Positions 1 through 64,000 of a stretch of DNA of 64,000 nucleotides are shown piece after piece; position 1 is the stretch's first letter; the number at the start of each line of letters is the position of its first letter. Source of the stretch: Botryllus schlosseri (Eukaryota); the NCBI GenBank assembly GCA_051294905.1, contig CM119378.1:3286001-3350000 (forward strand), in the 5' to 3' direction. A program made the position numbers and the translations under genes. The notes under the pieces are model-generated. The model did no database searches. It saw only the letters and a program-made list of their open reading frames with translations, and was not told the origin of the DNA.

Positions 1-439
1 AAAATCCATCAGGCGTAGAATTGAGTCAAGTAAATCATTCAGTGTTGGAGGCTGAAAACTGTGTTTCCTTTGTTGAATTCCATAAGATCGGGACGAACCA
101 AAGGCAAACAGAATACAGAGTAGCAACATAACTTCAAGACTTGATGCCTGTAACCAATTTCATGAATTCATTTCTGTTGTCAGCAATTCACCAGTTTAAA
201 GTTGTAATAAAAACATTAGTAGAAATTCATTCGTAGGTCTGTTTTGTGCCATTATAATAATCGGTATTTCTAATATCCGCTCAAAACACACACTGTGCAA
301 TGCGTTACACAATACTTAATGCAATGAACAAGATGTTGAAAGGACCAAGTATACGGTCTATCAATCTAAAATTGACCCGGACGAATGGCCGATGTAACAG
401 TGTTTCGATCTCTATATTTTGTCTTTAGACAAGTTTCTT

Positions 440-1030
440 TGAACTGTTCATTCGTTTTTCACTATGTCTTCCTCTGGGCCTTATTGTAAAGATACGGTGT
501 CTGGGTGTTTGAGTTAAAAGATTACACCAAATCGTTTCCACACCTTTCTATCTTCTTCATTGTATCGCAGTCTTGTGGTGTTAGAAGCAGGGTTATAACC
601 AAGTCACAAGGTTCCGGGTCACAATCACAAGTCAATATCACTTCTATTGCTTTGAGTCGAGTCGTTTTCAATTCAACACTGAGTCAAGTCCTAGTCAAAA
701 TCAGTGAGTAGAGGGTCGGGTCAAAGTCATTGTGTTCGCTATTTAGTTTTGAGTCCAATTGGGTTCAACCCACTTTTTCAACTCTTCTCTCGAGTGATAT
801 AGAATGACTCACATTCATAGTATCACAATTTTCCTCAGTCTCAAGTTTCGGGCCCAATTTTCTAAACGAAATACCAGTGATGTGGTGACTTGACTATTTT
901 TCAAAGTTGCAATGAAATGGCTGACTTGGCTGTCCTAGTATCGAGTCATACACAAATTGACTCGAGTCACCAAACAATCGTGACACGAGTCATTACAATC
1001 CTGGTTTTAAGTGATGAAATTAGTAATAAA
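440..1030 (+). mobile_element. 3' tail of retroposon family S2 (SINE/LINE tail), split by a hAT MITE
   Basis: ttcttcattgtatcgcagtcttgtggtg at ~553-580 matches the S2 tail at 3140-3210. The tail resumes after 1003 (tgatgaaattagtaataaac). Boundaries approximate. Confidence 0.6.
588..1003. mobile_element. non-autonomous hAT MITE, family A (CAGGGTTRTAA termini, TGACTCGAGTCA subterminal palindromes)
   Basis: TIRs cagggttataa / ttacaatcctg; degenerate 8-bp TSD gttagaag/gttttaag; collinear with the copy at 40563-41028. Confidence 0.8.
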
Positions 1031-1908
1031 CTGATACAGGAAGAACAGCAACGTATAGGAGAAGTCCAATTAAACCTCTACACTTCAAAACAGTGTCTAT
1101 TGAATTAATGACATGGATTCACCAACTAAAACAACTTTACATAAGATAAGTTCACCTCATCATCTATGATCGCACACGAGATTACAAAAGTTGGAAAAAT
1201 GCAAAGTTTCCCAGGATGATATACAATGTCACAGGGAAAGCAAATTAGCTCAAGACACATTTCAGGTTCCATGATCTCAGCAGAGGCGGTCAAAGCATGA
1301 GTCAGGATTTCTATTCAAGTACGAGTAGCTATTTCTAAGACAAGTAGAAGTATAAAATCAATGGCATGAATGGCTACCGTCTTTGTTGTATATTTGTGTT
1401 TATTACTTTCTTCTGTGTTGCAGACTGACCATTGTTATATTTTTTTAAAGATTAATACACTCGATTACTTCACTGTCATGGAGGTGATGAGTAACAAGGC
1501 CTTCATAGGTCATATCGTCACCTCGAGTCAAATTTTATGTTTGACTGACGAATCAATAAATGTCTGTCTGTCTTTGAAAAGTACTGTAGTAGATAGTTTC
1601 TAAAAGTAGAGTCAGTTTGTGGTGTCATATACTTGTAGTAGTAATTTAGAGGTGGGCTGATTTCCAAATTGCAAGATGCTTCTTTGTGATTTCCTTATAA
1701 GAACTGATGACACTACAATGTACCAATAGAGTTGTTGTCAACCAGAGTTGGATCAATTACATTGATTCAGTTCAATTACAATTACTGCCTTGCATGCTTC
1801 AATTACATTACAATTACCCAATGCCAAAAATATTAAATTGAAATTACAATTACAATTACTGTTAGACATGTAATTAACTAAATTACAATTACTGTTAAAC
1901 GTGTAATC

Positions 1909-2146
1909 CAGGGTTAGCAACCTTTTTGCTAATCATGGCCGCATTTCGATTACTTATGTAGTCTACGGACGCACTCCAGTTCATAGCCGTAATGAACAAA
2001 CTGGACGCAAAAATATGTTAAACTGTCCAATGTCCATGTCCATTTCCAGTGAACTCCGGACTATTATTCTACTTTCCATATCGGCCTATACGCACCGAAA
2101 TCTGTGGTATCGAGTGGAAATGTTCTGACTAGTTGCTGAGACCTGG
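1909..2146. mobile_element. short hAT MITE (cagggttagcaac...gttgctgagacctg)
   Basis: Imperfect TIRs; TSD gtgtaatc/gtatagtc (6/8); body aligns by eye with 54106-54300. Confidence 0.6.
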
Positions 2147-2610
2147 TATAGTCGCGCGGAGCGCGATCATTTTTCAGGTGCACTAATGGATTCCGTCATT
2201 GGGTGGATTCCGTCACCGGTAGAGTTGATAGAGGGGGTACTTTCGATACTTTAGGGCAAGTTATAAATGATCAGGGGTTTCAAGCACTTCTAAAAGTTCT
2301 AGAAATCCCTGTAACTGATAAATGTATATTCGGGTGGGCCAATTGTTATTAGTCACTTTGTACATCGTCATATCAAAAAATGAAACCAGAATACTAGCAA
2401 TCCCAATTGATAGCTTGGTGGCAAGGAATTTTCCGACTGTTGACGAGAGAATTCTTAGATATAAAATTAGGACTATATACAGTGCAAGACCTTTGAATCG
2501 GAGGTAAATCGCGCGAAGCGCGCCAAAAAATTTCATTTGACTGCAGCTTCGCGTCTTATTTAGCTGCTTCCGCGAACTCAAGGGTGCTCCCCTCAGTTTG
2601 AGAACCACTG
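2147..2610. mobile_element. 5'-truncated Buster/Charlie-type hAT MITE
   Basis: Right end agtttgagaaccactg at 2595-2610; 2420-2600 is similar to 5250-5440. Confidence 0.55.
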
Positions 2611-2934
2611 GTATAGTGGAAACATATTGGAATCGTTCAAGTGTACCAAAAACGTATTTCTTTCGCTACAAGTACAAGATTCCGATTCCGGCTCAGATTG
2701 CAAAGGGCGCTACTATATAACCCTTTGTGATCGGCCGGCCTGCAGACGAAAATTTCACTGCATCCATAAAAAAACATAGGGCTTGAATCGACGTTCAATA
2801 TTTTGCCGTAAACCTGAAGTAGCCGCCTACCGGGCTGAGGTACTCTTACGGCTCAGACGCGAGAGTGAATGACGTTATGCGAGGAATTGTTCGCGATTTT
2901 TTTTAAATAAAAGAGAATTTTGTCTTCTCTTTCT

Positions 2935-3213
2935 CCTGACGTCATACATAGGCCTTTTCTTGGTATATGACCAGATGACCTCCTGCTATCCTTGTGCATG
3001 AATCTGTAGTGTACGTTCCAACGAGACATTTACACGCTTTTACTTTCATTCAGTGTGCATGCCTCGTCTTTACATCGCCTAGGCCTAGGTGGGTGTCTAA
3101 TTCCATAGACTACTCCTAGTCGCTTCGACATCTTCCTGTCTTTTCATTGTATCGCATTTTTTGTGGTGTATTGAACTGATAAAATTGCTAATAAACCAAT
3201 GATGATGATGATA
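2935..3213 (+). mobile_element. retroposon family S2 copy ending AATAAAC-(ATG)n
   Basis: The 3' ~190 bp is nearly identical to the reverse complement of 48497-48680; tail ctaataaaccaatgatgatgatgat. The 5' boundary is approximate. Confidence 0.7.
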
Positions 3214-5120
3214 CTACAACGCTTCATAGCCCGGCGCTACGACATTGGTAAGGTAGAGAGGATAAGCATGACTCACGCGGCCGCGCCGCCGATGAGTAAT
3301 CGATTGCGTAATCGCGTATTCTTCCAAAAGGCGGCGCGCGTCCAGTCCTATGTAACATTAGGTACTGCTTTAGCGACATTGCCTAATGCTTAGAGCTAAT
3401 ATATCTCCATGCTATTGAAGTGTTATCAACCTCACTTGCATAATGTGTGTAACTTGCAACTGCATAAGGCAATCGTAAGTGAACACCTGCCTTATTCGAC
3501 ATCGCCCAGTGCCCAATGCCCATATGCGCATGAGAATTCGTTTTACGTGATGCTGTATTGCTCTAATTCACATGAATTTGAGCTGTATTCTACACGACTA
3601 ATGTTCCATGTATAATCAACAGTATTCATAGAAGCTAACAATAAATTCGAATGCCATCTAAAGCATATATGCGACTGCCCTGGGTGAACTGTTGTAAAAG
3701 TTGTTATTACAGGCTCGGGCACCGAAATAGCCTAACTCGCACGCTTATTTGTGCTGTAGGCCTGAGGTCGGCTGTCTTATACAAAACAAAGCTCCATGAC
3801 AGGGATATTGATGAGTTTGCCATGATAATGGCTTATCATATGTACAATTATACAATTTTCAATTGCCTGAAGCAATTGTACATATGTTTGAAACCGCAAC
3901 CAGTCAGGTGCTCTTACGCAGCCGTGATTTTCACGTAATAAGTTGTTACCTTCTTGCACGTCAATTTGAAACATCTTCTACGTGCTAATCTTCGATATAA
4001 GGACTTTCATAGAATGGTATAACCCACATCAAGTCATCGAAGATAACTGTAATTGGTTATATGACGTATAGAATGGAAGGTACATTGGTTTATATCCCAG
4101 GCCTTCATTCACGCGAACAATCCGGACATCCTTACAATTTCGATTTCGCGGGAAACGTTTTTGCGCGTTCAATCTGCATTTCAAGCAGGATATAGATTGG
4201 TATAATAGGTTATACATGGTCTGATGCATGCGTATTCGTAGGAGCTATCCATATAAAACGATTGTAACAGGTAACCAATACAGGTCGAGCTACTTTGGAT
4301 TAAATAACGACTGCTCTGTGTTAAACAGTCGCGGTCCAGTATACTGGACAGCCGGTCGCAGAGGGAATCTAAAAACGAAGACACATTGAATCGCGCGAAG
4401 CGCGAAGATAATTTCAGGAATAATTGAGATCTCCCAAAAATTCGGGAGTGGATTTGTAGTTTCAATTTGCATATCGACCGGCGCCAACACATATTAATTG
4501 AATTACGTGTCGACGGCCGCACATATTCCCTTCTACGGCCGCAGGTTGGCCACCCCTGAGTTATTGATTCGGTAGAGAGTAGAGAGGTGCTCTTTGACAA
4601 CCGTAGCGACGTCATTAGCAACAATCTCAAGCTATTCAGGTTTCATTCATGATACGTGTAGAATACCCTTTAATTAAAATAAACGCGAACGTATTCGAAC
4701 TATGCCTAATCATGAGTAGGCTACTGAAAATTGCAAACACAGAGAAAACTTTTGGTTATTAATAGTCGCTCCTGATAACTACGAATTACAAAATTCTGGT
4801 TCACATTTACATTTTCACTTGCTCAAGAACTGTTTGATTGCATTTGATGAACATTAGGGTTCGAAAAGTTTCCGGCCCCAATATATTTGGCTAAGATTGG
4901 AGGTAAGATCGGGATAACATCTCTAGAAATGCGTGATAAAATTTGATGAAGCCCTGATTCAAAACATGAATTTATTTTTACAATTGTTGCAGCAAGCCTC
5001 CGTATTGGTCAGATATTTAAAAAATAACTCTGACCATAGTGTAGGAAATGGTTCAGCACAGGTTTCAGAAGAGTTCATTTGCTGTTCATCCATTTTTAAA
5101 TATTAAGATTTAGTTTAGCC

Positions 5121-5441
5121 CAGCGGTTCTCAAACTTTTGTATACATCACGCCATCCTTTATGACAGTGAAATATTTCGTGCCCCCTTATCGTGATATCA
5201 TATAATAAAACCAGCAATCCTAACAGATAGTTTGATGGTATGGATTGTTACGACTGTTGATGAGAGAATTCTACTATATGAAATTAGAACTATACATAGG
5301 CTACACAGAGCAATAACTATGAAATGGAGGTAAATCGCGCCAAGCGCGGAAAGATTTTTCAGTTCACCGGAGCTTCGCGCTCCCCTTCAGATGCTTTCAC
5401 GCCTCCCAAGGGGGGCGACCACCAGTTTGAGAGCCACTATG
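5121..5441. mobile_element. Buster/Charlie-type hAT MITE
   Basis: cagcggttctcaaac ... gtttgagagccactatg; perfect TSD gtttagcc (5113-5120 / 5442-5449) with central TA. Confidence 0.85.
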
Positions 5442-7202
5442 GTTTAGCCTATATTGCAATTCACTAAGTTATCTGTTGTTACTGAAGTATGAAAAACAGT
5501 TTAGCATGGCTGAATTATCTAGTTAACGAGGCACGCACAGAACACCTATGTAAACAGGCTTATTATTTTATGTTGTGATTGGCAGGTCTATATAACAATG
5601 TAGCCTAATTGAAAATGTAATTGGGCAAAATTTTTATTAAATTACAATTACACAAAATAGCAATGCTTCAATTACAATTACATGAAAAAATGTATTTTAT
5701 TACATTCAGCTCGATTAAAACTTACAATTGATCCAACTCTGCTGTCAACTATAGTTTTTGCTACCACCGTATATAGAGGATATTTAGGTAAGTTAATATG
5801 ATAATTTCACTCATGAAAGCGACGCAACGGATCGCAATATTACTTTCCCCTTTACTAAAGCCAAAATTTCGAAGTAGAAGTGGGGTATAATCTGAAAATA
5901 TAACTACTTGAGTAGTGCAAGTAAGCGAAAAATACTTTAGTACTCCAAAAAAGTAGTTCTTCATTACTGACCACCCCTGGATATCGTTCATCCGATAATT
6001 TTCGTAGTGTAATAATACATTATTGCCTCCTTACAAGCTGTTTATATGCTACAAGCATAGATTGCATGTAGACATAGATCCCTCCCTGCACAGCAATGAC
6101 CAATGACTGACCGGACATTTCCAAGATAACGCCATTATCTACCTAATGCACTCCGTTTGAATTATCATTTCCAACATGCGCGCCTTACAGTTAGATACTG
6201 ACATCATATCCAAGTAACATCACGCACGCTTGAAAGACAGGCAATTGCCTACATCCTGTTCATTCAGGCAGGCATAAGGCATGTACTTGCCATACGGCAG
6301 ATTTCTTGAACAGATCAATGAAGATCGTATTTCTCATAACTCATCCTATCTCTTATGTGGCATTGTTCGCAAAATGACAATATCCTTGTATGACATACCC
6401 TTTTAGAAGAATGATAGGACTGCAGAAAATTATTCTATCAGACCAGCATCTGTTTTCTGTGTCGAGCAAGGTTAAGACATGCCTTAAAATTCAGTTTAAA
6501 GCAGTCTATCAATTTTCTTCAGATAAACCGTTGCTAGAACTACAAGCTGCTAAACTGCTCTGATGTATGACCCTTTCCACTCTCACTAGACAAATAGGTT
6601 AATTGAATTCGACGATGATATCTAATAGCATTGGCTACTTATTTATTGAAACAATCATACTAGTAATGCATCCATCATGTACAAATAACTGAATCGGCAC
6701 GTTTCATAAATAAGATACTAAAACAACCACTAACATTACCCAACAAAATTAAGACCAAGACAATATCTGTGAGCTAACTAAAACAACATATGTGCACGAA
6801 AAACTAAATTTCTCTGATGCCAATGTAAAAGGATTCTTTAGCCTGATACATATATTTCAACACTGACACATAGCTCACAAGCAAGAACAGATGGGTTGAA
6901 ACATGGATCAGGAAGTAGTTACAAGCCTTGTACAGTACGAGTTCCATAGAAAGTTGACTTTCCGCACTACATCATAAATGGTACCAACTTCCCTTATAGC
7001 AGCATAGACAGAGCCAAACAAAAATACACATAACAAAGAATTGCCAATCAATAAATTTCACGAAGCAACTAACGGAATAAGATTTAAATGGATTCAGCGA
7101 AATTCTTCTAAATTGACACCGTTCAATCACTAGTTTTTGATATTTCTGTATTGATTCAATTTCACAATAAATGTGACTTCAAAGAAACACTGATGACGTC
7201 AT

Positions 7203-7733
7203 ACCATAGTGTCCTATATGGTGTCGACAAGCAAATCTCACGGCTCAGTGAAATTGTAACTCGTCACAATTTCCATTTGGCTACAGGCAATTTGACGGTC
7301 ATTTTTGACCGGCTTGCCGAGCATTAAATTTGGTGAAACGGGTATCAATCGAAAGCTGACTCTGCACTGATTACGAAAATATAAATTTTATTCCGCTCGC
7401 GGCCCTGGAACCCCCACAATCAGCCTCGAATTTTTCATTGTTATGGAGATTGGCATTGAGACGCAACAATGCTGTCTCAATGCCAATCTCCATAACAATG
7501 AAAAATTCGAGGCTGATTGTGGGGGTTCCAGGGCCGCGAGCGGAATAAAATTTATATTTTCGTAATCAGTGCAGAGTCAGCTTTCGATTGATACCCGTTT
7601 CACCAAATTTAATGCTCGGCAAGCTGGTCAAAAATGACCGTCAAATGGCCTGTAACCAAATGGAAATTGTGACGTGATACAATTTCTGAGTCGTGAGATT
7701 TGCGTGTGTCGACACCATATAGGACACTATGGT
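7203..7733. repeat. 531-bp near-perfect palindrome (fold-back MITE), ~260-bp arms, 11-nt spacer
   Basis: Left arm 7203-7462, spacer gcaacaatgct 7463-7473, right arm 7474-7733; flanked by cat/cat. A diverged relative lies at 15956-16298. Confidence 0.95.
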
Positions 7734-8130
7734 CATACTGTCACAAAGAGACAGGTCTAACCGCTCTTTTTCAGCAGTTTAGCCTAGATGACACCAAATG
7801 GATATCAGAAGCTCTAATACCATAGAGACCGAGTCATTCTTATGCCATGGATTTTAAGAAAACATGACAATGGAATTTGATATTATTTCTCAATCACAGG
7901 CACAACTGCATATTGATTTGTTTTTATGTGATAAACAGGGCTCTTGATGATTCAAAACAATGCAGTGCAAATTTGTGCCCATTTTCTGCACAACATAATA
8001 CCACTCCCCATTGTCCTACTAAAGAAATCCTATTTTGAAGGGACTTTCGTAAACGTATTGGATAATAACTGCAGTTTCCATTTTTTCAACTGCATAATAC
8101 TACTTTTCCTCGAGGTACACTGTAGAACTT

Positions 8131-8487
8131 TCATTTTCTCCTTTGCGCCACCATTTCTCTGAGGTTCTCTTCGCTTTCCTTCACGGATTTTTCTAAATAA
8201 ATTTTTTTCGCCTCGAGATCTTTGACTTTTTTGTCAGAATCACTTTGCACGTTTTTTAGCATTTCCTGGATTTCGTCTTGAGACCGAAGGATAAACATTC
8301 GCCCGCAACTTTCGAACAGTCTTGTTTCTTGAGACAAAGTTGCGATTTCGGCCGTAGTCAATTTCGAGCGCGTCTTTTCTCTTTCTAGTTGGGCTATTTG
8401 GGCATCGGCAACTTTGACTTGTGATCTCGTCTCCAAGGTCTTCTTCTGAAGATTGGCGAATGCCTGTCTCAACTCAACATCAGCCAT
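8131..8487 (-). CDS. PFDN1: prefoldin subunit 1 (intronless CDS, 118 aa)
   Basis: ELRQAFANLQKK...QIAQLEREK...LFESCGRMFILRS...YLEKSVKESEENLREM matches PFDN1 as I recall it. A strong acceptor (atttttag) lies 25 nt upstream of the ATG; its exon starts at 8512. Confidence 0.95.
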   Translation of the reverse strand: MADVELRQAFANLQKKTLETRSQVKVADAQIAQLEREKTRSKLTTAEIATLSQETRLFESCGRMFILRSQDEIQEMLKNVQSDSDKKVKDLEAKKIYLEKSVKESEENLREMVAQRRK

Positions 8488-8814
8488 TTTTTAGATTATC
8501 GATTATTTGAATCTAAAAATTAAACAGAACAATAATGAAAGTAATTAAAAACAGGATTATTCCGACATTTGTTACATGATTTCCAAAAAATGGAACTTGC
8601 GGAAAGATTATACGAGAACAAAATTCATTTTCAACTTTGAAAATAAGATTCAACTTCATTGTTAAATCGCTAATTATTGGATCATTTTAATCGATCCAAC
8701 TCAAACTGGTTTACAATATGTGCATTGATTTGTAATTGTACTGAACGTGGTTGCATTAAGACCACTGGTCGAATGGAGGACTTAAGTGCAAGCAAACAGA
8801 TGTAATTATAAGAC

Positions 8815-9045
8815 ACTCTTGAAGGTACAGAACTTCCATGCATGATTGCATAGTATATTCATATTGCATTAAACCGTATTATTTTTGGCTGACACTCGTC
8901 AGGGGTGATCGTCAGTAACTAGTAGAGAATTGGGAAGAACATAGTATATCAACAATCGTGTTTACAGACGATTACCCCTGACGAGTGTCCGCCGTAAATA
9001 TTCTGGTTTACTTCAACATATCATTCAATTGTCGGCTATATAGAT
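8815..9045. mobile_element. palindromic MITE family R1 (gaggtacagaacttcaat...gctgacactcgtcagggg...ccctgacgagtgtc)
   Basis: Internal inverted arms; same family at 25589, 29130, 32755, 38690, 39340, 52220, 56490. Ends approximate. Confidence 0.75.
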
Positions 9046-10306
9046 GTAATTATGAAAATGTGAGCCAAATTCGTAGCAATTGCATCAAATAAACAGTGCA
9101 TGGCAAAAATTTTGCAGTATATGACATACGAGAAAAATATTTTTTGCACTCCAACAAATATATAAGTTTGTAGACAATTACCAACTTATTCACAGAAAAA
9201 AAATCATTAAATAGGCCAGCGAGTTTGCAGTTTGCACATAGACTAACTCAGCTCAGCTTGAGTTTTCTTCCATCTTTAGTGGACTTGCCAATCATGATGC
9301 TTCTCAAGGTCATAGCTCGAACATCCCCACATCACATGAAGCCAGCTATAAGCTCATGCAATGGTGCCAAGCATGCACTTCTGGTACAGTGTAGACCGTA
9401 GGTGCACTTCATAACAAGGGACGGCCAATTTGATTACATTAATTTGTCAACCATATGATCTTTCAATTAGCCTCACTGCTTCAACTCAAACCGCATAACT
9501 GTCTGATGACTTGATAGGCCTATTATCTTCAGTACTTCAGATAATGCTCACCACACGAGATAGCCCGATCAAGATCCTGGTAAAGGTCAGCACTTCTGCA
9601 ACACCTGTCATATTTTTGCATAACAATACAGTTGGAACTCAACACAACAACTAGACCTTGAATATGACTGTGGCTTTGTTTCCCAAATGGTTCATGATAC
9701 AAAGACTTCAATCACGAACAAACTTCATTAACACTACATACTATGCCGTGTGGGCTTTGTTAATCACAGATTAATACATTGGAATATTGCTTGATCAAGA
9801 CTACATTCCGCGCAGCATATAATTTATATAGTGGCAAAGCTTTTCGTGCATAATGACAAGCATATAAACAGAGATTCAAATGAGAACCAATTTAGAGAAT
9901 GAGTGAGTTTATTGTTAATATATCTTCCTTTCAAAAAACAAGATTGCGAAACATTGAAAAGATAGAAGGTCCACAACAAAACCGATGCTTGGCTTTGTGC
10001 CGTTAAATCTTGGTAAGGGGCACACCAAAGTTTATATGTTCTATACCACAATGACTGCAGTCTTGAAAGCAATATTTGAGTAGAGTACCTCGATTCGCCT
10101 ATATTAAACTAATTCATTTTTGATACAGGCTAACACTGTTGTGTAACCTATGCCTAGAACAAATTGGAATAAAATCTAGTGTATCTTAACCCCACCTGAA
10201 TGCTGTTGATAGCACACACTCTAGAGCAATCAGAATTTTCAGAATTTATTATTTGAGCTACCAACATTCAACAATTTCCAAAAAATATCCAGAGGAGCGC
10301 AGGTAA

Positions 10307-10624
10307 TCAATGATATTTGCGTAACTTCTCGTGTCTGATATTCTTCCAGGCGGCGATATAGTTTGCGGTTCCAAACCAGATACCGGCAATGAACAGCAGG
10401 TTCGCGCCGGGTTTCCTCACATGCATGTATTTAGTGTAAACGCGATTTGTAAAGCGTTTAATGGAAAAATACGTTCCCAAAGGACTCCAATCTCGCTTTG
10501 CAAACCACGCCGGAACCTCGTAAATTTTCACGTCCCGCAGCTTCCTGGTGTCCCCGGGCAATTTCATCTCAGGATGAACCTTGTGATTGTAATATTCCGG
10601 ATGTCTTGCGATTCCGTCCGCCAT
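10307..10624 (-). CDS. ATP5MF: mitochondrial ATP synthase subunit f (intronless, 105 aa)
   Basis: MADGIARHPEYYNHKVH...VKIYEVPAWFAKRDWSP...YTKYMHVRKPG...HEKLRKYH. The PEYN-KVH, AW-RR-P and C-terminal KYH pattern is typical of invertebrate subunit f. AATAAA lies at ~10245-10250 on the - strand. Confidence 0.9.
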   Translation of the reverse strand: MADGIARHPEYYNHKVHPEMKLPGDTRKLRDVKIYEVPAWFAKRDWSPLGTYFSIKRFTNRVYTKYMHVRKPGANLLFIAGIWFGTANYIAAWKNIRHEKLRKYH

Positions 10625-10799
10625 TTTAGCTGCCCGTAATGCTCGCCAGAAAATTATGTATTGTGACCTCAAGCAACGGTATCGTCCTCCAACTTTACGA
10701 ACGCAGCGAGAGACGAGACTCGAAATAGGAAGGGTGTACATGGCGAAATCGTTCAGATGGAACGTACACCGCAACCTCCTTGATATTCATACTTCGACT

Positions 10800-11040
10800 A
10801 CTCTGCTACGGTCATTTACGCCAGGCCGATATTCTTCATTAGGACTCCTGATTTGCCGAATTTCTGTCCGCTTCTGTTCTAGACTTTTTTGTCAGACGCC
10901 GCTTACTCGGATAATCAAGGCGAGCAGGAGCCTAGATAAACGTAGGTGAGGTAGGAATTCTGGAGTCGACCTCGGGCGGACTCGAACTCGCACCCCATTG
11001 GCGTTGTCGCTATGAGCGTACCACCTTGCTATCTCGCCTA
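10800..11040 (-). mobile_element. tRNA-derived SINE family S1
   Basis: A-box-like tagcaaggtgg and B-box gttcgagtcc on the - strand; body similar to 57171-57410 and 58215-58365. Confidence 0.7.
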
Positions 11041-11434
11041 GAACATGTAAATAAGATGTGCGGTCAAGTATGCCGACCACCATTGTTGGTGGAATTATAG
11101 TCGTTTACAGCAAAACAATTTCGGCGGAACAGTATCGCGGCTGTTATCCGATAGTCGAGATTTATAGGACGATCTGGCATATATACTTTGCCTACCGACA
11201 CATGCCATGCCACTTCATACTCGTCGCTTTTCCTTATTATGTTATCTTCTATGACTTGATTCGTTCAGTGTGCACTGAGCAGAGCACGACTCTTTTACAT
11301 GCTCTGGGCCAGCGGTTATCAACCTTGAAATAACCGTGGTCCATCTATCCGCACTATTTAAACGACATGGAATATTCCATTGTTATACATCGTAGGCTAT
11401 TCATTTCGATCGAAACATCATAGCTTTTATAGAG

Positions 11435-11793
11435 TAGGCTTACCATACGTCCTCTTTTAAGAGGATTTGTCCTCTTTTTTGACTTTTTTGAAAGTGTCCT
11501 CGGAGGACGCCCTTTTGTCCTCTTTTTTGAGATTTTGTCCTCTTTTTTGAAAATTTAGGCAGATTTAGAGCAAAATGCGAGTGATATGCCGCATATTAAC
11601 ACAGAAGTGAAGCTCCGGCGGGTATTTCGGAGTGAAAAACGGTGATTTCAGCTCTGAGCAGAAGTGAAGACCTTTTTTTTTTTTTTTTTAGTCATCAACC
11701 TGGCAATGTGGAGTAAAAAACGTTATTTTGAGCTCTGAGCAGAAGTGAAGCAAAAGTGTCCTCTTTTTTGATTTCCAAAATATGGTAAGCCTA
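11435..11793. mobile_element. hAT MITE family D (TAGGSTTACCATA TIRs, GTCCTCTTTT repeats)
   Basis: TIRs taggcttaccata/tatggtaagccta; perfect TSD ttatagag; near-identical to 50637-51079. Confidence 0.92.
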
Positions 11794-13599
11794 TTATAGA
11801 GGCTATGGAAACATCATATGTTAAAGATCCTTCCAAACTACCAGCGATCAGTTATGATCCCCGCTCTTAATATCGATGGTTACGGTTGGGATACCGGGTA
11901 TGTGGGATATACGCTACGTGTCAGGGTCTCCGCACTGTACCCCATCGCCTTGATATTATAATTGGGCACCTGTTTAGTGTTTAACAACCCCATTCAAGAG
12001 CGAATGATTTCTGATGTCCAGGTATTAGAAATTAGGCCCTCTCTTCATCCTTCCAAAATTAAGACTCAGAATGCCAGACTTTCAAATTCAAAATTTAAAT
12101 CTGTTTCTACAGATGTCTGGTACCATCACTCCATACGACACGGACTTCATTATCCCATCTACGGGTAAAACCATTGGTAAAACCTCATATCGCCTGATAT
12201 TTCCGAACGGTTTGAGGGCGTCCTATAAGGTGTAACATCATTGAATACAGACATCGACGTAGCAAGACATGCAGAATAAGAATTGAAAACCAGTCTGACA
12301 CAGTCAATAGGCAACAGTTGTTTTTACCCTTCCCCGAGCCAGTCTGAGGGCTTCACTGGAGTACATGACACACTCAAATCATACATGGTTATGGTTGCTG
12401 GTAATAAGGCCCGATCAAGTAGTCGGCTGCGGTGGTAGCCTACGGCATGCGTAGTGGCGTACGCAGGGTAGGTTGGGGTTCGATATCGAAATCCCGCCCT
12501 TCTGAAATGTCAATTACATCTCCAATATTTTCATAAGCTGCTGTGTCTCGACCGAACAATACGATGACACTTCCCATTCATTACATTTTCGTTTTGTGTG
12601 AATATTAAGGTTGTTGTTTTAACATTCTGTTGATGCACAGTTCATTTTATGACTATAAGCGAAAATCTGGGGTTCCGCGAAGGCTTGCAGATTAACGTAT
12701 TCTATGTGTGTTACGCAGGTTAGTAAATGTTAAGAATCACTGGTCCAGTGAGATATCGATGGGATTCTCGTTTTTATTCCCACAAAATAACGGCGCTTAT
12801 CGCCTATTCTAGCGCAACGAAATTGGTCCGAGTGATTTTGTTTCTGATCTTTGATATTCATCTATGACCAGACCATGAGATAGGCGCCGACTTATATTTT
12901 TTTACGAGGTGGCGAGGTCTTGTGACGTCATAATTGCTCCATATCGATGACGTCATCGTTGCACAAAAACGTACTTTACTACATGCCGCTGGGGTGCATG
13001 TGTACGCAGCACCGTAACTGCCGCACCCCAAACCCCCCAATTGGGGGGGGGGCGAGCTCGATGGGGGGCCCAAAATTATTTCGTGAATTAGCATAAATCA
13101 TAGAGTAATTTTTGAAAATTTATGCAATTTTTTCAAAATTTTTTCGCGCTGCGCGCGAATTCAAGTAGCCATTTATATTTATTATTGGGTATTGGGCCAT
13201 TACTGCGCCACGACCCACCAAGACATGCAATCAAGTTTTAGGCCATATAACATGCGACTCCAAGAAGTGTGCCAGAACGATTGGTAGCGAGAAAAGCTTG
13301 GCCGAAAAGGTCTATGCCCTTATGCAGACCAAAGACTTCGCTATATATACAAAATACATATAGGTTTAATTGTCCATAGGCGCCTAACTGACTGGCGCCG
13401 AATGTTCCTGTCTTTGTAATCTGAACCTCACTAGACAAATCCCATCCCGCTGGGAAAAAATTTATGCCACTGAAGAAATACCAATTTGAAATCGTGTACG
13501 TCTCTTAGTTTAGAAGCCTACGTTTGGGCGGTTCTATATTTTTTTGATATAGCAGACTGGAAGTCACGAAATAACATCATGCAACGAAGTCATATCAAC

Positions 13600-14270
13600 G
13601 GTTCCGCCCGCCCGATGATGTTTAATGATTATTTACGGGCCCTCCCGTTTTCAAGACACTTCACTCAGCTCCACCGGTAAATCTAATTACGTGAGTAGAG
13701 AGGACAATAAATTGATAGCATATTATATATGCAATCGCCGATCTGATTGACCGATTTTATCATAAATTATCGAAAATTTTCGCGCTTCGCGCTGGCTCAC
13801 AATACAGTACAGGTAATTTCGTGACAAACGCGAACAACGTGATGGGTGGGGGGGGGGGGTCTCGTTATATCACCCTATGGGAGCCCAAGACCCACGTTTT
13901 TGGGGGTCTGACGAGGTGCTGTTTCGTTCCCGCCAACGGGTATACGCCCGAAGATGTTTAATTATTATTGAGTGGTCCTACCTTTTCAAACACACCTCAC
14001 TCAGCTCTACCGGCAAATCTGATTACGTGAGCAGAGAGAAGATAAAAATTGATAACAATGTATGCAATTCCCGATCATACTGACCGATGAAATAATGAAT
14101 TCTAGAACTTTTGCGCGCTTAGGCGACAAAAGCTGACCCTCTCTAAAGAAACTCCCAATGAATATGATGCATAGTGGTAAACAGTGTATCGGCGGAGGGG
14201 GGTCTGGGGGGCGAAGTTTTTTATTTTTTTTGGGGGGGGGGGGGCTGACGAAGTGCTATTACGGCCCTGG
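13600..14270. repeat. diverged ~340-bp tandem duplication with poly-G tracts
   Basis: cactcagctccaccggtaaatctaattacgtgag (~13662) vs cactcagctctaccggcaaatctgattacgtgag (~13998); G-runs at 13845-13860 and 14190-14245, each followed by ctgacgargtgct. Confidence 0.75.
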
Positions 14271-14939
14271 GTGTACGAGCACCGTTAAACCATTCCTGTG
14301 ACGTTTTAAACCCGGCCCTGCACTCATTTATATCAAACCATGCAGTCCCCAGTTATTAAATGGCATCTTAAACGGTACGATCATTCGAAAGTGTGACCAG
14401 TCCATCCCACCGAATGCATCGGAACAAAAATCCGATTTTACGTCACTCAGAATTCGGAGTTGCCTCAATGTTATTCACGCGCAATTCGCCGTGAATACAC
14501 TACGCACTGGCTGGTATGCTCGCAAATAGCACGCGACAACTCTCGAAAATATGACGTACCAAGCGGACAATAATGATGAATACAAAAGCGAAATCGCGCT
14601 GCCAATCAGTAATTGTCTCTTGCGGTTTCTGGCTTTGCTTTGAATAGCTCGCATCGCGGCGATTGTTTGCAGATTGAAATGAAACAACGATTTTGGCTTC
14701 ACGATTCACCTTCGCGAAAGTATCATGCGCCCAGCGCGAGGGAAATTTTAAGATTATTAAAATCCCTAAAAAATTCGGGAATCCGTGCACTAAATTTGCC
14801 TGTCGACGGCCGCCAACACTCTTCGATTTCAGGTGGTTCACATCTTGCTCGCCTTTTAGAACTCAAGCCAAGATACACATATTGTGATCGTTACGTTGAA
14901 GTACTAGCGAAAATCATTTCCGCACGTTAAAGGATGTTT

Positions 14940-15440
14940 GCTGCGATTCGATGTTATTCAAGTTTGCGATGTCGCTCTTTAATCAATATGATATAAAACA
15001 ATCACTAATCAGCGTAAACTAGACCACATCGTCTCCAGACCAGCGAGAGATAGGAGCCAAAGCATGCTAGGCTCGAGACGCGATAGCTAGGCCAGCGATG
15101 ACATCTTTCGCACCAGGCCTATTGCAGATGTTATTGTGTAGGCCTGCGATGATATCGTGCAAACCAGGCGCAAGCCGCCAAGGCAGATGCGTTTACCCGG
15201 GCAAGTGATGATATAGCGTGAACTGGGCCTATTGCAGATGCGATTGCTGTTCAGTGTTCAGTTGTAGCCAGCGGAACTTGACTTGTTCGAGACGCGATAA
15301 ATCAGGTTAGCGACGATTGCCACGCGCACGGGAATGAATGACCTAATTTAGCGACCATCTCGGCGGGAGATCGCATCACATACTCTTGCTAATTGACAAC
15401 ATGCTTCTCGCAAATCGGACGCGCGGAACACTATTAACAC
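14940..15440. mobile_element. interspersed repeat family C (ggcctattgcagat internal repeats)
   Basis: gccaaagcatgctaggc(t/c)cgagacg and repeated aggcctattgcagat shared with 36325-36870; inverted copy at 26601-27350. Confidence 0.7.
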
Positions 15441-15955
15441 AATTATTGAATTGCAACTGAATATTTGAGTTAGAATGGTCATTTCAAAATGACGGGATCT
15501 CGAGTTTCAAATAGGTGCGTCTGACCTTCGAAACCCCCCGTGGCTCTGCGCCTGACACACGCGCGACGCGCGTATGGTAATCGAAGAGGTCTCCAACGAG
15601 GTCGCATCGATTCGCCTGACTACCAATTAGTAATTTCTGGTCACAAATCACTTGAGCGTTTCAGCATTATGTACGAGGGGGCCGCCACCTCGTAACCTCG
15701 CAAGTTGGCGCCTATGGTCCATGACCAGGCCGTGTTATTTTTGGCATTTCAGGAGCTAGATGCCAAAACTGCCAAAAATAAAAATTTGAAAATGCCAAAA
15801 ATAAGCAATTTTTGGCATATGCCAAAAATAACACGGCCGGCCAAATAGTGTATTTCGTTCATGGTGTTGTGTTAACAGGACCGCGTTACAAGCGAGAAGA
15901 GCGTTTGTGAAAGGCAGGTTTCTTAATCTGGGTCCAGCCACCCATTAGAAGTGAA

Positions 15956-16298
15956 AGCATGGTGTCCTAAATGGTGTGGGCACAGCGAGATTGAACGGCT
16001 GACTGCATTTGGTTTACGTCATACTTTCCATTTGCCCAAAGGCAATTTTACGACCATTTTTGATGGCTTGTCGAGCACTAAATTTGATAAAACGGGTATC
16101 AATGATAAGCTGCCGCAGTACTGATTATTAAAATATAGATTATATTCTGCTCATGGAACTGGAACCTCAAAAATCAACCACGATTTTTGCATTGTGATCG
16201 AGTTGAACATTGTGACGCAAGAAACTGTCTGGCTATTTCTGAGCTGCATACCAGTGCATAGTCTCGCTTTGCCAGACAGTCTTGTTGCGTCAATGTTC
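15956..16298. repeat. diverged, truncated copy of the 7.2-kb palindromic element nested in the hAT
   Basis: 15956-16233 aligns along the whole 7203-7477 arm; 16271-16298 is the start of the opposite arm. Confidence 0.8.
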
Positions 16299-16300
16299 TT

Positions 16301-16741
16301 GAACAAGCTAACCTTCCCAGGACTCTTCCATGCGAGTTGGTAATATTACAGCCACCTGAAGTGACAAAAGTCCTCCAAAAATATATCGGTAGACTGAAGG
16401 AGAAATGATAGTCGGGCTACTAAATAGAATGTGTTGAGAGACAACACAGGAAACTCCTGGAAAAGGATAGGGAAGAAAATTCTTTCCGCGATGAGATCGA
16501 TGGCACTGGCGAAATGATCTCTTTTCATGATGCATGGTAGCCAGTTCGGCCCTCCAAAGATTTTGAAGCTCTGAAAACCTTTTGTGGGTGACTGGCAACA
16601 TTCTATCCCTCAACGTCTACTGTTGAAGCTGATATTTCCCAAATTCGCTGGGCGAGAAATGAATTTGGGAGAAACTTAGCTGACCTGAATTTGGAAGCAC
16701 TGTTACAGTGCAAACGATTTAAGTCTATTCAACAGCTATAA
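16301..16741 (+). pseudogene. C-terminal hAT transposase relic (dimerisation-domain region), 5 in-frame stops, no frameshift
   Basis: Manual translation: EQANLPRTLPCELVILQPPEVTKVLQKYIGRLKEK**SGY*IECVERQHRKLLEKDREENSFRDEIDGTGEMISFHDAW*PVRPSKDFEALKTFCG*LATFYPSTSTVEADISQIRWARNEFGRNLADLNLEALLQCKRFKSIQQL*. PSTSTVEADIS corresponds to the hATC P-S/T-xx-vE-xFS motif. Confidence 0.8.
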
Positions 16742-17230
16742 CAATCAGCTGTTGAGCGTGTTTGTTAGGCTTTTCTTTCCCTTTTTTTTGCTTACTGGCA
16801 CCAATTCCGATGGATACTGCACATTTTGTGGTTTCGTTTGATATTATTAACCTATGAAATCGTTAGGTTTTTTCTTCTTCTTATTGTTTGTTGGCACTGA
16901 TTATACGTGGATGCTGCACATTTTGTGGTGTCTTTTGACAAACTAGCCCAAATAAAGCGTTTTTGTGACTAATTCGAGGCTGAAACTATCTATTTGGAGC
17001 ACGATGCCAAAACTGCCAAAAATAAAAATCGAAAAATGCCAAAAATAAGTTATTTTTGGCAGTTTTGGCATATGCCAAAAATAACACGGCCTGTCCATGA
17101 CCAATGGTCTTAACCATTGACCAACTTCCAATCTTGGCTCCACCTTTCATAATCTTTCACTCAGTTAACTTCTCAGTACAAGACGACGTCACGTCACGTT
17201 CCCTCCAAAGTGCACAACACAGAGTCCGTA

Positions 17231-17504
17231 CACTCTGGCGAAAAGAGTGTGTATTCACACCCTACGGGTGGTACAGGTACAGGGAAACAACCTAATTCAG
17301 AATTACATCGCGGTTACAAATCCTTCGTGTCTACGTACAGTCGTACATTCGTCCCTGTACACACGCGTCATTTGCTGTGTTTGAATTACAACATGGTGTA
17401 AGTATGAGGTAGGTTCTTGTTTCGTGAACCAGGGTTGTATATTCACACCCATATATCACGAGTGGTTCACGGGTGTGAATACACACTTCTTCGCTAAGAC
17501 TGTG
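17231..17504. mobile_element. CAC-terminal MITE (CMC/EnSpm-like or Tc1-like), TA TSD
   Basis: Imperfect ~30-bp TIRs cactctggcgaaaagagtgtgtattcacacc / ggtgtgaatacacacttcttcgctaagactgtg, flanked by TA on both sides. Confidence 0.7.
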
Positions 17505-19518
17505 TAACACGCTGACCTGAACTTGGTCCTTTCACGGTAAAACATCAACACTTCACAATGATAGCAATTCGTTTCATTCGGTTCTTGAGCAGCATAACAG
17601 CGCCGGTCGATCGTGGGTTATCATAAACACTTATCATCGCCGCGAGCATTGGTATTGGGCAATGGGCATGGGCTGTGCATTCGAAGATCCTATATATCAG
17701 GGGTGGGTAGACCTGCTTCATGCGCGAGATGCATATCAAAAATCTTAGCTTTAAAAGAGCCACGACACAAAAAAATACTAATACTCTAATACTAATTTAT
17801 GACGTCATAAATTTTACAAGTCAATGCGACTTCATTTATCGATTTTAATATAGTAGCGCCATTTGCGATTTGAGCCCGAGAGCACAGATGCGAACAGCGG
17901 AGGAAAATGATGCACCCCATCACTGTTCCCTCCAAGCTGCGCGCGTGCGCAATTGCGCAATTGCGCAGTGCTGACTTGGTCTCTGCGCACAGAAAATCGA
18001 AGCTGCGCACTAAAAAGCCGGTGATGACTTTTTTGTCAACACCACAAAATTAACGAGAAAAGTGGGTAATTCGGCAGTCCTATCGAATTGATGACATGGG
18101 CTGAGAAAGGATAAATATTTGATTGTAATATATGAAACTACTAATATTAATGACGAAATTCATTCGCGAATCTGACATATCGCGCGTCGCGTGACCATAA
18201 CCAATCCCACTAACTATTCATTACATGGCCAATAGCGATTTCGATGCATATAGTAAGACGATTTGAAAAAGCTGACAAGTTAGTTCTGTGTTATATTTAT
18301 TACTCTAAACCACGGGAATACGATAAAAAAATATCGATCCGCAACGGGCTTAAAGCCGGACAAAGTGAATATCTCGATGCCTTATTGCCAGAAAAAGTCA
18401 CATTGCAACACTTCAGCATTGAAATCACTTTCATTCGAATGAATCACACAGTCGAGGGTTTACGTGTCGCACAGCGGAACGACACATATCAGTCGGCGTA
18501 ACGCAGAAATGATATATCTATGGACACGTCGCTCGAATACGATTTTCAACATCCGTAATGAGCATATAAGGTGGTCAAAGTAGCCAGCCTTGGTACTCTA
18601 TTATAAGAAGTAGGGATTTCAAGGATATGTCAAGCACTGCACATGGACTGTCACTGCAAATGGAAGTAGAAAATGTGCAAATGGAAGTAGAAAATGAAAT
18701 ATTTGAAAATTTCTAGTTTCAAAACAGTAGTTTCAAAATGTACATTTGGTTTAGGAGTCCCATTCTTTTTGCAGCAATCGCGGATGACTATACATTAGAA
18801 ATTGCAAGATGCATACCCCCTATCTAAACGAAAAACAACTAATGACACTGAATGTTAGCGCATGCGTGCGGCATTTCCTTGTTTTGTGTATTCCTTGTGT
18901 GTTCCAAGTTAACTAAACACACTGCTCAAATCTAATCATTATTAATCGGTGGTTTTCGTTCTTCGTATATATCCAATTGCAAGCTCGGTTATTTTGGTAA
19001 CTTTGCTGTAAAGACGGTTGACGATTCGCGGTTGAGCATTGTTATGAATCCTATACGTTGAGTCCCCTTTGCCTACTTTGTGCCATTATACTCAATCATT
19101 GTGGTAAATGGTTGCGTTTGATTTATACCGGCGTTACCGACCGTTCAGATTAGACAGGGTTCTGCGCCTATACTCGCCACACGATCATTTTGCATGCCAC
19201 GCAGAAACACTAAAAACGGAGGCAAGCTTCGAAAGTATATTCCCAGTTACCGAGACACGGCGGTTATTTCACGGGGTTTCATTCGCAAAAGTGAATCAAA
19301 CTTATCCCAAAATTGTAATATTTCTTATAACTGTTAAAAAAAAAGTGGAATTTAAGTTCAAATACGTAGCCACTTAGGTATGTTATACAAGGATAGGCAA
19401 AACATATAATTTATTACTCCTGAAAATAGAAGTACTTCGCTACTGACCACTCCCGGTAATAAGTATTAGCCTATCGGAATTAAATTGATAAAATCTGACA
19501 CAAACGGTCGGTTGTGAC

Positions 19519-20032
19519 TAGGGCTGGGCATAATGATTCGAGTACTCGAATCTGAATCCAGTATTAATTTGGATGATTCGAGTCGAGTAGTAAAACACAA
19601 TTTTTTCGAGTACTGAAATTATACGCTCCTCGCAACTGAAAGTTAATTTACTAACGAGAATTATAGTTTTGACACTATTTTCCACTGAGGAAGCCTGAAA
19701 TCTTGATTGGCCGTGTCGCAGCATACGAGACATAGCACAAAGCTGCGAACGTTACTGGAAATATCACATTTCCGAAGTCATGATCAACCCGCAACATTGT
19801 CCAGAAGTGCAATGAAATCGTTATGGTTGAAAAAATACCAAAGTATCTTTAATGTGATGGATAACATGCGTTATGTTCTTTGTAGTGGCATAAAAGGTAC
19901 ATATTTGAACTTTAACACAGTACATGTTGTTGTGACGTCATAATGAGTGATACTCGAATACTCGACTCGACTCGAAGCATAATACGTGATTCAGAATCGA
20001 ATCACTCAGGTACTCGATTTTGCCCAGCCCTA
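19519..20032. mobile_element. hAT (Ac-type) MITE, TAGGGCTGGGCA TIRs
   Basis: Perfect 12-bp TIR; perfect TSD gttgtgac; subterminal CTCGA repeats. Confidence 0.92.
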
Positions 20033-21166
20033 GTTGTGACCTATCTTAATCATTTATATTTACACATATTCTCTTATGAGCATGTGCAGCATTGGTAAAA
20101 AATTATATGATACTAAGAGTGTCCATGCAATGTCCACCATTGACCAGCCAGAATTAACACATCCACATATGGTAGATAACGGAGCGTTTCCGGCAATAGG
20201 CCATGCTCTCCGTTCCGGATCCGCAATGTGACCACAATGTGCAATTGAGAACATAATAAATCCATTATGTCGGTGAAACAGCTTGTCTTAACAACACCCC
20301 ACGCTCTTTACAATACGTTAATGATAACCAGCTGGACGGCCTGAACAAATCAACGAGGTTCCAGGTTGGAAGTACATATGATATAACCCTTTAATTTCAT
20401 CATTTTGTCAAATAAATAGGTGGATCAATGACTCTGCCAAATACTCTATGCTTCTGACATTACACGAATCAGTTGGACATAAGAAATCAAATATCCACGA
20501 CTCTACAGCTCCAGACATGAGGACACGGATGTCAAGTCACACGAACGCGACGCTGTAGAAGGCCACGTACATAGATCAGCTGGTCGTGTGCTCCAAATTT
20601 CACGAGAATAATGAGCCTGCCAACGCCGGGCACTTGTCGAAAAAGTATACGTTGAGGCAATATCGCGATCGATAATCTCGACACCAACGGACGTGTCTTT
20701 ACGCGAATTTTTAAGCGTCGATGATCCTTGTGTGGCACCAAGTACGCTATTGACCGTGCGCTCAGTCATTACTGAAAAACGCCACATGAACCGTAACGTC
20801 ACGAAACTGATTGCATGTTACGTTTTGATTGGTCCAACGTATCTTTCTCTGTATTTTCCGGGACTAAAGGGGCATGATTCGACTTTTGGGGTCTTTTTAA
20901 ACGGGGCTTTCACAGCGACAAGATCAAATTTTGTAACGAGTCAAGACTGGAATTAAGGATAAGGTGGGTACAGAAAACAAAAGACGAAAATCTGTATGCC
21001 TAAATTCGAGTAGAGATATACGAAGTGTTGTCAAGGTGTTAAATGTAGGCAAAAGAATGAAGTAAGCCATTGCAAGCAAGCTACTGAATTCGGACTTATG
21101 TTTGCATCGTTTGCATCCGGCGCGAGCCGGAGATTGTAACTTCTCTTTTTATTGTTCTTAGGAATC

Positions 21167-24100
21167 ATGAACCGAATTATTGTGGCTTTACTTCTTGGGT
21201 TTACCCTTTTGACTATTCACATGGCAAACGCACAGGACGGAGAAGCGTGAGTGTTGTTACTTCCTACCAATTACGTTTAATAGTCACCGGATCATGTACA
21301 ATGAACATTGGTCATTATATCAGTAAATCCGCTAGCGTGATAAGGTTTTTAATGGTGTCAACGTATGTTGTCAACTAGTGTGATTCTCTCGTCGATTTTG
21401 ATATAATGTCCTCGTAAGGGATCATAGAGTTCCTAAAACGCGAAAGATTATTATAATTTATTAACGATTTCCAACAAATAAGATACGAACGCGCCCAACG
21501 GAGATTAGCGGTCTTTTATATCGTTCATCCTTTATCGTTTATAGTTGGCTCAACTGATAAATTTAGGATTGCTGATAATTTTGATGATATCAATTGGCAA
21601 ATTGGTGAAATTTATCAGGTGGTAAATGTAGCTAGACACCAAGTATCGTTACAAGTTATAGGGCATAGCAACTGGTGAACGTAGATAGTGTGTCTTCCTG
21701 ATATCGTTGGAAAGGGCTGAATACCAGTGTCAATGATGCTTTTTACAGGAAAATATTACATCAACATATAAAATTTGGATAGGCCCCTGTCCACATTACT
21801 ATGTATTTGCTCATTACCGAAAGCCAAATATTATATTTGAAAAACTTTCCCCTTACTTGCAGAGAGGAAGCGACTGTGGAAGTCGGTACGAATGCACGTT
21901 TGATTTTGTCATCGCATGTTTGCATCTCGTATAATATGCATGGGGATATATATCTTAATTCATCTCATATCGCATGTAGCATTCCTGTTTACTAAACATA
22001 TAGGATTTTTCAAATCTTTCTAATGAGATTTAGGATCGTCGCATTTATTCCTTATATTCTTCATGTTCATACAGTTATAATCATCTTTCAACATTCCACA
22101 TAGATGTTTTGCTCGCTTCGACGTACCATTTTAGCGTTGAACACAGATCATCATCGTTATTAACAATATTCATGCTGCTTTCACCATTTCATTTCATCAA
22201 ATCCCGCGCTACCACACCATTCGTCGATTGAGCAGTGTTGCTAAACGCTTATCGTCGTATTGGGCCGGACGTGCAAGACAGCATCGCGCCATCAAAACAC
22301 ACCAAGCTCTCTTGAATAGAAGGAGACGCGCTAGAAGAGCCAGGTCCCTCCCACCATGGATCAAGTACAGTAAGGAGAAATAAGGCTTTTGACCAATCGC
22401 GTAATTTCTAGCCAATCTGCCCAGCCCTATTATCAAATTGCAGACACCAGAAATTTCGGCTCTATGATAATTACGGTTCTTGCCATCTTAACAAGGGATC
22501 AATAGTCTAAGAATCGATACAGCGAGCTAATTGAAAGTGCTGAGAATATTAAAACTGATGAAAGTCCTTGTGATTTATTGCTAAATTTGTATAACATCCA
22601 GATGTGGTCAATGCAGTTGTCGTTGGCACTCAAATAAAAGTGTCATCGTAAATTTCTACTCATGCACAAGTCGAAGTAGCGTTTCCCAAGTAAGTAAATA
22701 CGGAAGTATTCTAGGCTTAGTTTTACCTGAAAAATAAAAACTTTTGGAAGGAAGTGGAAGTTCTTGGAAACACTGAAGAGTAGGCAAAACCTACTCAAGT
22801 ATTCCGAAGTACGTCGTTAATGACCACACCTGCTAATATGCCTTCCAAGTTTGCTTCTGTATAAATATGTAATATGGAAACCGGGACCGTCGCCAATGTA
22901 CCTCACTAACCGCTATAGTCGAGAGATTACCATTTCAAAGACAGCAATAAGATATTCAACTGGTAGATTTTATTTTGTAGTCTCGCCTCACTGCTTCGCC
23001 TTACGTCATGTCCGTCATCATCATCATCACCTGAAACCGTAGTCTGGTAAAGTACACATCTCATCGAATCGGCATCCGATGCACACCATCGGCATCATTT
23101 CGGAAATATTATCATCATTCCATCCGTCTTTCATGTCCTCGTGCACTATTCTCCGTGAAGTATCTCAATATTCGCATATGACTCAAATTAGCAACGACGA
23201 AAACATGGATTTCCATTCGAATCGGATCTTTCATCAATTGTGATAGAGTACCGGTACAAGGAAGGTAGCCGGCACTTGACAACACATAACGAGACCTTGC
23301 TTGTTTCGGACAATATGATTAAATATCAAGTGGGTTAGTGTCACTCCGATGTATTGGTATTTATATACGGGACTCAAATCGTGATGCAAAAGGCCTTTGA
23401 TGATAGCAAGTTTCACTCCAGTGGCTAATTAAAAAACATCAGTGTCGATTCTATTCTGTATTCGAACGTACGGCAAAGAATAGTGCACGGTAACAGAGAG
23501 ACCCGATATGGAGTAACAGAAAGCGCTCAAATATGACTTCTATGATGATGATGATGGCAGAGGCTGAAGCTCCAGCGGATGACGAAGGCGAAGCAGTTCC
23601 GACTGAAGGAGAAGGCGAAGGGGTTGAACTAACGACTGAGGGTGATGAATCTGATTCAGAGCAACCGGGAGCTAACGGACAGAGGACTCTCACTTTGGAA
23701 GATATGAAACTGTGGTCGAGCATTGATCTTGACAAGAACGGAAAACTCACCATTGCAGAATTCGACAGGTATTTTTGAAGATATTTTAAGCAATATTGGG
23801 GATACTTATCGCGTCCTGAAATTCGTCAGGCTTCCCGCAAACGAACCTTCGAAGTTGGTGGGGTGATACTTTAAGTAAGCTGATGTCAGCTGTAGTATGA
23901 AATGTCAATCTAGCGATTATCGAGAACTCAGTTTCTTGCATATACTCTTGAGGTCCGACTATTTCAAGAACGCCGATCGTCTGAATAAAAACTAGCGACA
24001 ACCTGATGACTCTGGAATAATCCTCGTGCGAAATCTTATCCAACGTTGTGCGCCACGATTGACAGTTTTAATCAGACAACTGGCATTCTCGCGGATAAGC

Positions 24101-26221
24101 TAACTTTATGATCCTCGCTCTACACTAGCTGAAGAGAAAGAATATCTTTCCTAAATGCAGACAAAATGTAAATGCGAATGAGTCTTGAAAATTAGGATAA
24201 TTCAAAACGGTTTTATTGCAGTCTCTTACTAATGAACGATGGTGTAACTAGCGGGAATATATTAATGTTGCACTACGCAAGGAATTATTTCGTTGCTAGC
24301 TACATTTTTTAATGCGACTTATCTTCTCTGGACAGATTCATTCGATCACCAAGTGCCAGAGCATTTGTCAACCAAATGAAGAGCGAAAAAGCCGTGAAAC
24401 AATGGGCTGATAGTAAGTAGTCGTGTAAAATATCAATCGTTGCGTCCCCGTCCGTGCTGACGGCCTTAGGAATTCGATGACCTGTGTTGCGTCTCCAGTT
24501 CGGTACGTGGCACACCCGGACACATATCCAGTATGACTGTGCGCTACAGCAAGCAGATGCTACTCATCATGTACTTGAACGCGGACCGTGCCACTTCACA
24601 CTAGCCACTACTTATCAGCAATATTTACAATACGATACATAGTTGAGTAAAACGAATAGGCTATATGTTACAGACAGATATGTCGCCAAAACTAGATGAA
24701 TACAACTTCCCATAAATAATACAACTATATAATCCAGTTGGTACAAGAGCAATTCAGCACAGATATGGACAACTAGATAACTCTGTTAAATATTTCTATG
24801 CTCTAATTTTAATTCTAATGTAATTTCTGGTTCTGAAGAAAATACTACAGGAGAACGGTACAGCGCGAAACGAACCAAGCTTGCTGTACAGACATTTGCC
24901 GTTCTCTTGCTTATCAGAATGAACCGTGATTTGATACGAACTGAACTTGATTCAACTTTCCAGTTTTCGCGAATTCAGTAATTCTAATTCCAATCTACTT
25001 TGGAAGAAACTGCGTAGCTATAACTATAATTATAATCTAATTTGAAAAATAAAATAAAAACTGTAATTGTAATCTAATATGGAAAGCTGAAAGTTTTCTA
25101 GAAGCGCAAATCCGATTGAGCATTGCGTATCCGTAACTGCACGAGTAATTGAAAATATGCGGTGTGATATTTACCGATTCAAATCAATTTGGCACGGGGC
25201 TGTTAAACTAATGCACAGTTGTAAGCAAAACGAGAGAAAACATTCAACTTCTCTTTCCAGAGGTCGGAATTGATGTCGCCAAAGCCAAAGCCGCGATGAG
25301 CATGGGGGCACGGGCACAATTGGTACGAAACCAACGGGCTCAACAGAACGTCCTCAGAAGAAGACAAATGATGCAACATAGAGCGATGCAACAGAGAAGA
25401 ATGCAGCAAGCAAGACGAAACAACTATTTCGCTAACCTCGGAGTAAGTTGAAAGTAACTGCATGCAAGAATAGGGCAAGAATTCCCCGATTAATCCGAAT
25501 TGGAATAATATTGAAGATGACGCGGGGCCTGCCATGAGTTTCGTAGGCCTCTGACTTTCGCTAGTACATACATTATTATTAATAAATATTTGAGGAGGTA
25601 CAGAACTTCAATGTACAAGTGACTAGTATATTCATATTGAAAGATACGCGAATATTTTCGGCTGACACTTGTCAGGGGTGATCCCAGTTGCTGACGATTA
25701 CTCCTGACGAGTGTCAACCGACAATATTCGGGTTGATTTCAATATGAATACATTATATAAAGATATAAAGATTCTGTCTTACCAGCGCTGCGTTATCATA
25801 AATTGGTCGCCATCTTCCGCCATATACATTAGTTGGAAGAGTGAACAAATCGGTCTTTGGTATCCTAATATATTCACCTCTAGATTAGTAAATTGGGGTA
25901 GTAGTGTCATGACATGAGCGTTAACCTACGAAATTTCTACTAGAACGCGTCAATTGTGTGCGTGTCATCAGAAAAGAGCAATACATTGGCTTTTTTAATG
26001 TTCTTCCATAAATCAATTTCAACTATGTATAAATATGTATGCTTTGGCCCATTACGTCCGCGTTTTGGTACCATGGTAGATCGCTAAGAAATTCAGTGGC
26101 CCTTAACATCACGGATAAGCACTGAATATCGACGGTTGTGTGACATGAGTTGATAATGTTGTTTCCATTTCAGCGACAATATTACAGACAAGCATCAAGA
26201 GGCAGACGTGACGAATTATAA
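21167..26221 (+). CDS. uncharacterised secretory-pathway protein: signal peptide, (Arg-rich), acidic block, EF-hand, Arg/Gln/Met-rich tail, C-terminal RDEL
   Basis: Exons built by phase matching: 21167-21246 (MNRIIVALLLGFTLLTIHMANAQDGE); possible 22236-22369; 23520 or 23561-23768 (acidic + DLDKNGKLTIAEF); 24336-24412; 25261-25442; 26174-26221 (RQYYRQASRGRRDEL*). The last three introns are canonical GT-AG and phase-consistent; the junctions between exon 1 and the acidic exon are uncertain. Confidence 0.7.
25589..25765. mobile_element. R1 palindromic MITE (intronic)
   Basis: ggctgacacttgtcagggg / ctcctgacgagtgtcaacc inverted arms. Confidence 0.7.
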
Positions 26222-26600
26222 GAAGCGACAAAGAACCATCCCATTCTTCTAGTAAAGGACTCGATCTTGATATCATAAGTAGTCGGCGGTGTCGTCTGTT
26301 ACGCCATCACTGGAGTCAAATTTTTATGTCGGGAGAGAAGCCCAAACATTATACCGCCGGTCTTGTAACGCTCGTCTTGTAGTCACAGAAAATTGCCAAA
26401 ATACAACAGGAATGGATACTGAATGAGTTCTTAGTTTGATAAATTTGCAATAATTAACGGAGTTGAGCGTATACTCATGCTGTTCAGGCCGCCCGTTGCA
26501 AACAGGCAAGGTTATAACAATCAGTAGTGCACGCACAAAAAGGACCGATACAGTGTGCAGTGTTGAGCTGCTATAGCGAATGACGATTTATACCAGGGGT

Positions 26601-27350
26601 CATAGGCGCTGAACTCAGGTATGCCGCGCATACCTAGGATTCTTTTTGGGTATGCAGCATACTCAGAATTCGGCTAGACCTGTAACTGACTGGCTGGTGA
26701 ATTGATCGATTTAGAATTAAGCAATGTATTTCTTACTGCTGCTGAACACCTAAGCAAATCAGCAGCAATACATTCACGTGCGTAGCAAAACCCGTCCTTT
26801 TGAAATGGCCATTCTGACGCTAATATTCAGTTGCAATTCCGCAAGTCGTATTTTATCAGTGTTGTGCGCGGCCGCGGCCAATTAACGAGAAGCGTGTTTC
26901 CAATTAGCAAGAATAGTTCGTGCACAATGTAACGCAACGCGATCTCGCGCTGAGATGATTCCGAAGTTATTGATTGCCGCGCGCTCTGCAATCGTCACTG
27001 GCCTGATTTATCGCGCCTCCATCAAGCCTCGTTCCGCTGGCTTGAAGAATCGCATCTGGAATAGGCCCAGTGCGCACTATACCGTCGCTGGCCTGCACAC
27101 GATACCATCGTTGGCCTACACAATTGCGTGCGCAATAGGCCTGTTACGAAATATATCATCACTAGCCTAACGATCGCGTCTCGTGCCTAGAATGCTTTGG
27201 CTCTCGATTGTGATTATAGATTGACATCGCGAAACTGACTGACATCGAATGTCCGCAAGCATGTTCGACGCGTGCGTACATGCGTGCTTGATTTCCGCTA
27301 ATACTTGAACAGAACCATCAGAAGATGTGTCTCAAGGCTTATGTTACTAA
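26601..27350. mobile_element. family C repeat, inverted relative to 36325-36870
   Basis: Shared terminus cataggcgctgaactc (reverse complement ends at 36870) and a long shared body. Confidence 0.75.
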
Positions 27351-28187
27351 AGATGTCAATTTCTATGGGCGAAATGTGGCGATTGTCATCTCCTGCTGTG
27401 TCGGAGTATGATATCTGATGCGCCGGCCGGAACTATCGCGTTTTCTGAGATTGTGATGTCAGACTGGCTCAGACATCGAACATGAACGGAATTGATTAAA
27501 ATACATACTGATCGTGAACAGACAGCGGCGTAATTGATTTTGATTAACGCTAATACTAAAACAGAACGATCAGAAAATTGTCTTGCAGGCTCTTGATATC
27601 GAAACTTCTGACTCCCCTGAAATCAGAGTGACTAATGAATAGAGTCCAGCACGCACAGACTCTCCATTTGTGAGAATAGTTCCTGCAACTTTAGTTTATT
27701 AGCCGTCGTCACAGATTCGTATTCGTTTGTTCTCGAGGCGAGTGATTGAAATCTCCTGATTGTCGGTGCGCGTGTTGGCGAATATGTTGCGGGAGATTGC
27801 GAGCGCGCTAATTGCATGCATAGTCGGACTCGCTGGTGATCCTAAAGTAGCGTGATGTGTCGTAGTAGTGTCGAATATTACGTGCGAGCCCGTTACACAA
27901 GGATGCTGATCCGATCGATGTATTATCGGCATTGGTGCATGCACTTGACCATAATAAACTGATGCTACCTTGGTAAATTTGAAATGAATTCAATCAATTT
28001 AGCAAGCGGCCGGCTGGCTGCGCGCCTGCTTAATACTATCGTAATTTTGTCACTATATATAAGTGACAGGTGATATTGAACGCTTGCGAGTCGGCTCATT
28101 TTTCAATTATGACGCACTATGACGTCACCCCTTTGTTACGTCATCGATCCCGCATATCCAGGGAAAATTAGACTTCAGCGCCCATGC

Positions 28188-28893
28188 CAGGTGTGGCCAA
28201 CCTTTTCAGCCAAAGGGCCACATTCGATTGACAAACTATTACGCGGGCCACTAGCCGCGCCAAGCGCGGAAATTTTTCGAAGTTCATGGGTCAATAATAT
28301 TGTCACTCGTCTATATTGCGGGCCTGCTGTATATCAATGGGCTCAGTTTGCAAGGACTGCACTATTCGGCACCTGGACATATCGATATCGAAAGGTTCCA
28401 CCAACATGCGTCAATCATTTTGTGACTAGGTTTCATAGTCGATGGTCTTTCTGCGAGCCCAAACGCAAGGTCGCATATGTTAAACGACACTTTGTCTCGT
28501 AATCGCGAATATAGTTAGACTCAATTTGATACATTAGGCGTTCTTTCATTTTCACAAAGGGTTAATACTAATAAATGCAAGAAATCGAGTGAAAACATGT
28601 TGCGCAATGCGTAGATAATTCTTACTTTTGAAAAATCGATCGCAAATTATTCTGCTTTACTGTAGTGTACGAATATCTACCAAAATGTGACTGGTTCATG
28701 GATCCGCCAATGCGTCGGAACTTATATATTTTAGTCATCACATCTCAAGTGCTGCGGCCAGACTAATCAAATTATTGGTTGGCCTTGCAAGTTCACAATC
28801 TGCGCAATCCATTTTTGATAATATTACTAATTTCGGAAAATATCTCGCGGGCCACTCAAAGCCTTCTCGCGGGCCACGGGTTGGGCGGCCCTG
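28188..28893. mobile_element. hAT MITE (caggtgtggccaacc ... ggttgggcggccctg)
   Basis: Degenerate TIRs and GCGGGCC subterminal motifs; no TSD recognisable. Confidence 0.55.
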
Positions 28894-29129
28894 ATTTATA
28901 CCATCATTGGGGCTGGTGGCTTGATAAATAGCTGGTGAAATGTCGCCGTCAAATATTGTGGAGTTGCAAAACTATTGGCATGCTTTCACTGATTTTAATA
29001 TATATTCGTACGCTCTCAGCTCGCAAGTCACGAGAAGTAGTATTTTCTTAGAAATCAGTATATATCAACCAGAGGTGGGGACCGAAGAGTATAACGAAGT
29101 AATTCTGCAATTGAAAAGAATAATATTAA

Positions 29130-29277
29130 AAATGAGCCCGAATATATTCGACTGACACTCGTTAGGGGTAACCTAATCGTCAGCAACTGTGTCAGCCGAA
29201 AATATCCGGATTTATTTCAATATCAATATACTTTTCAATTGTGTATTGAAGTTCTGTGCCACCAAGGTCTTCAAAGA
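29130..29277. mobile_element. R1 palindromic MITE (internally deleted)
   Basis: gactgacactcgttagggg followed by gtgtcagccgaaaatat...gaagttctgtgccacc. Confidence 0.65.
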
Positions 29278-30983
29278 CATTCTACTTGTTCGGAGAATTC
29301 AAATATGTTTTCCGTAATGCGCTACTTACTCACGTGGTGACGTTTCAAACTACTCCCACTGCTACTTCGTAGTTCTTAAGGCTAAACTACATACCGTTTA
29401 CAATTCGAATTTTGAATACTAGAAAGTAGTTCTGTGATGAGTTTCAATCGATTTTATGAGTGAAAAGTCGTGCTTCGAATTCAACAGCTTCAAGTACCGT
29501 ACTTCATTTTAAAAACTTACAAGGAGGCATACTTGATCGTTGCTTTTTCGACTATATATCTCCGGTCAACATCTAACTGATGCGAATCGGTGTGTGTAGA
29601 TCTGACATTTAACAGTACCACTTTCATAGATGTGCGAGAGGCACCGACCAGCCGCGCTGTGAGTGAAATCATTATCATTTTAATATCGGCCACACGAAAA
29701 CTATACACACCTGTACTGCTTCCAAACCAGAAAAGACAGGCGCTCTGATTTGAAAAACAAAACAAATCTTTACTTCCTTTTCGGCGATTACTAATATTTT
29801 CCAGCCACTACCACTACCACAGTCGAGTAATTCAAAATTCAAATCACCATACAATACACAAAGTACAAACACGGAAGTCGGGAGTACAATATGAAATACA
29901 TAAGCGTAAGCAGTAAGCATAAGCACATACTAATGCCAGAGAGTGAGGATTCGTGTCTGGTATCATGTGTTTAGGATCAGACTTCACTGTATATTATCGC
30001 CAGTCATTATGGTATATATTGTATACTGCCATGTGCGTTGTTCAGATAACATACTTCATCAATAAACTGTCATTTTGGCACTATCCATTTCATATATGAT
30101 CGCCGTCTAGGGCCTTTGAAATGATAAAATCGATTACCAAATGATACAGTGAACAACCTATGCATGTGACTGATCTATTACAGCAGCTTGTTGCAGAGAA
30201 AACTATAACAGTAATTAGAAAGACAATGGTTATCTATCACTCACACGTTAATCCTTGATTGAATTCACTCTATTAACTCTGCTCCATACCACGGGTATGT
30301 AATTTACTCAACTATACGATTAGGCCTATGCATCTATCAACGAAGGGATACATATGTGAAGAAAGGTACATTCTAAGATACAGCAAGGATTCGGTAACTA
30401 TAATACAGACAATTGAAAAATGTATTAACAGTGTTACACTCAGACTGCACATGAAAACAAGTGAAACAGATCTGCAGCTACTCCCCAGACAATATGTACA
30501 GTACATACAATGCACAAAAGCAGTGAATATAAAGCTAAATTGACCTATGACATTACAGAAAATCATATTGAAATGGTAAACCAGTGCGATATTTATGACT
30601 CTTTATTGACTGGATATCAATAATTTTGCAAGATTAGGAACAGGACAATACAACCGACATCAATTATTTGACTCATTCAATATAAGTAGGTTACCAATGC
30701 ATTGTATGAATAGAAAATAGACAGATCATTGAATTTGATGGAAATACTATTAACAGGTAATCAGAAAAATAATTTCATTAGCAGAAGAACGTGAACACTG
30801 TACAGTAATTCAAAGTCCCTTTTCCAATAAGTTTTATCAATTTTCGAAACTGTTCATCTGTTCAGCCACACATAACTAATGTGAGGTTTACAAAATGAAA
30901 TAAAAACTGAACAATGAAAGAATATACACCACAGTTAAGACAGTTACTGTATGTAGGCTTATCAACAACATTTTCCTTTGACT

Positions 30984-32084
30984 CTATTCAAAATCTTCTT
31001 GTGAAAGAATTTTAAGAATCACACAACAGTCACGGGTCAACTGACTTTCGCTGGTCTCTATGATATCACAAAGATTTGTAACTGCAGCATCGCTCAAGTT
31101 ACGATCATATGCATACGCAGCGGCTGTCACAAGCGCACCACAAACTTTTAGAACACTATAGCAAGTGGCGATGAATGTGGAGGTCTTATCTGGACAGTCC
31201 AGCTGAGGAAGACCAGAATCCAAAACAGTAACCCCGCTCAAAGCTGAAAGGATTTGTGGTCGAAAAAAATAATACAGATCCAACATATCAATACACGTAT
31301 TGTAAACTCTTCTATCACAGAAGCGGTCGTCAATTCTACACAGAATTTCTAGAAGTACCATCACACAAGGATACGGTGAATCAAGTAATCGAAGATTGTA
31401 GTTGATTGTATTCAAAATACGCAATTCAGATTTCATTATGACGTTTCTGCTGTAACAGTGATTCTGTTTTATCAGGATATCGGCAGCTTTGTTTAAAGTA
31501 ATAATATGTTCGTGTGAAGTAACTTTGCTTGCAATCATGACTGACGTTACAGCTCTTAGTTTCGTTTGTGATTTTACATGCTCAATAGTTTCCATCCATT
31601 CCTTATCAGTCATATCCGATTCACCATTTTCTCCTGTGATCCATCCGAGATGATTATCTCTATCTGAAGCACTGAATACACTTCCAGCCTCTAAATCAGA
31701 CGAGATATGCCCGTTTCCTGTGGTCTTACTCAAAATTTTATGGGAGCTCTTGTCAGTTTTGCTTTCGTGCATAATATCATATAACTGGCTCATGAGCAAA
31801 GACATGAATCTAGTAAAGATCTCAAGAGCTTTGTATTTGGTTTCTTCTGACAGCTTCCAATGCTGACACAACATAAATATGAACTCGGCCGCATCCCCGC
31901 ACGAGTAGAAACCACACATGATGGACGTATCCAAAGCATTCTTAGTCGTTGTCCCAGCTTTCTTGGTGCATATGTTTCGTATGGTGTTCAAATGATCTCG
32001 AAGTTCCTCCGGCTTACAGAAATCAGAGGCAAAGTTGTGTACAGAAGTGCAACGATCCGTCGTCATTGGGGCTGTCCACTCCAT
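30984..32084 (-). CDS. CNTD1: cyclin N-terminal domain-containing protein 1 (COSA-1 orthologue; meiotic crossover designation), intronless 366 aa
   Basis: EFIFMLCQHWKLSEETKYKALEIFTRFM, LRAVTSVMIASKV, KSELRILNTINYNL and CIDMLDLYY match the CNTD1 cyclin-fold blocks. A long insertion inside the cyclin box is characteristic of this family. Confidence 0.85.
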   Translation of the reverse strand: MEWTAPMTTDRCTSVHNFASDFCKPEELRDHLNTIRNICTKKAGTTTKNALDTSIMCGFYSCGDAAEFIFMLCQHWKLSEETKYKALEIFTRFMSLLMSQLYDIMHESKTDKSSHKILSKTTGNGHISSDLEAGSVFSASDRDNHLGWITGENGESDMTDKEWMETIEHVKSQTKLRAVTSVMIASKVTSHEHIITLNKAADILIKQNHCYSRNVIMKSELRILNTINYNLRLLDSPYPCVMVLLEILCRIDDRFCDRRVYNTCIDMLDLYYFFRPQILSALSGVTVLDSGLPQLDCPDKTSTFIATCYSVLKVCGALVTAAAYAYDRNLSDAAVTNLCDIIETSESQLTRDCCVILKILSQEDFE

Positions 32085-33202
32085 AATATTGGCAAGTATG
32101 TTCTATGTATCATAGGATATAACATAGAAAACGACGATATCACTACGGATGCAAACGAACAATAAACTTCTACAAGGCCTATACTACTCGGTAGACACCA
32201 GCAGAACAATAGTCAATTTTATCTTAACATATAGATAGATTCATAGGTCATAGGATCAAGGTATTGTATCGCGAAATTTAAACTACCCACAACAAGATAT
32301 ACCGGTGTACCTAAAACCGCAGTTGGCCTAGCCTCGGTAGTGATCTAGCCTTCAGCAATCAACGAGTGATTATTATTGTATATCGCACGCATCAGTGATC
32401 AGATTGACCAATGTCACTCAACTAGGTTTGGTCGAGCAACTTTGAACAATGATGTAAATCGTAGCTTTTAGGTATGTATAATGTATAATTATTGTGAGCA
32501 GTGTTCTATTGTACAAGCTATACCTCAATAGAATGTGAATTTCTGAGATTTAACTATGACGATGGCTGATTGGGTGGACTCCTAAGACGCCGGGAATGAG
32601 CGTGGGCTAGGATTGTATCAGATTTGAATGTTAATTTTATAGAATGTAAACGTTTACATTCTATAGTTAATTTACTTGAAGAATTTTTAAGCTACATCAT
32701 GCTTGACCGAGATGGCAAACTTTCATTTGCCGAATTTGAGCTTGACTCGGATATTTGAAGAGCTTCTTGGAGGTACAGAACTTCAATATACAATTAAATA
32801 GTATACTCGGATATATAACTCCGATTCGGGTTAGAAACGCAAAACTGTAAACAGGATTCGTACCAGCGGTAATTCGTACACTCCTTGCAAAATGGTACGT
32901 TATCAGCAAATGTGATCAAATGGGCATTGTAGTTACTCAAGTAGAAGTAGAAATAACGTTCAAAATTTTTACTCGTGTAGAATTAGGTAGCAATTATATA
33001 CCCAATAACTGAAAAACCAAGTATTATAGGCCTAGTTTTGCCTAGGAAATTGAATACTGCCACGTAGAAGTAGAAGTACGACAAAACAGAACCACTTGAG
33101 GAAGAACTGCATGTGGGCAAAATCGACTTGAAGTAGAAGTAGAGGTAGAAGTACTTCATTAACTAAGACCATGTTTGGTATTAGATATAGAGGCGTCTAA
33201 AC

Positions 33203-33919
33203 CAGTGGTTCTCAACCTTTTTCACCTCGCGGACCGGTAAAATTTCATAAAATGTCCTGGCGGACCGGTGAACTTTCAAAATTGAAATGAAGCTAAAATC
33301 TGAAGTATGAAACCGTTTTTTGCAATTTTGTGGTGCTAGCGAGTGACGTTTAGCGGGGTTTTGATCGTAATTAATTATCTTCATGATGGATTATCTTCAT
33401 GATATTATGGTAGTCAGTCTGCTGAGTGGAGGTAAAATTGCCTTGTCCAGATAAGCGTGCTACCGCCGACAGTCGTTTATAGTCTCTCGCGTCGAATGCC
33501 ATGAGTTTCACCGACCACGCCAACTCGAATAATATTCTTATAGAAATTAACCAATTAATTTAATTTAATTTAATTTAATTTAATTTAATTTAATTTAATT
33601 TCTATAATATTCTTCTCTTCGATAATATCGAGAGAAGAAGCGTTTCGGAGTCGAACCAAACACTACCATGCTACCATGCTCATGGCCAACTGCCACCGGG
33701 CGCATAAGCTACGCTGGAAACTACGAATACAATGCGTGCCGCAAGAAAACACCATACAGCAACTATACCGACCATCCGCCAATCCGTGCCGAAACAGCAC
33801 TTCGTCAGCCCTCCCCAAAAAACGTTGGTTTTATCAATGGACAAGCCTTCATCATTTCATCTTGAATTTAAGGTATAGAATTGTAATATGCCTGGCGGAC
33901 CGGCGGTTGAGAACCATTG
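33203..33919. mobile_element. Buster/Charlie-type hAT MITE in the CNTD1/PPCDC divergent intergenic region
   Basis: cagtggttctcaacc ... ggttgagaaccattg; perfect TSD gtctaaac. Confidence 0.92.
33557..33601. repeat. (AATTT)9 microsatellite
   Basis: Perfect pentamer array inside the MITE. Confidence 0.95.
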
Positions 33920-34191
33920 GTCTAAACTACTGCAAATATTATAGCGTTGTAAAACTATGTAAATTGCTATGATTATTAGGGTGGAGGCCAAAAGTCACGC
34001 TTAATGGCTGTTGCTATGATTATATGTATTCTAGGCTAGCCACATTCAAATCCAAATCCGGTGAAACGCCAATCCCACGCTTCAGATATTTGGAATCTCC
34101 GGCATCGTTACGCAAGTGTCGGCATCTCTTCAGCCTTTACTTCGCTGTTATTTGCAACTTGAGAAAGAATCTGCGTGGAGCTGATTTTCTG

Positions 34192-34758
34192 ATGGATAAG
34201 CCACGCAAAATATTGCTCTGTTGTACCGGAAGTGTTGGATGTGTAAAAATTCCAGAGCTTGTGGAAATCTTGAAAACCCGCATGCCCAACTGCGCCGTTG
34301 AAGTCGTATGTACAACCAACAGTCTCCACTTCTTGAGTGAATGGGGAAAATCGTTCGATGGAAAACTTCATAAAGACGAAGATCAATGGACAGCGTGGAA
34401 AAAGATGGGCGATCCTGTTCTGCACATTCAGCTCGAGAAGTGGGCGGATATGATGGTATTAGCACCACTTGACGCAAATACACTCGCAAAAGTGGCGAAT
34501 GGCATATGTGACAATCTAGTGACTGAAATTGCTAGAGCGTGGGATTTTGCCAGCAAGAAACCAGTCATATTTTGTCCTGCTATGAATACTAAGATGTATG
34601 ATCATCCAATCACCTCTCCTCAGATTCAAATCTTGAAGTCCTGGGGATTCATTCAAGTTGCGCCCATTGCCAAACCTCTTGCCTGTGGTGATGTTGGCAT
34701 GGGTGGAATGGCTGAAGTTGACACAATCGCAAATGAAGTATGTAAGCATTTCTTATGA
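34192..34758 (+). CDS. PPCDC: phosphopantothenoylcysteine decarboxylase (HFCD flavoprotein), intronless 188 aa
   Basis: ILLCCTGSVG, DPVLHIQLEKWADMMVLAPLDANTLAKVANGICDNL, PAMNTKMYDHP and LACGDVGMGGMAE are present, including the catalytic His and Cys. The start is placed at MDKPRK rather than the upstream ATG at 34024. Confidence 0.95.
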   Translation: MDKPRKILLCCTGSVGCVKIPELVEILKTRMPNCAVEVVCTTNSLHFLSEWGKSFDGKLHKDEDQWTAWKKMGDPVLHIQLEKWADMMVLAPLDANTLAKVANGICDNLVTEIARAWDFASKKPVIFCPAMNTKMYDHPITSPQIQILKSWGFIQVAPIAKPLACGDVGMGGMAEVDTIANEVCKHFL

Positions 34759-35208
34759 GGAAACATTGTTTCTAATTTTGTACTTGATGCACTGGTTGTC
34801 TTGTCTCAAAGGTCAATGTATTTCATTACGGTACTAAATGTTGCTGATGATCATGTTGTATTGATTCATTAGTTAATTTATGCTTATTCATTCTCAATTC
34901 TTACATTTTATTGACATAGGAAGACTGAATCGAAACCTGTGGTTGCCATAACAGTTTGTTTCCTGGGTATCAATGGAAAAACATGCAATATGTGGTGGAG
35001 ATATGCTAATGGACTGAAGCCTTTGACTTGATGTATTATTTAAAATTGTTTTCAAACCATTAAAAATGTATTTATGTGTCATGGAAATCTTGTGATTAAT
35101 TGTGTGCACTTTTAAAATAGATTTTTCTCATAAAGTCATTGAATTCTCAATATTTTAGTTGTTTGTAGTAAGACTTTGTAGAAAGAAAGACTTCACTCAC
35201 AAACGGAA

Positions 35209-38200
35209 ATGAATAAGGCCTTTCAAAGAAAACTTACGGCATTGCAGCATCCACAAGCTGCAAAATTTGATGCCACCGGTAAGCAGTATTCTAAGCTTTT
35301 GATAGCTAAAAATTTTCTTACTGTATGAAACAGCGGTTTATGATTTATATATTTAGGTTACATACTGGCATAGCTACAGCTTGAAGAACTTGAATTGCGA
35401 ACTGATTGTTATCAGCTTCGAATTTCCTTATATGTCTGGAAATATCAGTTGTCAATTTTTCATTTTTTAGGTGGTTTGGCATTCCTCAATTATACTCTGT
35501 GCCCACATTTCTGCATAAATGAAGGACCAAGTACATGATGTCTGTCACCACTTTCATAACTTTGTATGGTCTTCTGACTATGTGATAAGATATTGTCTAC
35601 CTCTGATATCTATTAACATGTTGCAGACCCAATGCAATTCAAGCATCTCATTTTGTGGATTGAAGACCAACAGATCAGGCAATATAAAATTGACGAAAGA
35701 GCAGCTTTAAGAAATTTGCAGGTATATGCTATAATTATGAAGCATTTTTCTAACCCCTGCCGGCCGTTTATTTCAGAATTAATAATACCAGTAAGCATTG
35801 GGATAACAATCCACTTGATTGCAGTGTTGGGATCAAGTCACTATCTTCGAGTCTGCACATTTTGACTCGCGGCAAGTCATGACTCGTCATCCCAACACTG
35901 CTTGATTGTAATCATATTTTACCAATACATTGACATCAGTCAAGGATGGGAGCTAGGACAAATTAAACCATTGTTATTAATTATGATTCTTGACTCCTCA
36001 TATACCTATTGCAGCATTTGTCTTGTCAATACTAGGACAGGTAGCTAAGCATCCTATAACAATATCTATTATCGCAGGAACCTGATTGGACGAAAGGTTT
36101 TGAAACGTATCTGAAAGATGTTTCCTGCCCGTTTCCGTCAAATGACAGAATGTCTGTCCTCGATTGGCTACTTGGTCTTGCCGTTCGTCTGGAGTTTGGT
36201 GATAATGGTGCGTTTTTTTTTGATAGCAGTGATATCTTGTGTGCTGTGTAGCACTTGTAGTGATTATCATTTGCTTCTCCATTTGCCGTTGCCACGTCAG
36301 GGTTCGGTTTCAGGTTGTTCAATTCTTTCTCATCTTTTATAACCCAAGCCTTGAGACACATCTTCTTATGGTTATGTTCAAGTATTGGCGGACATTCGAT
36401 GTCATTCAGTTTCGCGATGTCAATATTTAATCGCAATCGAGATATCGGAGCCAAAGCATGCTAGGCCCGAGACGTAATAGTTAGGCCAGCGATGTTACAT
36501 TACGTACCAGGCCTATTGCAGACCCAATTGTATAGGCCAGCGATGGTATAGTGCGCACTAGGCCTATTGCAGATGCGATTCTTCAAGCCAGCGGAACTAG
36601 GATTGTTGGAGACGCGATTAAACAGGCCAGCGACGATTGCCGAGCGCGTAGCAATCAATGACAATTCCGCAGCAATCTCAGCGGGAGATCGCCTCGCTGC
36701 TGATTTGCTCACGTGCTCAGCAGCCCTACGAAATACATTGCTTATTTCTAAATCGATCAATTCACCAGCCAGTCACCTACAGGCCTAACCGAATTCCGGG
36801 TATGCGGCATACCCAAAATATTTTCTAGGTATGCGCGGCATACCTAGCACACCCGAGTTCAGCGCCTATGTATATCCTAGAGTAGAGCCGATGAAACTGA
36901 CAGATCACATGTCATCAAGTCATTAGGACATCTTGCACTAATTTCAACTGCCAATGTCTTGCTTTACAGTTGAAAAATACGGTAAAATAACCGGTGCAGC
37001 AGTAGAAGCAAAAAGGAAACAGGCTTCTGCGCCAACATCAACAATTTCAATACAGAATATTTGTGGTAAGTTAGACGCAAGCAAATCTCCTTCACTTGAT
37101 GATTAACGTATTACTAGCTCTCAATGTATGTGTAATTGTGTATGCTATGTATTTTGCAGCGGATGACCAAAGTTTCAGGAACGGCATCAATTCGATTGCC
37201 AAAATTCTCCAAGTGCCTCTGCATGAAGACTACCTCGTTACACTGAAAGCAATCAAAATCCTAGTCGAAGAACGTTTAACGCCAGATGCAATTGAAAAGG
37301 CGAAAAATAAAAAAGCTGAAAGAGGGGTCAGTGGGGAACAAATTCCGATCAATCAAATAGATTGAGTATTAGATTAACGCCAGAGGTGGTCAGTAACAAG
37401 CTACTTCTATTTATTTTGTAGTACTAAAGCAAATTTTGCCCGATTGTACTTCTTCCAATTTTAGACAGTTTTTTGGCAAAATTAGTTCATTTTCAATCGA
37501 ATAAAGTAAAAAGGTATTTTGGAATAAGTTCGCATCACTTTATTGAATGAAAGGGTCATGACCGAGCAAAATAGCCCCTCCCCTGTAACTGCTTATATTT
37601 TGAAAAATTGCATTATTAGTAGTGTTTTCAATCATTTTTCGTTCCATTTTCTAATTCCATAGTAATATTGAGTAATGAAGTAATATTGACATGTCTTAAA
37701 ATTCATTACGACTAGAGTAGAAATTTACGGCATTACTGTACTTCTGCCAGTGTTGGGATGACTCGCATCACCTTTTTTGTATGACTTGACTTGACTTGAC
37801 TCGAGTCACTTTGCTAAAATGACTTGACTCGACGTATCAGAAATGTGGATTGACTCGTGACTCGGACCAAAATTCACGAGTAAATTTCAAGTCATCAAGT
37901 AATCGGTGTGATAAAAATTACTGTATCTTGCATATATTCGGATTGGTCGCGAAACGCTGGTGTAGCCCGCGAGAGCGACCAATCATTCAATGATCGTGCG
38001 TTTTACTGGGCCTCCATTGTTCTCTCATAAATAAATTGACCGCAAACGAAGGGATCGAAGCTTACAGCTTATGTTAGTATAGTAAAGTAATGTAATTTAA
38101 TAGTAAAATATCTATTTCTGTTCTCTGTTCTTAAACCGAACCTCTTGTTTTATTGAAATCGAATATAGTTTATATAGTCCTCAACCATTGGTGCAGACTT

Positions 38201-39213
38201 GAATTGTATCATATAAATTTGTAAATGGGTAATGTATTGCATCTAATCAATTCGTCTCTATTCTCTGTTTTGGCTGGTAACTACAAACTGAGGCTATGCA
38301 ATTACTTACGTAGTTTAGTAGTTCTACGTATATGTGAGCGATACAACACCTTTTTGCGTGTATATTTAACTCTATATTCGTTCATCGGTTCAAAATCAAT
38401 GACCACTCAATCAGTATTTTAGACAGCTATATAGCAAAATGCAATTAAGTAATCATGCCTCATACTTTGAAAAGGCAACTTGAATTGAATTGAGACTTGA
38501 CTCGAGTCACCTCAAAAATCGTGTGACTTGACTTGACTCTAGTCACCTTAAAAAATTGATTGACTTGACTCGAGTCAAAATTTGCAATGACTCGTGACTC
38601 GAAGGTAGTGACTTGATCCCAACACTGCCTTCTACTAAAATAGAGAACGCTCTCTCATTCGAAATTTCATGCTGGTGACGTCATATTTTGTGATACGATT
38701 GTTGATATACAATGTTCTTTCCAATTCTCTACTAGTTGCTGACGATTACCCCTGACGAGTGTCAGCCAAAAATATTCGGGGTCATTTCAATATGAATATA
38801 CTATTCAATTGTATATTGAAGTTCTGTACCTCCAAGAAGCTCTTAAAATAGAGATGTTGACTACCCACCTCTGATTACGAGTTATGCTTGCCGATTTACA
38901 TTATAAAATGGTCAAACTTTGTGACTGATTATAAAACTTATTCAGGTTAGTCGCATACCCGTCGCAGACAATGAACTGGGATTCGATACGAAAGGTGATG
39001 TCCTATCTATTAATTTTTGCTGTTTCGTTGTCCTTGATCACATATTTTCCTTCTTAAGATCCGATCGTTAACGAAGCGGCAAAAGCGCTCCGACTCCTTC
39101 ACATCCAGGAATTGCGACAGTTGCAGAACAAAATCAACGAGGCGATAGTTTCTGTTCAGACTATTACGGCAAATCCTAAAACAGACCAGAGACTCGGAAA
39201 AGTCGGCAGATAG
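35209..39213 (+). CDS. RTRAF: RNA transcription, translation and transport factor (C14orf166/CLE/CGI-99), 7 coding exons
   Basis: Exons 35209-35278, 35627-35721, 36078-36207, 36970-37065, 37160-37326, 38946-38994, 39059-39213, all GT-AG and phase-consistent. Peptides FQRKLTAL, WIEDQQIRQYKIDER, DWLLGLAVRLEFGDN, LRLLHIQELRQLQNKINEAIV and PKTDQRLGKVGR*. Confidence 0.95.
35822..35900. mobile_element. 79-bp minimal derivative of hAT family B
   Basis: cagtgttgggat ... atcccaacactg; perfect TSD cttgattg; in RTRAF intron 2. Confidence 0.9.
36325..36870. mobile_element. family C repeat in RTRAF intron 3
   Basis: Reverse complement of 26601-27350. Confidence 0.75.
37748..38627. mobile_element. hAT family B element (880 bp) in RTRAF intron 5
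   Basis: 12-bp TIR cagtgttgggat; TSD acttctgc/ccttctac (6/8); TGACTCGAGTCA/GACTT arrays; collinear with the reverse complement of 46678-47621. Confidence 0.9.
38690..38850. mobile_element. R1 MITE half copy (RTRAF intron 5)
   Basis: ccaattctctactagttgctgacgattacccctgacgagtgtcagcc...gaagttctgtacctcc. Confidence 0.7.
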
Positions 39214-39339
39214 CTGTCGATTTTTCTGCTTATATTTTATCTGGTTTCTTTTGGTCTTGGTATTATTTGAAATGAAGCTGTTTCAACGCAGCCCTTGTTC
39301 AGTTTTTGCTAAAAACATATAAATTCATATATTTGACGA

Positions 39340-39590
39340 GACTTTTGGAGGTACAATACTTCAATGCACAATCGATTAGTATATTCGTGTTGAAATGATC
39401 ATCAGCAGGTCAATCATCAGCAACTAGTAGAGAATTGGAAAGAACATTGTATATCAACATCGTATCACCACGTCATATTTGATACATTATGTTCTCTCCA
39501 ATTCTCCACTAGTTGCTGACGATTATCCCTGACTAATGTCTCTCCGGAAATATTTGGGGTTATTTCAATAGGAATATACTAATAAATTCA
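39340..39590. mobile_element. R1 palindromic MITE just 3' of the RTRAF stop
   Basis: cagcaactagtagagaattgg / ccaattctccactagttgctg inverted pair. Confidence 0.75.
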
Positions 39591-39792
39591 TATACCGGTG
39601 TGTGAACATGCAGACCAGTAATTCTCGACAAGGCGTATATAAGTTTTCAACTGGACCACCTTTCCTGGCTATTTCAATGAGCTGTCAACCAAATCGGTTT
39701 CAGGAGCCTCAATATGTGAACCGCTGTTGTAGTCTGGTGTGGCCGGTATTATGGTGGAGGAACTTGTGTCTATCTACGTGTATGTGATTTGT

Positions 39793-40105
39793 CTAGTTAG
39801 TACATCTGTCCATTATAATGAGCAATGATAGAAACGATATAGAAAGTTAGTACTATCAGTTGTATGTTTTAAATTGTGTTACAGAATGTCGGTGAACTTG
39901 TTCCTACATTACCAGTCAGCTGTATGTACACTGCGCATGAGAAATTTATGAATTCTGTACGCTATTTTCCTAGTGCTTCTGTGCATTATAATAAGCAATG
40001 ATATGAACATACTAAGTTTGTACTACCATTTTTCTGATTATGATTGTGTTACAAAATGTCAGTGAACTTATTTCATTATCAGAACTGTGCCTTACACGCA
40101 TGTTA
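39793..40105. repeat. diverged ~175-bp tandem duplication
   Basis: cattataatgagcaatgata...ttgtgttacagaatgtcggtgaactt vs cattataataagcaatgata...ttgtgttacaaaatgtcagtgaactt. Confidence 0.7.
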
Positions 40106-40562
40106 GATCTTGCTCTTGAACTAACGGTAAGATGTGTAGAAATTTCAATCAATACGGATCATGACTCGTTTTATTAACTGAAATTTTCCTGGTAATCTGA
40201 GCTGACCTGTGCAATACCCCAGTACTACGTACACATTTTTGTTGTAGCTGCTATTAAATTGCAGTACTTAACCATATCGACAGTGTGTGAACTTTGGAAT
40301 ACAGGACTATGTCTGCTAAAGTAAATTCCTACTCAATTACAATCAAAAGTAGCAAAACTACTTGAAGTAGGTCTGAGAGGTACAGCAGCCGTTTCAAAAG
40401 TTAGATTTGGTCAAGGATTACAGATGGCTAACGCAAAATGGCCCTTACACTCATGTAAAGTAGTGCAAGAACAACTACTTGCCACATTGAGAGTAGTTGA
40501 AAGAACATCAACTTACACTTACAGTAACTTCAATATCTTGAAGAATCTGGTAATCCGTAATA

Positions 40563-41028
40563 CAGGGTTGTAACCAAGTCACAATGCTCCGAGTCACAAG
40601 TCAATCTCAGTTTTATAGTTTTGACTCGAGTCATTTTCAATTCACCACCGAGTCCAAGTCACCGAGTAGAGGGTCGAGTCCGAGTCATGGTATTATGACT
40701 CGAGTCGAGTCAAAGTCATTGTGTTGACTGCCCAGTTTCCAGTTAAAGGCTTGTTAAATTCACTTTTTGTAACTCTGTTTGGTGATATCGAATGGTTCGC
40801 ATTTATATTATACTAATTTTCGTCATTTTTAGAAGTTTCTGGGCGCATTTTCAAGTACCAGTACCAATAGACGAAATCCCAATAGTGTGATTACTTTACT
40901 ATTGCTCGAAATTACAATGAAACGTCGGTCTTGACCGTCTGAGTCTCGAGTCATGCACAATGACTCGAGTCAATACACAAATTGACTCGAGTCATCTGAA
41001 AAATGTGACTCGAGTCATTACAACCCTG
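40563..41028. mobile_element. hAT MITE family A
   Basis: 11-bp TIR cagggttgtaa/ttacaaccctg; TSD ccgtaata/ccataata (7/8). Confidence 0.9.
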
Positions 41029-41840
41029 CCATAATACAAATCGTCAGTTTATATTTTCATCTGCCCAAGACATGCGATGAAATGAACAACAAATGGGGGG
41101 ATGCTGAACGACCAACCAGTAGGGGTCTCTTAAACTAGCATCGACCTAGCATGTGATGCCATTCTTCTTTGTCCTTTTTAGAAGCTATTATTCTATATCT
41201 TTCTCGTTTTTGTTGGTCGCTGTAAGTACTGTCAGCAGCACCCGTGCCACCTGCGTAGATGGCGCTGACGCTCACCACTTCACTATCTACCCCGCTACGC
41301 ATTCAAAACTGTTCTACATCGTGCAAATTTCAACATTACACAATCTCATAAAATTATACGTTGACTCGACTCCTTCGAGTAGATGATCTTATTCATAGAC
41401 TCATGTCTGTTCAATGTTCATGTTTTGCAACAAAGTACACATTTAACTGCTTCACATGGCACAAATTTCTAAACTACCCAATGTGTCGACACAACTCCTT
41501 GAAATATGTTCATGATCAATTGATCAGTTAGCTGCCCACCTTACTCATGTCTGTTCAGCGTTTATGTTATACAACAAAATATGATCCTCCGAATAGAATA
41601 ATCTATCAAGTGAATAAACTAATGTTACGCCGACACAGTCCCGTTCAGTCATCATCGTCAAGTAAAGCACACAAAACAGGCGATAAACAGCATAGGACAC
41701 GATTATGAAATTTTTCCCGGTCTGTTCCAGCATAAAAAGGTATACGAGCGTCAACGGGCTAGAAAGTCGGTGGTAAGAAAATGCAGTCAAAACCGCGGCA
41801 TGGTCCGTGATCGCGAGCAGCCACAACCGACAATAAAATC

Positions 41841-48405
<6,565 letters not shown>

Positions 48406-48496
48406 TTAAGCACGCGTATAATTGTCTTGCCATATTTTCAAATATCTAAGTTCTACACGGAAGTGATTTTTCATTCTCTAATGGAAATTTTTATCA

Positions 48497-48780
48497 TCAT
48501 CATCATCATCATTGGTTTATTAGCAATTTTATCGGTTCAATACACCACAAAAATGCGATACAATGAAAAGATAGGAAGGTGTCGAAGCGACTTTGAGTAG
48601 TCTATTGAATCAGACACCCACATTGGCCTAGGCGATGTAAAGAGGAGACATGCACACTGAATGAAAAGTGAAGAAGATAGTATAGAAAAAGGCAAGTAGC
48701 AAGAATGGGGTGGCATCTCATGGAAGACGAGATCGATAGGTCAGTCGTGGTCCGGTAATGTTGAGGATGGACTAATATTC
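48497..48780 (-). mobile_element. retroposon family S2 copy ~180 bp upstream of the ILF2 ATG
   Basis: The reverse complement ends ctaataaaccaatgatgatgatgatgat; near-identical to the 3020-3213 tail. Confidence 0.75.
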
Positions 48781-50636
48781 ACTTAGTAGTAATTGTTTGT
48801 ATTTCGACTTGAATGTGGACAATGGACATGCTCGTCGAATGTCGGATGGCCAGCAGGATATCAGTTCAAAAATCCACGAGATTGCGACATTGTTAAATAA
48901 AAACGAGTCGAAACTACTTGGCAAAGTTCGTGTTCATTGATGAAAAAGCGATCCAGGCATTAAGTGAATATATGTCGAAAAGAGGTCGAGGGCGAGAAAC
49001 AGAGAGGCATAAAATGGGCAACTTATCAGATAAAAAATTGGTTTGTTCACTTATAAATGCTCTAACCTTTCGAAACCAATATTGTCACAACAATGGAAGG
49101 TAAAGTAATGTCAAAACATACATCAGCATGCATGAAAAGAAGATACGTAAAAATAACATAAATAACTCCAGAATGAAAATAAGTCGTGTATTTGACAACG
49201 TTAGCGATCCCTTACCTATGCAAAGCCTAGAGGGGGAGCTATCGGTAAGGAGCAATCGAATAAAGAGGCTGGTATAGCTCGAAACTCCTGCAACTACTTT
49301 ACAAAACCCAGGTAAAGATCTGATGATTACCGGCCGCATCCGAAGGATCCTGAAAGATCTAGTAGACTATAATAGAGAACTTCGAAGAACACCATAGTAA
49401 AGATCCGCGGACTGGACACCATCAATAGCAGTATAATGCCAATAGCCGCAATGTATGTTTAGATTAAGTGCAGTAGTCGTTTTGACACCTCGCCCCTCAT
49501 ACCCGCTTATAACACCACGCTGCGTCGCTGGGCCTAAAAACCAGTGGTTATTAAAGTACGGGTCGCGAAAGGTATAATTTTGGGTCACGACGGCACCAGG
49601 GCGATCGTGAAATTCTTGTAACGAAAAATTGTCTTCGCGCTTCGCGCGATTTTGCTCTAGGCTATACATATCCGCGGTCACTGTGTTAGTCTTGGTACTA
49701 AAGCCAATAACCGAGACAGGAAGAAAAATCGTTAGTATGGCCTGATCCTGAAAATGTGCGACATTTGGATGAGGCTATACAATATAGTTTGAATTCATGA
49801 CAGGATTTGTCCGACATTGGATTCTCTGGAAAACACCGTCGAAGACCGTTGGAATAATTTAGTGTAGGGGTGTGCACTGTGCAACGACCGGATGTGGGAA
49901 TATGATGTAGGCCTACGTAGGCTACAGGTAGGCCTATTTCGAGGCCAACAGCTTTGGCGCAGGAACTCATGAAGACACGGTGTTTTGGCCAACATACGGC
50001 TGGGCAAAGTGCGGTGCCAAAAATATCGACGGTGATGGAACCTTGCCCTAAATTGACCGTCGCTGGTCGGCCAAAACCCTTCGATGTTGATATGTCCGCG
50101 GTCGTCGAAAGGGTCAGTACCGAATAGTCCCGCCCTTGCAATCTGAGTGGACAGTGGCACAGATGCGTCCGCAAAGACAATACCACACTCCAATTTGAAA
50201 TCGCTTGCGTCAGACATGTTTCATAGAGCTCGTTGCATACAACTGTTGTCTGATGCGAGTTCTCTATGTCTACCCCTGGTATAGGCTATGTTATTCATAC
50301 GCAATACAATCTCACCAAATCTATTACGTCACTTTCCTCAGTACTAAGAAGCAGACAGCAAGCCCTCGCAATATCGAATGTGCCTTTAATTAATTATTCT
50401 GATATTTTACGCTGCTCTGAGTTTCACATCTTGCAACATTTATCTCACGCATTTGCTCTGATGCTGACGATAGTAGGAAAGCCACGCGGCATAACGCGCG
50501 TTGTGTCATCGACCTGTCTATCCTGAAGAATATCAAACTATATCTACTGCTGATTACTGGCGTAAGCTATGTATTTTTTCCATCCTCTCGCAGAAGATTT
50601 AGATAAATTCATTTTAAATTTAGAACTCCCTTTACT

Positions 50637-51079
50637 TAGGGTTACCATACGTCCTCTTTTAAGAGGATTTGTAGGCCTACTCTATTTTTGACTTTTTTGA
50701 AAGTGTCCTCGGAGGACGCCCTTTTGTCCTCTTTTTGAGATTTTGTCCTCTTTTTGAAAATTTAGGTCAGATTTAGAGCAAATTGCGAGTGATATGCCGT
50801 AAATAAGCACAGAAGTGACGCTGCGGTGGGTATTTTGGAGTGAAAAACGGTGATTTTAGCTCTGGGCGGAAAGATGACCATTTTTTTATTAGTCATCCAC
50901 CCAGCAATGCGGAAAGAAAAACGGTATTTTGAGCTCTGAAGATAACCTTTTTTTTTTTAGTCAGCCGATCACAAAGCGGGAAAAATTCACCGGTTTTTGA
51001 GAATTCTTCTCCGGTTTTGCAAGTCTCGAATTTCTGAAAAAGTGTCCTCTTTTTAGATTTCCAAAATATGGTAAGCCTA
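50637..51079. mobile_element. hAT MITE family D
   Basis: tagggttaccata/tatggtaagccta; perfect TSD cctttact. Confidence 0.92.
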
Positions 51080-51207
51080 CCTTTACTTTGCATCGAAATG
51101 GCCTTGTAGGGGTGGTTCAACCGTTCAACGGCCCTACTTTAGGCTATACCTCATGCCTGTAGGTTTTCATTCATGTAAGCACATTATCAATTTTTATTAT
51201 ATGACCT

Positions 51208-54200
51208 TCAAATTAAAAAGTCGCAACCCTTCGTCATAGTGATATCATTGATTTTTGCAGCCACCTCATCCTTGTATTTGTTGGTGAATCTCATTCTTGG
51301 AAGAGCGTAGACCCTAGTATCATCCCTTGTAATTTTTACAAGTTGCTCTCTGATCCAGGTTCGGGCACGATTCTTTTGCGGCAGTGTAAAGACAAACAAC
51401 TGAAACACAAATTGTTGAGGATTGAATTGAGAATACTTTTTACAAGATACATAATTGTTGATTAAAGAAAAAGTGTAACACAGGATGTGCAGAAAAGAAG
51501 TTGTTGTAAGGAGTAGGGTTGGACAAAAACGAATTCCTCAGTGATCCATTTTGTATCGAATATTCGTCTAAGCCACGAATTGAGTATTCTGGTATCAGTC
51601 ATTACGACGTCAAGCAGTATGAATAATACAGAAAGTACCTTTTACGCGACCAAAAAGACAATAGTATTCTATACATCACATTAAAGATTATTTGGTATTT
51701 TTGATCACAACTATTTCATTGCTCTTTGGGACGATGTTATGGGTTGATCACTACTCCACAGCAGGGATATCTAGTCTAGATATCCCTGGCTTATACATCC
51801 GTTCTCGTGTTTTTAAGGTATCACGGACAGACGCGACATGCAAGTTCCCAACCAGCACTACTGCAGTGCCGACGTAGAGCACTTGCGGTGCTGGCGCACG
51901 CTCTTTGAGCCATAGAACCCGCTACAGGGAATCAACAAGCACTCACGGAAACCTCCCTTTCTACGAGATTCCGCGCCTTCATTTCCATTTCTGCGTCAAA
52001 ATCTCGGAGTTCATTGGTGAAGATGAACGCGATTTTCGCACTGCGATCTCCCGTAAGTCTCTGGTCCATGTATCGAAGGGCCGTTGTCGTGTTTGCACCT
52101 AAATTTTATTAGATTTTAAGCAATTTCACTCAGTATAGGAATATACGGATTGCACAAATGATGGCGCGAAAATGGATGTGTTCAGTCAAGTGCCAATACG
52201 ATGAACTGATTCTGAAGAGATTCCTGAAGGTACATAACTTCTATATGCAATTGAATAATATATTGATATTGAAATAAACCCGAATATTTTCGGCTGACAC
52301 GCGTCAGAGGTGATCGTTAGCAACTATAGAAGAGAATTGGAAACAACATTGTATATCAACAATCGTATCCCCAAATGCCGGTGACATCCTATTTGATACA
52401 AGTAGAAAATGATATATTATGAGCATTACTCAAGTCAGTAATTTGAAAAAGTAAATTTGGTCGGAAGGTCGCATGCCTTTATCATGAGTTAACCTGCGGC
52501 GACTACTTTAAAATTGATTCCCATGACACGTTCACGGATCAAAGCGACGTAAACTTAGCCCACAACTACTTTCTACTTTGCAAAACCCAAGCTATAAAAA
52601 GTAAAGTAATTTTGCTACTATAGAGTATTCTGTAAAAGTATAAGCAGTCTACTTCACGGGATCCTTGTTCCTACGAATATCATAAGATTTGAAAATTGTA
52701 TCGAAAATGATCCATATATCACCATTTCAAAATGATCAGACGACGCATTAATTCCACAACACCCATTTTCGTATCTTCCTTTTATATTATCCGTTCTTAA
52801 ATCCTGTGTGCGTGCCTCTTATTTACATGCTGTAGGCCAAGGTGGGTGTCTGATTAAAAGACTACTCCAAGTCGTTTCGGCACTCTCCTATCTTTTCGAT
52901 ATATCGCAATCTTATTGTGTTTTGATCAGATAAAAAGATAAATAAAATGATGACGATGATGATCCATTTATACACGATCCAGTAAGCGCCTGGGGCTTTT
53001 TCGAGAGATTTTCGGATAAATAGCAAAAGTCACACATATTTGGAATGTATTAAGAATGCGTGCTGTTTGATTAAGTTGATGAAGTATACTGCACTGCATT
53101 GGTGTACTGTAGCAATATATGTGGTTAAAGTTGCCACCAAGTAGAAGTAACGCCGTCAGTTTCGACTCAATTACAAGTAGAATTAGTGATTTTCAAGACT
53201 TGTCAAAACCACTTCAAGTGGTAGTAGAAATGGGAATTTAAGACGTACTCAAGGTGTCGATGAGTTGCATTATTTTAGAAGTTAATCGGAGGTGCGTAAT
53301 GCTAATACTTTAAAAAACCGAAAGATTTATCTTCACGATGGTGAGAAAAGTATGTCCCGCAATCAGATCACGTGGAATAGCTTCGTTACTGGTCAGTTGT
53401 TACTGGTAATGGTATACGCCTATGACCTGGACGTATGCACTCACCCTTGCCGGGGTATGGAATAGCGTCAATTTCCCTTTTACTGGATTTCAACGTGAAA
53501 GCGGTCGTGAACACTTCGTTCGAGGCGTCCACAGATGAGGAGTATCTGTTCACCCGCAACGTGGGATTGATGCCGTGTCGTCTTCTCAGAATGCTTCATG
53601 TAATGAAATATTTTGGTAACTGTAGCCTATACACAGCATATGTATTGTGTATATTGTCCATAACTAATATTCAACCATAGCAAAGATCCAGTTACAAGTT
53701 AAAATTCCGCATAGGTCCGTGATAATAACTCTCATGGAATTGCAATACAACCATAATATTACGGTGTAAAGCGGTATAAAGCGGTATTAGCAAACGCAAT
53801 GAACGAAATGTATATATTATTGCATTAGTCACAGCTAGGGTTGCATTAAAAACAAACGGTGTTTTAAAACACTTTGTTTAAAACAGGGGTCGCCAACTCA
53901 AAATGAATCGCGGGCCACTTTTCAAAATTCTTAGAGGCCGCGGGCCGCATGACTTCCATATCGACGGGCATAGTCTCCACAAAAAAAAAAACATTTTATT
54001 GGACAAACACAAATCCAACCAAAAATATCAAGATCATCAATTTCCTTATATTTTGAACTATTAGCTGTGCACGATACCTGACAACACTCTGTAGCGAAAA
54101 TAAAACAGGGGTGGCGAACCTATTTCCTATTCACGGCCGCATTTCAATTACTCAAATAGCCTGCGGCCACATTCCGGTACATAGTCGTAGTGAACTAACT

Positions 54201-57200
54201 AGGGCCAAATGGAAAATACCCACGTTAGACTGTCCAGTCCATGTCCATCGCCGCTACACTCCGGACTAATATATTTACGCATATCGACTTACTGTGCGCA
54301 CCTAAATCGTCATAATAAAAAGAGTTACACTGATTATACCTGTAGTCGCGCGAAGCGCGCAAAATTTTTCAGGTTCATGAGTGAATTTCGTCAATAAATA
54401 TTGGTATAGTTTCATATATCAATATCAAATATTTATCCCTTTTCGGCCAATGTGATCTGATTCACTGGTAGAGCCGATGCAGGGGTTGTATTCGAAAACT
54501 TAGGGAAGTTATTAATGCTGTGCTGCATCTTTGGCTGGGTCAATTCTTATTAGTCCCCTTTGTTGCATGCAGTTATTTCTTGACCTCCCATCAGATTTGT
54601 CGAGAGTCAATTCGTAAATTCAAGTTGCATATTGACGGCTGGCAACACATCCTAATTTAATTAAATGTCGGCAGCCGCATAATCTTCCTTCTACTGTCAC
54701 AGATTGGCCACCCCTGGATTAAAGAATCGATATTTGGGTTAGCTAGACACGGTAGTCTGCTAACGCTGCTGGAAAACGATCTCCTCGTAAAGCATGGTCT
54801 TTTGAAGAGCCCGAAGTCGTTTTTCACGGGTCCAGGTCTCGGCAGTGGTGGACCATTGCACGTCAAGGCAATATGCCCATTCATACCAGCTAATTCTTCC
54901 TCCATGGAATGATATTATCATGCCGAATCCGTATATCAGCTAGTGAGGAATAGTGATATTGGGCACAGTAGAATGGCTTACTTTGAACAACAACAAAAAT
55001 ATCAATTTCAGCATTTCAAAATGCTTCACTAGGCGTTCTTCGAATTTTTTCCAAATCAGGCCGCGGGCCGCAAAATATGACCTCGCGGGCCGCATGCGGC
55101 CCGCGGGCCGCGTGTTGGTGACCCCTGGTTTAAAACATGTTTTAAACAGTGTTTTTAAAAAAAGGCCTTAAAATTTTTTTTTAAGGTGTAAAATTATGTC
55201 ATAATTGTGTAAATACTTTCCAAATAACATCTTGTATTAGCCTTCGGACAATTACCACTCGATATATAGCCGACGTATATCGATATGGGATGGCTGGAAC
55301 CCTCAAAATAGTCGGTTCAACATTAATAGTAGCCTACAGACATTTCGCCTATAGGAGCTATATTTCCCCTATATTTTAATTGTCAATGCCAATCCACTAT
55401 GACGTCACAATAGAAAATTCGTGACGTCATGGCTTCGAAAAACAAAAACAAAAATACAATAAAAATATGTTTTAAATCAGGCATTGTTTTAAACATGTTT
55501 GTTTTAAATGCAACCCTAGTCACAGCTATAGTGGAAGGATTGGCAACCCACGAGAACAAAGAGAAAATCTGGTTGCAAACAAATTTTTATACCCAAAATT
55601 TCCTTAGCCGCAACTGAACTAATACGCGCGTTTGAGTTTGAAAATGTGATTAGTTCTAGCTCTAGTTCTAGTTGAGAGTCATAAAAAGGGAGTAGCTCCA
55701 GTTCTAGTTGCGCATTTTGAAATTCCAGTAGTTTGTACAAGTCCGCAGCTCGTACAGCCCGCCCGCTAAAGTAACGACGGAGTATGCGCAAATTCAATAG
55801 TCGTTGAAAGGAATCCGACATACGTCAACACTTTTGCAATCATGCTGGTCGCGACTTGGTATTGGCCTCGATCGCCCTCCGATTCGTGAATCAACGCTAC
55901 CAACTGAACCTCTTCCGCCCTCGTACATTCTAAAATAAAAACATAACTTTCGTTGTCACAGTTGATAAATTTATGAATTTATATTATTGGTCTTTCACCA
56001 AAACGAATATTTGCCTAATGTCTTTTTCTTGGTTTTATCCATTGAAAATACGATATCAAACATTGTGATTTCATCCAAATTTTGGTTCGGAACTTGCAAA
56101 GCTCAGCGTAGTTAGTTGGTAATAAAGTACTTCTACTTTTCGCAGAGCTTCAAGCAGTTTTTGCCTACTCGCACTACTTCTTCAAGTACTTATGATTTCC
56201 GACTACTTTACTTCTACTTGAAAGTCTTTGTTTTTTTAGGCAAACTATCAGTCCAATAGAATACTTACTTTTTTACTAACTTGGAAATCTAGGCCTACAT
56301 CTCTACTTGAATAGAAATTTAATTCTTCTTGAGTATCGACGGCGACAACTTTGACCCGCTCTAAACAAGTAGAAATAGAAGTACTTGATTGCTGCGATAA
56401 CTACTTATCCCAAAACTACTTTCTACGTAACAAAATTCAAAGTGTCGAAAGTAGAGCAACTATAGGTAATTGGAAAGATCATTGTAATATTGATACGATT
56501 GTTGATATACAATGTTCAATCCAATTCTCCACTAGTTGCGACGAGTGTCAACCGAAAATATTCGGGTTCATTTCAATATGAATATATCATTCACTTGTAT
56601 ACTGTAGTTCTGTAACTCAATGAAGCTCTTCAAAAACATCCACTCAAGTAAGCAGTACAAGTTAGGCACAATCTATTTGGGTACTCCGAAAAAGCAGGAA
56701 TGCTTCCTAAACGACCATGACCAATTGACCCCCTCTGTCTATTGCTTACGCCTGCACGACGGCGCATCTGGCATCGACCATTCTCCGACGCTGTCGTGTC
56801 CGTCTTCTTTGCTGCACGAGCTAAACACGATCTTCTCCTTGCGGTTCGCAAATTTGAAACCGTCGCGACAGAACAGCACGCAGTAACTACCAGAGTAATC
56901 GCGATTGGAGCAGATCACTTGTCCGTTCAATGGCGCCTCCATGGTGGTCGGACATCGAATGGCTGCAAAAGCAGAGCGATAAATGAAGCACTGCGCGCCA
57001 CATAATTCATATTACGATGTAATATCAAGTTGAGGGGACTATTAGCACCTAATCAGGACCATCTTGTGAAGGGCTACCCCCATTACCATAAAATTTTCAC
57101 AGCTGCTAGTTGTCATTATGATATAAACAAAATATGCAAAACTTTAGTTCTATACCCCACAGAAATTAGTGGCGACATAGCGTAGTGGTATAATCTACAG

Positions 57201-60200
57201 CTGTAACACTAACGGGTTGCGGGTTCGAGTCCGACCGAGGACGACTTCAAAATTCATACCACAAGGTTAAATATCTATGGGCTCCGCCTCGCCATACCAT
57301 CCGTGTAAGCGGTGTCTCATAAAAGCCAGAACTGAGCCGTGGTACAAGTCGGCAGCTACGGAATGAAAATGAAGAAAATTGGCCTGACCTAAATGACCGA
57401 TGTCGACAAACACCACGAACACCCCAAACAAATCGCACCCACAGAAATTGGATGTGACCGGAGAACAAGTGTGCCATGAAACACCGTAACTCAAAATTGT
57501 GATGCGCCTTTTCTGATCCAACGACGTTTTAGGAAGTACTAGGACAGTCCTATATGTTGCTTATTAAAAAATTACGTGCAACTTATCTTGGAGAAATTTC
57601 ATTTTGAAATTTCAAAATTTCAATTTTTTCAAAGTTTGCTGTGCGGTTCCATAAATCAGAGCATGGTAGACCTACGTCAATAAAACTATCAGCAAAACAC
57701 AGGCCTGGATGATGGCTTTCTAAAAAACGTTGAGTGAATTATTTACGTTAATTCATACAAAATTTTGATTTACGGTGAAGCGATATAATGAAATTTTACA
57801 ACGGAGACAGACACTATCGTAAATTTTCGCAGTAAAAGAAAATACTAACAGTATGCCCAATAAAGTTGAAATTTTGCAATTTTTAGTTATTTGTATTAAA
57901 CTATGGAGTATGACGTTACAACAGATGTACCATGTCATTAATTCCTACCAAAGTGAAAAATGGAAAATTTTGATACTTTTTTAAACTTTCTGGCGTCTCC
58001 TCGAAGATATAAACGTGAAACAAATATTGGTAGCAGCCATTTTCTTCAGAAAGCCACTGTAACTTGAACTGTAACTTGAAGATTTTCTGGAAATTTTGCT
58101 CTATCTGCATCTACGCATCTGTGCGGTATAGTTTGTTTGTTTGTATTATTCAGGGTGTTTGTCGACTACTATGGACCGATTGTCTTCGATTTGATTCCGT
58201 GTCTGCAGACTTGTAGCACCAATTCTAGGCTTTTACAAGGCACCGCCTACACGGGTGAGATGGCGAGGAGAAGCGTAGATAAACCTCCAACACTTAGGCA
58301 GGAATTCTGGAGTCGTTCTCGGTCGGACTAGAACTCGCAACCCATTGGCGTTGCAGCTGTGGCATCGTGATCATTCGTTCATATGCGTCATCATTGTTCA
58401 GGATTTCTTGCACGCATTCTTTCACCATAGACCCGCAGCTATTAGAGTGCAATGGTGCATTTTTCGAAAATCCTCTAGCTGCTATCCGTGGCTTTCACAC
58501 TTATAACTTTGATTAGAGATCACGTCATAGTTTAAACTTTAAAATGCACTACGCATGCTCCTTTAACGCGAAACTTGTACAATCAGAGTGCGTATAATTA
58601 GACAACTAGAATTATAGTTGTCCAAGTCTGCGTATCGCAGACACTTACGCTGGCATTGCGGCGGGAAAGGATGTTGAAAGTCTGTGGATCCGTCCGAAGA
58701 GACCCACTGTCCTATTTCGTCACCGTCTCCGTCGTCCTTGCAAATCGCATGTGCGTTGTTGGCCGCACTCAGTCCGACCATGTCGAAATGTTCCTTGCAG
58801 AAGAAGACGCATACGCTCTGCGCGAAATTGTTCGCCGAGCAAATCACCTCGCCGTTTTCCGGGGACACTTGCTCCGGAAAGCATTTGATAGCTGCAAGGA
58901 TATTGCATTTAGTATTTACAGATAGTCGATAACAAGGTTTTAAAACCACAGCAAATCCTCCATGAGACATTGTTTTAATCGCAGTGGCCCTAGTCCTAAT
59001 CCTAATCCTAACCTACCATTATGCTGATACCTAATACCTAACCGCAACCTAAGTGTCACCAATAATCCGGATACATTAATACATAGCCTTCACGCAGAGT
59101 GCCGAATTCACCAATACCAAATTCGACATTTTGAATAATCCGACTGCAATGTATCACAATTTACGCTCATATTCAGTGAAACATTCATTTCCCTATTTAT
59201 TAATACAATATTGATGCATTGGGTTCATAACATATTTCGAATACCAAATTCACCGAGTGCCGAATTCAACATGCCGAATTCGGTGGTAAGCCTACGAAAT
59301 CTATGCTACTTGGATCGCGAAAGGACGTGCAATCTACGCGATGGATGCGAACAACATAATTTACCAATGTACGTGAAGATGACAGTATGTAGGCTAGGTC
59401 GCAGATATTACCGTTTGCAACAAATAATTTGTGAACACATTTCGGCAAGTCAAATTATAAAATCGCAAGATGATGAAAGTTCTACCCCATCTTCGCAGTC
59501 TCTGTAGGTGCCATCGGCCAACATCGCTAAAATACTACGGCTGTATGCCATCTGTATAATAATGGCAATCAGTCTTTCATATTAGCGCGTCCTCATGGTC
59601 GGTGTCTTTTTGTTCTAAAGGTTCTTTCAACCTTCAACCAAACATTAAGCCATAACAGTCGATCCTCTACATATCTAGGATTATTTCATTAGTGATGTGT
59701 TGCTATTCGGTTATTTTTATAGCCGAATTTGTCCCTGGTGTACCGTACTGTTCGGTGGTATGTGCCGTTTGTCTGTGTACTAATTATTGATACACCACAA
59801 CGAAATGTCGAATTCGGTCAACCGAATTTAGGCCTGCTGTATATAGGGTTGCATTTAAAACAAATGGTTTTTTAAATCACTTTGTTTAAAACATGTTTTA
59901 AACAGTGTTTTAAACAAAGGCCCTTTTTAAAAAACAAAATTGTTTTTTTTTTTAAAGTAGTAAAATTATTCCATAATTGCGTAAATACTCTCCAAAAATA
60001 TATTGTTTGAGCCTACTGACAATTACCACCCGATATAACCGACGTTACGATATGGGATGATTGGAACCCTCAAAATAGTCGGTTCAACAGCTATCGTTCG
60101 TAGATATTTCGTCAAAGAAGCTATATTTACCCTATATCAGGGGCCACCAACGTGGTACCCGCGGGCCCCAGGCAGCCCGCGAGGCCCAGATGAGTAGCCC

Positions 60201-63200
60201 GCGATCCTGTTTTAAAAAAATCTGAATAGCAGCATTTACCAATATTCGTCATATTATTACCAGCGATCTTTTAAATATATAGATTGATTGATTTGGCTAT
60301 TCTTGTTTAAATCATACCAACACGTAACTTACAAATGACAATACATATATATATAAACACTTAAAATGATGATATCAAATATCCTCAAACTCAATTACAA
60401 TTAGTAATATACCAACATGTAATAGAATCACAAGATATCGAAGACGTAGAGTACGGCGCACTGCCAATGCAGGCGACATGACGTAATGCCATCCACGGTC
60501 TTTTTGAAATGGCGTGGGGTTCCGTAAACGGTAGCTCGACGTCCAGGACAATGCCAAAGTGGTACATCACTATTCGGTAGCAGATAGCGGTCAAGTGCTA
60601 GCAGATCTACAATATCTGTATGCCTATTACGTATTGTATCTTTTGACACAGCTTGTCTCTCTTACACTGAACGCAGTTTAGTACCATGTTTCTAACTTTC
60701 TGTAATAGATGCTGGTGTCAGGTATAATGAAATCTGTCATGTCTGGATGCTGAACAGTTCGACATTGAAATTGTAACACCGCAAAATGACCTCCATCGCA
60801 AAGCCCACAAGACTGCGACAAACTTTTGGTGTCTTGTTGACACGGTAAAGTACAGTGGTGCACGCGCAGCAGCTATGAAGGTTGCAAGCGTGTTTGGTTC
60901 AACTTATCGATGTGAATCAGCCTTTGCTGGACATGGACTTCATCAAAAAGAAACACAGAACACGCCTCACTAATGAACCTCTGGAACACTCAGAGTTACA
61001 GTGTCAAGTTACATACCAGAGTACAGCGCACTAGTTGATAGCATGGAATGCCAGACCTTCCACTGGCTGATATAAAAACAGATAACATGATGTCCAGTCT
61101 TACGTATGACATGATTTATTTTAAAATTTGAGCTCACTGTTGTTGCATAATTCATACAAACATGGTGCGAAGTAATTCGCGATTTCTTAAAAAGTCTTGG
61201 TGGCTAGCTAGTTGAAATGAGATGTTGTGATTTAAAAGACTCAGAAGTCTTCCCGCAATGTGATTCCTGCCCAGTGCTATGAATATCACAGCGGAAATTC
61301 AGTCCGGTACATGTAAACGGCGGGAGTAAATGGTAGATTGGTAGCCCGTCGATTCAATCAGTACCCAAAAGTAGCCCGTGGTTGCAAAAAGGATGGTGAC
61401 CCCTGCCCTATATTTTCAATTGTTAATGGCAATCCACTATGACGTCACAATCGAGTATTCGTGACGCCATGGATTTAAAAATATATGAAAAATGTTCTGA
61501 ACAAGGGCCTTGTTTTAAACATGTTTGTTTTAAATGCAACCCTAGCTTTATATAACGTTCCCTACTGACGAGAGTCAATCGAAAAGCTAAAAGTGCACAG
61601 AATTGGACAATATCATCATATTATATATTGCGGTATCGGAGCTTTGTACCTCCAGACGCCGACGTAATATTACCGCTGCATGGTGTATCGTGCGATGTGA
61701 TGATATCGCGAACGAAACAGCAAGAAAAGAAATCACAGCCTCGTTGATGCCAAAGATGGTATCGCTATTGGATTTCCACCCCGGGGGCACAGTATACTTT
61801 TATACATACTGTATTTTGATAAACACCATATCACCGCCGAAAAATCAGAAAGCAGGCACACACCGATGGAAGATAAATATGGGTATAATGCAGGGGTGGG
61901 CAATTATTTTCCTCCGCTGCCAAATGAGAAGCAGAAAATACATTGTCGGGCCGAGTCAAAAATTTTAGCTGTATTCTCAAGGGTATTAATTTTATTTCTA
62001 AATGGAAAGTATTGAATTACGCTTTGAGCTTATAAATGCTGCACAGTGGATGTGTTGATATTAGAAAAAGAGAAAGTGACGGTTAATTACCGAAAAAAAT
62101 ATTCATTTGGCGTCAATGTTAAACATGATACACTTTGAACTATCTTTAAGCCCCTACCGACGTTTTCCTATCAAGACATTAAACTGTCTTTGAGATACCA
62201 CAAAGCTTATGGTCTTGATCGCTGCCTTCGGAGCAGTGAGCAGTTTGGCGAAATAGCCTTTTTTTTAGAAAGCTCGCAGTTTTTCTGAAATTTACCTTGA
62301 CCGAGTGCATTTCTTCTAGTTTCCGTCATAAGACCGACTTCAATTATACTCCTTGGACACGGTGACCTGATTAGCACAAACTACTAAAAAGACGGGTTTA
62401 CCCGTGACTTCAGTAGACAGATATTTAGTGCTCCAAATCATCTATGAATTTCAGCTGCCGGCGATTTTTGACATGTCCGGTCATCGATTTTGGTTGATGA
62501 TGACACATAGTAATCACGGGCACTGATTGACTTGTTTTGCGAATTAGGGATTTGGAAACGTATCCCGTAACAACTTGACGCACAGCCAGACCGTGTAATG
62601 CGTACCCTAATGTGACAACGGTAACAAAGAAGGTTTGGTGACTTCCTGTGATTTTAATTGCTACAGCATAATAATTTTCTACATTGACTTTATTTTGAAT
62701 CTGGATTACGAACGCGAGATAGGCCTACGCAGGCTGCGTAATCCCGACATATTAATGAACAAGCTTGAAAGTAAACGAATTTTCGGTTCACTTTATACAG
62801 CCTATGGGTTTAGTCCACGTGGCGACAATAAAAAGTTGGTTTTATGTATTTAATTCCAAGCAATTCTCGCGGACCACTCAGAATGGCTCCGCGGGTCGCA
62901 TTTGGTCCGCGGGCAGCACTTTGCCCAGGTCTGTTATAATAGGTAAAGCTACCGGGAGAGTTGGAATGGGCGTGGGAATTCCTGTAACGGTTCAACTAAC
63001 TTTAAATAGTACGGAGAGGATGCTTATCTCAGTACTGCATTATGACAGGCGGATTGTAGAGTTTGAATACCCATGCATGTTTCGACTTACGAACACACTC
63101 AAATTCCGTTGCGGTCGACCACATTCCGTCAAATCCGCACGATGTCTCGATGGCGTCACCTGTAGTTCCGACCAGATCGAAGTACGCTTGGCAGGATAAG

Positions 63201-63291
63201 TTGCACCTGCTGCCAACGTTGTTCTCGTTCGAACAGGACACTTCTCCCCAGTCTGGCGTTGTTATGGTGGGACATATAGGCGTGCCTCCGG
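51208..63291 (-). CDS. sushi/CCP (x3) - von Willebrand A domain protein, 5' end not found in the window
   Basis: Three symmetrical phase-1 sushi exons (63291-63091, 58891-58649, 56962-56750) with C...P.NG.V.CS....GS.C...C..F.....C...G.W....P.C spacing. vWA exons follow at 55929-55824, 53593-53445 (acceptor uncertain), 52098-51947 and 51399-51208: RVNRYSSSVD...IDAIPYPGKGANTTTALRY...KIAFIFTNE...LFVFTL...QLVKIT...GCDFLI*. Confidence 0.8.
52220..52375. mobile_element. R1 MITE half copy
   Basis: gaaggtacataacttc...ggctgacacgcgtcagagg...agagaattggaaacaacattgtatatcaac. Confidence 0.7.
52795..52965 (+). mobile_element. retroposon family S2 tail
   Basis: gactactccaagtcgtttcggcactctcctatcttttcg...ataaaatgatgacgatgatg. 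Confidence 0.65.
53836..55518. mobile_element. hAT MITE family E (TAGGGTTGCATT TIRs, ~430 bp) with a nested insertion
   Basis: Perfect TSD gtcacagc; after removing the insert, the body matches 59844-61544. Confidence 0.9.
53884..55127. mobile_element. Buster-type hAT element nested in family E
   Basis: caggggtcgccaac / gttggtgacccctg; perfect TSD gtttaaaa. It may itself contain a third element (54106-54716; caggggtggcgaa/ttggccacccctg; weak TSD). Confidence 0.88.
56490..56635. mobile_element. R1 MITE half copy
   Basis: ccaattctccactagttg...gagtgtcaaccgaaaatattcggg...gttctgtaactc. Confidence 0.7.
57171..57410 (+). mobile_element. tRNA-derived SINE S1
   Basis: A-box tagcgtagtgg, B-box ggttcgagtcc (57222-57232); body similar to the reverse complement of 10800-11040. 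Confidence 0.72.
58215..58365 (-). mobile_element. tRNA-derived SINE S1, partial
   Basis: gaattctggagtcgttctcggtcggactagaactcgcaacccattggcgttg is almost identical to 10956-11006. Confidence 0.7.
60138..61405 (+). mobile_element. Buster-type hAT deletion derivative nested in family E
   Basis: caggggccacc / ggtgacccctg; perfect TSD ccctatat; carries a transposase relic. Confidence 0.9.
60730..61070 (+). pseudogene. Buster/GTF2IRD2-like hAT transposase C-terminal relic (2 frameshifts)
   Basis: NLSCLDAEQFDIEIVTPQNDLHRKAHKTATNFWCLVDTVKYSGARAAAMKVASVFGSTYRCESAF / DMDFIKKKHRTRLTNEPL / LRVTVSSYIPEYSALVDSMECQTFH; classic FGSTYxCESxF motif. Confidence 0.9.
61891..62933. mobile_element. hAT element (caggggtgggcaa ... 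ttgcccaggtctg)
   Basis: Degenerate TIRs; TSD gtataatg/ttataata (6/8); GCGGGYC subterminal motifs. Confidence 0.65.
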
Positions 63292-64000
63292 CTGAAAACA
63301 AACAGCATCAACCCGTGCCCGTACACGTACATGTAACAACGAAAAATATTATGAAGGAAATGGGGAAAGAATTCCCTACTGGCCGTGACCCTATTTGTTA
63401 ATATTTGAGTATGGAATGTCGCGAGTATACACTATTCAGTACAGTGGAATAATTCCGATTAGCGCACTTTAACGTGCGTGATGCACTCATTGCGGATACA
63501 TCCAACTCAGTAGAAACTTATTCTGCACTTGTAATGAAAGGCTCGTGGTTAAGCGTGAAAATTGACATCATTTACGGCAATACTATTTATGTTGAGTTCC
63601 AAATTCCAGAAGATATACGATATATAATTGCGAAAATACAAAATACCACCTTGTATCTCGATGATTCCAACCGACAGCAATATCAACGCAGCAAGCATTG
63701 TGCTTTTTCTGAAGCTATTAGGTCTGTAGTTGAACAAAAACGATAGTAGTAGTAATGTATTGATACAGTATAAACGTGGCGACGCTGCCGACATATAGCC
63801 TATTTTAGTGTAAACTTGCTACTTTATAGACCTTTCTGTGATAGAACTGTAGATATAACCAATCCTTTTCTATATAATGTACAACAAACATCATGGTATC
63901 GCGCGGATGAGCTGAAATAGCCTTCGGATAAAAGATAAACGTCACAAAATATTTCCTGGTAAAAACAGCCTATAATTACTTTAGTTATCTCGTTGAAGTG

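What the first reader, a model, noticed from the sequence alone, without database searches (positions are those of the whole stretch)
21167..26221. Orphan secretory gene with charge-segregated blocks, one EF-hand and an RDEL end
Seen: a good signal peptide (MNRIIVALLLGFTLLTIHMANA|QD); a very acidic block (AEAPADDEGEAVPTEGEGEGVELTTEGDESDSEQ); a canonical EF-hand loop DLDKNGKLTIAE; a basic Met/Gln/Arg-rich segment (LRRRQMMQHRAMQQRRMQQARRNNYF); and terminal RRDEL. Four consecutive exons join in phase. Known: RDEL is a KDEL-receptor ligand, and CREC/MCFD2 proteins are lumenal EF-hand proteins, but they carry paired or multiple EF-hands and lack such basic tails. I do not recognise this architecture. 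Inference: a lineage-specific Ca2+-binding ER or secretory-granule protein, possibly a precursor cleaved at multibasic sites. The ORF track shows only a fragment of it.
Basis: partly seen in the sequence, partly recalled or inferred. Interest (0 to 1): 0.72.

Follow-up and report, generated by a model that had tools for sequence, protein, structure and literature searches.

The report
Tunicate ER EF-hand protein, charge-switching splicing
This is a real, very highly expressed sea-squirt gene for a small secretory-pathway calcium-binding protein that ends in an ER-retrieval signal. Alternative splicing gives it either a strongly basic or a strongly acidic front end, and this switch is kept across tunicates in a family nobody has characterised.

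Summary
RNA-seq junctions give a 5'UTR exon plus six coding exons per isoform. They reveal a missed 77-nt exon (24336-24412) and a 23-nt micro-exon (21863-21885).

After the signal peptide there are two mutually exclusive routes:
- **Major isoform A** (209 aa, pI about 11.8) carries an Arg-rich cassette (22236-22369) and skips the acidic block.
- **Minor isoform B** (205 aa, about 25% of junction reads) carries the micro-exon plus the acidic block.

Both isoforms share one canonical EF-hand, a gap-free 84-aa conserved core, an Arg/Gln-rich helix and the ending RRDEL.

Orthologues exist in Styela clava, Ciona intestinalis, Ciona savignyi, Clavelina lepadiformis and two marine-plankton transcript clades. 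Named ones are annotated "uncharacterized" or, in C. savignyi, "EF-hand domain-containing protein". All five clades outside the window's own show basic/acidic isoform pairs. All end in KDEL-receptor-compatible or similar tails (RDEL, SDEL, REEL, RTEL, GGEL).

No Pfam family reaches its cutoff. No solved structure, fold match or paper was found beyond the generic EF-hand. It is not a CREC or MCFD2 member.

Best reading: an abundant, tunicate-restricted, Ca2+-binding resident of the ER or early secretory pathway whose net charge is switched by splicing. Its function is unknown. A precursor cleaved at basic sites is not excluded.

Another note of this scan (s1-234317) had spotted the basic exon.

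The parts
20900..20963 (+). 3' part of a non-coding 5'UTR exon. Its start lies upstream of 20900 and was not mapped.
   Evidence: the joint from about 20963 to 21162 has 1440 reads. Reads run over the left end of the laid stretch; there is an in-frame TAA 9 nt upstream of the ATG and no upstream ATG in the mapped part.
21162..21246 (+). Coding exon 1. ATG at 21167; signal peptide 21167-21232 (22 aa, predicted cleavage ANA|QD); then QDGEA. The exon ends in phase 2.
   Evidence: The hydrophobic core has a mean Kyte-Doolittle value of 2.8 over 14 residues. The same layout is seen in orthologues. SignalP was not available.
21863..21885 (+). 23-nt micro-exon (EEATVEV) used only in acidic isoform B.
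   Evidence: joints 21246->21863 (380 reads) and 21884/5->23560/1 (361 reads), also seen in contigs of X4 and X8. An equivalent xDDxVEVAxx stretch is present in Styela, Ciona, Clavelina and the plankton clades.
22236..22369 (+). Arg-rich basic cassette exon of major isoform A (VAKRLSSYWAGRARQHRAIKTHQALLNRRRRARRARSLPPWIKY).
   Evidence: joints 21246->22236 (1000 reads) and 22369->23660 (1170 reads), also seen in contigs of X1, X4 and X8. The conserved motifs YWAxxAR and IPPWxxYK appear in orthologues. The same exon lies upstream of the acidic exon in L004.
23561..23659 (+). Acidic block. It is the 5' extension of exon 3 and is included only when the upstream acceptor 23561 is used (isoform B).
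   Evidence: The charge between the signal peptide and the EF-hand entering helix is -19 here and -10 to -16 in full-length acidic isoforms of orthologues.
23660..23768 (+). Common part of exon 3: linker plus the EF-hand entering helix and loop (loop DLDKNGKLTIAE at 23725-23760).
   Evidence: One PROSITE EF-hand pattern match. The family core profile hits EF-hand proteins in the PDB, best E 4.8e-7.
24336..24412 (+). It holds the EF-hand exiting helix and the next conserved helix.
   Evidence: joints 23768->24336 (1693 reads) and 24412->25261 (1479 reads). It is part of the gap-free 84-aa core.
25261..25442 (+). Exon 5: the conserved VGIDVAKAKAAM helix start, then the Arg/Gln/Met-rich basic helix, then NNYFANLG.
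   Evidence: The AF2 model on orthologue P0004 gives a 70-residue helix with pLDDT 76-93.
26174..26423 (+). Last exon: RQYYRQASRGRRDEL, stop TAA at 26219-26221, and the 3'UTR. An AATACA signal lies at 26400-26405 and poly(A) is added at about 26423.
   Evidence: joint 25442->26174 (2049 reads), and a poly(A) loose end at 26423 in X4..

Best explanation
A single-copy, very highly expressed gene on the + strand (about 20900-26423) encodes a small Cys-free protein of the secretory pathway.

**What is shown.**
- Gene structure: a 5'UTR exon plus six coding exons per isoform.
- After the signal-peptide exon, splicing takes one of two exclusive routes.
  - Isoform A: the Arg-rich exon 22236-22369 joins the inner acceptor 23660. 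Cassette charge is +14, mature pI about 11.8.
  - Isoform B: the micro-exon 21863-21885 joins the outer acceptor 23561 and adds the acidic block. Cassette charge is -19, mature pI about 5.7.
- Both isoforms then share one canonical EF-hand inside an 84-aa gap-free conserved core, a long Arg/Gln-rich helix, the conserved NNYFANLGRQYY stretch and RRDEL.
- The family, the basic/acidic isoform pair and an -EL tail are conserved in Styela, Ciona, Clavelina and two plankton clades.

**What is inferred.**
- The signal peptide is cleaved after Ala22.
- The EF-hand binds Ca2+ at lumenal concentrations.
- The RDEL tail is read by the KDEL receptor, so the protein is an abundant resident of the ER or early secretory pathway.
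- The polybasic helices bind polyanionic partners (acidic lumenal proteins, sulfated glycans or membranes).
- The alternative acidic cassette neutralises or competes with that binding. It may also add low-affinity Ca2+ capacity. Splicing would then set the charge and the partner range of one Ca2+-binding scaffold.
For: **Gene model.** Junction reads in raw RNA run X23 and in contigs of three other runs from three studies define the model. The translations end in RRDEL. Frames, the in-frame upstream stop and the poly(A) signal were checked.

**Expression.** 31,681 of 12.9 million sampled records of a bulk RNA run lie on the locus.

**Copy number.** Single copy in the 495.5-Mb genome.

**Purifying selection.** The three coding differences shared by the RNA runs against the assembly are synonymous.

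**Family.** Members were found.
- The 84-aa core aligns without gaps, with 34 invariant columns.
- The tree splits the window, Styela and P0004 from the Ciona, Clavelina and plankton clades.
- Basic and acidic isoforms with the same signal peptide and the same remainder occur in Styela (P0002/P0003), Ciona (P0005/P0006), Clavelina (P0035/P0034), the GGEL clade (for example P0008/P0009) and the RTEL clade (for example P0059/P0058). Cassette charges are +7 to +20 versus -10 to -19.
- The exon order is the same in a second genome.

**EF-hand.** 63 of 65 family sequences have exactly one PROSITE-pattern match. The core profile hits EF-hand chains in the PDB.

**Tail.** RDEL, SDEL and REEL fit the PROSITE ER pattern. 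In PMC2140024, ARDEL and AREEL equal AKDEL for ERD21. RTEL (FKBP2) and PGEL (SUMF2) proteins are ER-localised there, and any residue but Pro works at position -3.
Against: - No localisation, Ca2+-binding or partner data exist for any family member.
- EF-hand Pfam scores stay below the curated cutoffs (17-21 bits against 25-30).
- AF2 models the EF-hand region with low confidence (pLDDT 41-66).
- No second EF-hand was recognised, so how the lone hand is paired is unknown. The homodimer prediction gave no verdict.
- GGEL and AGEL tails (21 sequences) and RTEL tails (24 sequences) do not match the PROSITE ER pattern. ASDEL is leaky in PMC2140024.
- An invariant RR sits just before the tail, and RRRR/RRR sites are conserved. 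This would also suit convertase cleavage.
- The polyanion-binding and charge-masking roles are pure inference from composition.
- The basic helices are not significantly amphipathic.
Confidence: 0.55

Rival explanations
1. It is a secreted or granule-stored precursor. Proprotein convertases would cut it at the conserved multibasic sites: RRRR in the basic cassette, RRR in the C-terminal helix, and RR before the tail. This would release bioactive cationic peptides (hormone-like or antimicrobial). Removal of the -DEL tail would make export irreversible, and the acidic isoform would be a neutralised pro-form.
For: - Dibasic and multibasic sites lie at aa 30, 55-58, 60-61, 166-168, 179-180, 185-186 and 205-206 of isoform A.
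- RRRR in the cassette, RRR in the helix and RR before the tail align across clades.
- G-(x)-RR just before the tail in several clades resembles an amidation/cleavage site.
- Expression is very high.
- An anionic piece next to a cationic piece recalls antimicrobial-peptide precursors. This last point rests on my own knowledge.
Against: - The most conserved segment (the 84-aa EF-hand core) is not flanked by basic sites and looks like a folded domain.
- The Arg/Gln-rich region is variable in sequence between clades, unlike a conserved mature peptide.
- The cationic segments are not more amphipathic than shuffles.
- Anionic and cationic cassettes are alternatives, not parts of one chain.
- Tails in all clades are compatible with or similar to KDEL-receptor ligands. 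A secreted precursor would not need to conserve such a tail.
Confidence: 0.2
2. It is a lumenal Ca2+ sensor rather than a buffer or binder. The lone EF-hand would change the oligomeric state or partner binding when store Ca2+ falls, as in STIM1 and SEPN1. The two isoforms would couple that signal to different targets.
For: - There is a single canonical EF-hand, followed by conserved helices that could act as a hidden partner hand.
- A single lumenal EF-hand that controls oligomerisation is described for SEPN1 (PMC7474598 abstract) and for STIM1 (PMC10400917 abstract).
- P0003 gives a sub-threshold hit to the Pfam STIM1 EF-hand model (E 0.045).
Against: - There is no membrane anchor or effector domain.
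- Very high expression suits a bulk resident better than a sensor.
- The STIM1 hit is far below cutoff (14.3 bits against 32.2).
- The homodimer prediction gave no verdict.
Confidence: 0.12
3. It is a divergent member of a known lumenal EF-hand family (CREC, MCFD2 or nucleobindin) whose kinship the searches missed.
For: - The signal peptide, EF-hand and KDEL-type tail recall CREC proteins.
- The order basic region, EF-hand, helical Gln-rich tail loosely recalls nucleobindin. This is from my own knowledge and was not tested by alignment.
- The protein searches only saw candidates of 0.55-1.75 times the query length.
- My one exhaustive search used only the 60-aa exon 5.
Against: - There is one EF-hand, not two or six.
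- The profile search found only family members down to E = 1.
- In the core-profile search of the PDB, only the EF-hand positions matched EF-hand proteins; the few weak rows over later positions (E 0.05 or worse) were unrelated proteins. No CREC, MCFD2 or nucleobindin chain was among the 60 best.
- There were no fold matches.
- The atlas gave only generic EF-hand clusters at 0.81 or lower.
Confidence: 0.05

Closest known systems
CREC family (reticulocalbin, calumenin, ERC-55, Cab45)
   Same: Cleaved signal peptide, EF-hand Ca2+ binding in the secretory pathway, few or no cysteines, and a C-terminal KDEL-type tail in several members.
   Different: CREC proteins have six or seven EF-hands and are acidic. 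This protein has one EF-hand and polybasic helices. No sequence similarity outside the loop was detected.
MCFD2
   Same: A small soluble lumenal EF-hand protein with a signal peptide.
   Different: MCFD2 has a pair of EF-hands and no retrieval tail or basic helices. No similarity was found. The MCFD2 features are from my own knowledge.
KDEL-receptor clients with variant tails (FKBP2 RTEL, SUMF2 PGEL, MANF/ARMET RTDL)
   Same: Soluble lumenal proteins kept in the ER by [R/K/x]-x-E-L tails. The family's RDEL, REEL and RTEL tails, and the GGEL-like tail, fall within or near the variants shown to work in PMC2140024.
   Different: The body of the protein is unrelated. GGEL itself was not found in the main text of that paper.
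Lumenal single-EF-hand sensors (STIM1 EF-SAM, SEPN1)
   Same: One canonical EF-hand faces the ER lumen, possibly with a non-canonical partner helix pair.
   Different: Those proteins are membrane-anchored and have effector domains. This one is soluble, tiny and extremely abundant.
RAP (LRPAP1), the ER escort chaperone
   Same: A soluble, helical, basic, Cys-poor ER resident with an HNEL tail that binds acidic Ca2+-binding receptor modules. It is a functional analogy for a polybasic lumenal binder. The RAP features are from my own knowledge.
   Different: No sequence or fold relation was tested or seen. RAP has no EF-hand and no charge-switching isoforms.

Membership tests
   DLDKNGKLTIAEF matches once in the window protein and once in 63 of 65 family sequences. 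The loop is invariant or conservative in all clades.
EF-hand Ca2+-binding motif | A Pfam EF-hand model scored above its gathering cutoff. | tested here: not met
   The best scores are 17-21 bits against cutoffs of 25-30. The family core profile does hit EF-hand chains in the PDB at E 4.8e-7.
EF-hand Ca2+-binding motif | Hands occur in pairs, so a second canonical or pseudo hand should be in the same chain. | tested here: inconclusive
   There is no second pattern match. The two conserved helices after the hand are joined by a 3-residue turn in low-confidence AF2 models. The homodimer test gave no verdict.
CREC family | Six or seven EF-hands and detectable sequence homology. | tested here: not met
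   There is one EF-hand. Only family members were found down to E = 1. No CREC chain was among the PDB profile hits.
MCFD2 | Two EF-hands in a protein of about 146 aa, with homology. | tested here: not met
   There is one EF-hand and no homology hit.
Soluble ER residents retrieved by the KDEL receptor | The C-terminal tetrapeptide fits [KRHQSA]-[DENQ]-E-L or a variant shown to work. | tested here: met
   RDEL in the window. In PMC2140024, ARDEL is not different from AKDEL for ERD21. Other clades carry SDEL, REEL and RTEL (working variants) and GGEL/AGEL (untested; PGEL works).
Soluble ER residents retrieved by the KDEL receptor | A cleavable N-terminal signal peptide and no membrane anchor. 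| tested here: met
   n-region with Arg, a 14-residue hydrophobic core (mean KD 2.8) and A-x-A before the cut. The layout is conserved in orthologues. No other hydrophobic stretch is present. SignalP was not available.
Soluble ER residents retrieved by the KDEL receptor | Observed ER localisation that depends on the tail. | not testable with these tools
   This needs tagged expression with and without RDEL.
Prohormone or antimicrobial-peptide precursor | Conserved mature peptides bounded by basic cleavage sites, and for antimicrobial peptides an amphipathic cationic helix. | tested here: inconclusive
   Basic sites are conserved. However, the best-conserved core is not bounded by them, and the cationic segments are not more amphipathic than shuffles.

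The most novel reading that the evidence does not exclude
One gene makes a polycation and a matching polyanion on the same Ca2+-binding scaffold. The basic isoform would bind and escort polyanionic cargo or membranes in the early secretory pathway. The acidic isoform would act as its built-in competitor or partner, either as an intramolecular mask of the basic C-terminal helix or by pairing in trans, under Ca2+ control. This would be a tunicate-specific, splicing-tuned electrostatic chaperone or condensate system. The coupling of upstream exon choice to acceptor choice is not explained by reading frame, so it would need its own mechanism.
Probability: 0.15. Interest if true: 0.75.

Novelty: new variant of a known kind. 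Interest (0 to 1): 0.55.

Why it matters
- **Abundance and range.** The protein accounts for about 0.25% of the sampled reads in one bulk RNA run. It occurs in all three ascidian orders, yet it has no name, no Pfam family and no paper.
- **The isoform switch.** One gene yields a pI of about 11.8 or about 5.7 on an otherwise identical Ca2+-binding body. The switch is conserved across the family and is not enforced by reading frame. That poses a clear, testable splicing and cell-biology question in Ciona, where electroporation and CRISPR are routine.
- **Annotation.** The corrected exon model fixes a gene that ORF-based reading misassembles.

Tried and rejected
- **No reference for the spliced protein.** The window's own spliced protein has no reference, so I could not submit it whole. 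I searched exon pieces and used orthologue P0004 (63-66% identical) for folding.
- **Exhaustive HMMER search** with the 60-aa exon 5 found only one true relative (P0002) and one repeat-protein artefact (P0001).
- **Pfam** on the pieces and on eight orthologues gave only sub-threshold EF-hand hits and noise such as GST_C_3, DUF7405 and DUF436.
- **PDB sequence search** with one protein gave nothing at E below 0.05.
- **ESM Atlas** gave only generic EF-hand clusters, at 0.91 or lower for the piece and 0.81 or lower for Ciona X1.
- **AF2 models** were mediocre (pLDDT 69.5 and 62.3). Foldseek against AFDB clusters and the PDB gave no match with E of 0.1 or better.
- **Complex prediction** on two copies of residues 76-218 gave no verdict, so it is neither support nor evidence against dimerisation.
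- **INP[FY]LQ insert.** I looked for the optional 6-aa insert seen in Ciona, Clavelina and plankton isoforms. No such micro-exon exists in intron 25443-26173.
- **Amphipathic-helix test** of the cationic segments was not different from shuffles.
- **The look-up of encoding contigs** failed for the NCBI isoforms of Styela and Clavelina, and gave no DNA for P0027.
- **Literature searches** by locus names and by topic found nothing on this family.
- **Splicing hairpin.** I considered a conserved RNA hairpin as the splicing switch. It is present in the window but was not found in the orthologous locus L004, so I keep it only as a lead.


Full report
**1. Observation.**
- Signal peptide MNRIIVALLLGFTLLTIHMANA|QD, from the ATG at 21167.
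- The acidic block, within 23561-23659.
- The EF-hand loop DLDKNGKLTIAE, at 23725-23760.
- The Met/Gln/Arg-rich basic segment, within 25261-25442.
- RRDEL followed by TAA, at 26204-26221.

The stated joining of four exons in phase does not hold.
- Exon 1 ends at 21246 in phase 2, next to a GTGAGT donor. Joining it directly to the acidic block shifts the frame and gives a stop at codon 29.
- The EF-hand exon ends at 23768 in phase 2. The acceptor at 25261 needs one base from the exon before it.

**2. Real gene model.** I laid one bulk RNA run (X23, raw reads) and the contigs of three older runs from three studies on 20900-26800. Well-supported GT..AG junctions give this model:
- a 5'UTR exon ending at 20963, joined to 21162 (1440 reads);
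- exon 1, 21162-21246;
- route A: 21246->22236 (1000 reads) and 22369->23660 (1170 reads);
- or route B: 21246->21863 (380 reads) and 21885->23561 (361 reads);
- then 23768->24336 (1693 reads), 24412->25261 (1479 reads) and 25442->26174 (2049 reads);
- poly(A) at about 26423, behind an AATACA signal.

Bin depths fit the exons only. The 134-nt Arg-rich exon (22236-22369) was noted separately in this scan (s1-234317).

An in-frame TAA lies 9 nt upstream of the ATG in the spliced 5'UTR.

Translations:
- Isoform A is 209 aa. Its mature part has pI 11.8 and no Cys.
- Isoform B is 205 aa, with pI 5.7.

In X23 the acidic isoform B takes about a quarter of the junction reads. Both forms are present in the contig runs.

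The cross-combinations (micro-exon to 23660, and basic exon to 23561) would both stay in frame. They were not among the listed joints. Joints with about 9 reads were listed, but 36 weaker ones were not shown. So the two cassettes are mutually exclusive in practice, and frame or NMD does not enforce this.

About 31,700 of 12.9 million sampled records of X23 lie on the locus, so expression is very high. The three coding differences that the RNA runs share against the assembly are synonymous. The non-synonymous differences seen in one run fall in the acidic block. The gene is single-copy in the 495.5-Mb genome.

**3. Relatives.** The spliced protein has no reference, so I searched exon by exon.
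- The exhaustive search with exon 5 found Styela clava LOC120331636 (P0002).
- From there, word-indexed searches with P0002, with a family alignment and with the C-terminal half of Ciona X1 found 63 family sequences:
  - Styela clava (P0002, P0003);
  - an unnamed Logan transcript (P0004, 63-66% identical to the window pieces);
  - Ciona intestinalis LOC100186118 (P0005, P0006);
  - Ciona savignyi H2Z3F7 (P0016);
  - Clavelina lepadiformis LOC143463518 (P0034, P0035);
  - genomic exon fragments from other ascidians (P0027-P0031);
  - two clades from marine metatranscriptomes, ending RRGGEL and RRRTEL.
- Named records are "uncharacterized protein" or, for C. savignyi, "EF-hand domain-containing protein".
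- A tree of the common region separates the window, Styela and P0004 from the Ciona, Clavelina and two plankton clades. The plankton clades are unassigned. Pelagic tunicates are my guess, and I did not test it.
- No hit outside the family appeared down to E = 1. The length window of that tool and my use of a short query in the exhaustive search leave longer kin untested.

**4. Conserved anatomy.**
- An 84-aa core, from xPNxxG to GAxAQ, aligns without a single gap. It has 34 invariant columns.
- It holds the one EF-hand. There is exactly one PROSITE-pattern match in 63 of 65 sequences.
- The EF-hand is followed by RSPxAxxFVxxMKxxKAxxxWAxKxGIDxxKAKxAM.
- Then comes a variable Arg/Gln-rich stretch of about 50 aa, the conserved NxYWxxLG...QYY stretch, and RR plus a short -EL tail.
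- In every other clade there are pairs of sequences with the same signal peptide and the same remainder but different cassettes. One has a basic cassette (charge +7 to +20, with the motifs YWAxxAR and IPPWxxYK). The other has an acidic one (charge -10 to -19, beginning with a micro-exon-like xDDxVEVAxx).
- A genomic contig of another ascidian (L004) has the same exon order: basic exon, acidic+EF exon, 77-nt-type exon, helix exon, RRDEL exon.
- The charge switch is therefore old and maintained.

**5. Comparison with known families.**
- No Pfam model reaches its cutoff. EF-hand models score 17-21 bits.
- The core profile hits EF-hand proteins in the PDB only over the hand (best E 4.8e-7). A single-sequence search finds nothing significant.
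- AF2 on P0004 with the family alignment gives long helices: the basic cassette (residues 25-67) and a 70-residue C-terminal helix (pLDDT 76-93). The EF-hand is poorly defined. The core alone gives pLDDT 62.
- Foldseek against AFDB clusters and the PDB, and the ESM Atlas, give nothing beyond generic EF-hand leads.
- The protein fails the CREC and MCFD2 membership tests because it has one hand and no homology.
- Five literature searches found no paper on the family.

**6. The tail.**
- RDEL, SDEL and REEL fit the PROSITE ER pattern. RTEL, GGEL and AGEL do not.
- In Raykhel et al. 2007 (PMC2140024), ARDEL and AREEL are not different from AKDEL for ERD21.
- In the same paper, any residue but Pro works at position -3, FKBP2 (RTEL) and SUMF2 (PGEL) are ER proteins, and ASDEL is leaky.
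- Every clade thus keeps a tail that is a known or plausible KDEL-receptor ligand. This is the main reason I favour residency in the ER or early secretory pathway.

**7. Mechanism.**
- *Shown:* the gene model, the two isoforms, their abundance, and the conservation of the cassette pair, the EF-hand and the tail.
- *Inferred:* signal-peptide cleavage, Ca2+ occupancy in the lumen, and KDEL-receptor retrieval.
- *Also inferred:* the polybasic helices bind polyanionic partners, and the acidic cassette neutralises them or adds low-affinity Ca2+ sites.
- *Rivals:* a convertase-cleaved precursor (the conserved RRRR, RRR and RR sites fit it); a lumenal Ca2+ sensor in the manner of STIM1 or SEPN1; and an undetected link to a known family.
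- The homodimer prediction gave no verdict.
- The cationic segments are not more amphipathic than shuffles.

**8. Verdict.**
- This is an uncharacterised, tunicate-restricted (as far as the searches see) variant of the lumenal EF-hand/KDEL-tail theme, with a conserved charge-reversing splice switch.
- Interest is moderate to high for tunicate and secretory-pathway biologists. The function remains open.

Noticed in passing
window 22990-23152 and 23477-23597: Three nested inverted-repeat pairs lie in the intron before exon 3: 13 nt perfect, 19 nt at 89%, and 13 nt perfect. Their 3' arms cover the upstream acceptor AG (23559-23560) and the first codons of the acidic block. The MFE fold of 22985-23602 pairs these arms (-182 kcal/mol, z = -5.3 against 20 shuffles). 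This may be a switch for acceptor choice, but no counterpart was found in the orthologous locus L004.
   Followed up: partly
window 25640-25760 (intron 5): A short palindromic dispersed repeat with 82 scored matches out of 1895 candidates across the chromosomes of G000. It explains the very high contig depth at 25628-25824 in X1, X4 and X8 while raw RNA reads of X23 barely cover it.
   Followed up: partly
window 24643-25036 (intron 4): Contigs of X1 and X4 cover this intronic stretch at depth 90-420, with odd non-canonical joints, while X23 raw reads give depth below 4. It is probably another repeat expressed from elsewhere.
   Followed up: no
orthologues P0005, P0021, P0023, P0024, P0034 and others: Some isoforms carry an optional 6-aa insert, INP[FY][LM]Q, exactly at the exon 5/6 boundary (LG|QQYY). 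This is a second conserved alternative event in Ciona, Clavelina and the plankton clades. No such micro-exon exists in the window's intron 25443-26173.
   Followed up: yes
window 23598, 23602, 23624: Run X1 carries three linked differences in the acidic block. Two of them are non-synonymous (T49A, V56G in isoform B). All differences shared by the runs elsewhere in the coding sequence are synonymous, so the acidic block is the least constrained part.
   Followed up: yes
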